This document shows positions 1 through 64,000 of a stretch of 64,000 bases of DNA, in pieces (positions within the stretch are counted from its first letter, which is position 1; every line of letters begins with the position of its first letter). The stretch covers positions 13,434 to 77,433 of the forward strand of contig CACPAS010000001.1 in NCBI GenBank assembly GCA_902632055.1, written 5' to 3'. The translations under genes were made by a program, and so were the position numbers. The notes beneath the pieces were generated by a model. It was not told where the DNA came from and did no database searches. It was given only the letters and a program-made list of their open reading frames with translations. The DNA is from an uncultured OCS116 cluster bacterium (GTDB lineage Bacteria > Pseudomonadota > Alphaproteobacteria > Rhizobiales > TMED25).

Positions 1-79
1 CAGTTTTGCAATTCATGCAGAGAATAATATTTCACAGAATTCATGAAGAAAATTATTTGGCAGTCTGAAGCGATAGGGA

Positions 80-574
80 CTAGCTGTTGTTACTGAAAAT
101 ATTTTCACATTTCCCATGGGCTATCCCATGTGCGCCACAACTTGCTGCAAAACTATCAGGTTTAAGTTTTGGCTTTTGGCCAGTTAAACCATAGACATAG
201 CCACTGGCTTCCTTTGCAACACAGCTACTTCCATGCTTTGGTTCGGTATTTATATCCAAATGAATTTCTGTTTTATAATCTGTGATATATGGCTCTAATT
301 GTAAATAAGCTTCACACACTTTGTATGTCTCATTCATGAGACGCATCCGTGGTCTACTAGCATTACGATCATAGTCTCTCTCGCTTGATACATTATAGAA
401 TAGCCTGCATCCACTATTTGAATTTTTATGGATCACAACAATTGTTGCGTATGTGGCGTCCCAATAGGCTCCCCTCCACTTCCGAACGCTATCACAACCG
501 AAGTAGATCCTCGTTCGATTGTTTACACTATCAAGTGTGTTCTGTATCCTACGTATTTGGTCTTCTGAAAACAT
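80..574 (-). CDS. DUF458/YkuK-like predicted RNase H-fold protein
   Basis: 164-aa ORF. By-eye resemblance to the YkuK/DUF458 family (blocks IYFGCDS, TIVVIH, EIHLDIN, KPDSFAAS recall B. subtilis YkuK). 7-nt gap to the next ORF. Confidence 0.45.
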   Translation of the reverse strand: MFSEDQIRRIQNTLDSVNNRTRIYFGCDSVRKWRGAYWDATYATIVVIHKNSNSGCRLFYNVSSERDYDRNASRPRMRLMNETYKVCEAYLQLEPYITDYKTEIHLDINTEPKHGSSCVAKEASGYVYGLTGQKPKLKPDSFAASCGAHGIAHGKCENIFSNNS

Positions 575-581
575 AAATATT

Positions 582-1031
582 TTAATGGCAGGCTTTGTTG
601 TATTTTTTTAGTCTCCAGTAATTATATGGCCATGGCGTTAAGAATCCGACTACCAGCATAATTGGAATAACCCACCACGTGAGTTTTGCCCCCCCTGTTA
701 AGAACCAATCTACTGAATTCATTGCAATCTCCATCGACACCATAGATATAATACTCATTCCCATCGCGGTCTTGAGAGCGGAGGAAAGATTAATTTGTTG
801 ACGCATTAATATGATGGTTTCAAGTATTATGCTAGTTAAAAGACCGTTGAATATCGCCAGTAGCATTATACTCAAGGTTGCCCATGGAATCCCAGTAAAT
901 TGAAAGAATGCAATAGTACCGAAATCTCCAATGGAGCAGCCAATTAGGCACCACTTCGTGTTATTGGCACTTCTTCTCCAGGTGTGTTTACAGTACCAAT
1001 CAATTTTATTGTTTGCGACTTCAACGGTCAT
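582..1031 (-). CDS. DUF4396-family integral membrane protein
   Basis: 149-aa ORF with about 4 hydrophobic segments and an N-terminal CLIGCSIGDFG motif that I associate with DUF4396. Confidence 0.5.
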   Translation of the reverse strand: MTVEVANNKIDWYCKHTWRRSANNTKWCLIGCSIGDFGTIAFFQFTGIPWATLSIMLLAIFNGLLTSIILETIILMRQQINLSSALKTAMGMSIISMVSMEIAMNSVDWFLTGGAKLTWWVIPIMLVVGFLTPWPYNYWRLKKYNKACH

Positions 1032-1045
1032 TTTTTCTTCTCTAT

Positions 1046-1345
1046 TTAGCCTAAATTAGTATTGGTTAGCTCGTAAAGTTGAACGTGATCTATGCATTCA
1101 TCCCATGTAGACTTTGTAACCGGATTCCGCCCTGCACAAAAATCAATCATTCCCTGTTCGTCATGTACATGAACTTTGAACATTACATAATTTTTCATTG
1201 GAGAAACAGATGGCAGTGTCCGCTCAACATGAGCTATTTCACGTCTGGCGGCCATTCCTTCATCAGATTGCATAAATCCCATAAATTTCTCAAATAATCC
1301 TTCGCCTTCTTTGAAGAACGCGATTGCAAGCATTTCTTTTTCCAT
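1046..1345 (-). CDS. hypothetical small protein
   Basis: 99-aa ORF with no family recognised. It is 14 nt upstream of the DUF4396 gene on the same strand, so probably co-transcribed. Confidence 0.4.
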   Translation of the reverse strand: MEKEMLAIAFFKEGEGLFEKFMGFMQSDEGMAARREIAHVERTLPSVSPMKNYVMFKVHVHDEQGMIDFCAGRNPVTKSTWDECIDHVQLYELTNTNLG

Positions 1346-1446
1346 AACAGCTCCTTTTGGTGTTAGTTTAATCGATAATTTAGATATATGTTGAATTAGA
1401 TCAAAATACTAGTCAACAGTCGCAGATGTTTTAATCAAAATACCCA

Positions 1447-2121
1447 CTAAATTTCCCAGTCTATAGGCTCAATTTTATTCTGTTTAAGGTACGCATTTGC
1501 TCTTGAAAATGGTTTTGATCCAAAAAACCCATTATCTGCAGAATAGGGTGATGGATGAGAGCTTTCTATTATTAAATTATCATCACCCTTTATGAATGAA
1601 CTTTTCTCTTGAGCTTTTTTACCCCAAAGTATGTACACAATATTTTTCTTTTTTTGATTGAGCACCCTCAGCACTGAGTCCGTAAAAACTTCCCATCCTT
1701 GGTTAGCGTGTGATCCAGGTTTTCCTTTTTCAACAGTAAGTATTGTGTTCAAAAGTAAAACACCCCCAGCTGCCCATTTAGATAAGTTACCATGATGTGG
1801 AACCGGTATACCAAGGTCATCATTGAGCTCTTTGTGTATATTTCTTAGAGATGGTGGAGTCTTAATTCCGTGTGCAACAGAAAAACTTAATCCATGAGCT
1901 TGACCATGGCCATGATACGGATCTTGGCCAATGATAACAACTTTGACATCATCAAATTTTGTGAGCTCGAAGGCATTAAATATTAAGTGTGATGGTGGAT
2001 AAATATCTTTACTTGATTTTTTTTCATTTCTTAAGTAGTTACTGAGGGATTTCATGTAGTCCTTTTCAAACTCATGAATTAGATGATTTTTCCAAGTTTC
2101 CTCAATCTTTACGTTTGTCAT
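1447..2121 (-). CDS. ung: uracil-DNA glycosylase (family 1)
   Basis: 224 aa. Carries the family-1 UDG motifs GQDPYHG (water-activating loop) and HPSPYS near the C-terminus. Confidence 0.95.
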   Translation of the reverse strand: MTNVKIEETWKNHLIHEFEKDYMKSLSNYLRNEKKSSKDIYPPSHLIFNAFELTKFDDVKVVIIGQDPYHGHGQAHGLSFSVAHGIKTPPSLRNIHKELNDDLGIPVPHHGNLSKWAAGGVLLLNTILTVEKGKPGSHANQGWEVFTDSVLRVLNQKKKNIVYILWGKKAQEKSSFIKGDDNLIIESSHPSPYSADNGFFGSKPFSRANAYLKQNKIEPIDWEI

Positions 2122-2134
2122 GTAATTTCAATAA

Positions 2135-3157
2135 TTATCCAATTACCTCATCATTACTCGCAGCCTCACCATAAACTTCGGGATTTAATATATCAAAAGG
2201 TCGTTTCCCTTCGAGGAATCTCTCAATGTTATGTACCGCTCTAAGAGCCATCTCATCCCTAGTTTCACGGGCAGCAGAACCAATATGAGGCGTCATCACA
2301 ACATTTTCCAGTTCAAATAAGCCCGGTCTCGGACCGGGGTTCGGTTCGGGTACTTCTGTTTCATAAACATCAAGTCCGGCTCCCAATATTTTCTTCTCTC
2401 TCAGTACATTCTCAAGCGCCTCTTCATCTAATATAGGACCCCTTGAAGTATTTATCAGTATCGATGTTGGCTTCATAAGAGATAGCAATTCTTTATCCAC
2501 AAGGCCCTTTGTATCATTTGTAAGAGATGTGCATAACAGGACAAAATCTGACTCCATAAACAGGTCTTCAATAGCCCTAAATTCTGCATTACCCAATACA
2601 TACTCTTCTGCAGCAGATAGCCTGCTTCTTTTGTGATAAATCACCTTCATGTCGCAAGCCGCTGCCCTCTTTGCAACTCCCGTCCCGACAGCACCCATTC
2701 CAATTATTCCGATTGTCTTCCCGTAAAGCCTGGATCCAAGAAATGATGTTGACTGGTTTTGAGTCCATCTTTTATTTTTGAGATATTCATGAGCTTCAGG
2801 CAGTCTCCATGCGGTCGCCATAAGGAGTGCAAAAGTAAATTCAGCAGTTGTTTTGCTCACAAAATTGGGTATCCCACAAACAGGCACCTTTCTCTCAGTA
2901 CATGCCTTCTTATCAACAAAGGTTGCTTTCATGTGCATTGCCGATACTAATTTTAGAGGTTTTGCAGCAAGAATCACTTCCCTATCAAACTCCACTTCTC
3001 CCAGTGCATATAGGATGTCTTTATCTTTTACCTCCTTCACGATTTCATCGTGTGGCATTGGGCCGTCTGTACCTCTATACATTGTAACGTCGCCCAAGGA
3101 TTGCAATTTTTTATAAGCTACCTCTGATATCTCTTGAGGTATAAATATCTTTACCAT
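2135..3157 (-). CDS. D-isomer-specific 2-hydroxyacid dehydrogenase (glyoxylate/hydroxypyruvate reductase-like)
   Basis: 340 aa. NAD-binding GIIGMGAVG, then the SRGPILDE and MTPHIGS blocks carrying the Arg/Glu/His catalytic set of this family. Confidence 0.85.
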   Translation of the reverse strand: MVKIFIPQEISEVAYKKLQSLGDVTMYRGTDGPMPHDEIVKEVKDKDILYALGEVEFDREVILAAKPLKLVSAMHMKATFVDKKACTERKVPVCGIPNFVSKTTAEFTFALLMATAWRLPEAHEYLKNKRWTQNQSTSFLGSRLYGKTIGIIGMGAVGTGVAKRAAACDMKVIYHKRSRLSAAEEYVLGNAEFRAIEDLFMESDFVLLCTSLTNDTKGLVDKELLSLMKPTSILINTSRGPILDEEALENVLREKKILGAGLDVYETEVPEPNPGPRPGLFELENVVMTPHIGSAARETRDEMALRAVHNIERFLEGKRPFDILNPEVYGEAASNDEVIG

Positions 3158-3189
3158 GTTATACTCCTTGTTTATGAAATAATGTGAAA

Positions 3190-4839
3190 TCAGCCAAACG
3201 GCCTCATATTTGCAAAATTTTGGTCTGTTGACGTATTAAATTGCAATAATACTGATGTACCCTCTTGATTTTTTTCTTTTGCTTTTACCAAAGCGCTCGC
3301 AATGTCCTCGGGGTCGTCAATTACCTCTGACCAGCCCCCGAGTGATCTAGCTATATCAGCATAATCACCATCTAAATCACGCGCTTTAAATTTTTCATGG
3401 CTAATCCTCATATGATTAGTCTCAATCGCCATAGTCGAATTTTTTAGGACAATTGTTGTGATTGGAAGTTTTGATCTGACGGCTGTTTCAAAATCAAGCC
3501 CAGTCATTCCAAAGGCTGCATCACCCATAAAATTAACACAAAATTTATCTGGAGCGGCAAGCTTTGCACCAATTGCAAAACCCAATCCGGTTCCTAACTG
3601 ATGTGATTTACCCCAGCCAAGATACGATCTTGGCGTATCTGATTGATAAAACGGCATAATTTGATATCTGGGACTCCCTGCATCATGCGTTACAATTGCG
3701 TCCTTTGGATCTATATTCTTCATAAATTCTGAAATTACTCTATACGGGTTTATCGGTTTGCTCTTTGAACCTAGGTGTTTAGACCAATTTTCAAGATAGC
3801 TTTTTCTGACCCCATAGATTTCCTCAGTAACATCATTTCGTATAATTTTTCCTGATAGGTAATCTCGACAAGACTCAATTAATTGTTTTAAGACCAACTT
3901 CGTATCACCGAGTATTGGGTGATCAATATCATAACTCTTGTACAAATCCCTCGGATCATTTGTATTATGTATTATAATTTTTCCGGGTGGTACAGTCGTA
4001 ACCATTGGATGTCTTGTAAGGCTTGTTCCAAGTGCGATTACAACATCTGCCTTCTTCATAAAATGAACTACGGGATCGCTCATAACACCTGATCCACTGC
4101 CTAAGGCAAGTGGGTGGTTTCGTTCTGAAATTGAGCTTTTTCCTTCCATTGTTGTCATAACTGGAATTTGTAATAATTCTGCAAAATCAGCGAGCTCTGC
4201 TGTGGCTTCTGAGTATAATACGCCTGCACCCGCAATAATAATTGGACTCTTGGCACCTAGTATTATTTTTGAGATATTTGTAATCTCTTCAGCGCTTGCC
4301 ATTGATCTCGCGTATTGAATTTTTTTGTAATTATGGACCTTAGCATCGTCAATATCTTGGTTGAGTATATCTTCAGGTATTTCAACCATTGCGGGTCCAG
4401 GACGACCATTTCGCATTGAAGATATAGCTCTACGCAGTACATCAATAGACTTTGATGGTGACGTAATCTGTTCAATGGATTTAGTGATACTTTCGTATGA
4501 CTTTAAACTTGAGAACAATGGAAATACACCGTCTCTGTCTAGTGGGTGTCCTAATGGAAGCACTAATAAAGGCGTTGAGTCACTATATGCAGTTGCAACA
4601 CCGGGATAAGCATTCTCAGCGCCGGGACCATATTGCATAGCAAATGCTGATAATTTTTTCCCATTTGTTACGCGGCTATATGCATCTGCAATTCCAAGTC
4701 CAACTCTCTCTTGTCTGCAAACAATTGGCTTGATATCTTGCTCTGCCGCGGCTTCAATAATTGGCGTTGTTGGAAAGCAATTAAGACATTCCAGACCTTC
4801 CTTTTTTAGTACATTTATAATTGCATCTAAGACTTTCAT
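3190..4839 (-). CDS. thiamine-diphosphate-dependent enzyme (acetolactate-synthase-like superfamily, specificity unknown)
   Basis: 549 aa with three-domain ThDP architecture. N-terminal Pyr domain with the catalytic Glu (CRQERVG). C-terminal ThDP/Mg motif GDAAFGMTG...VLKNS. Confidence 0.8.
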   Translation of the reverse strand: MKVLDAIINVLKKEGLECLNCFPTTPIIEAAAEQDIKPIVCRQERVGLGIADAYSRVTNGKKLSAFAMQYGPGAENAYPGVATAYSDSTPLLVLPLGHPLDRDGVFPLFSSLKSYESITKSIEQITSPSKSIDVLRRAISSMRNGRPGPAMVEIPEDILNQDIDDAKVHNYKKIQYARSMASAEEITNISKIILGAKSPIIIAGAGVLYSEATAELADFAELLQIPVMTTMEGKSSISERNHPLALGSGSGVMSDPVVHFMKKADVVIALGTSLTRHPMVTTVPPGKIIIHNTNDPRDLYKSYDIDHPILGDTKLVLKQLIESCRDYLSGKIIRNDVTEEIYGVRKSYLENWSKHLGSKSKPINPYRVISEFMKNIDPKDAIVTHDAGSPRYQIMPFYQSDTPRSYLGWGKSHQLGTGLGFAIGAKLAAPDKFCVNFMGDAAFGMTGLDFETAVRSKLPITTIVLKNSTMAIETNHMRISHEKFKARDLDGDYADIARSLGGWSEVIDDPEDIASALVKAKEKNQEGTSVLLQFNTSTDQNFANMRPFG

Positions 4840-4856
4840 GTCATTAACCTGATAAC

Positions 4857-5918
4857 TTATAAAGATCTATTTATTTCAAGTCGACGATCTACTTCCTGGA
4901 TAATTGGATCTATCAACTGCGTATCCTCGCCGATCTGAATTGCTATTAACTTTATTAGTTTATCAACTCTTTCTATGTTTTTAGCGCCTGAAAAAAGTGC
5001 TCGTGCTGCAGATGACGGACGGATAAGGCTTTCTGCAGCCTTGGCGTATTTATCGAATGGTACTTGATCGGACTGAATTGCTCCTAATTTTGTAGCAATA
5101 GAACCAACCCAACTATAGATTTTCTCAGAGTACGCAAGATCAGAATGAACGGCTTCTTTTATTGCGACAGCATTTTCTGCTCTTACACAACGATAATTAC
5201 CTGATAACAACATACTCCACTTCGCTAGTGGTACAAAAATTGAGTCATGTACCTTAAGCTTTACAGGTAAGTCAATCTCTTCTTCATCTAGGTCATATTT
5301 AATTTTTTCTACATCGCCTTGCAGATCTCTCAATATTTGGGTGTGTTGATCTGACTCAAACCTTGCAGCTTTAAAGTTTGTTGGCAGTCCGACCTGTAAA
5401 ACATTAATACTCTCGTCTGGCGGTCTGAATGCCTGTGGATCAGGACTACACAAGGTTACGCAGTTTGAGTCAAAATATTGCCAAACTTCAGGCTTTGTAT
5501 ACGCGTCATTTAATCTTGATATATCTAACCCTTGAATTCGTGCAACATATGGTAACGGTGGCATATTCATAATGGACATACACGGTTTTTTGCTCAAGCC
5601 AATCTCTTTAAGGAGCGGCGCAATATCATCTGCTCCATATTGTGGCTCTTGCATGGCCAGAGCAATTAGATCATAGCTCGAAATATCAACATCACTTGGT
5701 CCAAGAGCACTCAGGTTTCCTGAACAGTCTTTTGACCTTAATTCGATTACTTTATTTTTGTCGCGTATTGGGAGGCGAATAATGGCACCTTCTTTGTTAA
5801 TAAGTTCTACTTCTTGGGGAAGGCAAACTAGATCGACATCGTGTTTGGCTAGAGCCAACTTGATACCTAACAGCGAACCATATGAAGCACCCAGTACAAG
5901 TATTCGATATTTTTTCAT
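4857..5918 (-). CDS. putative NAD(P)-binding oxidoreductase (ketopantoate-reductase/ApbA-like fold)
   Basis: 353 aa. N-terminal beta-alpha-beta dinucleotide fold (KYRILVLGASYGSLLG) followed by a long helical C-terminal part. Family assignment is tentative. Confidence 0.4.
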   Translation of the reverse strand: MKKYRILVLGASYGSLLGIKLALAKHDVDLVCLPQEVELINKEGAIIRLPIRDKNKVIELRSKDCSGNLSALGPSDVDISSYDLIALAMQEPQYGADDIAPLLKEIGLSKKPCMSIMNMPPLPYVARIQGLDISRLNDAYTKPEVWQYFDSNCVTLCSPDPQAFRPPDESINVLQVGLPTNFKAARFESDQHTQILRDLQGDVEKIKYDLDEEEIDLPVKLKVHDSIFVPLAKWSMLLSGNYRCVRAENAVAIKEAVHSDLAYSEKIYSWVGSIATKLGAIQSDQVPFDKYAKAAESLIRPSSAARALFSGAKNIERVDKLIKLIAIQIGEDTQLIDPIIQEVDRRLEINRSL

Positions 5919-5930
5919 ATTATTCCTCCC

Positions 5931-6887
5931 TTATTTTTTAAACGTCTTATGAAAATATTTTTTTGGTATCATCAAGTGTACACCTTTATTACCATTTACC
6001 ACTTGAGTTATTCTCAAATCACCTACGTAGCTTAATAATGTGTAAGCATTGGATCGAGTCAAACCGCAAAATTCAGAAAGAAAATTTATCATTTCTCTTG
6101 TGGTAATTTTTACACATTCATCAAGATCAGGATCAAAAGCCATTGTAATGAAATAATCTTTATTTTCTGCAATTGGCCATGTTATTTGCATATCTGCTCT
6201 ATTTATTATTTTAAATTTTCCTCGCATGTCCATTTCGATAGCCGCTGTGCAAATCTCCCCGTCTCCTTGTGTTCCATGTCCATCGCCAATCGAGACCATT
6301 GCGCCATCTTCAAATACAGGTAAATACAATGTTGTTCCAACCTTCAACTCTTTATTATCCATATTGCCACCATTCTTTCTTGGTGGCACTGTTGATAGCT
6401 TACCCCATTCTATTGGAGGAGCGGTTGCTATGAGACCGAAGAATGGATCTAGATCAACTTCCATATTCCACGGAGTTTTTGCGATATTTTTATCCCTATC
6501 TATTTCAAGGTATGACATTTGCCTAGATTTAAAATCGTCGGGCAAGGCGCCTTTCAATGGAGCAACGCCTGTGTAAGCCCAATCGGAGTCAAGCTCAATT
6601 GAGAGGATTTCAATTTCCACTACATCACCAGCTTTGGAGCCTTGCACCTCAATCGGTCCTGTACATATATGACCACCCTGGAGTGTGCCTCGGATACTTT
6701 TTTCATGAATTTCTAACAAAGTCTCTTTTACCTCGAAAGGGCTGTTTCGCGTAACTTCTGGAGGCCCTGAAACCGACGTGATTTCTATCTCGTCACCGCT
6801 ATTGATTTTTAAAACTGGCTCAATTTCAGCTGAAAGAAATCCCCAGTGAACAGTCTCATGGTTTGCTTCAAGATAATGCTTCATCAA
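5931..6887 (-). CDS. acetamidase/formamidase (FmdA/AmdA) family amidohydrolase
   Basis: 318 aa. The N-terminal HETVHWGF block, the central GGNMD block and overall length match my recollection of the acetamidase/formamidase family. Confidence 0.7.
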   Translation of the reverse strand: MMKHYLEANHETVHWGFLSAEIEPVLKINSGDEIEITSVSGPPEVTRNSPFEVKETLLEIHEKSIRGTLQGGHICTGPIEVQGSKAGDVVEIEILSIELDSDWAYTGVAPLKGALPDDFKSRQMSYLEIDRDKNIAKTPWNMEVDLDPFFGLIATAPPIEWGKLSTVPPRKNGGNMDNKELKVGTTLYLPVFEDGAMVSIGDGHGTQGDGEICTAAIEMDMRGKFKIINRADMQITWPIAENKDYFITMAFDPDLDECVKITTREMINFLSEFCGLTRSNAYTLLSYVGDLRITQVVNGNKGVHLMIPKKYFHKTFKK

Positions 6888-6902
6888 TCCTCAATTATGA
6901 TA

Positions 6903-7784
6903 TTATTTTCTTTTTACACCAGCTAGATTGTCAGTTACTGCGCAAACGGAAGCAGTATCCTCTAATGCTCTACCCTGAGCGATGGCCGCTCTATGCATGT
7001 CTCCAGCTAGAGAAAATAGTGGTGTTGGGCACCCCATCTCATCTGCAAAATCCAAAATGACCGAAATATCTTTTTTTGTAATGAGATGATTTGCTGAAAC
7101 ATTTTCATCATATTTATTATCAACCATCATTTGGCCGCGAACCTCAAACATTCTTGAACTGCCAGCACTTGATTTAATAACGTCATATACCAACTGTGGA
7201 TCAATTCCAGCTTTCACTCCATAGGTAATTGCTTCAGCAGATGACACATTATGAATAACGACTAACAAATTTGCGATGTATTTCATTTTTGACCCTATAC
7301 CAAAATCACCAAGGTAGTGAACCTCTCTTCCCATTTTCTCAAATGCTGGCTTTACCATCTCAAATGAGGCTTGATCGCCACTTCCGAAAATAACAAGGTC
7401 TCCTGCCCAGGCTTGATGGCCTGTTCCACTGACAGGGCAATCAAGAAGAGTTATGCCTTTATCCGCTAGTATATCACGTGCTTTAATTTTATCTGATATT
7501 TTGAGTGTGCATGTATCTGCGATTATAACCTCTTTTCCTAACTTTGAAATCTCGTCTGCGACAGCTATTAAGGCGTCTGGATGTGGCAGTGATGTTATAA
7601 TCCGATCAACCTGATTTGCAACATCTGTTGGGGATGATGCCTTCGTCAATCTTGCATTACCTTGCGCTTCAAACCTTTCCTCATCGACATCAAATCCAAC
7701 TATTTCGTAACCCGCAGCACTGAGGTTCTTGGTATAGGCTGATCCCATAATACCAAGACCTATTATTCCTATTTTTTCTGTCAT
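6903..7784 (-). CDS. beta-hydroxyacid dehydrogenase (3-hydroxyisobutyrate/tartronate-semialdehyde reductase family)
   Basis: 293 aa. N-terminal GIIGLGIMGSAY Rossmann motif, conserved GSKMK(Y) catalytic-Lys block and a 6PGDH-like C-terminal domain. Confidence 0.85.
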   Translation of the reverse strand: MTEKIGIIGLGIMGSAYTKNLSAAGYEIVGFDVDEERFEAQGNARLTKASSPTDVANQVDRIITSLPHPDALIAVADEISKLGKEVIIADTCTLKISDKIKARDILADKGITLLDCPVSGTGHQAWAGDLVIFGSGDQASFEMVKPAFEKMGREVHYLGDFGIGSKMKYIANLLVVIHNVSSAEAITYGVKAGIDPQLVYDVIKSSAGSSRMFEVRGQMMVDNKYDENVSANHLITKKDISVILDFADEMGCPTPLFSLAGDMHRAAIAQGRALEDTASVCAVTDNLAGVKRK

Positions 7785-7850
7785 AATAATCCCCTTTAAA
7801 TGATTTTTTTATTTACATTAGGCTGTTAAATCTGCTTTAATATATCAACA

Positions 7851-7871
7851 TATTTACATTGTTTGTAAATA
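7851..7871. promoter_or_regulatory. perfect 8-bp inverted repeat TATTTACA-N5-TGTAAATA in a divergent promoter (candidate operator)
   Basis: Read directly: tatttaca (7851-7858), ttgtt, tgtaaata (7864-7871). The 10-mer tatttacatt also occurs at 7810-7819. A second inverted repeat, TGCCA-N5-TGGCA, lies at 7888-7902. Confidence 0.25.
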
Positions 7872-7938
7872 AATTAATTTTTTGACTTGCCATATTCTGG
7901 CATTTCGTACTGAAAATAAATTGTAACGGGGTAAAAAA

Positions 7939-8961
7939 ATGAGTAAAGCAAATATTGACGCGAGAGATAAGGATTTCCCATACAAGGAACTTCCAGTTAT
8001 GGATCTGGCACCTATTTTGAAGGGTGACAGAGCTGCAATTAAATCATTGGCAAAAGAGTGGAGAGAAGTAGCGGAAACGCTTGGCTTTATGTGTCTGATA
8101 AATCATGGCATATCCCTTGATAAAATTGAGCGAATGGAGCAGCAAATCATAAGATTTCATGATCAAGACATAGATTTTAAGATGAAGTTTAAGGTCAATG
8201 AGCATCAAAGAGGCTACATTCCGTCAAAAACAACAATCCTAAAACACTCAGAATATGAGGAGCATACAAAAACAGATACTGTAGAATGTTTGGTTCTTGC
8301 AACAGATTATCCTGATGATCATCCAAATGTGAAAGCTGGCAAACAATTCTACTCACAAAATCCGTGGCCAGAACTTGATGGTTTCAAGGATGAAATAATG
8401 GATTATTGGGATGGTATCATTAGTATGTGCAAGAAACTACTACCAGTCTGGGCAGAAGCCCTGGGCGTTGAAGATGGCTTTTTTGAGCCACATTTCGAGG
8501 AGCTATACAGTTACTTCCGGCTAGCAAAGTACCCCAAAGTCGATTTTGTTGAAGAAAAAGAGTTTGGCCTCGGTGCTCATGCTGACACTGGATTCATGAC
8601 AATACTGCCGATGGCTAAAGAACCCGGACTTCAAGTTATGGATACAAATGGTGAGTGGTTCTGGCCAGTAATTCCTGAAGGTGCGCTAATCTTAAACCTT
8701 GGACAATTCTTAGAAAGATGGACAAATGAGAGGTTTAGGGCAACACCTCACCGTGTATTGCCTCCAAGAAATAATGACAGGTACTCATTGGCTTGTTTCG
8801 TCAACACCGGGCTAGACACTGTCGCAAAACAAATACCATCATGCGTAAGCGACGACAATCCTATGAAATACCCTGAGGAAAGTTATTGGGATTTTTACAA
8901 GTGGTATCTACAGCAAACGTATACACATTACGGAAAAGTTGCCGAAGATAGCAACGCTTGA
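7939..8961 (+). CDS. 2-oxoglutarate/Fe(II)-dependent oxygenase (isopenicillin-N-synthase-like)
   Basis: 340 aa. 2-His-1-carboxylate triad HADTG ... TPHRV and the 2OG-binding RYS motif (NDRYSLACF). Confidence 0.8.
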   Translation: MSKANIDARDKDFPYKELPVMDLAPILKGDRAAIKSLAKEWREVAETLGFMCLINHGISLDKIERMEQQIIRFHDQDIDFKMKFKVNEHQRGYIPSKTTILKHSEYEEHTKTDTVECLVLATDYPDDHPNVKAGKQFYSQNPWPELDGFKDEIMDYWDGIISMCKKLLPVWAEALGVEDGFFEPHFEELYSYFRLAKYPKVDFVEEKEFGLGAHADTGFMTILPMAKEPGLQVMDTNGEWFWPVIPEGALILNLGQFLERWTNERFRATPHRVLPPRNNDRYSLACFVNTGLDTVAKQIPSCVSDDNPMKYPEESYWDFYKWYLQQTYTHYGKVAEDSNA

Positions 8962-8970
8962 GTAGGTATA

Positions 8971-10185
8971 TCAGATAATACCTGACTTTTTAAGCTTCGA
9001 GATTTTCTCATTTGAGTAACCAAGATATTCACTCAGAATTTCTTCTGTATGCTCACCGTGTTGTGGTGGAGGATATCTGTATGTGATGCTACCCTCACTC
9101 ATCTTTATTGGATTGGCGATTAGTTTATATGGGCTCTCATTTTTATCTGTCCCTTTCATATCAATAATCATATCTCTAGCCATCACTTGGGGATCTGAAA
9201 AAACCTCGTCAAGTGAATTAATTGCACAACACCCAATATTCTTTTCTTCTAATTTCTCTAACCACCATTTTGTTTCGTGCATCTTTGTAATTTCATTAAG
9301 CTTATTTGTAACTTCCACACGGTTCTTCACCCTTTCGACAGCCTCCGCATATTTTTTTTCCTCAAGCAAATACTCACAAGATGCAACCTCGCAGAATCTC
9401 TTGAACGTCGCATCATTACCAACAGATAAAACAAAGTAACCATCCTTCGAAGGCATCACTTGGTAAGGCAAGATATTTGGATGTTGATTGCCCAATCTTT
9501 GAGGATTAATTCCAGTTGCCAAATAGTTCATCCCTTGATTAGCCAGCCAAGCTACGTGGGCATCGAGCATGGAGATATCAAGATGCTGTCCCTGATTTGT
9601 TCTGTCGCGATGCCTTAAAGCAGCTAAAATTGATACTGTTGCATACATTCCTGCCATAAGATCTGCGATAGATACACCTACTTTCATTGGCTCACCATCG
9701 GGATCACCAGTCAGGCTCATAACCCCACCCATTGCTTGAACCAATGCATCATATGCGGGTCGGCTTGCATAAGGCCCTGTTTGCCCAAATCCCGTGATCG
9801 AGCAATATATCAGGTTTGGAAATTGGTCTTTTAGCGAGTCATAATCTAAGTTGTATTTTTTTAGTGTTCCAACTTTAAAATTTTCGACAAGAATATCTGA
9901 CTTCGCTATCAATTCCTTTGCAATTGACTGACCTTCTTCACTACTTAAATCTAACGTTAATGAGCGTTTGTTTCTGTTAGTACCAGAGAAATAGGCACTT
10001 TGATTTGTGTCCTTTCCATTCTCATCCTTCATGTATGGTGGAGCAAATTTTCTTGTGTCATCACCTGTTTCAACTCTCTCAATCTTTATGATATCAGCAC
10101 CAAGGTCTCCTAAAATTTGTGTACAGTGAGGCCCTGCTAATACACGGGTTAAATCAAAAATCTTTATGTCTTTTAGTGGTCCCAT
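8971..10185 (-). CDS. family III CoA-transferase (CaiB/BaiF/Frc-like)
   Basis: 404 aa. N-terminal LKDIKIFDLTRVLAGP signature and a central GVSIADLMAG block containing the catalytic Asp position of this family. Confidence 0.85.
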   Translation of the reverse strand: MGPLKDIKIFDLTRVLAGPHCTQILGDLGADIIKIERVETGDDTRKFAPPYMKDENGKDTNQSAYFSGTNRNKRSLTLDLSSEEGQSIAKELIAKSDILVENFKVGTLKKYNLDYDSLKDQFPNLIYCSITGFGQTGPYASRPAYDALVQAMGGVMSLTGDPDGEPMKVGVSIADLMAGMYATVSILAALRHRDRTNQGQHLDISMLDAHVAWLANQGMNYLATGINPQRLGNQHPNILPYQVMPSKDGYFVLSVGNDATFKRFCEVASCEYLLEEKKYAEAVERVKNRVEVTNKLNEITKMHETKWWLEKLEEKNIGCCAINSLDEVFSDPQVMARDMIIDMKGTDKNESPYKLIANPIKMSEGSITYRYPPPQHGEHTEEILSEYLGYSNEKISKLKKSGII

Positions 10186-10289
10186 TTGGTTTATTTTAAC
10201 AATTTTATAAAAAGTCTATAATTAGCAATATAATATCTAGAAAAAATAGTATATAAAATACAAATAAGATAGAAAAAAGTAGGGAAAAT

Positions 10290-11168
10290 ATGAGTTTACT
10301 AACAGATCGCTTGAAGTACGAGGCAATAATAGATAGACCTAAATTAAAAGGGCCAAACGGCTCAAAAATAATAGTCTGGACAACGGTCAATGTAGAATTA
10401 TGGAATATAATTCGGCCAATGCCAAGAAATGCCTTGCCACCACCAATGGGTAATCAACTTCTTCCAAACGTACCGAATTGGTCTTGGCATGAGTATGGAA
10501 ACCGTGTTGGATTTTGGAGGCATCTAAACGCGCTTCAATCAAGAGATATTACAGCCACACTTGCAATAAATGGACATGTGTGCTCAACATATCCACGTAT
10601 CGCAGAAGCAGCTCTCGAGGCAGGGTGGGAATTTATGGGGCATGGATATGAGCAGCAGCCTCAGCACTCTCTTGATGATGAAGATGCGGAAATCGCCGCC
10701 GCGGTTGAAGAAATAAAATCCTTTACTGGGAAGCAGCCAATTGGTTGGGAAAGTCCTGGACTAACTGAAACTGAAGATACGCTTGATCTCTTAAAAAAGA
10801 ACGGAATTGAATATGTATGTAATTGGCCAATGGACGATTTACCTACAACCATACAAACAAAACATGGACCAATGCTCACACTTCCATATCCCCTTGAAAC
10901 AAATGATATTGTTATACACATTATTCAGCATCAGCCTGCGAATGTATTTTACCAACAGTGCAAGGAAACATTTGATCGGCTCTATATGGAAAGTGAAGAA
11001 AATATCAAAATCATGGCAATAAGCATGCACCCCTATCTTACAGGAACACCACACCGTATTGGTCATGTTGAAAAATTATACGATTATATAAACCAACATG
11101 ATGGTGTTATTCATATGACGGGTGAAGAAATATATCATTGGTATAAGTCCGAAACAAAAGCCGAGTAG
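10290..11168 (+). CDS. PuuE-like polysaccharide-deacetylase-fold hydrolase (cyclic-amide/allantoinase-like)
   Basis: 292 aa. Blocks HEYGNRVGFWR, EAGWEFMGHGYEQ, LPYPLETNDI and ISMHPYLTGTPHR line up by eye with PuuE-type allantoinases. Confidence 0.7.
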   Translation: MSLLTDRLKYEAIIDRPKLKGPNGSKIIVWTTVNVELWNIIRPMPRNALPPPMGNQLLPNVPNWSWHEYGNRVGFWRHLNALQSRDITATLAINGHVCSTYPRIAEAALEAGWEFMGHGYEQQPQHSLDDEDAEIAAAVEEIKSFTGKQPIGWESPGLTETEDTLDLLKKNGIEYVCNWPMDDLPTTIQTKHGPMLTLPYPLETNDIVIHIIQHQPANVFYQQCKETFDRLYMESEENIKIMAISMHPYLTGTPHRIGHVEKLYDYINQHDGVIHMTGEEIYHWYKSETKAE

Positions 11169-11179
11169 AAATATAAAAA

Positions 11180-11917
11180 ATGGATAATGCAAACCCATTT
11201 GAAAATAAAGTTGTCCTCATAACCGGTGCTGCAAGAGGTATTGGCAAAGCAACAGCAATCGAATTTGCAAAAAATAATGCTAAAGTTATTGCCGTAAGCA
11301 GGACAAAAGATGATCTTCTTGAGTTAAAAAAACAATTTCCAAAACACATAGAGATTTGGGATCTAGATATAACCGGCAATGAGTTTTTAAAAAAGATGGA
11401 TTCATTAGATCGATTGGATATTTGTATAAATAATGCTGGCGTGAACAGGCCAAAACTTATCGAAGATGTTGATGACGCAACTCTTGATTTAATGCTTGAT
11501 CTCAATATAAGAGCAACATTTCGTACGTCTAAAGTTGCGGTAAAATTGATGAAAAAAAACAACCAAGGAGTAATAATAAATGTTACATCCCAAATGGGGC
11601 ATATTGGCTCGCCAACTAGAACAGTTTATTGTCTAACAAAGCACGCTGTTGAAGGGCTCACTAAAGCTCTTGCAGTCGAAGTTGCACCATCAAATATCAG
11701 GGTCTGCTCAATTGCCCCAACTTTTGCAGATACGCCAATGACTAAACCGATGTTCGAAGATGAGAAATTCAAAAATTTTGTATATGGAATGATACCAATG
11801 AAAAAATTAGTCGATGTTCAGGATATTGTAGATGGCATATTGTATTTGTGCTCGCCGCAGGCTAAGATGATAACTGGAACAAGTTTACTCATTGATGGTG
11901 GCTGGACCGCGCATTAA
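11180..11917 (+). CDS. short-chain dehydrogenase/reductase (classical SDR)
   Basis: 245 aa. Has TGAARGIG (TGxxxGxG), NNAG and the catalytic YCLTK (YxxxK). Confidence 0.9.
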   Translation: MDNANPFENKVVLITGAARGIGKATAIEFAKNNAKVIAVSRTKDDLLELKKQFPKHIEIWDLDITGNEFLKKMDSLDRLDICINNAGVNRPKLIEDVDDATLDLMLDLNIRATFRTSKVAVKLMKKNNQGVIINVTSQMGHIGSPTRTVYCLTKHAVEGLTKALAVEVAPSNIRVCSIAPTFADTPMTKPMFEDEKFKNFVYGMIPMKKLVDVQDIVDGILYLCSPQAKMITGTSLLIDGGWTAH

Positions 11918-11932
11918 CAAAGGAGAATAAAT

Positions 11933-12886
11933 ATGGATATAAAAGTAAATCTTGATGCAATAAAAAAAGCATCAGAAGAACTCTCGAACTGGGGCAGATG
12001 GGGAAAGGATGACCAGATTGGTACTCTAAATCTTGTAACTCCAGAAGATATTATTGAAGCTTCCAAGTTAATAAAAAAAGGGAAAGTTTTCTCTCTGGGT
12101 ATACCTCTAGACAGGGAGGGTCCACAAAATGGTCTATTTGGTGGACGTTTCAATCCAATCCATCAAATGCTTGCAACAGGAACAGATGCAGTTTGCGGCA
12201 GACAAGATTGGAATAAAATTCGCTATGCTGATGATACACTTAATTTATGTGTTCAGGGTGCAACTCATTGGGACGCATTAGGGCATATATTTTATGAAGA
12301 CAGGGCCTATAATGGCCATGACCCAAAACAAATCGACGTAACGGGCCTAAATGTTCTTGGTATCGAAAACTCAAAAGATAAGATGAATGGTCGTGGTGTT
12401 TTACTTGATATTGCAAGATATCGAGGTGTTGATTGGCTTCAAGACGGTGAAGGTATCTCAAATGAGGAACTCGATGCATGTGCAAAGCAACAGGGTGTGA
12501 ACATTAAAAAAGCAGACTTTGTCATAATAAGAACTGGTCAGATGGAGCGATGTTTGAGCGAAAATGCGTGGGGTGGGTATGCAGGTGGCGACGCTCCCGG
12601 TGTAAAGTTTGAGAATTGTTATTGGTGCCATGAAAACGAGGTCGCGGCGATATGTTCAGACACATGGGGAGTAGAAGTTAGACCGAACGAAACCTCAGAG
12701 GCAAACCAACCATGGCATTGGGTCGTTATACCTGCAATGGGGCTTTGCATGGGTGAAATATTTTATTTAAAAGAATTAGCAGAGGATTGTGCAGCAGACG
12801 GTGTTTATGAGTTTTTCTTCTGTGGACCTCCACTAATAATCACAGGTGGAACAGGGTCACCTATAAATCCTCAGGTTTTCAAATAA
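11933..12886 (+). CDS. cyclase-family (kynurenine-formamidase/isatin-hydrolase-like) metal hydrolase
   Basis: 317 aa. The GATHWDALGH motif resembles the HxGTHxDxPxH metal site of the putative cyclase family. 15-nt spacing to both neighbours. Confidence 0.65.
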   Translation: MDIKVNLDAIKKASEELSNWGRWGKDDQIGTLNLVTPEDIIEASKLIKKGKVFSLGIPLDREGPQNGLFGGRFNPIHQMLATGTDAVCGRQDWNKIRYADDTLNLCVQGATHWDALGHIFYEDRAYNGHDPKQIDVTGLNVLGIENSKDKMNGRGVLLDIARYRGVDWLQDGEGISNEELDACAKQQGVNIKKADFVIIRTGQMERCLSENAWGGYAGGDAPGVKFENCYWCHENEVAAICSDTWGVEVRPNETSEANQPWHWVVIPAMGLCMGEIFYLKELAEDCAADGVYEFFFCGPPLIITGGTGSPINPQVFK

Positions 12887-12901
12887 GTAAGGAATTGGAC
12901 T

Positions 12902-14203
12902 TTGATAAGATATATTAAGAAACGCTCTGAGACTAATAATGCGAGTGAAGATAAATCATCAATTGAAGAGACGGTTAGATCAATCCTAAGTGATATTAGG
13001 GAAAGAGGCGATGCTGCGCTGAAGCATTACTCTGAACATTTTGATAACTGGAGCCCAGAGAATTTCAGATTAACCCACCAAGAAATTGATGCTGCGATAT
13101 CGAAGTTAAATAAAACTGAAATTGAAGATATTAAATTTGCACAAAATCAGATCAAGAACTTTGCACAAAAACAGCTGGAGACAATGAATGAGCTTGAAGT
13201 TGAAACGCTTCCCGGAGTATTTCTAGGTCATAAGCACATACCAATCGAGAATGTAGGATGCTACGTGCCGGGTGGGAGGTATCCAATGGTTGCTTCGGCA
13301 CACATGAGCGTACTTACAGCTAAGGTTGCTGGAGCAAAAAGAGTAATTGCATGCGCCCCACCCTATAATGGAGGTGCACACCCAGCAACAATAGCAGCAA
13401 TGCATTTCGCTGGTGCAGATGAAATATACCTAATTGGGGGAGTTCAAGCAGTTGGAGCGATGGGAATTGGTACTGAAACAATTGAGTCTGTGAATATGAT
13501 TGTCGGCCCGGGGAACTCTTATGTCGCAGAAGCAAAAAAACAAATGTTCGGAGAGGTTGGGATTGACCTCATTGCTGGACCAACGGAAACATTAGTTATT
13601 GCTGATGACACGTCTGATGGAGAAATTTGTGCCACAGATTTACTTGGCCAAGCTGAGCATGGACCAACATCACCTGCTGTTTTAATCACTGACTCTGAGA
13701 GATTGGCTGAAGATACCCTAGGTGAAGTTCAAAGGCTACTCGAAATACTGCCAACTGCAAACATAACAAAAGGTTCTTGGGAAAACTTTGGTGAGATTAT
13801 ACTCTGTGAAAATCAAGAAGATATGTTATTTGAAGCGAATAAATTGGCCTACGAACATGTTCAAGTGATGACAAAAGATCCATCATACTTTTTGAAAAAT
13901 CTCAAAAACTTTGGCTCTCTATTTTTAGGGCAAGAAACTAATGTTGCATATGGTGATAAAGTTATTGGTACAAATCATACACTTCCAACCAGAGAGGCAA
14001 GCAAGTATACAGGCGGGCTTTGGGTTGGTAAATTCTTAAAAACATGCACCTATCAAAGAGTTGAGAATAGGGATACATCAGCACAAATTGGTGAGGTATG
14101 TTCGAGATTGTGTATGCTTGAAGGATTTGCTGGGCATGCTGAGCAAGCCAATATTCGGGTTAGAAGATACACAGGTAAGAATATACCCTATCCTGAAAAA
14201 TAA
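12902..14203 (+). CDS. histidinol-dehydrogenase-family NAD-dependent 4-electron alcohol dehydrogenase (paralogue; HpsN-like candidate)
   Basis: 433 aa with a TTG start. The HisD Zn/catalytic blocks are conserved: [32 protein letters not shown]. The gene context is catabolic, not histidine biosynthesis. Confidence 0.85.
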
Positions 14204-14205
14204 AA

Positions 14206-14988
14206 CTAACCAGCTAATTTATGATACGGCGCTTGAAGACCTTCGATAACTTTTGGCATTGTTTTGTCGATATCTAGGATCGGCAAGCCATGAGTGGGTG
14301 CAATATATTTTATATCAAGTTCATCCACCAACTCTTTTAACCTTTTTGTGTAAATCTCCATATCGACAAAGTTAGTCCAAAATAGAGCTAACTCAGCAAA
14401 AACTGCTGAAACATCAAATAAATCAAGTGTGTCAGCTTCTTCAGCAATCATTCCGCAATGGCCATCCCAATGATAATGGCTGTAAGCAAAGCCATCACCA
14501 GGAAAAAGAAGGTTATAAGGGGTTATATATCCCCACAAGGAGGTTCTCATATCTCTGACAACTGGTTCAGCTGCAATAAAATTCATGCCACCGCCAAGGT
14601 CAATAGAGTCACCGACTTCCATAGCTTTAAAATTGCTACTGTAATTGGGAAACGCCATATGATAATCGTTAACATCACCATGAATTTCTATATCAGGGTA
14701 AATATTCAGGAACCTACCCACACCTCCCGCATGAGGCGTCTCTTGATGCGTAATAAATATATATTTTAGTGGAACCTTTTTCTTTTCCAAAATACCAACA
14801 ATTTGAGCATGCAATTCATTGAAATCCTTTGGGTGTCCTGTTTCAACGAGTAAAGCCGCTTCTTCCCCAATCACCAGATATGACGAGTTGTAGGAATGAT
14901 ATATCTTTCCTTGGTACCTCTGCTCTAGGCAATCGCCAAGCCAGTATACATTTTTTAGTATTTCTCGTGGTAGCTTACTTTTAGACAT
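14206..14988 (-). CDS. metallo-beta-lactamase-fold protein resembling the flavodiiron-protein core, no flavodoxin domain
   Basis: 260 aa. VYWLGD...SYNSSYLV...LVETG, then THQETPH in place of HxExDH, LWGY in place of HWPD, LFPGDGF, and APTHG. Confidence 0.6.
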   Translation of the reverse strand: MSKSKLPREILKNVYWLGDCLEQRYQGKIYHSYNSSYLVIGEEAALLVETGHPKDFNELHAQIVGILEKKKVPLKYIFITHQETPHAGGVGRFLNIYPDIEIHGDVNDYHMAFPNYSSNFKAMEVGDSIDLGGGMNFIAAEPVVRDMRTSLWGYITPYNLLFPGDGFAYSHYHWDGHCGMIAEEADTLDLFDVSAVFAELALFWTNFVDMEIYTKRLKELVDELDIKYIAPTHGLPILDIDKTMPKVIEGLQAPYHKLAG

Positions 14989-14990
14989 TA

Positions 14991-15854
14991 TTACCTCATT
15001 TGATTTCTTGGCACATAATGTGCTTTTGTTTTTGTTATGTCAAGTTCATCTAAAATATTATCAAGTAATTCAAACTGTTTTTGAACTAACTTTTTTCCTT
15101 TAAATATTTTACCATAACCCGGTGCCAGTGTTTCAATATCGTATGAGTCGTATACTTTCTTTATGTTATCTCGTAAAAGCCTTGTCTTTGCACCTTCAAG
15201 CCACCAGTACCTTGTGTTTAGTAAAAAAGACTTGATGTAGCTGATTGAGAACTCCTCCTCAGGATTTGTTATTATCCAGTCCTCTGTGTTTTTTTCTGCA
15301 ATTCCGTAATTGAACATATCGGAGGAGAATAGAATTTTTGTTTTTTCATCATATATCCATGAGGTATTTATAAGTCTCAAGGGTGCACTTATTATCTGTA
15401 TATTTCTTCCTGTATTCTTACCAACCTCACAGTCGACCGTGCCCCTTAGAATATTCGTAGGTATCTCTTTGAGGCTCCAGTCTCTCTCTTTATCTGTAAA
15501 ATCAAACCAGTCAGGGCCTTCAGGGTGAGGTGAATAGAATGCTACAACATTAAAATTGTATGTAATCGCTTTTACATTTCCAACTGACATAAATTCGTTA
15601 ATCCTAAGCGGTATTATTGATAATGGCGTATCTGGATCAAGAATAGATTTCAGTTGATGTAATATTTTTTCTTGATGGAAGAGGTAGCCTGTATCAAACA
15701 AAAAGGCCCCACTATCCTCTTTTATTAAATAACAATTCAGAGGAACAAAGCCGTTTTCGTTTTGTGGATATGCACTCAATCGCCCGTCAAGTTTCACAAT
15801 ATTTTGTATTGAAAAAGCTTTATTAGGTGATAGTTCTATTATATTATCTTCCAA
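14991..15854 (-). CDS. degenerate paralogue of the adjacent MBL/flavodiiron-core-like protein (metal ligands mostly lost)
   Basis: 287 aa, 2 nt upstream of the partner gene. Shares xWxY...LFxxDxF and APxxG blocks with it, but has LRINEFM instead of HxExDH and APGYG instead of APTHG. Confidence 0.45.
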   Translation of the reverse strand: MEDNIIELSPNKAFSIQNIVKLDGRLSAYPQNENGFVPLNCYLIKEDSGAFLFDTGYLFHQEKILHQLKSILDPDTPLSIIPLRINEFMSVGNVKAITYNFNVVAFYSPHPEGPDWFDFTDKERDWSLKEIPTNILRGTVDCEVGKNTGRNIQIISAPLRLINTSWIYDEKTKILFSSDMFNYGIAEKNTEDWIITNPEEEFSISYIKSFLLNTRYWWLEGAKTRLLRDNIKKVYDSYDIETLAPGYGKIFKGKKLVQKQFELLDNILDELDITKTKAHYVPRNQMR

Positions 15855-15935
15855 GTTAACCCCCTTAAGAAATACGTATTAGTAGCACCATTTAAATAAA
15901 ATTTTAAGTTAAAAATTACTTCTGTATGAAGAGCC

Positions 15936-16817
15936 ATGAATAAAACAGAAAAACAAACCTACTTCGAAAAAAATAAAGGCCCATTGTTCGCTGTTTTATC
16001 CTCCTTGGGCTATGGTTTAAATAACCCTCTCGCCGCAGTTGCTGCGCAAAATGGTATTTCAACAACCCTTTCAGTTATCTCTCGTGCATCATTTATGCTT
16101 GTAATATCTCTAATTTTTGCACTTGCGGGTAAATTAAATTTTAAAATTCCAAATGAAGTCAGACCGTATCTCGTGACAATGGCAATTACAACCGCATTTA
16201 TAAACCTATGTTATGTCGGTTCAATAAATTTCATTTCAGTGTCTCTTGCAGCAATTATTTTTTTCACGTTCCCGATACAAATACTTCTAGTAACAATAAT
16301 TAGAGGAGGTCAAAATATTAGAATTAATGATATCATCATCTTTGCAGTTGTTTTTGTAGGTCTGATCTTTGTCATTGTTCCGGATTTTAATAACATAGAT
16401 CCACTCGGCGTGTTATTAGCAGGATTGTCTAGTATGAGCGCAACTGCACTCTACTTTACAGCAGGTGTAGCCGCAAAGAAATGTAACCCCATCATTCTTA
16501 GTTTTTGGGTTCATCTATTTATATTGCCTTTGCTAGTCCTATCATTCTTAATCCTCTCACCGGCATTAGTACTGAATAACTTATCAATATACCTACCAGT
16601 GTTAATTATGTCACTTTGTTATATTGGCGCTTACTATTTTCAAATGTTGTCTCTAAAATTCACATCTGTTCTAATTTCAGGACTGTTTTTTAATACTGAG
16701 CCTTTGCTAACGGCTGTCGCAGCAGCACTTATACTTGATGAACGACTATTATTTTCTCAGTATATTGGAGGAATATTAATTTTTGTATCATTAATAATTG
16801 TTAGCATACGGAAGTAA
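15936..16817 (+). CDS. DMT-superfamily (EamA-like) transporter
   Basis: 293 aa with about 10 hydrophobic helices in two similar halves, typical of EamA/RhaT drug-metabolite transporters. Confidence 0.75.
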   Translation: MNKTEKQTYFEKNKGPLFAVLSSLGYGLNNPLAAVAAQNGISTTLSVISRASFMLVISLIFALAGKLNFKIPNEVRPYLVTMAITTAFINLCYVGSINFISVSLAAIIFFTFPIQILLVTIIRGGQNIRINDIIIFAVVFVGLIFVIVPDFNNIDPLGVLLAGLSSMSATALYFTAGVAAKKCNPIILSFWVHLFILPLLVLSFLILSPALVLNNLSIYLPVLIMSLCYIGAYYFQMLSLKFTSVLISGLFFNTEPLLTAVAAALILDERLLFSQYIGGILIFVSLIIVSIRK

Positions 16818-16819
16818 TA

Positions 16820-17059
16820 TTATAAGACCTGAATTTCAGAATGTATGCTTTCATGACTGTGTTTCATATAAATTAATTTACAATTTGACTCATGGCAAAA
16901 TGTTGGAAGGTCGATCTTAATCATTGGATCAGTGGCTATAATTTTGAGCCTTTCACCCTTTTCTAAGGTCTTTATTACTTTTTTAATTTTCAATATTGGA
17001 ATTGGACAATTATACCCAGAAACATCTATATTCTTTACTTTATTCATTATACCAAACAT
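16820..17059 (-). CDS. TusA-family sulfur-carrier/sulfurtransferase-like protein
   Basis: 79 aa. Has the IDVSGYNCPIPILK motif (conserved Cys-Pro-x-Pro of TusA/SirA). Confidence 0.7.
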   Translation of the reverse strand: MFGIMNKVKNIDVSGYNCPIPILKIKKVIKTLEKGERLKIIATDPMIKIDLPTFCHESNCKLIYMKHSHESIHSEIQVL

Positions 17060-17263
17060 TCGTTCGAAAATTACTAATAGGTCTTATAGCAATTAATAGT
17101 AGCATAATTTTTTTTCAAATCAACACGAATAAGGTCATACTTGAGATAAGCTTATTCAAATAGTTATTTGTAAATTTAAAAAATTAAGATATTTATTTTC
17201 AATGAAGTAAGTTTGAATATAGACTATAAAATTGAAATGTCAAAAGACTGAGAGCTCTAAAAA

Positions 17264-17764
17264 ATGTACGAATTAGAAATCAGCGATATTGGGATGTTAA
17301 TACTTCGTATTGCAATTGCTTACATTTATCTTCATGGTTTTTACATGATCGGATCAACGAAACTTAGGAGAGCTATTGGACGGCAGAGAACTAGCATACT
17401 ATTTCGTGGACTTGAGAAAACAGATTATTTTAACTTTTTGACATATTTTTCACATTGTTCAGCACTATTTATGATGGGCATGGGCAGTATTCTGATTTTA
17501 ACGGGGCTTTCGATAAAATTAGGGGCACTCTTACTAATTATCTTCACAATCCCTGCGATCATAGTACATAAACGGGAGTCAGTAAAATCACGTATACTAG
17601 CAGATAAAATTATGGAATATAGCGATAGTCAAACACATGATGACATTACATTATTAGCCAATTTTAGTCATGCGGGGCATCGTTCGTCAGGAAATAAAAA
17701 TTATATGCTCCTAGCCGTAAATATCTATCTCTTTTTAATGGATAACTCGGTTAGTTTTTTCTAA
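17264..17764 (+). CDS. DoxX-like membrane protein
   Basis: 166 aa. N-terminal LILRIAIAYIYLHG and a later GLSIKLGALLLIIF helix resemble DoxX family helices. Tentative. Confidence 0.4.
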   Translation: MYELEISDIGMLILRIAIAYIYLHGFYMIGSTKLRRAIGRQRTSILFRGLEKTDYFNFLTYFSHCSALFMMGMGSILILTGLSIKLGALLLIIFTIPAIIVHKRESVKSRILADKIMEYSDSQTHDDITLLANFSHAGHRSSGNKNYMLLAVNIYLFLMDNSVSFF

Positions 17765-17775
17765 AAAACTATTTA

Positions 17776-19434
17776 TCAGATATTTTTGCCAATTTCCAAT
17801 GTTGGGCCCAGAACATTTGGTTCAATAACTAACTCAATCAGAGTTGCGTTTTGATTCATTTTTGCTTTTTCAAAGATATTGGCAAACTCTTCTGTTTTCG
17901 TGACACTGCAGGCATCAAGCCCATAAGCATTTGCGAGTGCAACAAAATCAGGATTTAATATATCTGTCCCAATGGTCCTTTTTGGGAAATTTCTTTCCTG
18001 ATGCATCCTAATTGTTCCAAGTTTTTTATTGTTGATAATAATAAATATTGGATTTAGTTTATTCTCAACTGCATTGATAATTTCTTGTCCTAGCATCATA
18101 AAACATCCATCACCATTAAAGCTGATAACAGTCTTCTTTGGATAAACTAACTTGGCTGCTATTGCTGCTGGAACCGCATATCCCATTGATCCCCCGGTTG
18201 TTACGATTTGTGAACCGAGATCTCGATACTGATAAAATCTGTGTACCCATTGTGAATTATTACCTGAACCAACAATAACAATATCATCATCTTCCAGAGT
18301 TTCGTTTAAATAAGCCATCACCTCAGATAGATTGAGGCTTCCGCTCATTGTTGTTGGTTTAATGAAATTCAAGTATTCCTTTCTTGCTAATTTGCACCAC
18401 TTAAGCCATGGTGGATTTTCTATCTTTGGTAGGGATGACAGAGCAAGTGCGAACTCTTGCATACCGCTTGGAATACCTATGTCGGGGCAGTAAACAGAAC
18501 CAATTTCATTTATACCTGGATGAACATGGACAAGATACTGATCTGGATCAGGCACTTTCAGAGTTGAGTATCCTTGGGTCGTTACTTCACCTAGCCGCGC
18601 TCCAAGTGCTAAGATGAAGTCGCTTTCCATAATTCGTTTTCTTGTCTCTTTAGGAATAGCATAACTTGAGTGCCCAATATAATTTTCATTTCGATTATCA
18701 AATCTATCCTGAGCCCTGTATGAAGTTAGCACTGGTATTGAGTTATCATCTACAAATTTTGTTAGATTTTTTACTGCCTGTTTTGTCCAAGTATTTCCAC
18801 CAGCAATAATAATAGGTTTTTTTGCCTTTTTTAGGTTTTCATAGAAATTATCCATTGCGCTTTTTGATGGGCTGGACTGAAATATGTTAGGCGGGGGTGT
18901 TGTTTGGGATAGAGTTTCATCAATTAACATATCCTCTGGAAGTGATAGCACTACTGGACCGGGTCTCCCCGACTGTGATATGTAGAATGCTTTATTTATA
19001 AATTCTGGGATTCTATCGGCATCATTTATCTCAGCAATATATTTTGCCATTGGTTTAAACATTTCTTTATAATCAATCTCCTGCTGAGCTTCACGCTCTC
19101 TCTCACTTCTTGATACTTGCCCAATTAGCAATATAAGTGGTGTCGAGTCTTGAAATGCAGTGTGTATTCCATTTGATGCGTTTGTTGCGCCTGGACCCCT
19201 TGAGACAAGGCAAATACCCGGCTTGTTTGTGAGCTTGGCATATGCATCAGCCATATTTGCTGCACCGGACTCATGTCGGGTTGTTATTAATTTTATTTTT
19301 TCTTTGTGATTGTACAGGCCATCCATTAATCCCAGATAGCTCTCACCCGGAACACAGAATATTGTATCAACCCCATTAACAGATAATTGGTCCGCTAATA
19401 AATGACCACCAATTTTCTTATTATCTTTTGTCAT
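17776..19434 (-). CDS. thiamine-diphosphate-dependent enzyme (acetolactate-synthase large-subunit-like, specificity unknown)
   Basis: 552 aa. Pyr domain with RHESGAANMADAYAK (catalytic Glu), SRGPGATN, and the C-terminal NGDGCFMM...IIINN ThDP motif. Confidence 0.85.
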   Translation of the reverse strand: MTKDNKKIGGHLLADQLSVNGVDTIFCVPGESYLGLMDGLYNHKEKIKLITTRHESGAANMADAYAKLTNKPGICLVSRGPGATNASNGIHTAFQDSTPLILLIGQVSRSEREREAQQEIDYKEMFKPMAKYIAEINDADRIPEFINKAFYISQSGRPGPVVLSLPEDMLIDETLSQTTPPPNIFQSSPSKSAMDNFYENLKKAKKPIIIAGGNTWTKQAVKNLTKFVDDNSIPVLTSYRAQDRFDNRNENYIGHSSYAIPKETRKRIMESDFILALGARLGEVTTQGYSTLKVPDPDQYLVHVHPGINEIGSVYCPDIGIPSGMQEFALALSSLPKIENPPWLKWCKLARKEYLNFIKPTTMSGSLNLSEVMAYLNETLEDDDIVIVGSGNNSQWVHRFYQYRDLGSQIVTTGGSMGYAVPAAIAAKLVYPKKTVISFNGDGCFMMLGQEIINAVENKLNPIFIIINNKKLGTIRMHQERNFPKRTIGTDILNPDFVALANAYGLDACSVTKTEEFANIFEKAKMNQNATLIELVIEPNVLGPTLEIGKNI

Positions 19435-19444
19435 AGAATTCTTA

Positions 19445-20227
19445 TTATACGCTTCTAATTAAACCGCCGTCTACTCTTATGTTACTACCGTTTATATAAC
19501 TTGCTTTGTCACTTACTAAAAAACATAAAACATTGGCAAATTCCTCAGGAGTTCCGTATCTTTTAATTGGTATTTCCTCAGATGATATTGATATTGCCTC
19601 ATCGTATGAAACTCCAAGTGACTTTGCTCTTTGTGTGTTTACCTCTAGGGTGCGCTCGGTGGTAATGCGCCCTGGCATCACTGTATTAACTGTAATACCA
19701 TGCACTGCAATTTGGTTTGAGAGGGTCTTCATGAACCCTGTTATGGCTGGCCGTAAGATATTTGAAGCTGATAAGTTATCGATTGGCTGCACTACACCAG
19801 ATGATGTTATAGTTATTACCCTGCCCCAATTCTTTTCAATCATATTTGGTATAAGGCTATTCGTAATCTTAATGGTATTTAAAACTATAGATTTAATGAA
19901 GTTGTCCAAAATATTATAATCTATGTTAGTTGGACTCGATGTCGGGGGTCCCCCTGTATTATTAATGAGAATATCATATTTTCTATTGTTAATATCCGCT
20001 AATAGTGAGCTGACATCGCGATCTTTTGTTAAATCGGCCACAAAGTAATCTAGACTGACCTTATGCACTTTTAGGATCTGTTCGGATGCGATCTTGAGTT
20101 TCCCTGAGTCCCTTGCAATCAATGTAATATTGCAACCCTCTGCGGCAAGAGAATTTGCTACAGCCCTACCAAGACCTGAAGAAGCACCAAAAATAATTGC
20201 ATTCTTTGATTTTAATCCAAGATCCAT
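19445..20227 (-). CDS. short-chain dehydrogenase/reductase
   Basis: The ORF-track start at 20284 runs into the tRNA. The ATG at 20227 gives MDLGLKSKNAIIFGASSGLGRA (Rossmann motif) and NNTGG. 10 nt upstream of the ThDP enzyme gene. Confidence 0.85.
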   Translation of the reverse strand: MDLGLKSKNAIIFGASSGLGRAVANSLAAEGCNITLIARDSGKLKIASEQILKVHKVSLDYFVADLTKDRDVSSLLADINNRKYDILINNTGGPPTSSPTNIDYNILDNFIKSIVLNTIKITNSLIPNMIEKNWGRVITITSSGVVQPIDNLSASNILRPAITGFMKTLSNQIAVHGITVNTVMPGRITTERTLEVNTQRAKSLGVSYDEAISISSEEIPIKRYGTPEEFANVLCFLVSDKASYINGSNIRVDGGLIRSV

Positions 20228-20242
20228 ATTTATCCTTATGAA

Positions 20243-20327
20243 TGGTGCCCCTGGCCGGACTCGAACCAGCACGCCCGAAAGCAACAGATTTTGAGTCTGT
20301 CGTGTCTACCAATTTCACCACAGGGGC
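20243..20327 (-). tRNA. tRNA-Leu (anticodon CAA), class II, CCA encoded
   Basis: The reverse complement reads GCCCCTGTGGTGAAATTGGTAGACACGACAGACTCAAAATCTGTTGCTTTCGGGCGTGCTGGTTCGAGTCCGGCCAGGGGCACCA. It has a 7-bp acceptor stem, anticodon loop CTCAAAA, a long variable arm and GGTTCGAGTCC in the T-arm. Confidence 0.9.
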
Positions 20328-20349
20328 AAGTTGATTTCTGAGGCTTTAG

Positions 20350-20688
20350 CTAGATAGCTTGCTCATTCGTCTCACCAGTTCTTATTCGAACGGCAGAGTC
20401 AATATCCCACATAAATATCTTACCGTCACCAATTTTTCCAGTATTTGCAGTTTCTGAAATTGTCTCGATAACTTTTTCAGAAATACTCTCTTCACAAACT
20501 ATTTCAATTTTGAATTTTGGAATGTAATTAATTTGATACTCGGCACCTCTATATATTTCTGTATGACCTTTTGTCCTTCCAAAACCTTTTGCCTCAGTAA
20601 CTGTCATACCCATAACACCAACATCGTGTAATGCCGTTCTAACATCTTCAAGTTTATGTGTTTGAATAATTGCCATTATCATTTTCAT
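20350..20688 (-). CDS. glnK: nitrogen regulatory protein P-II
   Basis: 112 aa. T-loop GFGRTKGHTEIYRGAEY with the conserved Tyr. Lies immediately downstream of amtB. Confidence 0.95.
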   Translation of the reverse strand: MKMIMAIIQTHKLEDVRTALHDVGVMGMTVTEAKGFGRTKGHTEIYRGAEYQINYIPKFKIEIVCEESISEKVIETISETANTGKIGDGKIFMWDIDSAVRIRTGETNEQAI

Positions 20689-20706
20689 TTTTATACTCCC
20701 AAAGTA

Positions 20707-21918
20707 TTATAGTTTATAACCTGTTTCACCATGAGCCTTATAGTCGAGACCTTCAATCTCATCCTCATCATCAACTCGAAGTCCTGTCACGGACCTAGCT
20801 ACGCTTACAATTATTACCGTGGCTATCACACACCAAACTGCTGTTGCTAATATTCCTACAACTTGGATTCCAATTTGATCCAAAACAGTTACACCTTCAC
20901 TTAGACCGACACCACCGAAAGCTGGAATAATGAGAACTGCTACAAGTAGAGTGCCTGTTGCACCTCCAACACCATGAACGGCGAAAACATCAAGTGAGTC
21001 ATCAATGTTAAACTTAACCTTAACAAGGTCTACGCAATAATAACAAACAACGCCACCAGCCAGGCCTAAAATAAATCCCCCCATTGGCCCAACAAAACCT
21101 GATGCTGGCGTTATGGTTGCTAAACCTGCGATCGTTCCAGTTACTAGTCCAACCAAACTTGGCTTTCCAAACCTAAACCATTCAATTATCAACCAGACTA
21201 ATGACGCAGTAGCTGCAGAAATGTGTGTAACTAGTAATGCCATTGATGCATCTGAACCCGCTGTTAGTGCGCTACCCGCATTGAATCCAAACCACCCAAT
21301 CCATAGCATGCAGGCGCCAACCATAACCATCCAAGGAGCGTGAGGTGGTTGGACTTGATCTGGATATCCAGATCTACTACCAAGCATTTTTGCAATAATA
21401 AGCGCTGAAACACCTGCTGTGACGTGAACAACAATACCCCCGGCAAAATCGTAAACACCAAGTGCACTCAGCCATCCACCGCCCCATACCCAATGACAAA
21501 CGGGCGCATAGACAAATATAAGCCAGAGTGCTGAAATTAACAGAACAGCGCCAAATTTTATTCGTTCTACATAAGCGCCAACGATCAGAGCTGGAGTTAT
21601 TATTGCAAATGTCATTTGAAATGAGAAAAATAATGATTCTGGAATTGATCCAATCGTAGCATCTCGTGATACACCTGCTAGGAATAATTTTGATAGATCT
21701 CCAACATAAGCACCATCACCCGAGAAGGCCAGTGAATAGGCAACAGCCAACCACGTAACTGACGCAAGACAGCAAATTGCAGCACAGTGCATCAAGACAG
21801 ATAAAATATTTTTGGACCTAACTAAACCCGCATAAAAAAGAGCTAACCCAGGCATTGTCATGAATAAAACAAGTGCGGTCGCAGTCATTATCCAACTAGT
21901 ATCTCCAGAATTAACCAT
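20707..21918 (-). CDS. amtB: ammonium transporter
   Basis: 403 aa, 11-TM Amt family. Has DFAGGIVVH and VHGVGG blocks carrying the twin-His pore residues. Confidence 0.95.
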   Translation of the reverse strand: MVNSGDTSWIMTATALVLFMTMPGLALFYAGLVRSKNILSVLMHCAAICCLASVTWLAVAYSLAFSGDGAYVGDLSKLFLAGVSRDATIGSIPESLFFSFQMTFAIITPALIVGAYVERIKFGAVLLISALWLIFVYAPVCHWVWGGGWLSALGVYDFAGGIVVHVTAGVSALIIAKMLGSRSGYPDQVQPPHAPWMVMVGACMLWIGWFGFNAGSALTAGSDASMALLVTHISAATASLVWLIIEWFRFGKPSLVGLVTGTIAGLATITPASGFVGPMGGFILGLAGGVVCYYCVDLVKVKFNIDDSLDVFAVHGVGGATGTLLVAVLIIPAFGGVGLSEGVTVLDQIGIQVVGILATAVWCVIATVIIVSVARSVTGLRVDDEDEIEGLDYKAHGETGYKL

Positions 21919-22042
21919 AGTATTTCTCCTAATTTACTTGTAGTTGGTGAAGATTATGCATAATTCTTGATTGATAATCAACGAGATTTATCTCATTATG
22001 AGACAAGTCCACTGAGAACACTTATTGCTATGAGAATATTAA

Positions 22043-22612
22043 TTGCTTAATTGGAAAAAAAATATTGAAAAATACACTAATGAAAAGTTAGTGACATTAT
22101 ACATTTCCATATTTTCAATTACTGAGAGTGTTATAAACCCTGTTCCGGTTGAAGTAATTTTAATACCATCCGTAATCAAATTTCGTGAAAAATTTGTAAA
22201 ATTTGCATTCATTGCAGCAATAATGTCCACATTAGGTGCACTCGTTGGATACCTTCTGGGTTTTTATCTGGAAGAATATATGATCCGTCATTTTATTGAT
22301 TTATCAGAGTTTGGCGAGGTATACGGAAGCTATGGGTCATTGATTATACTCATTGGGGCTATTACGCCATTTCCATTTAAACTTGTAACAATTGCAAGTG
22401 GTATTTTCAAAATTAATGTACTTTATCTTATCGTCTATAGCTTTATTGGAAGATACTTTAGATATCAAATTATAACCGCCATGACTTTTGTTGTAGGACC
22501 AAAAATGATTGATATTTTCAATAAAATTGATAAGAGTAAAAAAGTAATTAGTAAGGTTTTGATAATTCTATTGTTTGCGTTGATATTTACACTACTTTAC
22601 TTATTTTTTTAG
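22043..22612 (+). CDS. YqaA-family (DedA-related) membrane protein
   Basis: 189 aa with a TTG start. The N-terminal SITESVINPVPVEVIL block resembles the YqaA SATLLPGNSEVVL region. Confidence 0.6.
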   Translation: MLNWKKNIEKYTNEKLVTLYISIFSITESVINPVPVEVILIPSVIKFREKFVKFAFIAAIMSTLGALVGYLLGFYLEEYMIRHFIDLSEFGEVYGSYGSLIILIGAITPFPFKLVTIASGIFKINVLYLIVYSFIGRYFRYQIITAMTFVVGPKMIDIFNKIDKSKKVISKVLIILLFALIFTLLYLFF

Positions 22613-22622
22613 GCTTTTACAC

Positions 22623-23144
22623 ATGAATATTAGAATATCTATCCCGTCAATCATTGTAATTTATTCTACCCTCGTTATCGCGTCTGCCTACTTCATTGAA
22701 TATGTCTTGGGATATGAGCCATGCGAATTGTGTCTTATCCAAAGATACCCATATTATCTCATTATTTTGTCAAGTATTACCTTATCTGCTCTCAAGTCAG
22801 AAACAATACCCATCACCCTGCCATTATTTATATTCAATAGAGTCTATACCGGGGCCTACGTAGCCATTACAGTTGCAGCTTTAACAGGTTTTTTATTTGC
22901 AACTTATCATTTTGGTGTTGAGAATAATTATTGGCAAAATTTATCTGGATGCTCTGACCAGCTATCAGGTATTGAACTTAACGCGACAAATTTACTTGAG
23001 GATATAAATCAAATAATGCCGAATTGCTCAGACCCTCTAAAGTTTTTTGGTCTATCACTTTCCGGCTATAATGTGATTTCAAATATATTCATACTTGGCT
23101 TGATTATCTTTGATATTAAAAATAATAAAAAAAATAATAATTAA
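22623..23144 (+). CDS. dsbB: disulfide bond formation protein B family
   Basis: 173 aa with 4 TM segments. First Cys pair CELC followed by QRYPYY, and a second periplasmic Cys pair (GCSD...NCSD). Confidence 0.75.
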   Translation: MNIRISIPSIIVIYSTLVIASAYFIEYVLGYEPCELCLIQRYPYYLIILSSITLSALKSETIPITLPLFIFNRVYTGAYVAITVAALTGFLFATYHFGVENNYWQNLSGCSDQLSGIELNATNLLEDINQIMPNCSDPLKFFGLSLSGYNVISNIFILGLIIFDIKNNKKNNN

Positions 23145-23755
23145 CTTATCTGTATATTCTCTAAAAACAAAATGAGGTCATTTAATTCTTCTTGGCTAAT
23201 ACTATGCCCTAAATTAGGATAGGATTTTGCCTGATATATGATGCCAAGTTTATCTAATTGTTGTTTTGTTGTGTAATAAAAATCAATCGGTAAAATATCA
23301 TCCTCTCCTCCATGCATTATAAGAATATTGGGTTGAGTCTCACCCACGTGATTAATATCCTTAACTAATAGACCTGAAAGGCAAATTGTTGCTAGAGGTT
23401 TATCTTTTGTTGTTAACGTCGTCGATAATGCAATCATTCCACCTTGACTAAATCCACAGAGTATTACGTCAGATATTTTCATTTGTCTCTTTTCGGTCTC
23501 GCGTAAAATTATATCTGACATAACCTTTTTGGATACTTTGTTAACCTCACTATTGTAGGAATAGTTGCGATCAGGTGATAATTTAAACCACTGGAAACCA
23601 TATGGGTTTGAGTCGCACACATCAAATGCATCCGGTGCTAAACACTCCAGCTCAAAGTTTGTTATAGTATTCTTTACATAATCACCAATGGGCATTAAAT
23701 CCATTCCATTGGCCCCATAACCATGAAGAAGTATCAATAATTTTTTATCAGACAT
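23141..23755 (-). CDS. alpha/beta hydrolase, phospholipase/carboxylesterase family
   Basis: 204 aa. Nucleophile elbow GFSQGG, later D and H (NLGHSI) in the usual order. Its stop overlaps the dsbB stop by 4 nt. Confidence 0.75.
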   Translation of the reverse strand: MSDKKLLILLHGYGANGMDLMPIGDYVKNTITNFELECLAPDAFDVCDSNPYGFQWFKLSPDRNYSYNSEVNKVSKKVMSDIILRETEKRQMKISDVILCGFSQGGMIALSTTLTTKDKPLATICLSGLLVKDINHVGETQPNILIMHGGEDDILPIDFYYTTKQQLDKLGIIYQAKSYPNLGHSISQEELNDLILFLENIQIS

Positions 23756-23909
23756 GACAATGTCGTTTCCTTAACAAAAAATAGTATCGTTTTACATACA
23801 CTAATCTAAAATATACAATTTATAATAAAATTTTCTATTCAATGTTGGATAAACTTTGAAATTGATGATCTAAGTAATTATATTTGTTACTATTAACAGT
23901 GGTTTCAAA

Positions 23910-24098
23910 ATGTCTCAACTTTTATACATAATAATAACGATTTCAGTTCTTTCTGTGGCTTTAGTCCTTGTCTTGGGTTTAACAAATATGTTAAAGAGAG
24001 GTAGTGCAAACAGATCACAAAAACTGATGAGACTCAGAGTGGTCGCACAATTCGTTGCAGTCATATTAATTATGATATTTTTTTATTTTAATTATTGA
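23910..24098 (+). CDS. twin-transmembrane-helix small protein (HIG1 domain)
   Basis: 62 aa with two TM helices joined by NMLKRGSANRSQKLMRLRV, characteristic of the alphaproteobacterial HIG1-type proteins. Confidence 0.75.
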   Translation: MSQLLYIIITISVLSVALVLVLGLTNMLKRGSANRSQKLMRLRVVAQFVAVILIMIFFYFNY

Positions 24099-24697
24099 GG
24101 AATAAGCAAATTGTAGTCTTAAATAAAATATATACCAAAACTGGGGACGATGGAACAACCGCTCTTGGTAATGGCGAAAGAATCGCTAAGAGCTCAAAAA
24201 GGGTATCTGCATATGGATCTGTGGATGAGTTAAACTCATTTATTGGGCTTGCTAGATCTTACATTGACTCTGATAAATTAGCAGAATTAGATAAAATACT
24301 TGCAACAATCCAAAATGATTTATTTGATCTCGGTGCCGACCTTTGTATACCTGACAGAGATAAAAATCCTGACAGTCTCAAAATAGTCATCAGTTACGTG
24401 AAAAATCTTGAAAAAGAAATCGATGCGTTAAATGGTCAATTAGAGGCCCTAAGATCTTTTATTCTGCCGGGTGGTACAAAAATTTCATCATACATCCATA
24501 TAGCCAGAACAATTGCTAGACGATGTGAAAGGGAAATGATAGAACTTAGGCAAATTGAAGAGTCTGAAATAAGTAAGGAAGCAGTTCAATATATTAATAG
24601 ATTATCTGACTTTCTATTTGTTGCAGCCAGGTATGTAAACTTGAAATTAGATTTTGAGGATATACTATGGGTACCAGGTAATAATTACAAGGAGTAA
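24095..24697 (+). CDS. PduO-type ATP:cob(I)alamin adenosyltransferase
   Basis: 200 aa with a TTG start overlapping the upstream stop. Has the N-terminal IYTKTGDDGTT motif and FILPGG block. Confidence 0.85.
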   Translation: MRNKQIVVLNKIYTKTGDDGTTALGNGERIAKSSKRVSAYGSVDELNSFIGLARSYIDSDKLAELDKILATIQNDLFDLGADLCIPDRDKNPDSLKIVISYVKNLEKEIDALNGQLEALRSFILPGGTKISSYIHIARTIARRCEREMIELRQIEESEISKEAVQYINRLSDFLFVAARYVNLKLDFEDILWVPGNNYKE

Positions 24698-24708
24698 CGG
24701 AGCAAAAT

Positions 24709-25458
24709 ATGAAAATACTCGTACCAGTAAAGAGGGTTGTCGATTACAATGTTAAGATCCGAGTTGATAAAGAAACAAATACGGTTGACTTAGACAATGT
24801 TAAGATGTCTATAAACCCCTTCGATGAAATTGCTGTGGAAGAAGCAATAAGAATGAAAGAAGCCGGAAAATGCGATGAAATAGTTATCGTATCACTTGGT
24901 CCAGAACAATCAAAAGAAACTATTAGGAACGCACTTGCAATGGGAGCTGATAGGGGTATTCATGTTAAAACAGAACATTCCCCTGAGCCACTACTTGTCG
25001 CAAAAATCTTGGCAAAAATAATTGAAAAAGACTCATTTGATTTAATAATACTTGGTAAACAATCTATTGATGACGATTGTAATCAAACTGGTCAAATGCT
25101 CTCAGCACTTTTGGGTTGTTCAATCGGGACATATGCATCGAAAGTTGAAATTGATAATGATGCACTTATCGTAACAAGAGAAATAGATGGCGGTTTACAA
25201 ACCATTAAGCTTGCAAAACCTGCCGTGCTTACGACAGATTTACGTTTAAATGAGCCGAGATATGCCTCATTACCGAACATTATGAAGGCAAAGCAAAAAA
25301 CAATTGATGAAGTTGAACCTGTGGACTTACAGATTGAAATGCAACCTAAAGTTATTACCAAAAAAATAGAGGAACCACCAAAGAGGATAGGAGGTGGTAA
25401 GGTTGAGTCTATTGGGGATCTAGTGGATAAATTAAAAAATGTTTCAGGAGTAATTTAA
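24709..25458 (+). CDS. etfB: electron transfer flavoprotein beta subunit
   Basis: 249 aa. MKILVPVKRVVDYNVKIRV N-terminus and INPFDEIAVEEA block. Confidence 0.95.
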   Translation: MKILVPVKRVVDYNVKIRVDKETNTVDLDNVKMSINPFDEIAVEEAIRMKEAGKCDEIVIVSLGPEQSKETIRNALAMGADRGIHVKTEHSPEPLLVAKILAKIIEKDSFDLIILGKQSIDDDCNQTGQMLSALLGCSIGTYASKVEIDNDALIVTREIDGGLQTIKLAKPAVLTTDLRLNEPRYASLPNIMKAKQKTIDEVEPVDLQIEMQPKVITKKIEEPPKRIGGGKVESIGDLVDKLKNVSGVI

Positions 25459-26402
25459 TGAGTATTTTAGTATTAGCAGAACATAACAATGAAATTCTTA
25501 AAGAGGCAACAAAAAAGGCAATTACCGCAGCCTCGCAAATTGATAAACCTGTACATGTATTAGTTGCCGGAACAGATTGCACAAATGCAGCAAAAGATGC
25601 AGCTTCAACTGAAGGCGTGGAGAAGGTTTTACTTGCAGAGAACACTCAATATAAAAATTTGTTGTCAGAGCCGACATCCGAATTATTGACTGATCTTATG
25701 AGCGAATATGACTACCTAGTGTCTGCGGCAACAACAAATGGAAAAAATATATTGCCAAGAGTTGCGGCAAAATTAGATGTTAGCCAAATATCAGAAATTA
25801 TTAATGTCATCGATAAAAAAACATTCCAAAGACCAATATATGCAGGTAATGCGATAGCTACAGTTGAAAGCTCAACAGATAAAAATGTGATAACAATAAG
25901 AACAACTGCGTTTGAAACTGCAAAAGAAACTAATTCGAATGCCGAAATAAGCGCTGTAGGAATAGAAAAAAATCCTGGCTTGTCTGAATTTATCGAGGAA
26001 AAAGTATCCGGTGGTGAACGGCCGGAATTGACCTCAGCAGGAACGATTGTGTCCGGAGGAAGAGGAATGCAATCTGGAGATAATTTCAAACTACTAGAAT
26101 CAGTTGCTGATAAACTTGGCGCTGCTGTGGGTGCTAGCCGTGCTGCCGTTGATGCAGGTTTTGTACCAAATGAGTATCAGGTGGGACAAACTGGAAAGGT
26201 CGTTGCCCCTGAACTTTATATTGCAGTGGGTATATCGGGAGCCATCCAGCATCTCGCAGGCATGAAAGACTCTAAAGTCATCGTTGCAATTAACAAAGAT
26301 GACGAAGCACCAATATTTGAGGTAGCTGACTATGGTTTAGTTGCTGACTTATTTGATGCAGTTCCTGATCTGGATAAAGAACTCGAAAAAATACAAAAAT
26401 AA
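25458..26402 (+). CDS. etfA: electron transfer flavoprotein alpha subunit
   Basis: 314 aa. FAD-binding C-terminal [19 protein letters not shown] signature. Its start shares a base with the etfB stop. Confidence 0.95.
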
Positions 26403-26405
26403 AAA

Positions 26406-27215
26406 ATGATTACTGATGTCGGAATTGCAGGCAGTGGATTAATGGGATCTGCACTCGCAACAATCAACCTGCAGGCAGGCTACAATCTTGTTATTTTCGA
26501 CATGAAAAAAAGCCAACTTTCAAAAACCCAGAGCAAGCTTAATAAAATAACCGATGAATTGTATCAAGGTGCCACTGTAAAATATACAGACGATATATCG
26601 TCCATGAAAAACTGCAATTTAATTATTGAGTGTTTAACTGAAGATGAAAATATAAAGTCAAATTTTTACAAAAAAATAGAGGAAAATTGCACTAAAGAGT
26701 CTATTATTGCAACTAATACATCTTCAATATCAATTAATAGATTAGCGGAGAATCTTCAATTCCCTGCGAGATTTCTTGGGCTTCATTTCATGAATCCGCC
26801 TCAGGTAATTAAGTTTGTGGAAATAATCAATCATGAGAGTCTTGATAAGAGAATACTCGGAGAAATTAAACAATATCTCAGGGTCATGGAAATGATATCA
26901 ATAGAATGCAATGATAAACCCGGTTTTATAGTCAATAGAGTTTTGCTACCAATGATAAACGAGGCTATATACTGCTATGAGAACGGGACATCAGATGCTA
27001 AGTCAATTGATACTGCGCTAAAAGTCGGAGCAAATCACCCAATGGGACCTCTAGAATTAGCAGATTTTATTGGTCTAGATACTTGTTTGTTTATCCTGAA
27101 AGTACTTCAAGAAGATTTTAATGACTTAAAATATAAACCTTGCCCTTTGTTAGAAGAATATGTACGGCTCGGAAAGCTGGGTAAAAAAACAAAGGAAGGA
27201 TTTTATAAATATTAA
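26406..27215 (+). CDS. hbd: 3-hydroxyacyl/3-hydroxybutyryl-CoA dehydrogenase
   Basis: 269 aa. GIAGSGLMG Rossmann motif, NTSSISI and HFMNPP blocks. Follows etfBA as in many alphaproteobacteria. Confidence 0.85.
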   Translation: MITDVGIAGSGLMGSALATINLQAGYNLVIFDMKKSQLSKTQSKLNKITDELYQGATVKYTDDISSMKNCNLIIECLTEDENIKSNFYKKIEENCTKESIIATNTSSISINRLAENLQFPARFLGLHFMNPPQVIKFVEIINHESLDKRILGEIKQYLRVMEMISIECNDKPGFIVNRVLLPMINEAIYCYENGTSDAKSIDTALKVGANHPMGPLELADFIGLDTCLFILKVLQEDFNDLKYKPCPLLEEYVRLGKLGKKTKEGFYKY

Positions 27216-27285
27216 ATAAATTATTATCTTTTTGCTCTCATAATTATTATAATATTTCACAACTTTACTTAGACATGGAAGTATA

Positions 27286-28671
27286 ATGACAAATAAAATG
27301 TGGGGTGGTAGGTTTTCTAAAGCTACAAATGAGCTACTAGAAGATCTCAACGCATCAATAAGTTATGACTATCGTCTTGCGAAATATGATATTGAAGTAT
27401 CAATTGCGCATGCAATGATGCTTGCAAAATCGGGTATTATCAAAAACGAAGAATGTGATCTAATTGCTAATGGTCTAAAAAGTGTAAAGAAAGAAATTGA
27501 TGACGGTAAATTTGAGTTAAACAAACAACTAGAAGATATTCATATGAATATTGAAAGTAGGCTCACTGAGATTATTGGGCCAGTTGCTGGTAAATTACAC
27601 ACAGCAAGATCAAGAAATGATCAAGTTGTAACCGATACTAGATTATTTCTAATTGAAAAAACCAATAATCTTATAGCGCTAATTGAAGAAAATCAAAAAA
27701 TACTATCACAGCAGGCGCTAGACAATTTTGATACCATAATGCCAGGCTACACACATCTACAGGTAGCTCAACCGATTACGCTTGGACATCATCTGTTATC
27801 TTACGTAGAATTGCTTAATAGGGATAAACTGAGATTTAAGGATAGTCTTAAAAGATTAAATGAAAGTCCTCTAGGTGCAGCAGCAATGGCTGGCACATCC
27901 TATCCAATAGATAGAGAATACTCTGCAAAATTGCTTGGCTTTGATAGACCAATGTCAAATTCCATTGATGCCGTATCATCAAGGGATATGATTCTTGAGA
28001 CACTGTCAAACACTGCTATATTATCTGTGAATTTATCGAGATTCGCAGAAGAAATTATCTTATGGGTTTCAACTGAATTTAATTTCATTAAACTACCCGA
28101 CTCGCTAACGACTGGGTCATCAATTATGCCCCAAAAAAGAAATCCCGATGGAGCGGAAATTATACGTTCAAAGGCTGGAAGAGTCATTGGGTCTCTTAGT
28201 ACCTTGCTAGTCGTTATGAAGGGTCTCCCGTTGACATACAATAAGGATTTGCAGGAAGATAAGGAGCCTTTATTTGACGCAATAGACACAATAGAATTAT
28301 CACTTCAGGTCATGTGCCAAATGATCACAGAAATGAAGCCAAATAAAGATAGAATGCTAAAATCAGCCAAAAATGGATACTCTATTGCAACTGATATTGC
28401 TGATATTCTAGTTCAGAATTTAGATATCCCGTTCAGAGACTCACATAAAATCGTTGGGTCAATTGTTAGCTTTGCGGAAGAAAATAATAAGCCTTTAGAT
28501 GAACTAGTTGTAGAAGATTATCAGAAAATTGATAAGAGAATAACAATAGAACTAGTAAATAAAATATCATTTGATAGAATTATTCATAATAAAACCTCTC
28601 AGGGTGGCACTGCCCCAAGCAATGTGAAGAAAGAAGCGAAAAAGTGGTTAAAGGCTCTGAAAAACAGATGA
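27286..28671 (+). CDS. argH: argininosuccinate lyase
   Basis: 461 aa. MWGGRF N-terminus and the fumarate-lyase signature GSSIMPQKRNPD. Confidence 0.96.
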   Translation: MTNKMWGGRFSKATNELLEDLNASISYDYRLAKYDIEVSIAHAMMLAKSGIIKNEECDLIANGLKSVKKEIDDGKFELNKQLEDIHMNIESRLTEIIGPVAGKLHTARSRNDQVVTDTRLFLIEKTNNLIALIEENQKILSQQALDNFDTIMPGYTHLQVAQPITLGHHLLSYVELLNRDKLRFKDSLKRLNESPLGAAAMAGTSYPIDREYSAKLLGFDRPMSNSIDAVSSRDMILETLSNTAILSVNLSRFAEEIILWVSTEFNFIKLPDSLTTGSSIMPQKRNPDGAEIIRSKAGRVIGSLSTLLVVMKGLPLTYNKDLQEDKEPLFDAIDTIELSLQVMCQMITEMKPNKDRMLKSAKNGYSIATDIADILVQNLDIPFRDSHKIVGSIVSFAEENNKPLDELVVEDYQKIDKRITIELVNKISFDRIIHNKTSQGGTAPSNVKKEAKKWLKALKNR

Positions 28672-28820
28672 TAAAGCGAAAAAAAACAAGCACGATAATG
28701 ACATTAATTTTAGCTTTTTTGCTATTAATTGCACTTAATTCATGCGGTGTAAAAGGCGATATCGAACTGGAAAAAGAATCAATTTCTGAAAAAACAAGTA
28801 TTTTGGATAGATTAATCTAA
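28668..28820 (+). CDS. small lipoprotein, LptM(YifL)-like
   Basis: 50-aa ORF absent from the ORF track. Its ATG overlaps the argH TGA (ATGA). Signal peptide plus lipobox LNSC followed by GVKGD, the Cys-Gly-x-Lys-Gly pattern of YifL/LptM-type lipoproteins. Occupies the conserved argH-lysA position. Confidence 0.6.
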   Translation: MIKRKKTSTIMTLILAFLLLIALNSCGVKGDIELEKESISEKTSILDRLI

Positions 28821-28864
28821 AGAATTTTCCTAGCAATATACTAAAGAGAAAATAATATAAAATA

Positions 28865-30121
28865 ATGGCTCCAATAAAATATAAAAGTAATAGTCTATAC
28901 ATTGAAGGATTAAGCGTTGAAAAGCTTGCTGATGATAATCAAACCCCGTTCTATTGCTATTCTGAAAAATATATCGAAGATCAGTACCAAGCGCTCATAT
29001 CCGCATTTAATATGGATGTAAAAATATTTTACTCTATGAAAGCAAATTCAAACATATCAATCTTAAAGGTACTTCTAAATAAAGGCTCGGGTATTGACGT
29101 TGTATCAGGTGGTGAGATTGAGCGAGCCATTACGGCGGGTGCATCTGGAAGAGATATAATTTATGCTGGGGTCGGTAAAACAGATGAAGAGTTAACTTAT
29201 GCGATCAAAACAAAAATACATTGCATTAATGTCGAGTCGCAGTCAGAGCTTATGAGAATAAATGATATATGCCAGAAACTAAATACTAAACAAAATATCT
29301 CACTGAGAGTAAATCCAGATGTTGATGCAAAAACCCATGTTAAAATAACAACTGGTAAAGCTGAAAATAAGTTTGGTATCGAATTTGACTATATAAAGAG
29401 CCTGTACGCAATAGCTGCCGAATTGCCTAATATAAATATATGTGGAATCTCTCTCCATATTGGAAGTCAAATCACGAATCTTAAGCCATTTAAAAAAGCT
29501 TTTCAGATCATATATGATCTTATTCATGAACTCCGAAGCCTTGGGCATAAAATTAAACATGTTGATCTTGGCGGCGGTCTTGGTGTGACATATTCGGATG
29601 ATGATAATGTGCCAACATTCAAAGAGTATGCGTCTCTCATACAGAGCATATTTGGTAATTTAAAGATTGAAGTATATATTGAGCCAGGCCGGCTTTTGGT
29701 TGCAAATAGTGGTCTCCTGGTAACCAGAGTTGTGGATATTAAAACAACAAGTCAGAAAACCTTTGTGGTCGTGGATGCAGCGATGAATGATTTTATAAGA
29801 CCCACTTTATATAGCTCCTACCATGAGATACTTCCTGTTCAGAATAATTTAGGTACCTCGAATAAGCTTTATGATATCGTTGGACCGATTTGTGAAACGG
29901 GCGATTATTTTGCGAAAAATAGGAAAATGAACTCTGTTCAAGTTGGTAGTTTGATAGCAATTAAGTCCGCAGGAGCTTATGGATCGGTTCTATCCTCAAA
30001 TTATAATTCAAGGCCACAAATCGCAGAAATAATTGTTCAAAATGATAAATATGAAATCATTCGTGAGAGGGTTGAGGTAAAAGATATGCTGACCCGAGAG
30101 AGGATAGCAAATTGGTTATAA
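28865..30121 (+). CDS. lysA: diaminopimelate decarboxylase
   Basis: 418 aa. PLP-Lys region YSMKAN, the HIGSQ motif, the GGGLGV block, and CETGD. Confidence 0.95.
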   Translation: MAPIKYKSNSLYIEGLSVEKLADDNQTPFYCYSEKYIEDQYQALISAFNMDVKIFYSMKANSNISILKVLLNKGSGIDVVSGGEIERAITAGASGRDIIYAGVGKTDEELTYAIKTKIHCINVESQSELMRINDICQKLNTKQNISLRVNPDVDAKTHVKITTGKAENKFGIEFDYIKSLYAIAAELPNINICGISLHIGSQITNLKPFKKAFQIIYDLIHELRSLGHKIKHVDLGGGLGVTYSDDDNVPTFKEYASLIQSIFGNLKIEVYIEPGRLLVANSGLLVTRVVDIKTTSQKTFVVVDAAMNDFIRPTLYSSYHEILPVQNNLGTSNKLYDIVGPICETGDYFAKNRKMNSVQVGSLIAIKSAGAYGSVLSSNYNSRPQIAEIIVQNDKYEIIRERVEVKDMLTRERIANWL

Positions 30122-30135
30122 ATTTTTAGGATAAA

Positions 30136-30810
30136 ATGGCAGACACCCTATTATCATTAGAAAATGTATATCATAGATACAGCATATCAAGAGATATTTT
30201 TAATAATATAAATTTGAATATTAAAGAGGGTGATTTTTATTTTATTACTGGTTCATCCGGCGCAGGTAAAACCACATTTCTCAAGCTTTTATCGTCATCC
30301 CTAAGGCCAACAAGCGGCAATGTTTTATTTAGCGGAGTCAATTTCAATAATATACCACAAAATAAGCTGTATCTGACTAAAAGAAAAATCGGCTTTGTTT
30401 TTCAAGATTTCCGTTTACTGCCACATTTAACAACATATGAAAATGTTGCGTTACCTCTAAAGGTTCAAAATAAAAAAGAAAAAAACTATAAAAAGGATGT
30501 CATTGAGCTACTCAATTGGGTAAATCTAGAGCATTGCACGCATAGCTATCCAAATTATTTATCAGGAGGTGAACAGCAGAGAGCAGCAATTGCAAGAGCT
30601 GTTATATCTTCTCCGAAACTAATACTTGCTGATGAACCAACTGGTAATGTCGATAATGAGAATTCAAAAAAGATTCTAAATCTATTCAGCGAAATGAATA
30701 AATTAGGAACTACCATAATTCTTGCGACACATGATGAGAATCTTATATCCCATAAAAGGGCAAATGTGATTGAGATAGAAAACAATGGGATTAGGATTAG
30801 AGGTAAATGA
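30136..30810 (+). CDS. ftsE: cell division ATP-binding protein FtsE
   Basis: 224 aa. Walker A GSSGAGKTT, ABC signature LSGGEQQR, Walker B ILADEPTGN. Confidence 0.9.
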   Translation: MADTLLSLENVYHRYSISRDIFNNINLNIKEGDFYFITGSSGAGKTTFLKLLSSSLRPTSGNVLFSGVNFNNIPQNKLYLTKRKIGFVFQDFRLLPHLTTYENVALPLKVQNKKEKNYKKDVIELLNWVNLEHCTHSYPNYLSGGEQQRAAIARAVISSPKLILADEPTGNVDNENSKKILNLFSEMNKLGTTIILATHDENLISHKRANVIEIENNGIRIRGK

Positions 30811-31445
30811 ATATAATAAATAAAGTCATAGATAAATCAGAGGCAAGAAGAGCAATGAAACAACTCGCTCCACGACCCGGATCAATTATTTCTAGCACAA
30901 ATTTTCACAGTAAATATCTATTTATAGTGATATCGCTGTTGAGCTATTTAATAACAACACTTTTGACATCATTCGTAATTCTAATTGGTCAGCCTGAATT
31001 TTCTACACTATCAATAGGCATGGTACAAGCTAGTCTTATATCTTGGATATTATTAATTTTTATAATTTTTGTAATTATCGCTTACATAATTATTTACGGA
31101 ACTCATACATCGATTATTTACAACAGAAATACTATAAATTTACTAATACAACTTGGGGCTTCAAATAATTTTGTTATAAATAAAATCGTTTTCTCTTTTA
31201 CAAAAATAGGCTTTACTGCTGGATTAACTGGATCATTTGCTGGACTAATAACTATAATTTTTATAAACCCATTCTTACTGCAAATCAGTGGATTGTTGAA
31301 TAATATCTCTGATTTAGTTGTTGTATCTACCAGTTCGATCTACGCTCAATATTATATATACATAGTAGTACCATTATTCATCATCACTATCTGCGCAGTA
31401 TCGTCCTATTTAACTGTCAAAAGATTAGTGAATAAATATTATTAA
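30807..31445 (+). CDS. ftsX: FtsX-like permease lacking the periplasmic domain
   Basis: 212 aa, 4-nt overlap with ftsE. The FtsX-type block after TM2 (NTINLLIQLGASNNFV) is present. Only about 13 residues separate TM1 and TM2, where FtsX normally has about 90-100. Confidence 0.7.
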   Translation: MNIINKVIDKSEARRAMKQLAPRPGSIISSTNFHSKYLFIVISLLSYLITTLLTSFVILIGQPEFSTLSIGMVQASLISWILLIFIIFVIIAYIIIYGTHTSIIYNRNTINLLIQLGASNNFVINKIVFSFTKIGFTAGLTGSFAGLITIIFINPFLLQISGLLNNISDLVVVSTSSIYAQYYIYIVVPLFIITICAVSSYLTVKRLVNKYY

Positions 31446-31460
31446 CCTGATAATGGAAAT

Positions 31461-32054
31461 ATGTTGAGATCACTAAAAATTCTTAAAATACTGTCCACCA
31501 TTTTATGTATCTTCATTCTTATACTCGACGTCCTTGATTTTGTAAGAATATTCAATTCGAGTTCAGTTATTGTTGAGCAATCGCATGATATCGATGGAAT
31601 AGTTGTATTTACAGGCGGCGAAGATCGTATAAAAACATCAGTTGAGCTACTTTCAAGTGGTGTAGCAGAACGGCTTTTTATATCGGGCGTAAATCCAGGG
31701 ACAAATAAATATAATATTTCAGAGCAAATACTCATTGATTTCAATCTAATTGACTGTTGTATAGATCTAGGTAGCAATGCGAAAAATACCTTTGAGAATG
31801 CATTAGAAACCGCTGATTGGATAAGGGAAAATGAATACGAAAATATAATAATTGTGACATCAGATTACCACATGAAAAGAAGTTTATTAATCTTAAGAAA
31901 TTTAAGTAAAAATACCAACTTTTTCCCCTACCATGTTAAAAGCAAGCTTCTGTACGACTTGAATATAACAAAATTTGAAAAACTAAGGATAATCGCACTT
32001 GAATATTCTAAATATTTATATACGCGTGTAAAATTATTATTTGAATTTAATTAG
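31461..32054 (+). CDS. YdcF/ElyC (DUF218) family protein
   Basis: 197 aa. N-terminal TM helix, then VVFTGGEDRI and a later IIIVTSDYHMKRS block typical of DUF218. Confidence 0.7.
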   Translation: MLRSLKILKILSTILCIFILILDVLDFVRIFNSSSVIVEQSHDIDGIVVFTGGEDRIKTSVELLSSGVAERLFISGVNPGTNKYNISEQILIDFNLIDCCIDLGSNAKNTFENALETADWIRENEYENIIIVTSDYHMKRSLLILRNLSKNTNFFPYHVKSKLLYDLNITKFEKLRIIALEYSKYLYTRVKLLFEFN

Positions 32055-32063
32055 GTGATTTAA

Positions 32064-32786
32064 ATGATAAGCGGTGTAATTTATTATATTATTTTTTCAT
32101 TAAACTTATTGATATTTTCTATTATTTTCTTACCTTTATTTTTCCTCCCAAGATCAATCGGATTAATGATCTTACGTTTTTGGGCAAGAGTTTCACAAAG
32201 TATACTTTACTATTTGTGTGAGATTGATTTTGAAATTTACGGGGAAGAATTCATTCCTAAGGGAAAAGCATTAATCGCCTCAAAGCATCAATCAACTTGG
32301 GAGACAATTAATTTTCTTCATATATTAGATCAGCCACCTATAATGATATTGAAAAAAGAATTACTATTTATTCCATTCTTCGGTCAATACGCAATAAAAT
32401 TCGGAAATATTGCAATCAATAGGAAGGCTGGGATTTCTGCAATAAAAGATATGGTTAGGAAAGCAAGAAAAAGTAAAGATCAAAATAGATCTATATTAAT
32501 ATTTCCCGAGGGCACAAGGAGCGCAATTAATTCAGACCCTGAATACAAACGAGGTATATTAGCATTATATAAAGATTTAGAAATACCATGCGTGCCTGTT
32601 GCATTAAATTCCGGGCTATTTTGGCCCAAAGATAAGCTAAAAAAGCAGCCCGGTAAGATATTAGTTGAATTTCTCAGCCCCATTCAACCCGGACTTAGCG
32701 ATGATGATTTCATGAGACTATTACAGACACGTATTGAAGATGCAACAAATAGACTGATTAAGTCACAGCAAGAGGGGTTATTCTGA
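32064..32786 (+). CDS. plsC: 1-acyl-sn-glycerol-3-phosphate acyltransferase
   Basis: 240 aa. Acyltransferase motifs HQSTWE (HxxxxD/E) and FPEGTR. Confidence 0.85.
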   Translation: MISGVIYYIIFSLNLLIFSIIFLPLFFLPRSIGLMILRFWARVSQSILYYLCEIDFEIYGEEFIPKGKALIASKHQSTWETINFLHILDQPPIMILKKELLFIPFFGQYAIKFGNIAINRKAGISAIKDMVRKARKSKDQNRSILIFPEGTRSAINSDPEYKRGILALYKDLEIPCVPVALNSGLFWPKDKLKKQPGKILVEFLSPIQPGLSDDDFMRLLQTRIEDATNRLIKSQQEGLF

Positions 32787-33686
32787 CTCTATTTTTTTTA
32801 TTGAGTCTAAGATCTTGTTACGCTTTTTGCGTGTTTCTGTGAATATGCTCTCCAGCTTATTTGCATTATCCGTCTGAATATTTTCCTTAAGGTCTGTTAA
32901 GCCGTCTATAAAGCTATCAAGTATTTCTATTACCGCTTTTTTATTATTTATAAAAATATCCCTCCACATAATTGGGTCCGATGATGCAACCCTCGTATAA
33001 TCAAGGAATCCACCAGCTGAATATTTTGTAAATTCTTGATTTTCTCTATTTTCTAGCTTGGATGCAGTATCAACAAGATTAAAAGCAACCAGATGAGGTA
33101 AATGACTGATAGTCGCAAGCACAAGATCATGCATTTCAGGCGACATAGTATCAACAAACATCCCGAGCTCTTCCCAAAAGGAAATTAACTTATTCAACTG
33201 TCCTTTATCGGTTTTTGTGTATGGCGTTAACAGACAACATTTTTTATTAAATAATTCAGCAAAACCTGACTCCGGACCTGAAAACTCAGTACCTGCGATA
33301 GGATGCCCAGGTATAAAACTCACACCATCTGGCAAATACATGTCAATTTGATCAATAACAGCTTTTTTTACAGAACCAACATCTGTTATAATAGCCCCCA
33401 TTTTCAGGTGTTCTTTAATTTCTCTCATAATGTCGGCATTTGACCCAACAGGGACGCATAAGATTATTAAATCAGCATTATGCACTGCTCCAGCTGATGT
33501 ATCAAAAATTTTATCCATATAACCGAGTTCTTCAGCCTTTTTTCTGGTAGCTATTGTTTTGGCATAACCAAAAACCCTTCTGGCAATTTTATTTTTTTGA
33601 ATACCTCGAGCAATAGAAGACCCTATTAGTCCAATACCAATTATCGCTACTGTATCAAATATTATATTTTCTGATTTCGTGTCCAT
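32778..33686 (-). CDS. tyrC: prephenate/arogenate dehydrogenase
   Basis: The ATG at 33686 (MDTKSENIIFDTVAIIGIGLIGSS) is preferred over the GTG at 33728. The GHPIAG catalytic block is present. Its stop overlaps plsC by 9 nt. Confidence 0.85.
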   Translation of the reverse strand: MDTKSENIIFDTVAIIGIGLIGSSIARGIQKNKIARRVFGYAKTIATRKKAEELGYMDKIFDTSAGAVHNADLIILCVPVGSNADIMREIKEHLKMGAIITDVGSVKKAVIDQIDMYLPDGVSFIPGHPIAGTEFSGPESGFAELFNKKCCLLTPYTKTDKGQLNKLISFWEELGMFVDTMSPEMHDLVLATISHLPHLVAFNLVDTASKLENRENQEFTKYSAGGFLDYTRVASSDPIMWRDIFINNKKAVIEILDSFIDGLTDLKENIQTDNANKLESIFTETRKKRNKILDSIKKIESE

Positions 33687-33732
33687 ATCTTTATCTTTTA
33701 ATTTAAAATAGAAATTAGTTAATATCACAAAC

Positions 33733-34851
33733 TTATTCTACATATTCCCGTATCTTGTCAAGAACAACCCTATTTTGCTCTTTGCTACCTATTGTAATTC
33801 GGAGATGAGATGGGAGTCCGTAATCTGAGACATTCCTTACAAAAATATTATTTTTTATAAGATAATTATTCAGATCCTCTGCACTTTCTCGCTGCCCTAT
33901 TGGATTTTTTTTAGCAATATTTTTTAAATCCAATAATAAAAAATTTGCAACGCCACCGTGAACCTTAATTTTAATCTCCTCATATGCCTTTAATAATTTC
34001 TGTTTTTCATTAGAATTTAATTCAACAGATTTGGTAACGTGATCACAATCCTCAATAGCAGCAGCACCAGCATTTATAGCGGCGGTTGAAAGATTAAATG
34101 GTCCTCTAATTTTGTTTAGCACTTCGATAATATGTGATGGCGCATACGCCCATCCAATTCGTAGTGCAGCAAGAGCGTAAACTTTTGAAAAAGTTCTTGT
34201 CATGACGGTATTAGATGTATCTGAAATCAGGCTTTTTCCATCATTATAATCCCCCTCTTGGACATATTCAGCGTATGCACCGTCAATGACCAATAATATA
34301 TGTTCTGGTAATTTTTTTCTGAGCTCAGAAAGTTCATTACCATTTAAGTATGATCCAGTGGGATTATTTGGATTTGCAATAAATACAATCTTTGTTTTTT
34401 TTGTGACGCAGCTGATAATGGCATCTATATTTGCCTTGAGCCCAACTTCTTTTGCAGCGATTGGAGTCCCATTATTTGCTAATGTGATTATTTTGTATAG
34501 TAAAAAGGCATGCTCGCTAAAAATTACTTCATCTCCCGGCATTAAATAAGCAGCAGCGATTAGGTTTAAAATTTCATCTGATCCAGCTCCACATATAATA
34601 TTATTCACATTTATATTATGCAGTGCTGCTATTTTTTCTTTCAAAAGCGTGCTGTTACCATCCGGATATGTAGAAAGAGACTTAGCTGAGTCAATGTATG
34701 CTTTAACAGCTCTAACACTTGGCCCTAAGGGCGATTCATTTGATGATAATTTTATTGCGCCAGCTGCTTGGCTGCCCTTTCCACCTTTGTAGCGACTAAT
34801 GCCAAGAATCCCATCGCGGGGTTTTATCAAATTACTCAACTTCATCTCCAA
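33733..34851 (-). CDS. hisC: histidinol-phosphate aminotransferase
   Basis: 372 aa. Class-II aminotransferase with NPNNPTG and the PLP-Lys region RTFSKVYALA. Confidence 0.9.
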   Translation of the reverse strand: MEMKLSNLIKPRDGILGISRYKGGKGSQAAGAIKLSSNESPLGPSVRAVKAYIDSAKSLSTYPDGNSTLLKEKIAALHNINVNNIICGAGSDEILNLIAAAYLMPGDEVIFSEHAFLLYKIITLANNGTPIAAKEVGLKANIDAIISCVTKKTKIVFIANPNNPTGSYLNGNELSELRKKLPEHILLVIDGAYAEYVQEGDYNDGKSLISDTSNTVMTRTFSKVYALAALRIGWAYAPSHIIEVLNKIRGPFNLSTAAINAGAAAIEDCDHVTKSVELNSNEKQKLLKAYEEIKIKVHGGVANFLLLDLKNIAKKNPIGQRESAEDLNNYLIKNNIFVRNVSDYGLPSHLRITIGSKEQNRVVLDKIREYVE

Positions 34852-35644
34852 TTATTATAGGCGTGGCATATTTACCAATGCGTTGAATTTCGTGAATTAT
34901 TGAAATTTTGTCTAATTTAATATCTAGTTTACCTTTTATTGCTAACAAATAAAATTCCTCTGATAATTTTTTTATAAACTCAGAAGCAACACCTAAATTA
35001 TCTTGAAGCAAAAAGGATAGATATTCCTTGTCTATCATTTTTTTCTTATCAACTTTGATTTTATATACATATGTATCATCTTCTGTGAGAAATTGATCTG
35101 TCTGCCCAATAATGTACAGAGTTGGCTCTACGCCTTTATCTTGTAGCTGTGGTAATGTACCGATTATAGATAGTTTTTTTCCATCAATATGAAGTAATGA
35201 AGAGCTATCATTCCTAACAACGAGGATGGTTGATCCTATATTTTTTTCTCTCTTCAGCAAGTCTATTGCATTCTCATCCTCGATAAGATTATTAACTGAG
35301 CCGAAATTATATAATATCAAATCCCGATCATTTTTCTCGATGTCTTTCTCTATAATTATGTCAAGCTTTGATTGTATTGCAGTATTTGCATTAATTATTC
35401 CTCGCCATACACCCCAAATTTGATGTAAATTTAGCGAGCCTAGATCGGAATTATTTAAATCTCTTAATATTTGCATTTCCCGAGATGGGTGAAAAACAGG
35501 GAGATTTTGAGCTTTCTTTACTTTTGCCACTTGTGTTGCAACATCTGCCCTTTCAATGATAATTTTCCTTAAACGGGTGTCAATCTTATCAAGACTCATC
35601 CTCAGCTCACTGAGTTCTTTATTGATTTTTTTTTCATCTACCAT
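34832..35644 (-). CDS. chorismate mutase (AroQ-type N-terminal domain) with uncharacterised C-terminal extension
   Basis: 270 aa. The first roughly 90 aa have the CM_2 pattern LRMSLDKIDTRLRKIIIERADVATQVAKVK...PSRE. The remaining roughly 170 aa are unassigned. Sits upstream of hisC-tyrC. Confidence 0.7.
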   Translation of the reverse strand: MVDEKKINKELSELRMSLDKIDTRLRKIIIERADVATQVAKVKKAQNLPVFHPSREMQILRDLNNSDLGSLNLHQIWGVWRGIINANTAIQSKLDIIIEKDIEKNDRDLILYNFGSVNNLIEDENAIDLLKREKNIGSTILVVRNDSSSLLHIDGKKLSIIGTLPQLQDKGVEPTLYIIGQTDQFLTEDDTYVYKIKVDKKKMIDKEYLSFLLQDNLGVASEFIKKLSEEFYLLAIKGKLDIKLDKISIIHEIQRIGKYATPIIIGDEVE

Positions 35645-35830
35645 TTTATTTTAGAGAGTGATAGTTCCACAGTTATTTTTGAAATATATCGTAAATATTA
35701 TTACTATATAAAGCATATAGTTGTTAAATAATAGACAATATTTAAAATTAAATATATCTAAGTTATTCTAATATTAGAGAATTATTAAAATTTCTATGCA
35801 TTAATAGGATATAACAAACCATTAAACAAA

Positions 35831-36934
35831 ATGACAAAAATAGTCAAATATACCAATAATGATTTTAATTTAGCTTCAGGAAAATCAATTTCACCACTTG
35901 AAATTGCTTACGAGACATATGGAAAGCTCAATAAAGATAAAACAAATGCTGTTCTTATCTGCCACGCGCTCACAGGTGATCAATATGCATGTGATATTAA
36001 TCCAATTACAAAAAAACCAGGTTGGTGGGATATTTTAGTTGGAAAAGGTAAAACAATTGATACCGATAAATATTTCATAATTTGCTCGAACGTTCTCGGT
36101 GGCTGTATGGGTACGACTGGACCAAAGTCACAAAACTCAACTACGAATGAGCCATATGGACTAAATTTTCCAGTAATAACAATCAGTGATATGGTAAAAT
36201 CACAAGTATTACTGCTTGATCACTTAGAAATACCAAAAGTCTTGACAGTAATTGGTGGGTCTATGGGTGGCATGCAAGTGCTATCTTGGATGTCTGAATA
36301 TCCGAATCGAATAAAATCAGCAATTCCTATTGCCACTGCAGCATATCACACATCTCAAAATATTGCATTCCATGAAGTCGGAAGGCAGGCGGTTATGGCG
36401 GATCCAAAATGGCATGATGGTAAATACTTTGAATATAATACTTCACCCGAAAAAGGCCTGTCAGTGGCTAGAATGACAGCTCATATAACCTATTTATCCG
36501 AGGTTGCCTTACAGAATAAATTTGGAAGAAACTTGCAAGACAGAGCAAAAAAAACGTTTAGTTTTGACGCTGACTTTCAAGTTGAGAGCTATCTTCGATA
36601 TCAAGGCGTAAATTTTGTCAAAAGATTTGATGCAAATAGTTATCTTTTCTTAACGAGGGCTATGGATTATTTTGATTTAATTTCCGAAAATGATGGGGTT
36701 TTAGCAAATGCATTTAGTGATTTAGATGCCTCAGTTTGTATAATTTCTTTTACTGGTGATTGGCTATTTCCATCAGTCGAGAGTAAAAAAATCGTTCATG
36801 CATTAAATTCAAAGGGCGTTGATGTGAGTTTTATAGACATTGAGTCGAATAAAGGGCACGATGCATTCCTGATGGAAGAGCCAGCAATGTTCAAAACGAT
36901 ACGTGGGTTTCTGGATGCACAATATAATAAATAG
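35831..36934 (+). CDS. metX: homoserine O-acetyltransferase
   Basis: 367 aa. LICHALTGD, nucleophile GGSMGGMQ, and C-terminal KGHDAFL. Confidence 0.95.
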
Positions 36935-36957
36935 TCATTGATAGGTAATGTGAAGTA

Positions 36958-37563
36958 ATGAATAGTAGGTCTGATTTTTTAATTATTGAGGAGATGGTAG
37001 AGCATGGCTCTAAAGTTTTGGATATTGGCTGTGATGATGGATCACTCCTGAAAATGCTACAGGATAGAAAGAAAGTTGATGCACGTGGTATAGAGTTATA
37101 TTCAGATCGAGTAAATTTGTGCCTTGAAAAAGGTCTACCGGTTGTACAGGGAGATGCAAACCATGACCTTGAAATGTATCCAGATAATAGCTTTGATTAC
37201 GTCATTTTGAGTAAGACACTTCAATCTGTCGATAAGCCAAGAAAAATACTTGAGCAGCTACTTCGCATTGGAAAAAAAGCAATTGTTTCAATACCAAATT
37301 TTGGTCATTGGAAAGTCAGGCTTTACCTTACACTAAATGGCCAAATGCCAATGACTCCATCACTGCCAGCTAAGTGGTATAATACTGAAAACATACATCT
37401 CTGTACAATTAATGATTTTTTGAGTCTATGTGATGAAATTAATATTGAAATTATGAAATCGGTAGCTCTCGATAAAAATGGTGTGCGGTTAAACTTTGCA
37501 AACCGCATTCGCTCTGTTAACTTAATAGGTGAACAGGCAATATTCTTACTGAAAAGAAAATAA
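36958..37563 (+). CDS. metW: methionine biosynthesis protein MetW
   Basis: 201 aa. SAM-methyltransferase-like VLDIGCDDG block, immediately after metX. Confidence 0.9.
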   Translation: MNSRSDFLIIEEMVEHGSKVLDIGCDDGSLLKMLQDRKKVDARGIELYSDRVNLCLEKGLPVVQGDANHDLEMYPDNSFDYVILSKTLQSVDKPRKILEQLLRIGKKAIVSIPNFGHWKVRLYLTLNGQMPMTPSLPAKWYNTENIHLCTINDFLSLCDEINIEIMKSVALDKNGVRLNFANRIRSVNLIGEQAIFLLKRK

Positions 37564-38333
37564 TGACGAAATTTGAGATACATCAATTTATATGCAGGAC
37601 AGATAATTATGGGGTTCTTATTTCAGATAAAAATACAGGTTTAACAATGTCTGTTGATGCTCCTGATGCTATGAAAATTGATGAAGAACTTGAAAAAAAG
37701 AAACTGAATTTAACACATCTTTTAATTACACATAAGCATCAAGATCACATTGACGGGATTGAATATTTAAAAAAAAAATACAACTGCACTGTTTTGGGCC
37801 CTGAATTAGAAAAAGATCAAATACCTCAGTTGGATATAACGCTCATCGGCGATGAATATATAGACTTCTCAGGGTCACCAATTAAAATAATAGAGACACC
37901 CGGTCATACTCTTGGTCACATCATTTTCTTTTTTGAAAGAGAGAAAATTTTATTTGCTGGTGATACACTCTTTCTGATGGGCTGCGGCAGAGTCTTTGAA
38001 GGAACTCACGAACAGATGTTTGAGTCCGTAAAAAAAATAAGAGAATTACCTGCTGACACAGTTATATATTGTGGACACGAGTACTCCATGGCAAATGCAA
38101 AATTCGCCTTATCAATTTATCCAAATAATAAAAATATTAAAAATAGATATGAATACATCCAAAAAACTGTATCAGAAAAAAAATACTGTTTGCCTACAAC
38201 TTTAGAGGTCGAATTAAATACAAACCCATTCTTATTGTATGATGATCCAGTTTTTAAAAATGAATTAGGTAAGATTAAATCAACAGACTTAGAAGTTTTC
38301 TCGGAGACTAGAACACGAAAAGATAATTTTTAG
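37563..38333 (+). CDS. gloB: hydroxyacylglutathione hydrolase (glyoxalase II)
   Basis: 256 aa. MBL motif THKHQDH, TPGHTLGH, and C-terminal GHEY. Confidence 0.9.
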   Translation: MTKFEIHQFICRTDNYGVLISDKNTGLTMSVDAPDAMKIDEELEKKKLNLTHLLITHKHQDHIDGIEYLKKKYNCTVLGPELEKDQIPQLDITLIGDEYIDFSGSPIKIIETPGHTLGHIIFFFEREKILFAGDTLFLMGCGRVFEGTHEQMFESVKKIRELPADTVIYCGHEYSMANAKFALSIYPNNKNIKNRYEYIQKTVSEKKYCLPTTLEVELNTNPFLLYDDPVFKNELGKIKSTDLEVFSETRTRKDNF

Positions 38334-39520
38334 TTATATCGTTCTACACATAAGGCGACTCCCATACCGCCTCCTACACAAAGAGAAGCAAGACCCTTTG
38401 ATGACTGCCTCTTCTCCATTTCATGTAATAGGGTGACAAGTATCCTCGCACCAGAAGCACCAACTGGATGACCTAAGGCAATGGCGCCGCCATTAACATT
38501 CAATTTTTCGGCAGGAATATTCAAATCCTTAGCGCATGCGCAAGCTTGTGAAGCGAATGCCTCATTTAATTCAAATAAATCAATATCAGTAATCTTCCAA
38601 TCTATATTTGATAATACATTATTAATTGCGGGAATTGGACCCGTTCCCATTATTGCAGGATCAACAGCCGCTTGACCCCAACCTATAATTCTAGCTAGTG
38701 GCTCCAGTCGCATTGACTTTGCTTTTGCAAATGACATTAACAAAACACCTGCAGCTCCATCATTTATTCCAGAGGCATTTGCAGCAGTTACAGTGCCACC
38801 CTCCTTCTTAAATATTGTGTTGAGAGAGGCTATATCATCCATACTAATATTTTTTCTTATATACTCGTCTTCTAACACAATTTCTATATTTTTCCGATTT
38901 TTAACATTAACAGGACAAATTTCGGCAATAAATTTTCCAGTATCTTGAGCCATCGCTGCTTTGATCTGGGAGTCGAATGCAAACTGGTCTTGCGCATCAC
39001 GTGATATCGACCATTTATCAGCAACATTTTCAGCTGTTACACCCATATGATAATTATTGAAAAAATCAATCAGTGCGTCACTAATCATTGTATCCTGCAT
39101 TTGTAAAGCACCCATTTTCTGACCTTGTCGAACATATGAAACATGAGGTGCTTGAGTCATACTTTCTTGCCCGCCGGCAATTAATATCCGACTGTTGTCC
39201 TCCTTTATCTGCTGGTACGCAATTATCACAGATCTTAATCCAGATGCGCAGAGCTGATTAATTAACCAAGCTGGTGTCTCAAATGGTATACCAGCATCAA
39301 TTGCTGCTTGCCTCGCCGGATTTTGTCCTTGTCCTGCCGTTAATATTTGACCAAGTATTACTTCATTAATATCGGACGCCTTAATATTTGTCTTTTCTAA
39401 TAGTGATTGAATAACTGCAGAGCCTAGTTTATAGGGTGCGACATCCCGGAAACTTCCATTAAAGCTTCCAATAGCAGTCCTTGAAGCTGCAACTATAACT
39501 GTGTCTGAGTCTTGATACAC
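38330..39520 (-). CDS. acetyl-CoA C-acetyltransferase (thiolase II)
   Basis: 396 aa with a GTG start. Active-site NQLCASG, NEAFA, GGAIALGHPVGASG and CVGGGMG blocks. Confidence 0.95.
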   Translation of the reverse strand: MYQDSDTVIVAASRTAIGSFNGSFRDVAPYKLGSAVIQSLLEKTNIKASDINEVILGQILTAGQGQNPARQAAIDAGIPFETPAWLINQLCASGLRSVIIAYQQIKEDNSRILIAGGQESMTQAPHVSYVRQGQKMGALQMQDTMISDALIDFFNNYHMGVTAENVADKWSISRDAQDQFAFDSQIKAAMAQDTGKFIAEICPVNVKNRKNIEIVLEDEYIRKNISMDDIASLNTIFKKEGGTVTAANASGINDGAAGVLLMSFAKAKSMRLEPLARIIGWGQAAVDPAIMGTGPIPAINNVLSNIDWKITDIDLFELNEAFASQACACAKDLNIPAEKLNVNGGAIALGHPVGASGARILVTLLHEMEKRQSSKGLASLCVGGGMGVALCVERYN

Positions 39521-39523
39521 TTA

Positions 39524-40753
39524 TTACCCTTTATTGATAATTATTTCTGAGCTCTTCTTTTCACTAATATCTGCCCTTAAAGTCATAAAAATAACTAAAA
39601 GACTTAATGGTAAGCATAATATATTCATAATTTCCCAACCTGCGAGTGTCAACATAAAACCTGCCGATAGGCTTGCTATTGCTTGCATTGAAAAGACAAC
39701 GATTTCATTGAAACCTTGGGCTCTAAACTTTTCCTCTTCTCTGTATGAAATCACCAAGAGACTTGTTGAGGTAATGAACAGAAAATTCCATCCAATTCCC
39801 AAAAATGTCAGGGCTATAAGATAATTGATATAAGTTGTTTCAAAATAACTCAAAAATATTGTTAACACGAAAAATAATACCCCTGCATAAATTATATTAC
39901 TGTGACCGAATTTCTTTATTAACCTTCCAGTGAATAATGATGGCAGAAACATCCCAATTATGTGGAATTGGATAACAATCTTTGTACTTTCGAGTGAATA
40001 TCCATGATGATGGTGCATACTGAGAGGTGTTGCTGTCATCAAAAATGACATAATGGCATATGACATCGCGGCAACAACTATAGCTTGACTAAATCTATAG
40101 GAATTCAGTAATTCAATATACGTTCTTCCAGCAACAATCTTCTTTTCACTTTTTACAGCCATTTTTGGATTATAAAATATCAAAGCTAAAACTGGTAAAA
40201 ATGTCATGACAGATAGAGCAACATAAGGGCCTACAAAAATATGCTCAGGTATGAGATTTTGAGAATATACTGCAATATTCGGTCCAAGTAGAGCCGAAAA
40301 TATACCTGCCAGCATTATAACTGAAATTGCTCTGGGTATCATATCTTGACTAACTGACTCTGCCGCTGCAAATCTATATTGGTGAGTAAATGCAAGACCA
40401 TTTCCAATGGCAAAGCAAGATAGACAATAAAAGGGAAAAATACCAAAATAAATTGATATTGCTGCTATCAGCGAAGATATTGATGTATAAATTGCAGCAT
40501 ATATAAAACCTCTTTTTCTGCCAATCCTACTCATTATCTTGGAGGCAATCATTGTTGAACTTGCAAGACCAATCACCATCGAAGCCGTTGGTAGTGTTGA
40601 AAGTGTGGTTAATGATGTGAGGGTTGAACCAATAATACCGCTTAAAAAGATAGTCACAGGCGCTGCGGTAAAACCGAATATTTGAGCTATAATTATTAAA
40701 ATTAAATTTTTGTTATACATTCTTTTTAGAACATGTTTTTGAATATATAACAA
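39524..40753 (-). CDS. MFS transporter
   Basis: 409 aa, 12 predicted TM helices, with an MSRIGRKRG loop between TM2 and TM3 (MFS signature-like). Confidence 0.8.
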   Translation of the reverse strand: MLYIQKHVLKRMYNKNLILIIIAQIFGFTAAPVTIFLSGIIGSTLTSLTTLSTLPTASMVIGLASSTMIASKIMSRIGRKRGFIYAAIYTSISSLIAAISIYFGIFPFYCLSCFAIGNGLAFTHQYRFAAAESVSQDMIPRAISVIMLAGIFSALLGPNIAVYSQNLIPEHIFVGPYVALSVMTFLPVLALIFYNPKMAVKSEKKIVAGRTYIELLNSYRFSQAIVVAAMSYAIMSFLMTATPLSMHHHHGYSLESTKIVIQFHIIGMFLPSLFTGRLIKKFGHSNIIYAGVLFFVLTIFLSYFETTYINYLIALTFLGIGWNFLFITSTSLLVISYREEEKFRAQGFNEIVVFSMQAIASLSAGFMLTLAGWEIMNILCLPLSLLVIFMTLRADISEKKSSEIIINKG

Positions 40754-40780
40754 CTTATTTGAACAGATGTCTATTGATTA

Positions 40781-42238
40781 TTATGTACCACAAAATGTTT
40801 GATATATTCGTTCCCTTGGTCCAGGTGGCGTCCGGTAAGACTCTAATTTATTATCTGTCTTGTAGGGGTTTTGTAATACATCAAGAAAATCTCTAAAATA
40901 TTCTAAATCACCGTTAGCCGCTGCGTTTATTATTCTCTCAACTTGATGATTCCTTGGTATTATAAAAGGATTACTGGTTCTCATCATAGACGCAGAAGTA
41001 TCCCAAGGTTTATTATTTTTCTGTAATCTTTGTTTCCATTGATTATGCCAATTTTGAAAAGATGATACTTGATAGATTTTTTCTGTTGGTTTTATACTTT
41101 CACTTAGATCACGAAAGGTATTTGTAAAATCAGCATCATTATTATGCATCCATTCAAAGAGATCTTTGATTAACATTTGGTCTTCAGGTTGATCACCATA
41201 TAAACCGAGCTTTGAGCGCATCATAGATAGCCATTTTTGCTGGTATATGACAGGAAATTGATCAATTAACTTTTCACCTAAATTTACTGCATTATCAAAG
41301 TTATTATCTATCAGCGGTATTAGTGCCTCTATTAATCTTGCCAAATTCCACTGCGCGATCAACGGCTGGTTCATAAATGAATATCTACCCCCCCTATCAA
41401 TTGAGCTAAAAAATGTATTTGGATCATAATTATCCATAAAAGCACAGGGTCCATAGTCAATTGTTTCACCAGATAGAGTCATATTATCGGTATTCATAAC
41501 ACCATGAATAAAGCCAACGCGCATCCAATGAACGATTAAATCAGCTTGTTTTTCCATTATATTTTCAATGAGACCAATTGCCTTATTTGGGTAATCTAAA
41601 ACTTCGGGATAGTGTCTTTTTATGGTGTAATCTAGCAATGCTTCCAATAAATCCTTATTTTCATGGTTTGCTGCAAACTCGAAAGTACCAACTCTAATAT
41701 GTGAGCTTGCAAGACGCGTTAATATTGCACCGGGTAATAAAGTTTCGCGTCTCACCTCTTGACCGGTCGTTATAATTGCAAGACTTCTTGTCGTTGGAAT
41801 ACCTAAATTGTGCATCGCTTCAGAAATAAGATATTCTCGTATCATTGGTCCAAGCGCAGCCTTCCCGTCTCCACTTCTCGAATATGGGGTTTTTCCTGAT
41901 CCTTTAAATTGTACGTCTAATCTTATCCCATTTGGTGTAATATGTTCCCCCAAAAGGTGAGCTCGACCATCGCCTAACATTGTAAAATATCCAAACTGAT
42001 GACCTGCGTAAGCCTGTGATAAAGGTGTTGAACCATCTGGTAAATCATTACCGGAAAATAGGTTTGAAAGATCTTTTTGTGTGGTTGAATTCAAATTTAC
42101 GCCAATTTCTTCGGCAAGTTTATAGTTTATATTGACGATTCTTGGATACTCAACATGATCAGGTTGAAGTCTGGTAAAAAATTGTTTAGGTAAACTTGTG
42201 TATGTCGTATCAAAATTAAAGTTATATGTTGCAGCCAT
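40781..42238 (-). CDS. selO: protein adenylyltransferase SelO (YdiU)
   Basis: 485 aa. QAYAGHQFG, LGDGRA, KGSGKTPYSR, HGVMNTDN and the C-terminal FCGT Cys motif typical of bacterial SelO. Confidence 0.9.
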   Translation of the reverse strand: MAATYNFNFDTTYTSLPKQFFTRLQPDHVEYPRIVNINYKLAEEIGVNLNSTTQKDLSNLFSGNDLPDGSTPLSQAYAGHQFGYFTMLGDGRAHLLGEHITPNGIRLDVQFKGSGKTPYSRSGDGKAALGPMIREYLISEAMHNLGIPTTRSLAIITTGQEVRRETLLPGAILTRLASSHIRVGTFEFAANHENKDLLEALLDYTIKRHYPEVLDYPNKAIGLIENIMEKQADLIVHWMRVGFIHGVMNTDNMTLSGETIDYGPCAFMDNYDPNTFFSSIDRGGRYSFMNQPLIAQWNLARLIEALIPLIDNNFDNAVNLGEKLIDQFPVIYQQKWLSMMRSKLGLYGDQPEDQMLIKDLFEWMHNNDADFTNTFRDLSESIKPTEKIYQVSSFQNWHNQWKQRLQKNNKPWDTSASMMRTSNPFIIPRNHQVERIINAAANGDLEYFRDFLDVLQNPYKTDNKLESYRTPPGPRERIYQTFCGT

Positions 42239-42239
42239 A

Positions 42240-42620
42240 TTAATGTCCCGGGTTTATTGCAAAATCTTTTAATATTTCAAGAGGAACATATTTTAGAGCT
42301 GCTTTATCACATGCCTCTAGGATTACTGCTGGTGCCAGACCTTCCTCCCATGCCTCTTTCCATCTTAAAGCACAAAGACACCATCGATCCCCGGGTAATA
42401 AGCCGGGAAAATTATATTGGGGTCTGGGAGTTGATAGATCATTGCCGCGACTCTTTGAAAACTCAAGAAATCCAGCCGTCACCTCAGCACAAATAACATG
42501 ACTACCCAGATCAGTATCATCTGTTCTACAATATCCATCCCTAAAGTATCCAGTTTTTGGCGCATGGCAGCATGATTGAAGTGGCCCACCCAAAACATTT
42601 TGCTTAATTTCTGTACTCAT
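42240..42620 (-). CDS. DUF2237 family protein
   Basis: 126 aa. Cys-rich N-terminus [15 protein letters not shown] and later RWCLCALRW, as I recall for DUF2237. 1 nt downstream of... upstream gene order is DUF2237 then selO. Confidence 0.7.
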
Positions 42621-42675
42621 TCTTATCTCTAATCTCTGCTTATAAATTGTTACACATAATTATATATATTTCAAA

Positions 42676-42765
42676 TGGCGGAGAGAGAGGGATTCGAACC
42701 CTCGATAGTATTGCTACTATACACGCGTTCCAGGCGTGCGCCTTAAACCACTCGGCCACCTCTCC
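42676..42765 (-). tRNA. tRNA-Ser (anticodon GGA), class II, CCA encoded
   Basis: The reverse complement reads GGAGAGGTGGCCGAGTGGTTTAAGGCGCACGCCTGGAACGCGTGTATAGTAGCAATACTATCGAGGGTTCGAATCCCTCTCTCTCCGCCA. Anticodon loop CTGGAAC, long variable arm, GGTTCGAATCC T-arm. Confidence 0.9.
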
Positions 42766-42774
42766 ATGAATAAA

Positions 42775-43641
42775 TTATTCCATTGATATTTTTTTACATG
42801 ATTTTGGTAAATCAGACAACAACATCCATTTACGTATTTTTGTTGAGTTTGACTCAAAAAGCTTATCTTTCCTCATCCAAAAATCTAATTCACTCCCACA
42901 TCCACTGGAATCATTTACTTCAGCTTGATTGATACATAGTTCGGAGTCCACAGGGCAACTCAATCGAACATGGAAATGTTTATAGTGACCCGCCCAAGGT
43001 CGTATCTTTTTTAACCAATCCATATCATCATTCTCTTCTGCCCTGATACAAAGTTTTTTCTTAATCAATGGATTAACAAAAATTCTTGTCACGATATCAT
43101 CCTTTGATGCAATTTTTAGTAAATCATAATGGTAATCTGACCATAATAGCTCGTTTATTTCTCTTTGATTTGGAGATAAAACAGACCTTGGTTTGAAAGT
43201 CTCAAGTTCATACCTGTTCATTGCCAAATCCGGTTTTTTTTCAAAATAAATATCAACATCGAGGCCAGTCTGATGACTTTTGTGCCCATATGGCATGGGT
43301 CCACCTCTTGGCATTGATAAATCTCCTAAAATAAGCCCATTTCCGTGAATTTCAAAAACCTCTTTTGATGTATTCTTTATATATCTTATTAGATTTGGAT
43401 GACCCCAAAATCTATTTCTTGATGGTCTTAGGGCCTCATAGTGAAGACTGTGGTTTGGGAGGTATTCAGCACCTGATAGGCAACCTTTTGAGTAAGAGCC
43501 GATACTCTTCGCTTCAGAATTAGTTTCAGTTCTTATTTTATGGAATATCTCACTTGCAAATTCTTTTGATAAAACCAAGTCTGTGTTGGCAAAGTAGATA
43601 AGGATAAGCAAAATTAGCCTAACTGAAAAACTTTTCATCAT
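42775..43641 (-). CDS. mepA: penicillin-insensitive murein endopeptidase
   Basis: Strong by-eye match to E. coli MepA (SIGSYSKGC, HKSHQTGLDVDI, TRIFVNP, HFHVRLSCP). The start at MMKSF (43641) gives a signal peptide and removes the overlap with lepA. The ORF track starts at 43680. Confidence 0.85.
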   Translation of the reverse strand: MMKSFSVRLILLILIYFANTDLVLSKEFASEIFHKIRTETNSEAKSIGSYSKGCLSGAEYLPNHSLHYEALRPSRNRFWGHPNLIRYIKNTSKEVFEIHGNGLILGDLSMPRGGPMPYGHKSHQTGLDVDIYFEKKPDLAMNRYELETFKPRSVLSPNQREINELLWSDYHYDLLKIASKDDIVTRIFVNPLIKKKLCIRAEENDDMDWLKKIRPWAGHYKHFHVRLSCPVDSELCINQAEVNDSSGCGSELDFWMRKDKLFESNSTKIRKWMLLSDLPKSCKKISME

Positions 43642-43654
43642 CGCAAATCTCAGA

Positions 43655-45481
43655 TTAATAATCAGCTTTGAGCGCTGCAATAAAGGCTTCTTGGGGGATC
43701 TCTACTTTTCCATATTTTCTCATCTTCTTTTTACCTTTCTTCTGCTTTTCAAGTAGCTTTCTTTTACGTGTCACATCGCCACCATAGCATTTTGCAGTAA
43801 CATCCTTTCTAACAGCAGATATTGTCTCTCTAGCAATAACCTTACCGCCAATGGCTGCTTGCAGAGGTATTTTGAACAGATGTCGTGGAATTAAATCTTT
43901 TAATTTTTCTATTATGACTCTTCCCCGATTTTCTGCAACGCTTCTATGAACGATCATTGCCAATGCATCAACGGACTCCTCATTGACCAAAATTTGCATT
44001 TTTACAAGATCAGATGCATCATAATTTGCTATTGAGTAGTCAAAGCTAGCGTATCCTTTTGAAATTGATTTTAATTTGTCGTAAAAATCAAACACAACCT
44101 CATTTAATGGAATTTGGTAAGTGATAACAGCACGGTTACCTGAGAAATTTAACTCTTTCTGCACTCCTCTACGTTCCTCACAAAGATTCAATATTGCTCC
44201 AAGATATTCCTCAGGCACAATGATAGATGCATCAATCCATGGCTCTTCTATTTTTGATATTCTCTCTTGAGGGGGCAAATCAACTGGATTATGTAAATCG
44301 ATTACTCTACCATCGGTAGTGTGAACTTTATAAATAACGCTCGGCGCAGTTGTAACCAAATCAATATTATATTCTCTATCAATCCTTTCACAGATAATCT
44401 CGAGGTGTAATAGTCCTAAAAAACCACAACGATAGCCCAACCCCAGAGCAGCTGAGGTTTCTTTTTCATATTGAAAGCTTGCGTCATTGAGACTTAACTT
44501 CTCAATCGAGTCTCTCAAGCCATCAAAATCTGACGTATCTTGGGGATACAGACCACAAAAAACAACTGGTTGCGAAGGCTTGAAACCATCAAGTGGATCA
44601 ACATCGAGAGCCTTTGCGTCCGTAATAGTATCTCCAACCCTCATATCTGAAACTTGTTTTATGGATGCAGTAAAGAAACCTATTTCACCAGGACCAAGCA
44701 CTTCTTGCATTTTTTGTTTTGGCTGAAAGACCCCAATTCTTTCTATTTGGTATGTCGCAGAGTTGGATAGAAGTTTAATTTTTTGTCCTTTTTTGATAGA
44801 TCCATCGTAAACTCTAACTAAAACAACAACACCCAAATATGTATCATACCAAGAGTCAACGAGTAGTGCTTTGGTTGTACGTTTTATATCTCCAGATGGT
44901 GGCGGAAGCTTCACGGTGATTTTTTCAAGCAGATCACTGATTCCGTAACCTGTTTTCGCTGAAATTTCAATTGCATCACTTGTATCTAATCCAATAACAT
45001 CCTCAATTTGAGCTTTTACTCGTTCAGGATCCGCAGCTGGTAAGTCAACCTTATTTAAAACAACTAAAATTTCATGATTATTGGCAATAGACTGATATAC
45101 ATTTGCAAGGGTCTGCGCTTCGACCCCTTGACTGGCATCAACTACTAATATGGAACCTTCACAAGCCGCAAGAGATCTATTAACTTCATATGCAAAATCT
45201 ACATGTCCGGGTGTATCAATGATATTTAGTGTAAATTCTTCATTCTCGTTACTGTTGTATTTTAAGCTTACCGACTGTGCTTTAATTGTTATTCCGCGCT
45301 CTCTCTCAAGCTCCATTGAGTCAAGAACTTGATCCTTCATTTCTCTTTGCTCAAGACCCCCTGTGATTTGAATCAACCTATCAGCAAGCGTTGATTTGCC
45401 GTGATCAATATGAGCAATTATGGAAAAATTTCTGATCTTGGATAGATTATGCATTTCATTGGAATTTTTAGAGGAGTCCAT
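43655..45481 (-). CDS. lepA: translation elongation factor 4
   Basis: 608 aa. [21 protein letters not shown]1 motif, [12 protein letters not shown], and the LepA-specific C-terminal domain. The start could instead be the internal Met at 45454. Confidence 0.97.
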
Positions 45482-45483
45482 AT

Positions 45484-47892
45484 TTATGATCTAATTTCAG
45501 CTTCGAATTTGTTCTCTACTTCAGATATAATCATTGTTGATATTTCTTCAATTTCTTGATCCGTCAATGTTTTTTCATATGATTGTATTATAACATTAAT
45601 CCCAATTGATTTCTTATTTTTTGGTATATTTTTCCCAGAATAAATATCGAAAACCTTAATATCTTCAATCATGGTGTTTTTAATTCTTTTTATTACATGA
45701 AGAATTTCTTCAGCTTTTTTATCGATGTTTACCACAAAGGCGAAATCACGTGAAACTGGCATAAAATTACTTACTGAAAATCCCTGTCTCACTTTTAATT
45801 TGGCTCTAGTCTTTGATGATATTTTATCCATAAATACCTCGAAAGCGAATATTGGGCAGTCTATGTCAAGGTTTTGCAAGATGGTTGGGTGAATTTCACC
45901 AAAATGACCTAAAATATTTAGTGGGCCCTGTCTTATTACACCAGACTTACCTGGATGAAAGTATTGTGGAGCATCTTGAGTAATTTTGTAGTTACTATCT
46001 TCTATGCCTTGTGATCTTAAAATTGAAACTATATCCTCTTTTACATCAAATGTGTCATAATCTCGTGAATTGCCTCTCCAGTCACTATCTCCCCCATGTG
46101 AGATTGCTTTCCCAAGCCTAATCCCAGATGTAAACTCAAATTGATCTTCTTCATTAACTCCATTATAGCAGTGGCTTACCTCAAATAGTGATATATCTCT
46201 TTGACCTTTATCTAAATTTTTTTTAACCGATAACAATAAACTTGGCATTAAAAGCTGCCGCATCACATTCATCTCCATCGATATCGGATTTAATAAACGC
46301 AAATCATCATTGACTTCATAAAAAAGTTTTGCGTATTTATCCGAAATAAATGAGTAGCTTACTGTTTCCATCATACCTCTACTTGCTAAAACCCTCTTTA
46401 TGTTGAGCCTAATTTTTTGAGTTCTATTTATTTTCTTGGGTGACACACCAATAGATTTTTTTAGCGGAATTGGCTTTATATTATCAGTTCCCTTGATCCG
46501 CATTATTTCCTCGACAATACATGCATTTTCAGAAATGTCATGTCTCCAAGATGGAACAGTGACTTCGATTACACCTTTTTTTTCTATCAACGAAAACCCT
46601 AACCCTGTAAGAATATTATTTATCTCAGTTTTTTTGAATGATACACCAAGAAGCCTTGATACTTCGTCTAAGTTAAAATTTATCTTTTCTTGATAATCTT
46701 GTGGCTTTCCAACAGATTTTATTTTTGAGTTTTCGCCTCCACATATTTGATTTATCATCTCAACGGCTTTATCCAAACCTTTATCAATAAATCCTCTGTC
46801 TATTCCCCTCTCATTTCTATACCTTGCATCGGAGTTAATATTTAACTCCCTTCCCGTATTTGCGATATTAATTTTGTCCCATATCGCGCTCTCAACCAAA
46901 ACATTTACAGTGTCATAATCGCATCCAGTTCTTTTCCCACCAATAATACCTGAGATCGACTCTGGATTATTATTATCTGTAAAAATAGTATGAGTTCGAT
47001 TGAGCTCATACTCTTTATCATCAAGCGCAAGAATCGTATCGCCAGCTTTTGCTTTTCTTATCTCCAAGCCCTTAGTGATTTTATCATAATCAAATACATG
47101 CAAAGGGCGATTCAAATCATATGTGAGGTAGTTTGTCACATCAACAAGCGCATTAATAGGCCTCAATCCTATTGCCTCCAATCTATTCTTCAGCCATTTT
47201 GGCGAGTCACAATTTTTAACATTTTTTATTAATCTAAAGCTTGCATATATATTGCTTTCGGCATCTTTATTTATTTTTATCTCTTTTTTAATATCATACT
47301 GGCCAATAATCTTCTTAAATTTAAGGGGCTTTAATTTACCCATATTAGCCGCACTTAAATCACGAGCGATACCCCTTACACCAAGTGCATCCGCCCTGTT
47401 AGGTGTAATAGAGATTTCAATTACGGGGTCTGAGATATTAATTTGTTCGTAAATATTTGTACCAATTTCAGATTTTGGATTGAGCTCCAAAATACCATCA
47501 TGCTCATCAGATAGTGATAATTCTCTCTCAGAAAGGAGCATTCCACATGATTCTATACCTCGGATCTTTGTAGCTTGTAGGGTCATTGATAATCCCGGAA
47601 TGTATGAGCCTTGTGGGGCATAAACTGCTTTCATACCTTTTCTTACATTATTAGCACCACAAATGACTTCTTGTGTTCCGTTAACAGTATTTAAGGTACA
47701 GATTTTTAACTTATCAGCATCTGGATGTTTCTTTATGTTTGAGATCTCACACACCGTGAAATCTTTGTAAATTTCAGATGGATCAAAAACATCCTCAACT
47801 TCGAGCCCTATCATATTTAATTTATCACAAATCTGATCCAAACTGGCATTTGTATTCAGGTGATCTTTTAGCCATGACAATGTAAATTTCAT
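45484..47892 (-). CDS. pheT: phenylalanine--tRNA ligase beta subunit
   Basis: 802 aa. [13 protein letters not shown]-terminus, tRNA-binding, B3/4, B5 and FDX-ACB domains in order. 4-nt overlap with pheS. Confidence 0.97.
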
Positions 47893-48977
47893 TCAGACAA
47901 CCCCCTTGATAGAGAAGGTATATTAAGCGCTCGAAAACCATAATGCCTTAGCCAACGCAGATCTGAGTCAAAGAAGGATCTAAGGTCTGTCATGCCGTAT
48001 TTAAGCATAGCTAAGCGATCTATCCCTAAGCCAAATGCAAATCCTTTGTATTTGCTTGGATCTAAACTAACATTTCTTAAAACCTGAGGGTGGACCATCC
48101 CACTGCCTAAAACTTCGAGCCAGTCATTGCCTTCCCCCACTATAAGACGATTTTTATCTTTTTGACATGCAATATCAACTTCGAGTGATGGCTCTGTAAA
48201 TGGGAAATAACTCGGTCTAAGCCGCATTTTTATATTATCAACTTCAAAAAAAGCCTTACAAAACTCTTCTAAGCACCATTTAAGCTGCCCCATATTTGCT
48301 TCTTCATCTATAACTAACCCTTCTACCTGATGAAACATAGGTGTATGTGTTTGGTCTGAGTCTGACCTGTATGTTCTACCCGGAGCTATGATCCTTATCG
48401 GTGGCTCCTCACGCATCATTGTTCTTATCTGAACTGGACTAGTGTGAGTTCTGAGCAGCCTTGCATTACCATCTTTTCCTGGTAAATAAAAAGTATCAAC
48501 CATCTGCCTAGCGGGATGGCTTTCGGGAATGTTTAGCGAGTTAAAATTATGATGTTCATCTTCAATATCAGGACCTTCAGCTATGTTAAAGCCCATGTCT
48601 GAAAATATTTCTATTATCTCTTCGGTTACCTGACTGATTGGATGAATTTTACCATTTTCAAGATTTGTACTTGTAAGAGGAAGAGTTACATCGATTGCGT
48701 CTTGGCTTATTTTTTTTGTAATCTCTGCTTGCTGCAGTGCAGATTTACATATCTCAATCTCGTCAGTAATTTGCTTCTTTAGTGCATTCACTTGTTCGCC
48801 AAAATCCTTACGAACTTCAATTGTTTGGGATGAGATATTTTTTAGCAGTGACGTTATAGCACCTTTTTTTCCGAGAGCAGAAACTCTTATGTTATCAAGT
48901 TGATCCAATGACTTAATATTATTAATCTCCTTCAAGAGCTTTGCTTTTAAATTTGAAATATCTTGGAATTTACTCAT
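47889..48977 (-). CDS. pheS: phenylalanine--tRNA ligase alpha subunit
   Basis: The ATG at 48977 (MSKFQDISNLK...) is preferred to the TTG at 48995. Class-II motifs are present (RTHTSPVQIR, FRPSYFPFTEPS, GFAFGLGIDRLAM). Confidence 0.95.
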   Translation of the reverse strand: MSKFQDISNLKAKLLKEINNIKSLDQLDNIRVSALGKKGAITSLLKNISSQTIEVRKDFGEQVNALKKQITDEIEICKSALQQAEITKKISQDAIDVTLPLTSTNLENGKIHPISQVTEEIIEIFSDMGFNIAEGPDIEDEHHNFNSLNIPESHPARQMVDTFYLPGKDGNARLLRTHTSPVQIRTMMREEPPIRIIAPGRTYRSDSDQTHTPMFHQVEGLVIDEEANMGQLKWCLEEFCKAFFEVDNIKMRLRPSYFPFTEPSLEVDIACQKDKNRLIVGEGNDWLEVLGSGMVHPQVLRNVSLDPSKYKGFAFGLGIDRLAMLKYGMTDLRSFFDSDLRWLRHYGFRALNIPSLSRGLSE

Positions 48978-49047
48978 ACGCAAAGAACCTATCAATTATT
49001 ACAATAGAAATATTACGACATTTAGATAAATGAATGGTAAATAGAAT

Positions 49048-49404
49048 TTACTTAAGTTCCGCTTGAACCTTGCTAAGTATCTCCATGAATGCTTGTGGTT
49101 CATTTACTGCAAGATCGGCTAGTACTTTTCTATCGATGCTAATTCCAGCCTTGTTCAAACCATGCATAAAAGTTGAATAGCGCATTCCATGCTCTCGGAC
49201 CATTGCATTTATACGCTGGATCCACAAACTTCTAAAGTCTCTTTTTCTAACTTTTCTGTCTCTATAGGCGTACTGTGCTGCTTTTTCTACGGCTTGCTTT
49301 GCAACGCGGATTGTATTCTTTCTTCTTCCATAATATCCCTTTGCTTTTGACAACACTTTTGAGTGTCGAGCATGTGATGTTACGCCTCTTTTAACTCTCG
49401 CCAT
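49048..49404 (-). CDS. rplT: 50S ribosomal protein L20
   Basis: 118 aa. [18 protein letters not shown]... is the canonical L20 N-terminus. Confidence 0.97.
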
Positions 49405-49414
49405 CTATTCTATC

Positions 49415-49612
49415 CTAATTATATGGTAAAAACTGTTTTACAATCTTTTGATCAGCATCAGATAACACCGACATACCTCTGGCATTTCTAATAAATTTAT
49501 TAGTTCTTTTGATCATACCGTGTCGCTTGCCTGCTTGTGCACACATTATCTTGCCACTCTTTGTGACTTTAAATCTTTTCTTGGCTCCAGATTTAGTTTT
49601 TAATTTTGGCAT
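49415..49612 (-). CDS. rpmI: 50S ribosomal protein L35
   Basis: 65 aa. [17 protein letters not shown] is the canonical L35 N-terminus. Confidence 0.95.
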
Positions 49613-49712
49613 TATTTTACAAATTTTACAGAATTTACAAACTATGTGACTTTATAGGCTAGGTAAGAACTATTTACAATAGAAAAATATAAAAATCTTT
49701 GATTAAACTAAT

Positions 49713-50255
49713 TTATTTAGGTGCTAGTACCATGATGATTTGCCGCCCTTCAAATTTTGGCTCAAGCTCAACTTTCGCTAGCTCATCAGTATCGTCTTTT
49801 ATGCGATCGAATAGCTTCACCCCAAGTTCCGCATGTGACATTTCACGCCCACGAAACATTAGTGATATTTTCACTTTATCCCCAAATTCAATAAACTTCT
49901 TCATATTCCTTAATTTTACTTCATAGTCATGAGTATCAATATTCGGACGCATCTTAATTTCTTTCACGCCAATTACTTTCTGCTTTTTTTTTGCCTCAGC
50001 TGCTTTCTTTTGAGATTGGTACTTGAACTTACCATAATCCATTATTTTACAAACGGGTAAGTCTGTGTTTGGAGATATTTCCACAAGGTCTAGTGAAAAT
50101 TTTTCTGCCTCCTGTAAACCAATATCTAGAGTTACTTCACCATAATTTTCGCTGTTCGGTCCTATAAGTCTGATTTTTCCTGCATCTATTAAATTATTTA
50201 TTTTGTGTGCAGGCTCAGTTTTTTTTCTTGCGAAATCTTCTGTTCTTCTTGCTAT
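49713..50255 (-). CDS. infC: translation initiation factor IF-3 (non-canonical ATA start)
   Basis: The ORF-track model (start 50084) begins at a GTG inside the conserved DLVEISPN motif. The frame stays open upstream to a TAA and encodes the IF-3 N-domain (INNLIDAGKIRLIGPNSENYGEV). There is no ATG/GTG/TTG in that stretch. An ATA at 50255-50253 lies 7 nt after GGAG (50266-50263). Confidence 0.85.
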   Translation of the reverse strand: MARRTEDFARKKTEPAHKINNLIDAGKIRLIGPNSENYGEVTLDIGLQEAEKFSLDLVEISPNTDLPVCKIMDYGKFKYQSQKKAAEAKKKQKVIGVKEIKMRPNIDTHDYEVKLRNMKKFIEFGDKVKISLMFRGREMSHAELGVKLFDRIKDDTDELAKVELEPKFEGRQIIMVLAPK

Positions 50256-50337
50256 GGGTAATCTCCAATATTAGTTTTTCTAAGAATTATAAATATATAT
50301 AAAATTTTGGACAAATCAAATAATTATTACTACCTAA

Positions 50338-51210
50338 TCAACTATTAAGCTCATCTTTTAAAATTTCCTGTAAGCCAATTTTGTAATTTGGATATTCTAA
50401 TTGTAGGCTCAACTTTTCTTTTATTTTTTCATTCCTGATGTACTTAGTCTCTGAGTAGAAACTCCTTCCCATTTCTGATAAATTTGCTTCGCTAAATATA
50501 ACAGGATCGGGTGGATCTATGTTTAATAGATTTGCTGCAAATTCGACAACATCTTGAGGAGGGGCGGGCATATCGTCCGAAATGTTAAAGATCTCTGATT
50601 TAATATCTGAAACTGAAAGCATGTAAATAATTCTGGCGATATCTGCAACATGTATCCTATTAAAGATATGCCCCTTCTTAATAATTCTTTTCGCATTGCC
50701 ATTTATCAAATTTCTAATTTGATTTCTGCCAACCCCATAAATGCCAGATAGGCGAAGTATATTCAGTGTAACACCCAATTTGTTACACAAATCTGTCCAT
50801 TGCTTTTCTGCCAATACTCGATACCTCGCTCGATCCGACTTTGGATTTATAATATATTTCTCATCTACACTTGATCCATTTGCATCACCATATACAGCAG
50901 TTGTTGATAGATAAACAACTCTATTAATTGATGTCTTAAGAGCTTTGGCTATATCTTCATAATTTGACTGTAATACAATATCACCCTCACTGTCTGGGGC
51001 AATTGATACCAAGAGAACGTTTGAATTTGCTAACGACTCACCTATGTTTATTTTACCTTTACCAGGATTATATTCGGTAAACTCAATGTTTAAATTTACT
51101 TTTTTATTTATATCACGGCTTGTTCCTGCAACAATCCAATTCTGATTGAGAAAATATGCACATGTATTCAATCCAGTAAACCCAACACCAAAGCAAAATA
51201 ATTTATTCAA
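50338..51210 (-). CDS. NAD-dependent epimerase/dehydratase-family (extended SDR) protein
   Basis: 290 aa. N-terminal FGVGFTG glycine-rich loop, YGxxK-like region (SGIYGVGRN), overall extended-SDR length. Confidence 0.65.
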   Translation of the reverse strand: MNKLFCFGVGFTGLNTCAYFLNQNWIVAGTSRDINKKVNLNIEFTEYNPGKGKINIGESLANSNVLLVSIAPDSEGDIVLQSNYEDIAKALKTSINRVVYLSTTAVYGDANGSSVDEKYIINPKSDRARYRVLAEKQWTDLCNKLGVTLNILRLSGIYGVGRNQIRNLINGNAKRIIKKGHIFNRIHVADIARIIYMLSVSDIKSEIFNISDDMPAPPQDVVEFAANLLNIDPPDPVIFSEANLSEMGRSFYSETKYIRNEKIKEKLSLQLEYPNYKIGLQEILKDELNS

Positions 51211-51213
51211 TAT

Positions 51214-52335
51214 CTAACTCCATTCACAGATAACTAAAGGATCGCACTCTTCTAAGATATATATCTTACGTAATTTTTGAAATTCCTTTTTCGAGATAAT
51301 TTTCTTTAGCGCCCATATTGCAGTTGCTCTTATTATTGATGATTCATGTTTGATAAATTTTTTAACCTTCGTCGATATCTCATGTGATCCCGAATTCCCT
51401 GCTGCAATTAGAACATTTCTGAGGAATCTATCTTTGCCAATTCTTTTTATTGGTGAACTTTCAAAAAATTTATTAAATAGATTATAATCAAATTCTAGAA
51501 AAAAAGATAAATCTGGCATGTCCAGAGTCTCTTTTGCCTTGAGGCGAATATCCCTTGTCTCGGATGCAAACTTGTTCCATGGACAAACGGCAAGGCAGTC
51601 ATCACAACCATATATGCGATTACCTATTAATTCCCTGAATTCTACTGGGATATGCCCTTTATATTCAATGGTGAGATATGATATGCACTTTCTAGAGTCA
51701 AGTTTATATGGTGAAATAATTGCATTTGTTGGACAAATATCCATACATGACGAACAACTTCCGCAATGATCTAATTCCGGGGCTGATCCTTCGAGCTTAA
51801 TTGGTAATAGGAGAACTCCTAAAAAAAACCATGATCCTAATTTCCGGCTGACAAGATTTGAATGTTTTCCCTGCCACCCAACACCTGCTATTTGTGCAAT
51901 TGGCTTCTCCATAATCGGAGCTGTATCAACAAAAAACTTGGAATCGATGCTATAGCTATCTTGAAGCCATATACTTAAATTGTTCAAGCTTTTTTTCATG
52001 AGCTCATGATAGTCATTTGCTCTAGCGTAGACAGAGATATTTGCCTTAAGCTTTTCTTGGATATTATTAAGTGGGTTATGTTGAGGAGCATAATTTTTAG
52101 AGACAACAATGACTGATTTTGCATCTTGCCATACATTACTCGGATGTGATCTCCTATCTTTATTTTTCTCTAACCATATCATATCACCATGGTAGCCATT
52201 TTTAAGATACTCTTCTAAGCTATCTTTTTGGTCCGGGATATCTGTAATATCTGTAATGCCTATGTCATCAAAACCAAGCATCTCTATTTTAGCTTTTAGG
52301 ACTTCTTTTGTTATTAATTTCATATTGCAATTCAA
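51214..52335 (-). CDS. queG: tRNA epoxyqueuosine(34) reductase
   Basis: 373 aa. Two 4Fe-4S ferredoxin motifs (CGSCSSCMDICP and CDDCLAVCP) and HEAT-like C-terminus, matching the QueG layout. Confidence 0.9.
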   Translation of the reverse strand: MNCNMKLITKEVLKAKIEMLGFDDIGITDITDIPDQKDSLEEYLKNGYHGDMIWLEKNKDRRSHPSNVWQDAKSVIVVSKNYAPQHNPLNNIQEKLKANISVYARANDYHELMKKSLNNLSIWLQDSYSIDSKFFVDTAPIMEKPIAQIAGVGWQGKHSNLVSRKLGSWFFLGVLLLPIKLEGSAPELDHCGSCSSCMDICPTNAIISPYKLDSRKCISYLTIEYKGHIPVEFRELIGNRIYGCDDCLAVCPWNKFASETRDIRLKAKETLDMPDLSFFLEFDYNLFNKFFESSPIKRIGKDRFLRNVLIAAGNSGSHEISTKVKKFIKHESSIIRATAIWALKKIISKKEFQKLRKIYILEECDPLVICEWS

Positions 52336-53024
52336 AAATCAGGATTTGAGTAGTGGCTGGGAGGTTGAAATCCAGCTATGCGATCTTCTAAGATTGGTGA
52401 AAATGATGGTCGTGACTTTATTCTCGCGTACCAATTTTTAATTTCTAACCATTTATCCCAATCAATTTTATTCAAATAATCAAGACATGATATGTGAGAT
52501 GCAGCAGCAATATCTGCCTGGGAAATAACCTCCCCAGCAATCCAGCTTCTAGAACTTATGAGATGCGAGAGATACTCCAGATGATATATCGAATTCTCAT
52601 GAGCTATTCTTAGCAACTCCATATTTGGACTTTTGTCATTAATTCTATTTTTCATGTAATACTTATCAATTAATTCCCTTAAAATTATTTTACTAACCTC
52701 ATTATAAAATTTGTTGTCATACCAATCAACAAGCCTTCTAATCTCAGCTTTTGACGAGAGATTACCTGAAATAAGCGAGGCAACGTTTGTGGTATGACTA
52801 TATTTTTCTTCAATATATTCAATTATCGCATAATTATTTATAATAATATTATCAGCCTCATCTATCAGAACAGGGAGAGATCTTGCGGGATTAATCGCAA
52901 GAAATTCCTTTCTCTCATTCCAAATTATCTCGTCAATCGTCACGAAACTTATGTTATATTCTTCCAGTGTGAGTCTTACTCTTCTTGAAAAGGGACAAAG
53001 TTTAAATTGAAATAGTTTAATCAT
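52332..53024 (-). CDS. glutathione S-transferase family protein
   Basis: 230 aa. Thioredoxin-like N-domain with CPFSRRVR and SLPVL, plus a helical C-domain. 4-nt overlap with queG. Confidence 0.85.
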   Translation of the reverse strand: MIKLFQFKLCPFSRRVRLTLEEYNISFVTIDEIIWNERKEFLAINPARSLPVLIDEADNIIINNYAIIEYIEEKYSHTTNVASLISGNLSSKAEIRRLVDWYDNKFYNEVSKIILRELIDKYYMKNRINDKSPNMELLRIAHENSIYHLEYLSHLISSRSWIAGEVISQADIAAASHISCLDYLNKIDWDKWLEIKNWYARIKSRPSFSPILEDRIAGFQPPSHYSNPDF

Positions 53025-53111
53025 ATTATTATTTAAGATATATTATATAAAATTTGTAAAAAATATTCTTTAATAATACATTACTTTCTCTCTAAAAATA
53101 GGTTTAATAGT

Positions 53112-54017
53112 ATGAGTTGGCTTCCCACTTCAAAAAAAAAATTAGAGGATGATCGGCATATTGATGCGATAATATTGCCAAGAACTAGTGATATTGGTAA
53201 TTTTGAAGTTCGAAGAGCGCTTCCCTCAAAAGAAAAACAAATGGTTGGACCATTTATTTTTTGGGATCAAATGGGTCCCGGGGAATTTCTCTCTGGAGCG
53301 GGTTTAGATGTTAGACCGCATCCACATATTGGTTTATCTACAATAACCTATCTCTTCAAAGGTACAATGGATCACAAAGACTCACTTGGTAATGACGTAA
53401 GAATTGAACCAGGAGATATTAATCTCATGTCAGCTGGCGGTGGAATTGTTCACTCAGAGAGAACCGGACAAGATATTCGTCAGTTGCCATCAGAATTATT
53501 TGGAATACAGAGCTGGATTGCTCAGCCGAAAAAATATGAAGACGCTGAGCCATCATTCCAAAATATATGCTCTAAAGAAATTACTAAGATCGATAGCAAG
53601 GGTGTCAAAGGAAAAATTCTATTTGGTGAACTGGACGGATTAAAGTCATCAATTGACGCACAATGGGGTACGCTATATCTTGACGTTACAATTGAGGAAA
53701 AAAATAAATTTAATATTCCACCAACATTCATTGAAAGAGCTATTTATCTAATTTCGGGCAATGCAAATATTCTCGGAACAAAGCTACCCTTGAATACATT
53801 AATTGTGCTTAAACCGTCATTAGATATTACATTAGAAGCGACTGAATGTACTCGATTACTTGTACTTGGTGGGGAGCCCATGGATGGACCAAGATATATT
53901 TACTGGAACTTCGTATCCTCAAGGAAAGATAAAATTGAAGATGCCAAAAATAAATGGCTTCACGGCAACTTCCCCTTAATTCGAACTGATAAGCAAGAGT
54001 TTATTCCACTGCCTTGA
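53112..54017 (+). CDS. pirin family protein
   Basis: 301 aa bicupin. Metal site HPHIGLSTITY...H..E (VHSERTG) in the N-terminal cupin. Confidence 0.9.
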   Translation: MSWLPTSKKKLEDDRHIDAIILPRTSDIGNFEVRRALPSKEKQMVGPFIFWDQMGPGEFLSGAGLDVRPHPHIGLSTITYLFKGTMDHKDSLGNDVRIEPGDINLMSAGGGIVHSERTGQDIRQLPSELFGIQSWIAQPKKYEDAEPSFQNICSKEITKIDSKGVKGKILFGELDGLKSSIDAQWGTLYLDVTIEEKNKFNIPPTFIERAIYLISGNANILGTKLPLNTLIVLKPSLDITLEATECTRLLVLGGEPMDGPRYIYWNFVSSRKDKIEDAKNKWLHGNFPLIRTDKQEFIPLP

Positions 54018-54062
54018 GTTAATTTACTTTAATAAAGCAACCAATATAATATAATTCCTATC

Positions 54063-54848
54063 ATGGTTGAATATTTACTACTTCTCTCAATAGTGCAGGG
54101 TATAACAGAATTTCTTCCGATAAGTTCATCGGCTCATTTAGTATTCATAAATACTTTTAGTCAAACTATTGATCAATCTGTCCAAGTAGATCTGAGTTTA
54201 CACATTGGCTCACTTCTAGCTTTGATAGTTTATTTTTTACAAAACCCTCTTAAATCAAAAAAAATAACGAATTATAATCCGGATTTTTTGTCACCCCGGA
54301 ATTCAATTTATCTTATTTTATTCAGCGCTTTACCAACAATGTTGTTGGCATACTTTTTTCTGAATTATAATTTAATTTATACAATCAGAGAGAACATACG
54401 TGTAATCGTTTGGTGTAATTTAATATTTGCATTACTTCTATTTCTCGGAGATTACTATGGGGGGAAATTAAACAAAAGCCTTACTAAAAAAAACTTGTTT
54501 GTCTTGGCAATATTTCAATCTATATCACTGATTCCCGGCGTGAGTAGATCTGGTATATGCATAACTGTCTCAAGATTTTTAGGCTTTAGTAGAACGGAAT
54601 CATCTATTATTGCTACAGTTATGTCTTTTCCAATATTATTCGCAAGCCTCATTTATATCACAATAACAATTTATCAAAAAAAAGATATATTCCTTACCAA
54701 CACAATATTTCTTGCCATAATCCTCTCATTTCTTACATCTTACTTTTCGATAAAAATAATAATTGAATTTATAGATCGAATAAAAATATATCCTTTCGTC
54801 ATTTATCGAGTCTGCGTAAGCTTGATAATTTTATATTTTATCAGTTGA
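54063..54848 (+). CDS. uppP: undecaprenyl-diphosphate phosphatase
   Basis: 261 aa. GITEFLPISSSAHL and PGVSRSG motifs of BacA/UppP. Confidence 0.93.
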   Translation: MVEYLLLLSIVQGITEFLPISSSAHLVFINTFSQTIDQSVQVDLSLHIGSLLALIVYFLQNPLKSKKITNYNPDFLSPRNSIYLILFSALPTMLLAYFFLNYNLIYTIRENIRVIVWCNLIFALLLFLGDYYGGKLNKSLTKKNLFVLAIFQSISLIPGVSRSGICITVSRFLGFSRTESSIIATVMSFPILFASLIYITITIYQKKDIFLTNTIFLAIILSFLTSYFSIKIIIEFIDRIKIYPFVIYRVCVSLIILYFIS

Positions 54849-54850
54849 AT

Positions 54851-55765
54851 TTAACTTGAAAAACGCCCCAAATATTCTGAAATAATATTTTTCGCGGAGC
54901 AAGCTTCAATATTGTAATCTTCGAGCTTCCCAATCTCATCGTCTTCGCTATTAAATAAGATATTGTCTGTCTTTAGCGACTCTAGCTGATCAAATGTGAT
55001 AGGCCTTTTTGGTAAAACTTGCATTGGCGTTATGAATATTTTTGATAATGAAAATGGTATTGGGATTAGGAGTCTTTTCTTACCGATCGTAGTCAAGATT
55101 AATTCAATAACTTCCCGCAGTGAATAAATTTCTCTACCCCCAATTTCATAAACATTTTTCTTATTTGTATCTTTTAAATGAAGTATTATCAGCTTGACTA
55201 AATCAAGCACATAAACTGGTTGAAATTTTGTATCTCCGTTTCCAATTAAAGGGAAAATTGGAACTAGAGATAAAATCCTTGCAAATTGATTAAAAAAATT
55301 ATCATCATACCCAAATACAATAGAGGGTCGAATTATTGTATAATTCTTATTCTCGCTCTTTATAGACAGCTCACCCATCGCCTTACTTCTTTGATATTTT
55401 GAACTTGAGTCAATATCAGCACCCAATGATGAGATATGTATCAGTCTAAGTACACCATATTCAGTAGAAATCTTAGCAATAATCCTTGGGAGCTCAGAGT
55501 GTATGTATTCAAACTTTTGTTTTTTTCTTTCCTCTAGGATACCAATCAGGTTTATAACGTAATCTGAACCTTGAATAAATTTTTTAATAGAATGCTCATC
55601 CTTCACATTAACCTTTGTCACTTCAATTTGCCCCGGAACACCCGAGACATATAAATGATTTGCAGTTGACGGATTCCTGGTTCCAATTTTTATTCTAAAT
55701 CCGTCTTTAGCGAGCTCTCGAACCAAATTCCTACCTATGAAGCCATTGCCGCCGAAGATAGACAC
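54851..55765 (-). CDS. NDUFA9-like NAD(P)H-binding SDR-family protein
   Basis: 304 aa with a GTG start. IFGGNGFIGRNLVREL Rossmann motif and YQRSK (YxxxK). Confidence 0.75.
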   Translation of the reverse strand: MSIFGGNGFIGRNLVRELAKDGFRIKIGTRNPSTANHLYVSGVPGQIEVTKVNVKDEHSIKKFIQGSDYVINLIGILEERKKQKFEYIHSELPRIIAKISTEYGVLRLIHISSLGADIDSSSKYQRSKAMGELSIKSENKNYTIIRPSIVFGYDDNFFNQFARILSLVPIFPLIGNGDTKFQPVYVLDLVKLIILHLKDTNKKNVYEIGGREIYSLREVIELILTTIGKKRLLIPIPFSLSKIFITPMQVLPKRPITFDQLESLKTDNILFNSEDDEIGKLEDYNIEACSAKNIISEYLGRFSS

Positions 55766-55901
55766 GATTTTGCTTTTATTTGATGGTATATTTATTTTCT
55801 AGTCTCTATCGAAGTTATGATAAAATAATATAATTTAATTAATAGAGAATATAATATATATTCAACATAAAAAAAATAGAATTTGTGTAAAAGGATTTGA
55901 A

Positions 55902-56528
55902 TTGGAAAGTAAATTATCAAAAATATATATACATCATGATGATCTACCTAGTGATTTGTGTTTAACCAATCAAGTTGCAATAGATACAGAAACACTAGGC
56001 CTGAATCCTGCTCGAGATAGACTCTGCTTGATACAAATCAATGATGGTAAAGAGGGTACACACTTAATCAGAATTTCTTCCCCCATAAAACCCGCACCCA
56101 ACCTGATTAAAGTCCTTGAAAGTAAGAAAATACAGAAACTATTTCACTTTGCGCGGTTTGATGTGGCTGTTATGACAAAATCCTATGGTATATCTATCAA
56201 TAATATTTATTGTACAAAAATTGCATCGAAAATAGCTAGGACATACACTGATAAGCACAGCTTAAAATCACTCTGTGATGAACTATTGAACATTACTCTT
56301 TCAAAAGAAGAGCAGAGCTCTGATTGGGGTGCTGAAGAGCTGACGGATAGTCAAAAGAAATATGCAGCAAATGATGTAATTTACTTACATAAAATTAAAC
56401 AGTGCCTCGACTCAATGTTAGAAAGAGAAAATCGCATAGATCTCGCTAAATCATGTTTTGAATTTATAAATACACAGGTGGAATTAGATCTAAGGGGCTG
56501 GGGTAATCAAAATATTTTCGATCACTAA
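55902..56528 (+). CDS. short RNase D-like 3'-5' exonuclease (DEDDy)
   Basis: 208 aa with a TTG start. ExoI VAIDTET, ExoII HFARFD, ExoIII YAANDVIYL. Confidence 0.8.
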   Translation: MESKLSKIYIHHDDLPSDLCLTNQVAIDTETLGLNPARDRLCLIQINDGKEGTHLIRISSPIKPAPNLIKVLESKKIQKLFHFARFDVAVMTKSYGISINNIYCTKIASKIARTYTDKHSLKSLCDELLNITLSKEEQSSDWGAEELTDSQKKYAANDVIYLHKIKQCLDSMLERENRIDLAKSCFEFINTQVELDLRGWGNQNIFDH

Positions 56529-57203
56529 ATGATGACAAATACTTCTGCGAATACTGCTAAAAATAAGAAAAATGATCAAATTGACAAAGCAAATTCTCAC
56601 ACAAGGAATTTAAAAATAATCAATAATTTTATTGTTTTTCTTATTTTTTTAGGTGTAGGTGGCCTAATTTATTATTTTAATTTGGAAGAACAGGAAGTAA
56701 CAGAAGTCGAAACTATAACTCCTGAATCTATAGAAAAAAGTACAAATATGACTGAGAATATTATAGAAATAAAAAATTCAGTTATTTCAGGTATAGATGG
56801 GCAAAATCAGTATTATGAAATAAGTTCAGAACGAACATGGAATTCGATAGATGATAAAGATATCGTTAAAATGACTGGTATCCGCACAAAGCTATTACTT
56901 AAAAATGATCTCGAAGTAAATATTGTTGGTAAAAGTGCCCTATTTAATAACAAAACAAAGTATCTAAAATTGGAGAGTGATATTGAAATATCATCCAATA
57001 ATAAATTCGAAGTTTTCATTAAAAATATTGATATAGATCTACGAAAAAAAATAATTTCGAGCCTAAGCCCAGTAAAAATTAGATATGAGGATATATGTAT
57101 TGAGGGGAAAAATTTTGAAATAAATAATAATGGAGATAAGATAAGGTTCACAGATGGCGTCAACTTCATTATTGGGGAGAATAATCAATGCATAACGTCC
57201 TAA
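56529..57203 (+). CDS. lptC: LptC-like LPS export protein
   Basis: 224 aa. N-terminal TM anchor then beta-rich periplasmic part. Sits immediately upstream of lptA-lptB-rpoN. Sequence assignment is weak; it rests mainly on position. Confidence 0.55.
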   Translation: MMTNTSANTAKNKKNDQIDKANSHTRNLKIINNFIVFLIFLGVGGLIYYFNLEEQEVTEVETITPESIEKSTNMTENIIEIKNSVISGIDGQNQYYEISSERTWNSIDDKDIVKMTGIRTKLLLKNDLEVNIVGKSALFNNKTKYLKLESDIEISSNNKFEVFIKNIDIDLRKKIISSLSPVKIRYEDICIEGKNFEINNNGDKIRFTDGVNFIIGENNQCITS

Positions 57204-57688
57204 AACAATTATTCATAATCTTGGTTATTTCATACTTTGCTTCAACACAAAGTATTTCTTCAGAAAGTATAAAATCACTTTTTAGTAATTCAGCATTAAA
57301 TATAGAAAGCTCAAGCTTAGAAATTATTGACAGTGAGAAAAAAGCAATATTCACAGGCCAAGTAAGGATATCACACGACAGCACATTACTTGCCACAGAT
57401 AATTTAACATTACTCTATTCATTCGATGATGCGACAGGCGATATACAGGTTCAAAAAATTACCTGCGAAGGCAATGTGCTAATTGAATATGAAAATCAGG
57501 TAATAACAAGTGCATATGCAGTATATGATGCGGAGTCAAGCCAATTGGTATTTAGCGAGGAGGTGCTTATTAGTCGTGATGAGGGAAATGCAATTAAAGC
57601 TGATAAAGTCTCTATTGATTTGAATACAATGAGAATAAAAATGAACTCAAAAAGCCGAGTTAAAGCCTTCATCACCCCAAATAGGTAG
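57188..57688 (+). CDS. lptA: LPS transport periplasmic protein LptA (OstA-like)
   Basis: 166 aa. Signal peptide, an OstA_N-like repeat pattern (AIFTGQVRISHDSTLLATDNLTL...), and position upstream of lptB. Confidence 0.7.
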   Translation: MHNVLKQLFIILVISYFASTQSISSESIKSLFSNSALNIESSSLEIIDSEKKAIFTGQVRISHDSTLLATDNLTLLYSFDDATGDIQVQKITCEGNVLIEYENQVITSAYAVYDAESSQLVFSEEVLISRDEGNAIKADKVSIDLNTMRIKMNSKSRVKAFITPNR

Positions 57689-57703
57689 TTATAGAAGATA
57701 ATT

Positions 57704-58429
57704 ATGCAAGATTTACTCACAATTGAAAATATCGCAAAGGACTATAATGGTATTAATGTTATTAATAATATATCAATTTCAATAAAGCCTGGCGAAATCA
57801 TTGGCCTCCTTGGTCCAAATGGGGCAGGAAAAACAACACTCTTTTATATTATTATGGGTCTTATAAAACCTCGAAAAGGTACAATTAAGTTAAATAAGAA
57901 TGATATTACAAATCTCGCTATGTACAGTCGGGCCCGCCTTGGAATAAGCTATTTACCGCAAGAACCATCTATTTTTAGAGGCATGAATGTGAGAGATAAT
58001 ATAAATTCTATTTTAGAGATAACTGAAAGAAATCAGAAACTTAGGAAAATCAAACTAGAGAAATTACTCGAAATCTTTGGACTTGAGAAAATACAAAGTA
58101 GTTCTGCACGTCTACTTTCTGGAGGGGAAAGAAGGAGAGTTGAGATTGCCAGATCTATCGCAGGTCAACCAAAATACATACTTATGGATGAGCCATTTTC
58201 AGGAGTTGATCCCCTGGCGATTGAAGAGATAAAAAATATCATTAAATCGCTGAGTGCTAGTAATATTGGAGTCTTGATCACAGACCATAATGTTAGAGAG
58301 ACGCTAAGTCTGATTGATAGAGCCTATATTATATATGAGGGGAACATATTGGTTGGTGGTACCTCTGAAGAAATACTCAAAAGTGAAGAGGCCAAAAGAG
58401 TTTATTTAGGTAGTGAATTTAATATATAG
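57704..58429 (+). CDS. lptB: LPS export ABC transporter ATP-binding protein
   Basis: 241 aa. Walker A GPNGAGKTT, signature LSGGERRR, Walker B ILMDEPF, and the C-terminal KRVYLG motif typical of LptB. Confidence 0.93.
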   Translation: MQDLLTIENIAKDYNGINVINNISISIKPGEIIGLLGPNGAGKTTLFYIIMGLIKPRKGTIKLNKNDITNLAMYSRARLGISYLPQEPSIFRGMNVRDNINSILEITERNQKLRKIKLEKLLEIFGLEKIQSSSARLLSGGERRRVEIARSIAGQPKYILMDEPFSGVDPLAIEEIKNIIKSLSASNIGVLITDHNVRETLSLIDRAYIIYEGNILVGGTSEEILKSEEAKRVYLGSEFNI

Positions 58430-58440
58430 TTTTTTTTAAA

Positions 58441-59763
58441 ATGGGTCTTGGTCTCACAAATATTGCAACAATAAATCAAGCACAAACGCTATCACCGCAG
58501 GTGCAATTAACAATAAAACTATTGAGTCTAAACAATATTGAGTTAGAGGGCTATTTGGAAAAAAAAATAGAGGATAATCCTCTTTTGATTGAAAACCAGA
58601 GTTCAAAAGAACAAGAGCTGAGGATTCAAAAATTTTCAGATAAGTACTCCAGAAATTCATCTAATTTAGATCTCTTGAACAATATCAGCTATGCGAAATC
58701 ACTAAGAGAACACCTTTTGGATCAGCTTCTCATCTCACGAATGAGTAACAAAGAAAAAATTATTGCAACATACCTCATTAATACTTTAGATGAAGCGGGT
58801 TACTTGACTGAAAATGATGAGATAATTTGTAATAAGTTGGGAATAGAGAATGAGATATATGAAGAAATTTTAAAAAACTTACAAAATTTTGAACCAACCG
58901 GTGTATTTGCGCGAACACTAAGCGAGTGTCTCCACTTGCAACTTCGGGAAAAGAATTTGGTAAATGATGATTTAAAAAAGCTCCTCATAAATATTGAGCT
59001 GATTGCAGAGGGTAATTTCAAAGAATTATCTTCCCGTTTAAATATCGGTAGAGAAGATTTATTCAGATTAATAAACACAATAAGAAAATGTAATCCTAAG
59101 CCTGGTTTAAACTACTCTCGTGATCCTCTTGAAATTATTGCGCCAGATATAATCATCGAAAAAAACTTAAGTGGTGTCTATTCAATAAAACTTGTACAAA
59201 ATTATTTTTCAAATATTACTGTTGACCAAACATATGATGATATAATTTCGGACTCAAAAAAGAAAAAAGATGAATTTATTACAAACCATTATCGGGATGC
59301 AAAGATGCTGATAAGCAGTATTGCACAAAGACAGAAAACTCTATTAAAAATTGCATATGAGGTAATGCTACAACAAAGGGATTTTCTTGAGAGTGGAATA
59401 AATCATATGCGGCCATTGAATTTGGATAAAATTTCAAAAATTACAAGCCTGCACATATCTACAGTGAGTAGATCTATTCAAAATAAATTTATTGAAACAC
59501 CTCGGGGGACATTTGAGATGAAATATTTCTTTGATAAAGGCACATATGGAGAAGAGAAAGATCGACAAATTTCATCAAAGACGATAGAGAATAGAATAAA
59601 GGAACTCATAAAAAACGAGACCTCATCAAATATTTTATCTGATGACAAAATTGTAACCCTATTAAAAAAATATGATATAAATATTGCGAGAAGAACAGTG
59701 GCGAAATATCGTACAAAATTGAATATTTTACCCTCATCAAAAAGAAAGAACCATTATCTTTAG
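58441..59763 (+). CDS. rpoN: RNA polymerase sigma-54 factor
   Basis: 440 aa. Gln/Leu-rich region I (LSPQVQLTIKLL), HTH region (STVSRSIQNK) and RpoN box ARRTVAKYR. Confidence 0.93.
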   Translation: MGLGLTNIATINQAQTLSPQVQLTIKLLSLNNIELEGYLEKKIEDNPLLIENQSSKEQELRIQKFSDKYSRNSSNLDLLNNISYAKSLREHLLDQLLISRMSNKEKIIATYLINTLDEAGYLTENDEIICNKLGIENEIYEEILKNLQNFEPTGVFARTLSECLHLQLREKNLVNDDLKKLLINIELIAEGNFKELSSRLNIGREDLFRLINTIRKCNPKPGLNYSRDPLEIIAPDIIIEKNLSGVYSIKLVQNYFSNITVDQTYDDIISDSKKKKDEFITNHYRDAKMLISSIAQRQKTLLKIAYEVMLQQRDFLESGINHMRPLNLDKISKITSLHISTVSRSIQNKFIETPRGTFEMKYFFDKGTYGEEKDRQISSKTIENRIKELIKNETSSNILSDDKIVTLLKKYDINIARRTVAKYRTKLNILPSSKRKNHYL

Positions 59764-59782
59764 CAATGTTTTTAAATAGGAT

Positions 59783-60784
59783 ATGACAATGACAATGAGT
59801 ATAGATATGCACACCCATGTAGCACCCAGAGAAGCTGTAAAGATTGCAGAGAGGGGAGGAACATGGCATGGTGTAGAATTTTACCGCGATAAAAATGATA
59901 AACTCACTACATCTTATGGAGATCTGAAGATGTCCTTACCATGGCCAAAGAAAATGGAAACGCCCGACGAAAGACTGAATTCCATGGATGCTCGTAAAAT
60001 CGATATGCATATACTTAGCATAAGCCCATTGATGCACTGGCATGGTCTAGATAATTCTAATGCGGTTGCATACGCTAAAGATGTAAATGATGATATCTCA
60101 GATTATACAAGTATTAACAAGGATAGATTTAAATCATTCTGTTTTTTGCCTTTACAAGATCCTGAAGCGTCTGTGATGGAACTTGAAAGATGCGTTAATA
60201 CAAAAAAGATGCTGGGCGCGATGGTTGCGACAAATGTAAATGGCATGGATTGGGACGACAAAAAATTATACCCTGTTTTAGAAGCGGCCAATGAGTTAAA
60301 ATGCTTAATTTTTTTTCATCCTACACGGGGCAGAGCTGACTCATGGTTAAAAAACTATCATTTACGTAACCTAATTGGTAACCCTCTGGAAACAACAGCT
60401 GCGATGGGATCTATTATTTTTGGTGGGATTTTAGATAAACTGCCTGACCTAAAGCTATGTTTTGCTCATGGTGGAGGTTTCATTCGCCAAGGAATAGGTA
60501 GATTTGATCATGGATTTATGGTTCGGGAAGAGGCAAATAAAAATATTTCAGCTCTACCATCTACTTATCTAAAAAATTTTTATTATGATACCATCACACA
60601 CTCTGAGAGTGGTCTAAGAAATCTAATCGATACTGTTGGTATTGATAAAATATTTTTAGGAAGTGACTATCCAGCTGATATGGGTGAACCTTATCCGTTT
60701 GACTTTGTTACGAATTGTCAGTCACTATCAGAAGAAGAAAAAAATAAAATCTTGAGCGAGAATATAATAGAATTTATTAAATAG
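59783..60784 (+). CDS. amidohydrolase-2 (ACMSD-like) family decarboxylase/hydratase
   Basis: 333 aa. IDMHTHV, FHP, CFAHGGG and GSDYP metal-site blocks. Three in-frame ATGs (59783/59789/59795) make the exact start uncertain. Confidence 0.8.
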   Translation: MTMTMSIDMHTHVAPREAVKIAERGGTWHGVEFYRDKNDKLTTSYGDLKMSLPWPKKMETPDERLNSMDARKIDMHILSISPLMHWHGLDNSNAVAYAKDVNDDISDYTSINKDRFKSFCFLPLQDPEASVMELERCVNTKKMLGAMVATNVNGMDWDDKKLYPVLEAANELKCLIFFHPTRGRADSWLKNYHLRNLIGNPLETTAAMGSIIFGGILDKLPDLKLCFAHGGGFIRQGIGRFDHGFMVREEANKNISALPSTYLKNFYYDTITHSESGLRNLIDTVGIDKIFLGSDYPADMGEPYPFDFVTNCQSLSEEEKNKILSENIIEFIK

Positions 60785-60794
60785 GAAAATTATT

Positions 60795-61205
60795 ATGACA
60801 AAAAAAGATAGTAATGACAAAAACAGCAAATTAGCAAAAGTATTTGCTGAAAGAAGGGACCACGTGTATCCCGCACATCAATGGCTTGCTGAAAAATTCC
60901 CAGAATATGTTCAAATTATGCTTGATTTAGATTTTGAAATAAGACAAAAAACAAAAATTTATGATGAAAAGATGCATGAGCTCTTTCATATAATCGCTCT
61001 TGCAGTTAAAGGTTCAAATCCTCATAATCAACCACATTTAAAAGCACACATAAAAAAAGGTTTGAAATTGGGTTTAAAGCCAGAAGAAATTGCTGAGGCA
61101 TTAATGGTTTGTGTCAATCCGGGAGGCGCAATGGTCCTCACTTACAGCGTTACATGTATGCTTGAGGCTATTGAAGAATTGAAAAAAGAGGGTTGGCACG
61201 GCTAA
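60795..61205 (+). CDS. carboxymuconolactone-decarboxylase (AhpD-like) family protein
   Basis: 136 aa, all-helical, with CMD-like spacing (ELFHIIALAV...HIKKGLKLGLKPEEIAEAL). Lies 10 nt after the amidohydrolase gene. Confidence 0.65.
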   Translation: MTKKDSNDKNSKLAKVFAERRDHVYPAHQWLAEKFPEYVQIMLDLDFEIRQKTKIYDEKMHELFHIIALAVKGSNPHNQPHLKAHIKKGLKLGLKPEEIAEALMVCVNPGGAMVLTYSVTCMLEAIEELKKEGWHG

Positions 61206-61214
61206 AATCGTGAA

Positions 61215-62318
61215 CTAAATGTTAGCTAGTGGAACAGGTTGCCCAGTTTCTGATGCTTCCGCCATAGCTAATGTTACAGCAAGTGTTTGTCGGGCTTCTG
61301 TTGCTGTAGTGAGATGACATTTTGCCCCAGTTGATTGAGAGTCGAGCCACTCCTTTGTCTCGTCTGCTATTCGGCCAAACATGATACCATCCGCCCACTC
61401 TCCAGATGATCTACTGCCTAAAAATGCTAAATTTAATTTTTGATCCGGAGCATACGCATTGCTGTACCCGTGTTCAGAATACATAATCTGGTCTCGATGA
61501 TCATCATCAATGAGTATGACGCCATCCCGACCCATTATCTCCAAGCGAACACTCTGACCTGTTGTCGGAAAACCTCCCGGTAGTGCATAGCATATATCAA
61601 ATGAAAAAACTGCTCCGGTTGAATATTTTACCATCGTTAAACTAATATCATCAACATCAAATCCTTGATCTCTGAATATGGTTCCATGACCCATTGCTTG
61701 GACTTCCACAGGAAAAACGTCTGGACCTAGGCACCAACCAATATAATCAACATTATATGTAATGATATCCAATATTGGAGTTGCTTCTGGGCATCTTTTA
61801 AGAATTTCCAACATATTTGTCCGCGTATTATAAACACGCGTCATACCACCTAATATTGGACCGAGCTTCCCTTTCGAAATCTCGTCGTGTGCCACAAAAT
61901 ATTTTTGAAGAAAACGCTGGGAATAACCAATACGTAAATCTACACCTTTTTCTTGAGCTAATCTTGATAATCTGTCGCCATCTTCGATTGTCAGAGCAAG
62001 AGGCTTTTCAACTAATACAGACTTGCCAGCATTTATTGCTGCTTCAACCGATTCTCTGTGTTCGTCTTCGGGTGTTGAGACAATTACTACATCAACTCTT
62101 GAGTCATTAATTAACTCCATATTATCTGTTGAGTATCCATTTGCCTTTGATGCTTCAGCTAATTTTCTTGCTTGATCTTCATTTATATCACCAACAACTA
62201 GATAACTTACAGCAGGATGAAGAGATGCCAATCTCGCTCTGTGTGAGCCCATTCTTCCAGAGCCTACTACTGCAACACCTAATTGACGCTTTTTGAACTC
62301 CCTTCCAGATAGAATCAT
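61215..62318 (-). CDS. Gfo/Idh/MocA family oxidoreductase
   Basis: 367 aa. N-terminal VAVVGSGRMG Rossmann motif and the EKP motif (VLVEKPLA). Confidence 0.85.
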   Translation of the reverse strand: MILSGREFKKRQLGVAVVGSGRMGSHRARLASLHPAVSYLVVGDINEDQARKLAEASKANGYSTDNMELINDSRVDVVIVSTPEDEHRESVEAAINAGKSVLVEKPLALTIEDGDRLSRLAQEKGVDLRIGYSQRFLQKYFVAHDEISKGKLGPILGGMTRVYNTRTNMLEILKRCPEATPILDIITYNVDYIGWCLGPDVFPVEVQAMGHGTIFRDQGFDVDDISLTMVKYSTGAVFSFDICYALPGGFPTTGQSVRLEIMGRDGVILIDDDHRDQIMYSEHGYSNAYAPDQKLNLAFLGSRSSGEWADGIMFGRIADETKEWLDSQSTGAKCHLTTATEARQTLAVTLAMAEASETGQPVPLANI

Positions 62319-63340
62319 GCAACGTCTTTCTTTGGAATTCCTCCCATCTCAACATAAGAATACCGCTCCATTAAGTCAGGTGCCAAATCTCTTCTGTGTT
62401 CTTTTGGGAAAGAAATCCACATTCTGAGCAGATGTCTTTTTAGCTTTGGATCATCATGATCTATAAAGTCCTCTCTAGCATGAAGAATTTGATGATTATT
62501 GATAAATTGTATATCCCCTTCGTTAAAGTCCATTGATAGACGAAGTGACTCACGTTCACCTATCTCCTGTACGACGTCAAGAGCCTCTCTCTGCAAATCG
62601 GTTAGCCCGAGATGCTCACCGTGACGTGTAACTGACTCAAAAAAAGCTCTTGATGTAAGACGAGATGTCAATTTTCCTCCAAAATGACTGTACATAGGGC
62701 ATGTATACCATGGCTGCTCACCCTCGGGATTTTCACCTCTCCAGTCTAGATTAAATGGGCTATGCAGCACATCTATTAAATCGGGTCTTTCTTCTCTAAT
62801 GACATTATGAATTGTTAACGCCGAGACAAGGAAGCTTGCCCCTCCCTTCTTTGCTTTTCTCTGGCAAAATAGGCCCACAACATCAACAGGCAGCTGATCT
62901 GAATGAAAATCCATTTTCAATGTAGTTTGATAAAGTCGTGTTGTAGGATCAGACATTTTCTTTCCTTCATCAGTGACATGACCTAGTAGATGCCCTCTTG
63001 TGTTTTGCGATACTGGTCGGCCTAGATGCAGGCCAATACCCCAGTAAATTAATTCGCATTCTGAGTCCGTATACCTATCACGATCAATTCCTCTTAACAG
63101 AACAAAACCTAATTTATTTTCTAAAACATCGTATAAGGACGTAATTTTTTTTGATAAATTCGGCAAGCTGAAGTCTTCTTTTTCAAATGGTATTTTTAGA
63201 TTACGCTCCTTTACTGATTGAAGTGCATTGTGTATCTCGTCGAGCTCTACTTTATCTAAATGTATCAGCCATTCACTTGAATTTTGAATATCTGGACCAA
63301 ACCATGCAGCCCTTTCTTTAATTAAATCACTATATGCCAT
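62315..63340 (-). CDS. TauD/TfdA-family Fe(II)/2-oxoglutarate dioxygenase
   Basis: 341 aa. HSD metal motif (MDFHSDQ), distal His in NNHQILHAR, Arg near the C-terminus. 4-nt overlap with the downstream oxidoreductase. Confidence 0.8.
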   Translation of the reverse strand: MAYSDLIKERAAWFGPDIQNSSEWLIHLDKVELDEIHNALQSVKERNLKIPFEKEDFSLPNLSKKITSLYDVLENKLGFVLLRGIDRDRYTDSECELIYWGIGLHLGRPVSQNTRGHLLGHVTDEGKKMSDPTTRLYQTTLKMDFHSDQLPVDVVGLFCQRKAKKGGASFLVSALTIHNVIREERPDLIDVLHSPFNLDWRGENPEGEQPWYTCPMYSHFGGKLTSRLTSRAFFESVTRHGEHLGLTDLQREALDVVQEIGERESLRLSMDFNEGDIQFINNHQILHAREDFIDHDDPKLKRHLLRMWISFPKEHRRDLAPDLMERYSYVEMGGIPKKDVA

Positions 63341-63341
63341 C

Positions 63342-64000
63342 CTAGTTTCTTTCCTTTTCTCTTAGTTTTGAAATGAAATACGAACTTGTAACCACAATAA
63401 TAGCACAGGCGATTGACGCTTGTAAAATATTATCCTTTGATACAAATGGTAATAAACCCTGAGTGCCGATATCAGTAAATAGTAGATGCCCAGCAATCCA
63501 TCCTAATAGAGCCCCACCGAACCATATTAAAATTGGCAACTTCGCAAATACTCTTAGCAGAAAAGCACTGCCAATGAATAGCAGTGGAATTGAGAATAAT
63601 ATTCCAAAAATAATTAGTATAACCGAACCATGGGCTGCAGCAGCTACAGCAAGTACATTATCTAAACTCATTGCCGCATCTGCGATTGCGATTGTAAGGA
63701 TAACTTTCCATAAGGTCCTTGCTTCGTCATGTTCTTTTGGCTCACTCTCCTTTTCTGGCAATATTAGCTTTATAGCAATCCAAAGTAATAAAACGCCACC
63801 AACAGTTCTTATGTATGGCATGTCTAGAATCAGTGTAATTATGCTGGCAAAAAATATTCTTAGAATTATTGCGGTTGCAACTCCAAAAACCATTCCAATC
63901 CTCTTCTGGTGATCGGGCAATCCGCGACATGCGAGTGCAATAACAATAGCATTATCGCCACTCAAGATTAAGTCAATCCATATAATCTGAAGAATTGGAA
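63342..64000 (-). CDS. TerC/YjbE-family integral membrane protein (5' end beyond window)
   Basis: The frame stays open to the window edge: upstream codons read ...PILQIIWIDLILSGDNAIVIA, so the ORF-track Met is an internal Leu codon. Both SGDNA and LDNVLAVA repeats of TerC are present. Confidence 0.8.
   Translation of the reverse strand, partial: PILQIIWIDLILSGDNAIVIALACRGLPDHQKRIGMVFGVATAIILRIFFASIITLILDMPYIRTVGGVLLLWIAIKLILPEKESEPKEHDEARTLWKVILTIAIADAAMSLDNVLAVAAAAHGSVILIIFGILFSIPLLFIGSAFLLRVFAKLPILIWFGGALLGWIAGHLLFTDIGTQGLLPFVSKDNILQASIACAIIVVTSSYFISKLREKERN

Follow-up and report, generated by a model that had tools for sequence, protein, structure and literature searches.

A conserved pair of flavodiiron-core-like metallo-beta-lactamase fold proteins, predicted to form a heteromer in which one subunit binds metal and the other does not

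Results

Gene layout and upstream region

The window analysed here, a stretch of 64,000 nucleotides from an uncultured OCS116 cluster bacterium (contig CACPAS010000001.1), carries two adjacent ORFs on its minus strand, designated A and B. Gene A (14991..15854, minus strand; TTG start) encodes a protein of 287 aa, the putative non-metal paralogue, and gene B (14206..14988, minus strand; ATG start) encodes a protein of 260 aa, the putative metal-site subunit. The coordinates confirm those given in the preliminary description of the locus, which was made from the letters without database searches. The junction between the two genes (14986..14997, minus strand) can be read directly from the sequence: the TAA stop codon of A (14993-14991) and the ATG of B (14988-14986) are separated by 2 nt, and the Shine-Dalgarno motif of B, GAGG (14997-14994), lies within the last codons of A, 5 nt ahead of the B start codon. 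Another Shine-Dalgarno motif, AAGGGGG (15866-15860), precedes the TTG of A, and no terminator-like site was found on the minus strand between A and B.

The 81-nt region upstream of A (15855..15935, minus strand) is common to A and a divergent EamA/DMT gene. It contains a sigma-70-like site (TTCATA and TAAAAT with an 18-nt spacer; 15930..15901), which is a consensus match only. An Rfam scan gave no RNA family match near the pair or in this upstream region. Boxes of the FNR/CRP, Fur, Irr, RirA, NsrR, IscR and LysR types were searched in the upstream regions of 21 lineage representatives and were not more frequent there than in shuffled sequence.

A and B are distant paralogues of the flavodiiron/ODP branch

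The two proteins are distant paralogues, both with a fold resembling the core of flavodiiron proteins (FDPs) and of the oxygen-binding diiron protein (ODP). They were aligned by hhalign with a probability of 87.8% (E 3.3e-6; 18% identity over 197 columns), and plain BLAST matches A to the B-modules of natural A-B fusions at about 3e-9. Protein B scores 37.3 bits against the Pfam profile PF19583 (ODP; gathering cut-off 27.2) and 32.3 bits, above the cut-off, against PF00753 (Lactamase_B). The corresponding values for A are 30.5 bits, in a match covering the C-terminal half of the ODP profile only, and 17.1 bits, below the Lactamase_B cut-off. ODP and Lactamase_B were the only domains detected in A and B, and the same search gave no flavodoxin or flavin-binding domain; with no further domains, the two proteins lack a flavodoxin.

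FDP cores in the PDB (NorV and FprA) match B at 1e-12 to 1e-15 in phmmer and hmmsearch analyses, and the alignments stop at the end of the core (NorV residue 230 to 233). The AF2 models of both proteins retrieved hundreds of MBL-fold structures, the best of which are FDP/ODP cores. For B (pLDDT 86.6), the best Foldseek matches are FprA (2ohh, TM 0.75), NorV and ROO, with TM scores of 0.70-0.75. For A (pLDDT 88.5, with residues 87-90 below 50), they are the Flv1 core (6h0d), ROO (1e5d) and ODP (6qrq), with TM scores of 0.63-0.68; a second Flv1 core structure (6h0c) and two other ODP structures (6qwo and 6qnm) are also among the top matches. Pfam, PDB and Foldseek matches thus agree with the earlier proposal, made by eye, of paralogous flavodiiron-core-like proteins without flavodoxin, and they place the best matches in FDP/ODP cores rather than in another characterised MBL subfamily with an intact site.

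The predicted metal site of B is rewired and conserved

Alignment with FDPs predicts that the metal site of B consists of H81-Q-E83-T-P85-H86, D146, D165 and H233, in which Glu83 is the hallmark of the diiron branch. The preliminary description had read H81, E83, P85, H86, D165 and H233 in the same way; it had, however, placed the FDP histidine position at L151 (in LWGY), whereas the His of the FDP motif HWPDS aligns without gaps to D146 (in RDMRTS) in three independent FDP alignments. This Asp is found in 53 of 54 B-family representatives. Each of the six residues H81, E83, H86, D146, D165 and H233 is kept in at least 51 of the 54, and position 85 is Asp or Glu in none of them. Relative to FDPs, B therefore has five identical ligands, one His-to-Asp substitution (D146) and one Asp-to-Pro substitution (P85), so that proper alignment did not restore a canonical ligand set. 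Since six ligand-capable residues remain, the mononuclear site that had been envisaged earlier is not needed. The B family has additional invariant residues of its own: C20, H31, W152, H171 and C178.

MBL hydrolases require the motif-2 Asp of H-x-H-x-D-H. This motif is absent from both proteins (H-Q-E-T-P-H in B, I-N-E-F-M-S in A), and the missing Asp of B argues against a canonical hydrolytic mechanism. No persulfide dioxygenases were found among the PDB or NCBIfam matches.

The former active site of A has its own invariant residues

Protein A, whose homologues form 1726 clusters, has no His ligands and keeps only Glu87 and Asp179 of the FDP ligand set, i.e., one residue more than the single Asp recognised before. 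The former active-site region contains the invariants R84, N86, E87, N93, R160, T164, W166, D179, LLNTRYWWxEG, R228 and Y247, and the protein carries the invariant motifs R-I-N-E-F-M-S, PxRLIxTxW, LFSSDMF, LLNTRYWWLEG and APGYG. This invariant motif set, proper to A, fits a pocket that would have been repurposed rather than a dead one.

Neither protein is decaying. Both are under very strong purifying selection (dN/dS 0.01-0.03), with values of 0.019-0.032 for A and 0.011-0.017 for B, and the substituted ligand positions are invariant across phyla. The labels of half-degenerate and almost fully degenerate proteins, under which the pair was introduced, are thus misleading, and the dN/dS values and invariant motifs rule out that A is a decaying pseudogene.

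Co-conservation and natural fusions

In 84 of the 85 loci in which both genes could be scored, A immediately precedes B on one strand, and these loci represent at least 21 lineage groups. The A/B junctions of these relatives range from -14 to +11 nt. In addition, at least six clusters (at 50% identity) correspond to natural A-to-B fusions of 534-580 aa with Pro/Ala-rich linkers, one cluster being present on 168 contigs; WP_127600721.1 is an example of such a fusion. They occur in Paenarthrobacter, Nitratireductor, Antarcticimicrobium and Galbitalea, including the isolates Paenarthrobacter sp. NPDC089714, Nitratireductor alexandrii and Antarcticimicrobium luteum. Protein A of the window matches the N-terminal halves of the fusions at 1e-19 to 1e-36 and B matches their C-terminal halves at 1e-40 to 1e-90. 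One MAG contains two diverged A/B pairs (L033 and L047).

The co-conservation of A and B, their natural fusion, the coupled stop and start codons and the Shine-Dalgarno motif of B located inside A strongly support the prediction that the two proteins form a heteromer, in which B would bind metal and its paralogue A would not. The obligate heteromer proposed in the preliminary description is thereby strengthened as a prediction; the accompanying reading of the two proteins as half or almost fully degenerate is not.

A scan with two peptide patterns identified a B relative in 358 of 185,579 GTDB species genomes. The hosts are non-photosynthetic bacteria of the OCS116 and SAR116 groups, Rhodospirillaceae, Nitrospinota, Actinobacteria and others, and the family is common in uncultured marine Alphaproteobacteria and in Nitrospinota. 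Our literature search found no paper describing it.

Neighbouring genes

When the ORFs within about 9 kb were clustered across 86 loci, A and B were the only universal families. After them, the commonest neighbour families are generic, with SDR proteins in 11 of 21 groups and HIBADH-like proteins in 7 of 21. In a Pfam census that covered 130 neighbours taken from 20 lineage groups, no family dominated and no redox partner emerged, and chemotaxis families are absent from its 25 commonest Pfam families. No conserved flavodoxin, rubredoxin, ferredoxin or reductase gene was found beside the pair, and no conserved chemotaxis, kinase or transcription-factor gene was seen near it. The neighbours are variable and mostly catabolic, forming islands with SDRs, HIBADH-like dehydrogenases, acyl-CoA dehydrogenases, family III CoA-transferases, amidases and alpha/beta hydrolases, as well as dienelactone hydrolases and PF04199 cyclase-type hydrolases. 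In Nitrospinota, the pair is located beside dnaX, without catabolic context. Two divergent unfused relatives (P0245 and P0253) lie on short contigs that reveal little of their surroundings.

In three distant lineages (L003, L052 and L094), the pair adjoins genes encoding an amidohydrolase-related dinuclear oxygenase and a small Rieske ferredoxin, apparently within one operon in two of the three. These oxygenases are Amidohydro_2 proteins resembling AibH/SfbO, which are known to pair with small Rieske ferredoxins (PMC10811679); neither that study nor a further paper on such oxygenases mentions an MBL partner. We considered the Rieske ferredoxin as a donor of the A/B pair itself, but it is explained more simply as the partner of the adjacent oxygenase.

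The convergent HisD-like neighbour in the window is closest to DHPS/sulfopropanediol 3-dehydrogenases of solved structure (HpsN: 8wwe, 8v35), at 374 bits, the best true histidinol dehydrogenase reaching 279 bits, and TusA, DoxX and EamA genes also flank the pair. This context had already been reported for the window and is indeed present, but it is conserved in close relatives only (2-3 of 21 locus groups), the HpsN-like adjacency being confined to three related locus groups. Elsewhere, a TauE/SafE sulfite exporter gene is located directly downstream of A/B on the same strand (L028 and L082), and a DUF442/BLH_phosphatase gene is found 1.4 kb downstream in 20 Nitrospinota-type loci.

Discussion

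A predicted O2-activating complex

To our knowledge, all characterised members of the FDP/ODP branch bind or reduce O2 or NO. The nearest sequences and folds of A and B are diiron FDP cores and ODP, and on this basis we tentatively favour, at somewhat less than an even chance, an A/B hetero-oligomer with B as the catalytic and A as the non-metal subunit, which would activate O2 and turn over a small organic substrate as an oxidase or oxygenase. A and B would be the two subunits of one cytoplasmic alpha/beta hetero-oligomer, derived from two ancient paralogues of the flavodiiron-core/ODP branch of the metallo-beta-lactamase fold. The metal centre would be held by B, with H81, E83, D146 and the bridging D165 at site 1, and H86, D165 and H233 at site 2. 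The predicted ligand set, with three His and three carboxylates, would be more carboxylate-rich than that of FDPs, and the replacement of the FDP Asp by Pro85 would give site 2 one more open coordination position. In this subfamily, A probably binds no metal; with a former active-site cleft now lined by invariant Arg, Asn, Trp and Tyr residues, it would most likely stabilise B and help to bind a substrate, a cofactor or a partner. O2 would be bound and activated at a di-iron, possibly mixed Fe/Mn, centre, and the complex would work as an oxidase or oxygenase within catabolic gene islands, neither as an FDP-type O2/NO reductase nor as a hydrolase. We infer this O2 chemistry and the metal identity, like the heteromer itself and any role of A, C20 and C178, from comparative data.

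The diverged pairs within one MAG, the variable catabolic islands and the adjacency to oxygenase and Rieske genes suggest an enzyme rather than a housekeeping factor. With no redox partner conserved, an oxygenase requiring a reductant would depend on unlinked partners. Some observations speak against an oxygenase: the neighbours are largely hydrolases and dehydrogenases, equally consistent with a hydrolase, the Nitrospinota pairs are found beside dnaX, and the search upstream of A yielded no operator responsive to O2, iron or NO.

A bolder version of the same proposal, which we regard as doubtful, is that the pair represents a new class of two-subunit di-metal oxygenases or oxidases built on the flavodiiron/MBL fold, without a dedicated reductase and acting on abundant marine metabolites. 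The opened, carboxylate-rich site of B, with its two invariant Cys, would then be complemented by a substrate or cofactor pocket supplied by the metal-free A, and the chemistry could be reductase-free, as in MIOX/PhnZ-type enzymes or dioxygenases. The HpsN-like, TusA, TauE and DUF442 neighbours would make C3 sulfonates or sulfane sulfur possible substrates.

Alternative functions

The majority of MBL-fold enzymes are hydrolytic, and B could be a dinuclear (Zn, Mn or Fe) hydrolase from an FDP-like ancestor, for instance a lactonase, thioesterase or amidase, for which A would be a scaffolding pseudoenzyme related to B as CPSF100 is to CPSF73. A neighbourhood rich in amidases, alpha/beta and dienelactone hydrolases, PF04199 cyclase-type hydrolases and CoA-transferases/acyl-CoA enzymes, together with the lack of a conserved redox partner, would suit such an activity. 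It is nevertheless unlikely: the nearest relatives in sequence and fold are redox or O2-binding proteins, and the motif is H-x-E-x-P-H, with the diiron-branch hallmark Glu83 and with the motif-2 Asp missing in all 54 representatives. The similarity of B to NorV, FprA and ROO could instead point to a 'split' FDP that reduces O2, NO or H2O2 at the diiron site of B, with electrons from a soluble ferredoxin, a rubredoxin, a Rieske ferredoxin or a cofactor held by A in place of the flavodoxin domain. The conserved Arg/Asn/Trp/Tyr-rich pocket of A could hold an anionic cofactor, a small Rieske ferredoxin adjoins the pair in the three lineages mentioned above, and the FLVA/FLVB heteromer still reduces O2 with a non-canonical partner (PMC11408035). 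We consider this distinctly improbable, as neither a flavin-binding domain or motif nor a conserved electron donor was detected, detoxifiers do not usually come in several diverged copies per genome or in catabolic contexts, the search for operators responsive to NO or O2 gave none, and the Rieske protein is accounted for by the oxygenase next to it.

Two other readings appear less probable still. In one, the pair would be a sulfur-linked dioxygenase. It would either oxidise sulfane sulfur or attack an organosulfonate intermediate by cleavage or oxidation, with release of sulfite, and C20 and C178, as an analogy to MBL-fold persulfide dioxygenases suggests, would serve to carry or place the sulfur substrate. 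The two family-wide invariant Cys would suit this role, dioxygenases require no reductant, and the sulfur theme recurs in the HpsN-like, TusA, DoxX and EamA neighbours of the window, the TauE/SafE genes and the DUF442/BLH_phosphatase genes. However, this theme was picked post hoc and concerns 5 of 21 locus groups, about three independent lineages, with the HpsN-like gene limited to related groups; moreover, the ligands of B are unlike those of the ETHE1 type and no rhodanese, SQR or Sox genes were seen, which makes this function rather remote. The scores of A and B above the Pfam ODP gathering cut-off, the ODP structures among the best fold matches of A and the status of ODP as the sole characterised single-domain member of the branch would be compatible with a sensor or regulator on the model of ODP, to which O2 or Fe(II) would bind reversibly and which would pass on a signal by contacts with other proteins, without substrate turnover. 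With no chemotaxis, kinase or transcription-factor gene conserved nearby, an altered ligand set in B, possibly several copies per genome and catabolic contexts, such a sensor is very improbable.

Significance and comparison with known systems

As far as we know, O2/NO reduction and O2 sensing are so far the only functions described within the flavodiiron/ODP branch of the MBL fold, and the seven-ligand site is complete in every case. The A/B family is a widespread and very strongly constrained offshoot of this branch in which the flavin domain has been lost, two ligands have been replaced and invariant Cys have appeared, and which has probably come to depend on a metal-free paralogue. Its reaction, once worked out, would extend the chemistry known for the MBL/flavodiiron fold and would give a function to an annotation, 'MBL fold metallo-hydrolase/flavorubredoxin', that is conserved in ocean metagenomes. 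The fused forms present in cultured Nitratireductor, Antarcticimicrobium and Paenarthrobacter make the family experimentally tractable.

Compared with class A FDPs (the NorV core, FprA and ROO), B shares the MBL-like core fold (TM 0.70-0.75), H-x-E-x-x-H, the bridging Asp, the C-terminal His-Gly and the second-sphere His171. It differs by the replacement of Asp by Pro85 and of His by Asp146 and by the extra invariants Cys20, Cys178 and Trp152; the pair has neither flavodoxin nor FMN, which makes the head-to-tail electron path of these enzymes impossible, and, as its co-conservation suggests, an obligate paralogous partner. ODP, a chemotaxis sensor of Treponema denticola and Thermotoga maritima, likewise consists of one FDP-like MBL domain, of about 250 aa, without flavodoxin, but its ligand set is complete and its gene accompanies chemotaxis genes, whereas A and B, predicted to be two subunits of one protein, have altered or lost ligands and no chemotaxis genes nearby. 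Persulfide dioxygenases (ETHE1/Blh/CstB) bind a mononuclear Fe through two His and one Asp on an H-x-H-x-D-H scaffold, which differs from that of B, and use glutathione persulfide as substrate.

An association like that predicted for A and B, of an MBL-fold catalytic subunit with a paralogue lacking metal ligands, is seen in CPSF73/CPSF100 and IntS11/IntS9; these are, however, eukaryotic beta-CASP zinc nucleases with H-x-H-x-D-H, whose function is unrelated to that of A/B. Soluble diiron monooxygenase hydroxylases and AibH1H2 similarly combine a catalytic di-metal subunit with a homologous subunit without dinuclear site; they receive electrons from a small Rieske ferredoxin, and AibH-like oxygenases adjoin A/B in three lineages. 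Their folds (ferritin-like or amidohydrolase TIM barrel) are nevertheless unrelated, and A/B is not accompanied by a conserved, dedicated ferredoxin or reductase.

The closest analogue of the pair would be the FLVA/FLVB (Flv1/Flv3) heteromer of photosynthetic organisms. In cyanobacteria, algae and mosses, FLVA/FLVB (Flv1/Flv3, Flv2/Flv4) are always encoded by paired paralogue genes, and one member, in which the diiron ligands are swapped for neutral or basic residues, forms a stable heteromer with the other (PMC11408035). The preliminary description knew of no function for such a pair; FLVA/FLVB provide a precedent for paired FDPs with one non-canonical member, and only the flavodoxin-less form appears new in the literature that we found. 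FLVs differ by carrying flavodoxin and C-terminal flavin reductase domains, both absent from A and B, and by reducing O2 with ferredoxin or NAD(P)H in photosynthetic hosts, while the hosts of A/B are non-photosynthetic and B is itself non-canonical (Pro85, Asp146). The likeness lies in the paired paralogues with one non-canonical member, the A/B heteromer being a prediction, and in the Flv1 core (6h0d, 6h0c), which is the best structural match of A. It extends to gene fusion, as Symbiodiniaceae produce FLVA and FLVB as one polypeptide (PMC11408035), in parallel with the natural A-B fusions.

Organisation and ancestry of the gene pair

ORF A (287 aa, TTG start) and ORF B (260 aa, ATG start) extend, in the ORF listing, from 15854 to 14991 and from 14988 to 14206 on the minus strand. 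The TAA stop of A (14993-14991) and the ATG of B (14988-14986) are separated by 2 nt, as noted in the preliminary description; a GAGG Shine-Dalgarno motif lies within the last codons of A (14997-14994), and AAGGGGG (15866-15860) precedes its TTG. No terminator-like site was found between A and B on the minus strand. An 81-nt region common to A and a divergent EamA gene holds a promoter-like site, and the stops of B and of a convergent 'HisD-like' gene are 2 nt apart.

Both proteins score above the gathering threshold of the Pfam family of oxygen-binding diiron proteins (ODP, PF19583; 37.3 bits for B and 30.5 bits for A), and the Pfam search detected no other domain in either, which bears out the earlier remark that flavodoxin domains are absent. 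Used as a single query, the B sequence matches the cores of the flavodiiron proteins (FDPs) NorV, FprA and Moorella FprA at 1e-12; with a B profile the E-value falls as low as 1.2e-15. The A sequence by itself had no match in the PDB, and its profile gave only a weak one, to ODP. By hhalign, A aligns with B (probability 87.8%, E 3.3e-6, 18% identity), and in plain BLAST it matches the B-modules of fusion proteins at about 3e-9, in support of the paralogy proposed earlier: A and B are distant paralogues. The AlphaFold models are confident (pLDDT 86.6 and pTM 0.88 for B; 88.5 and 0.90 for A), with pLDDT below 50 in A at residues 87-90 alone, the former metal loop. In Foldseek searches of the PDB, the top matches of B are FDP cores (2ohh, TM 0.75; NorV; ROO), in agreement with the alignment first made by eye, and those of A are the metal-poor Flv1 core (6h0d, 6h0c), ROO, 4fek and ODP.

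Distribution, co-conservation and fusions

The source of the window is an alphaproteobacterium of the OCS116 cluster, with single-cell genomes and MAGs matching it at 98-99% protein identity. Clustering at 90% identity gave at least 633 homologue clusters for B and at least 1726 for A, whose annotations go no further than 'hypothetical', 'MBL fold metallo-hydrolase' or 'flavorubredoxin'. When one genome per GTDB species was scanned with peptide patterns, 358 carriers were detected; the best 80 of these are without exception MAGs or single-cell genomes, from OCS116, SAR116, Rhodospirillaceae, Hyphomicrobiales, Nitrospinota, Tectomicrobia and Xanthobacteraceae. Both genes were found by tblastn in 85 of 86 loci, B lying at a contig edge in the remaining one (L064), where A could not be scored. 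The co-occurrence survey suggested in the preliminary description places A directly upstream of B, on the same strand, in 84 of the 85 two-gene loci. The only locus with non-adjacent genes is L063 (5998-7055), in which a 290-aa alpha/beta-hydrolase-like gene is inserted on the opposite strand. In the Rhodospirillaceae MAG PASR01 (SAT177), two diverged pairs occur in different neighbourhoods, L033 and L047; their A proteins share 47% and their B proteins 68% identity, consistent with a family of enzymes that differ in specificity.

Six separate clusters at 50% identity from an exhaustive search contain A-to-B fusions, 534-580 aa long, in which a Pro/Ala-rich linker of about 30-40 residues joins the two modules. 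They include proteins of Paenarthrobacter sp. NPDC089714 (WP_400337192.1), Nitratireductor alexandrii (WP_127600721.1), Antarcticimicrobium luteum (TDK53005.1) and Galbitalea MAGs; one exact fusion sequence is present on 168 contigs. Window A matches the N-terminal halves of the fusions and window B the C-terminal halves. These natural fusions and the coupled junction argue strongly, if indirectly, that A and B function as a single protein. Together with the pairing, they support well the heteromer suggested previously; the accompanying view of its subunits as degenerate does not hold. In comparisons with five OCS116 relatives at unsaturated dS (0.63-0.90), A has a dN/dS of 0.019-0.032 and B one of 0.011-0.017, values so low that 'degenerate' is the wrong word; both proteins are under very strong purifying selection.

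Residues of the putative metal site

In three independent FDP alignments, the histidine of the FDP motif HWPDS aligns ungapped to D146 of B (in RDMRTS), so that the ligand position formerly assigned to L151 was five residues off. The site in B comprises H81, E83, P85, H86, D146, D165 and H233. Five of these are identical to FDP ligands, D146 stands in place of a His, and at P85 a ligand Asp has been lost to Pro; the earlier count of roughly five of seven ligands stands, with D146, not L151, at the fifth of the seven positions. Among 54 full-length representatives of 50%-identity clusters from an exhaustive profile search, D165 is kept in all, E83, H86 and D146 in 53 each, H81 in 52 and H233 in 51. 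Position 85 is never Asp or Glu (Pro in 42, otherwise A, V, G, T or N). Four B-family invariants are absent at the same positions from NorV, the FDP aligned for this comparison: C20 (51/54), H31 (50/54), W152 (54/54) and C178 (52/54). H171 (54/54) has an equivalent in NorV.

By two alignment methods, the corresponding positions of A read I85, E87, M89, S90, a gap or L161, D179 and Y247. A therefore retains the Glu and the bridging Asp, not the Asp only as first thought, and no His. The A-modules of fused and divergent relatives have Asp/Glu at 89, Cys/Ser at 90 and His at 247, indicating that full loss of the site is specific to the A subfamily of the window. Invariant in 36 A sequences across phyla are R84, N86, E87, N93, R160, T164, W166, D169, D179, R228, Y247 and an LLNTRYWWxEG block.

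Gene neighbourhoods

Only A and B are universal across 21 lineage groups; the neighbour families that follow in frequency are generic. A Pfam census of 130 neighbours gave SDRs, HIBADH-like dehydrogenases, ABC permeases, acyl-CoA dehydrogenases, alpha/beta hydrolases, amidases and similar proteins, with no ferredoxin, flavodoxin or reductase among the frequent families. In Nitrospinota the pair lies divergent beside dnaX. Known operator motifs show no enrichment upstream of the pair.

Two minority context themes recur. Genes for a Rieske protein and Amidohydro_2 proteins are linked to the pair or fusion in three distant lineages: in an apparent operon at L003 (7388-10819) and at the Galbitalea fusion loci L094 (8001-12314) and L095, where the Rieske protein has 116-121 aa, and divergently, just upstream of the pair, at L052 (3419-7275). 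No reductase gene lies close to the L003, L052 and L094 clusters. The AibH/SfbO-like Amidohydro_2 neighbours are nearest to 8sm6-8sm9, AibH1H2 (6m1w, 8ful) and PtmU3, all of them amidohydrolase-related dinuclear oxygenases. Since such oxygenases are thought to use small Rieske ferredoxins of this kind (PMC10811679), the Rieske protein is best assigned to the adjacent oxygenase. This repeated linkage of A/B with amidohydrolase-related oxygenase and Rieske genes is new.

The second theme is sulfur. TusA, DoxX and EamA genes flank the pair in the window; the earlier account of this context was right about the DMT/TusA/DoxX group, but the 'HisD-like' gene (12902-14203, plus strand) is closer to solved (R)-DHPS/sulfopropanediol 3-dehydrogenases (HpsN, 374 bits, 1e-110; 8wwe, 8v35) than to the best true histidinol dehydrogenase (279 bits), and probably encodes a sulfonate or diol dehydrogenase, not HisD. 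A TauE gene follows the pair in L028 and L082, and a DUF442 gene in 20 Nitrospinota-type loci. As the theme concerns 5 of 21 groups and was spotted post hoc, we consider it only a lead.

The pair of the window lies within a large catabolic island (4200-25900, matching L092 1-20783) encoding two ThDP enzymes (PRK08199 type), two SDRs, a PF04199 cyclase-type hydrolase, a PuuE-like deacetylase, a family III CoA-transferase, a 2OG-Fe(II) oxygenase, a HIBADH-like dehydrogenase and an FmdA/AmdA amidase. A tRNA gene (20246-20327, minus strand; Rfam 58.3 bits) overlaps the 5' end of the listed ORF 19445..20284, indicating that this SDR gene starts further downstream (260 aa, as in L092). An ordinary GlnK (P-II) and AmtB ammonium-transporter gene pair (20350-21918, minus strand) adjoins the island. 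In Rhodobacteraceae (L086-L089, 2060-17668), the fused gene is divergent to a TRAP transporter and neighbours four family III CoA-transferases, an acyl-CoA dehydrogenase, a DUF35 and SCP-x thiolase pair and a LigXa-like Rieske oxygenase, in what looks like a CoA-dependent catabolic cluster. On the metagenome contig L086, a Cas13a-type gene (1-1089; PF28192, PF28350) and an Xre/RES toxin-antitoxin pair a few kb away are probably unrelated to the fusion.

Possible function

For the chemistry of the heteromer, our tentative proposal, somewhat short of an even chance, is that B would hold a di-metal site activating O2 and A would be its repurposed partner. To our knowledge, all characterised relatives in the FDP/ODP branch either bind O2 or NO or reduce them; B keeps six residues able to act as ligands, and the contexts are aerobic and catabolic, often with other oxygenases. 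MBL hydrolases need the motif-2 Asp. Its absence across the whole B family argues for O2 activation and makes a metallohydrolase unlikely.

A scavenging reductase of the FDP type would suit the similarity of B to FDP cores, but the flavodoxin is missing and there is no conserved electron donor, which renders it improbable; the proposed O2 activation is compatible with both facts if oxidation is reductant-independent or donors are unlinked, as is possible. A sulfur-linked dioxygenase, recalling the second context theme, seems slightly less probable still. We give least credit to a sensor or regulator.

Comparison with known systems

Our literature search found no paper on the A/B family, just as no function for such a pair had been known to the preliminary description. 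A and B differ from FDPs, which are defined by the flavodoxin domain and a full ligand set, and from canonical MBL hydrolases with their H-x-H-x-D-H motif; they belong to the ODP family by the profile test alone. A precedent is already known as paired FDPs: the nearest analogue is FLVA/FLVB (Flv1/Flv3). FLVA/FLVB genes are invariably paired, one partner having neutral or basic residues in place of ligands, and the proteins form a stable heteromer, or a single polypeptide in some lineages (PMC11408035). Unlike FLVA/FLVB, the A/B pair has dispensed with both flavin domains, its B subunit is itself non-canonical, and its hosts are non-photosynthetic.
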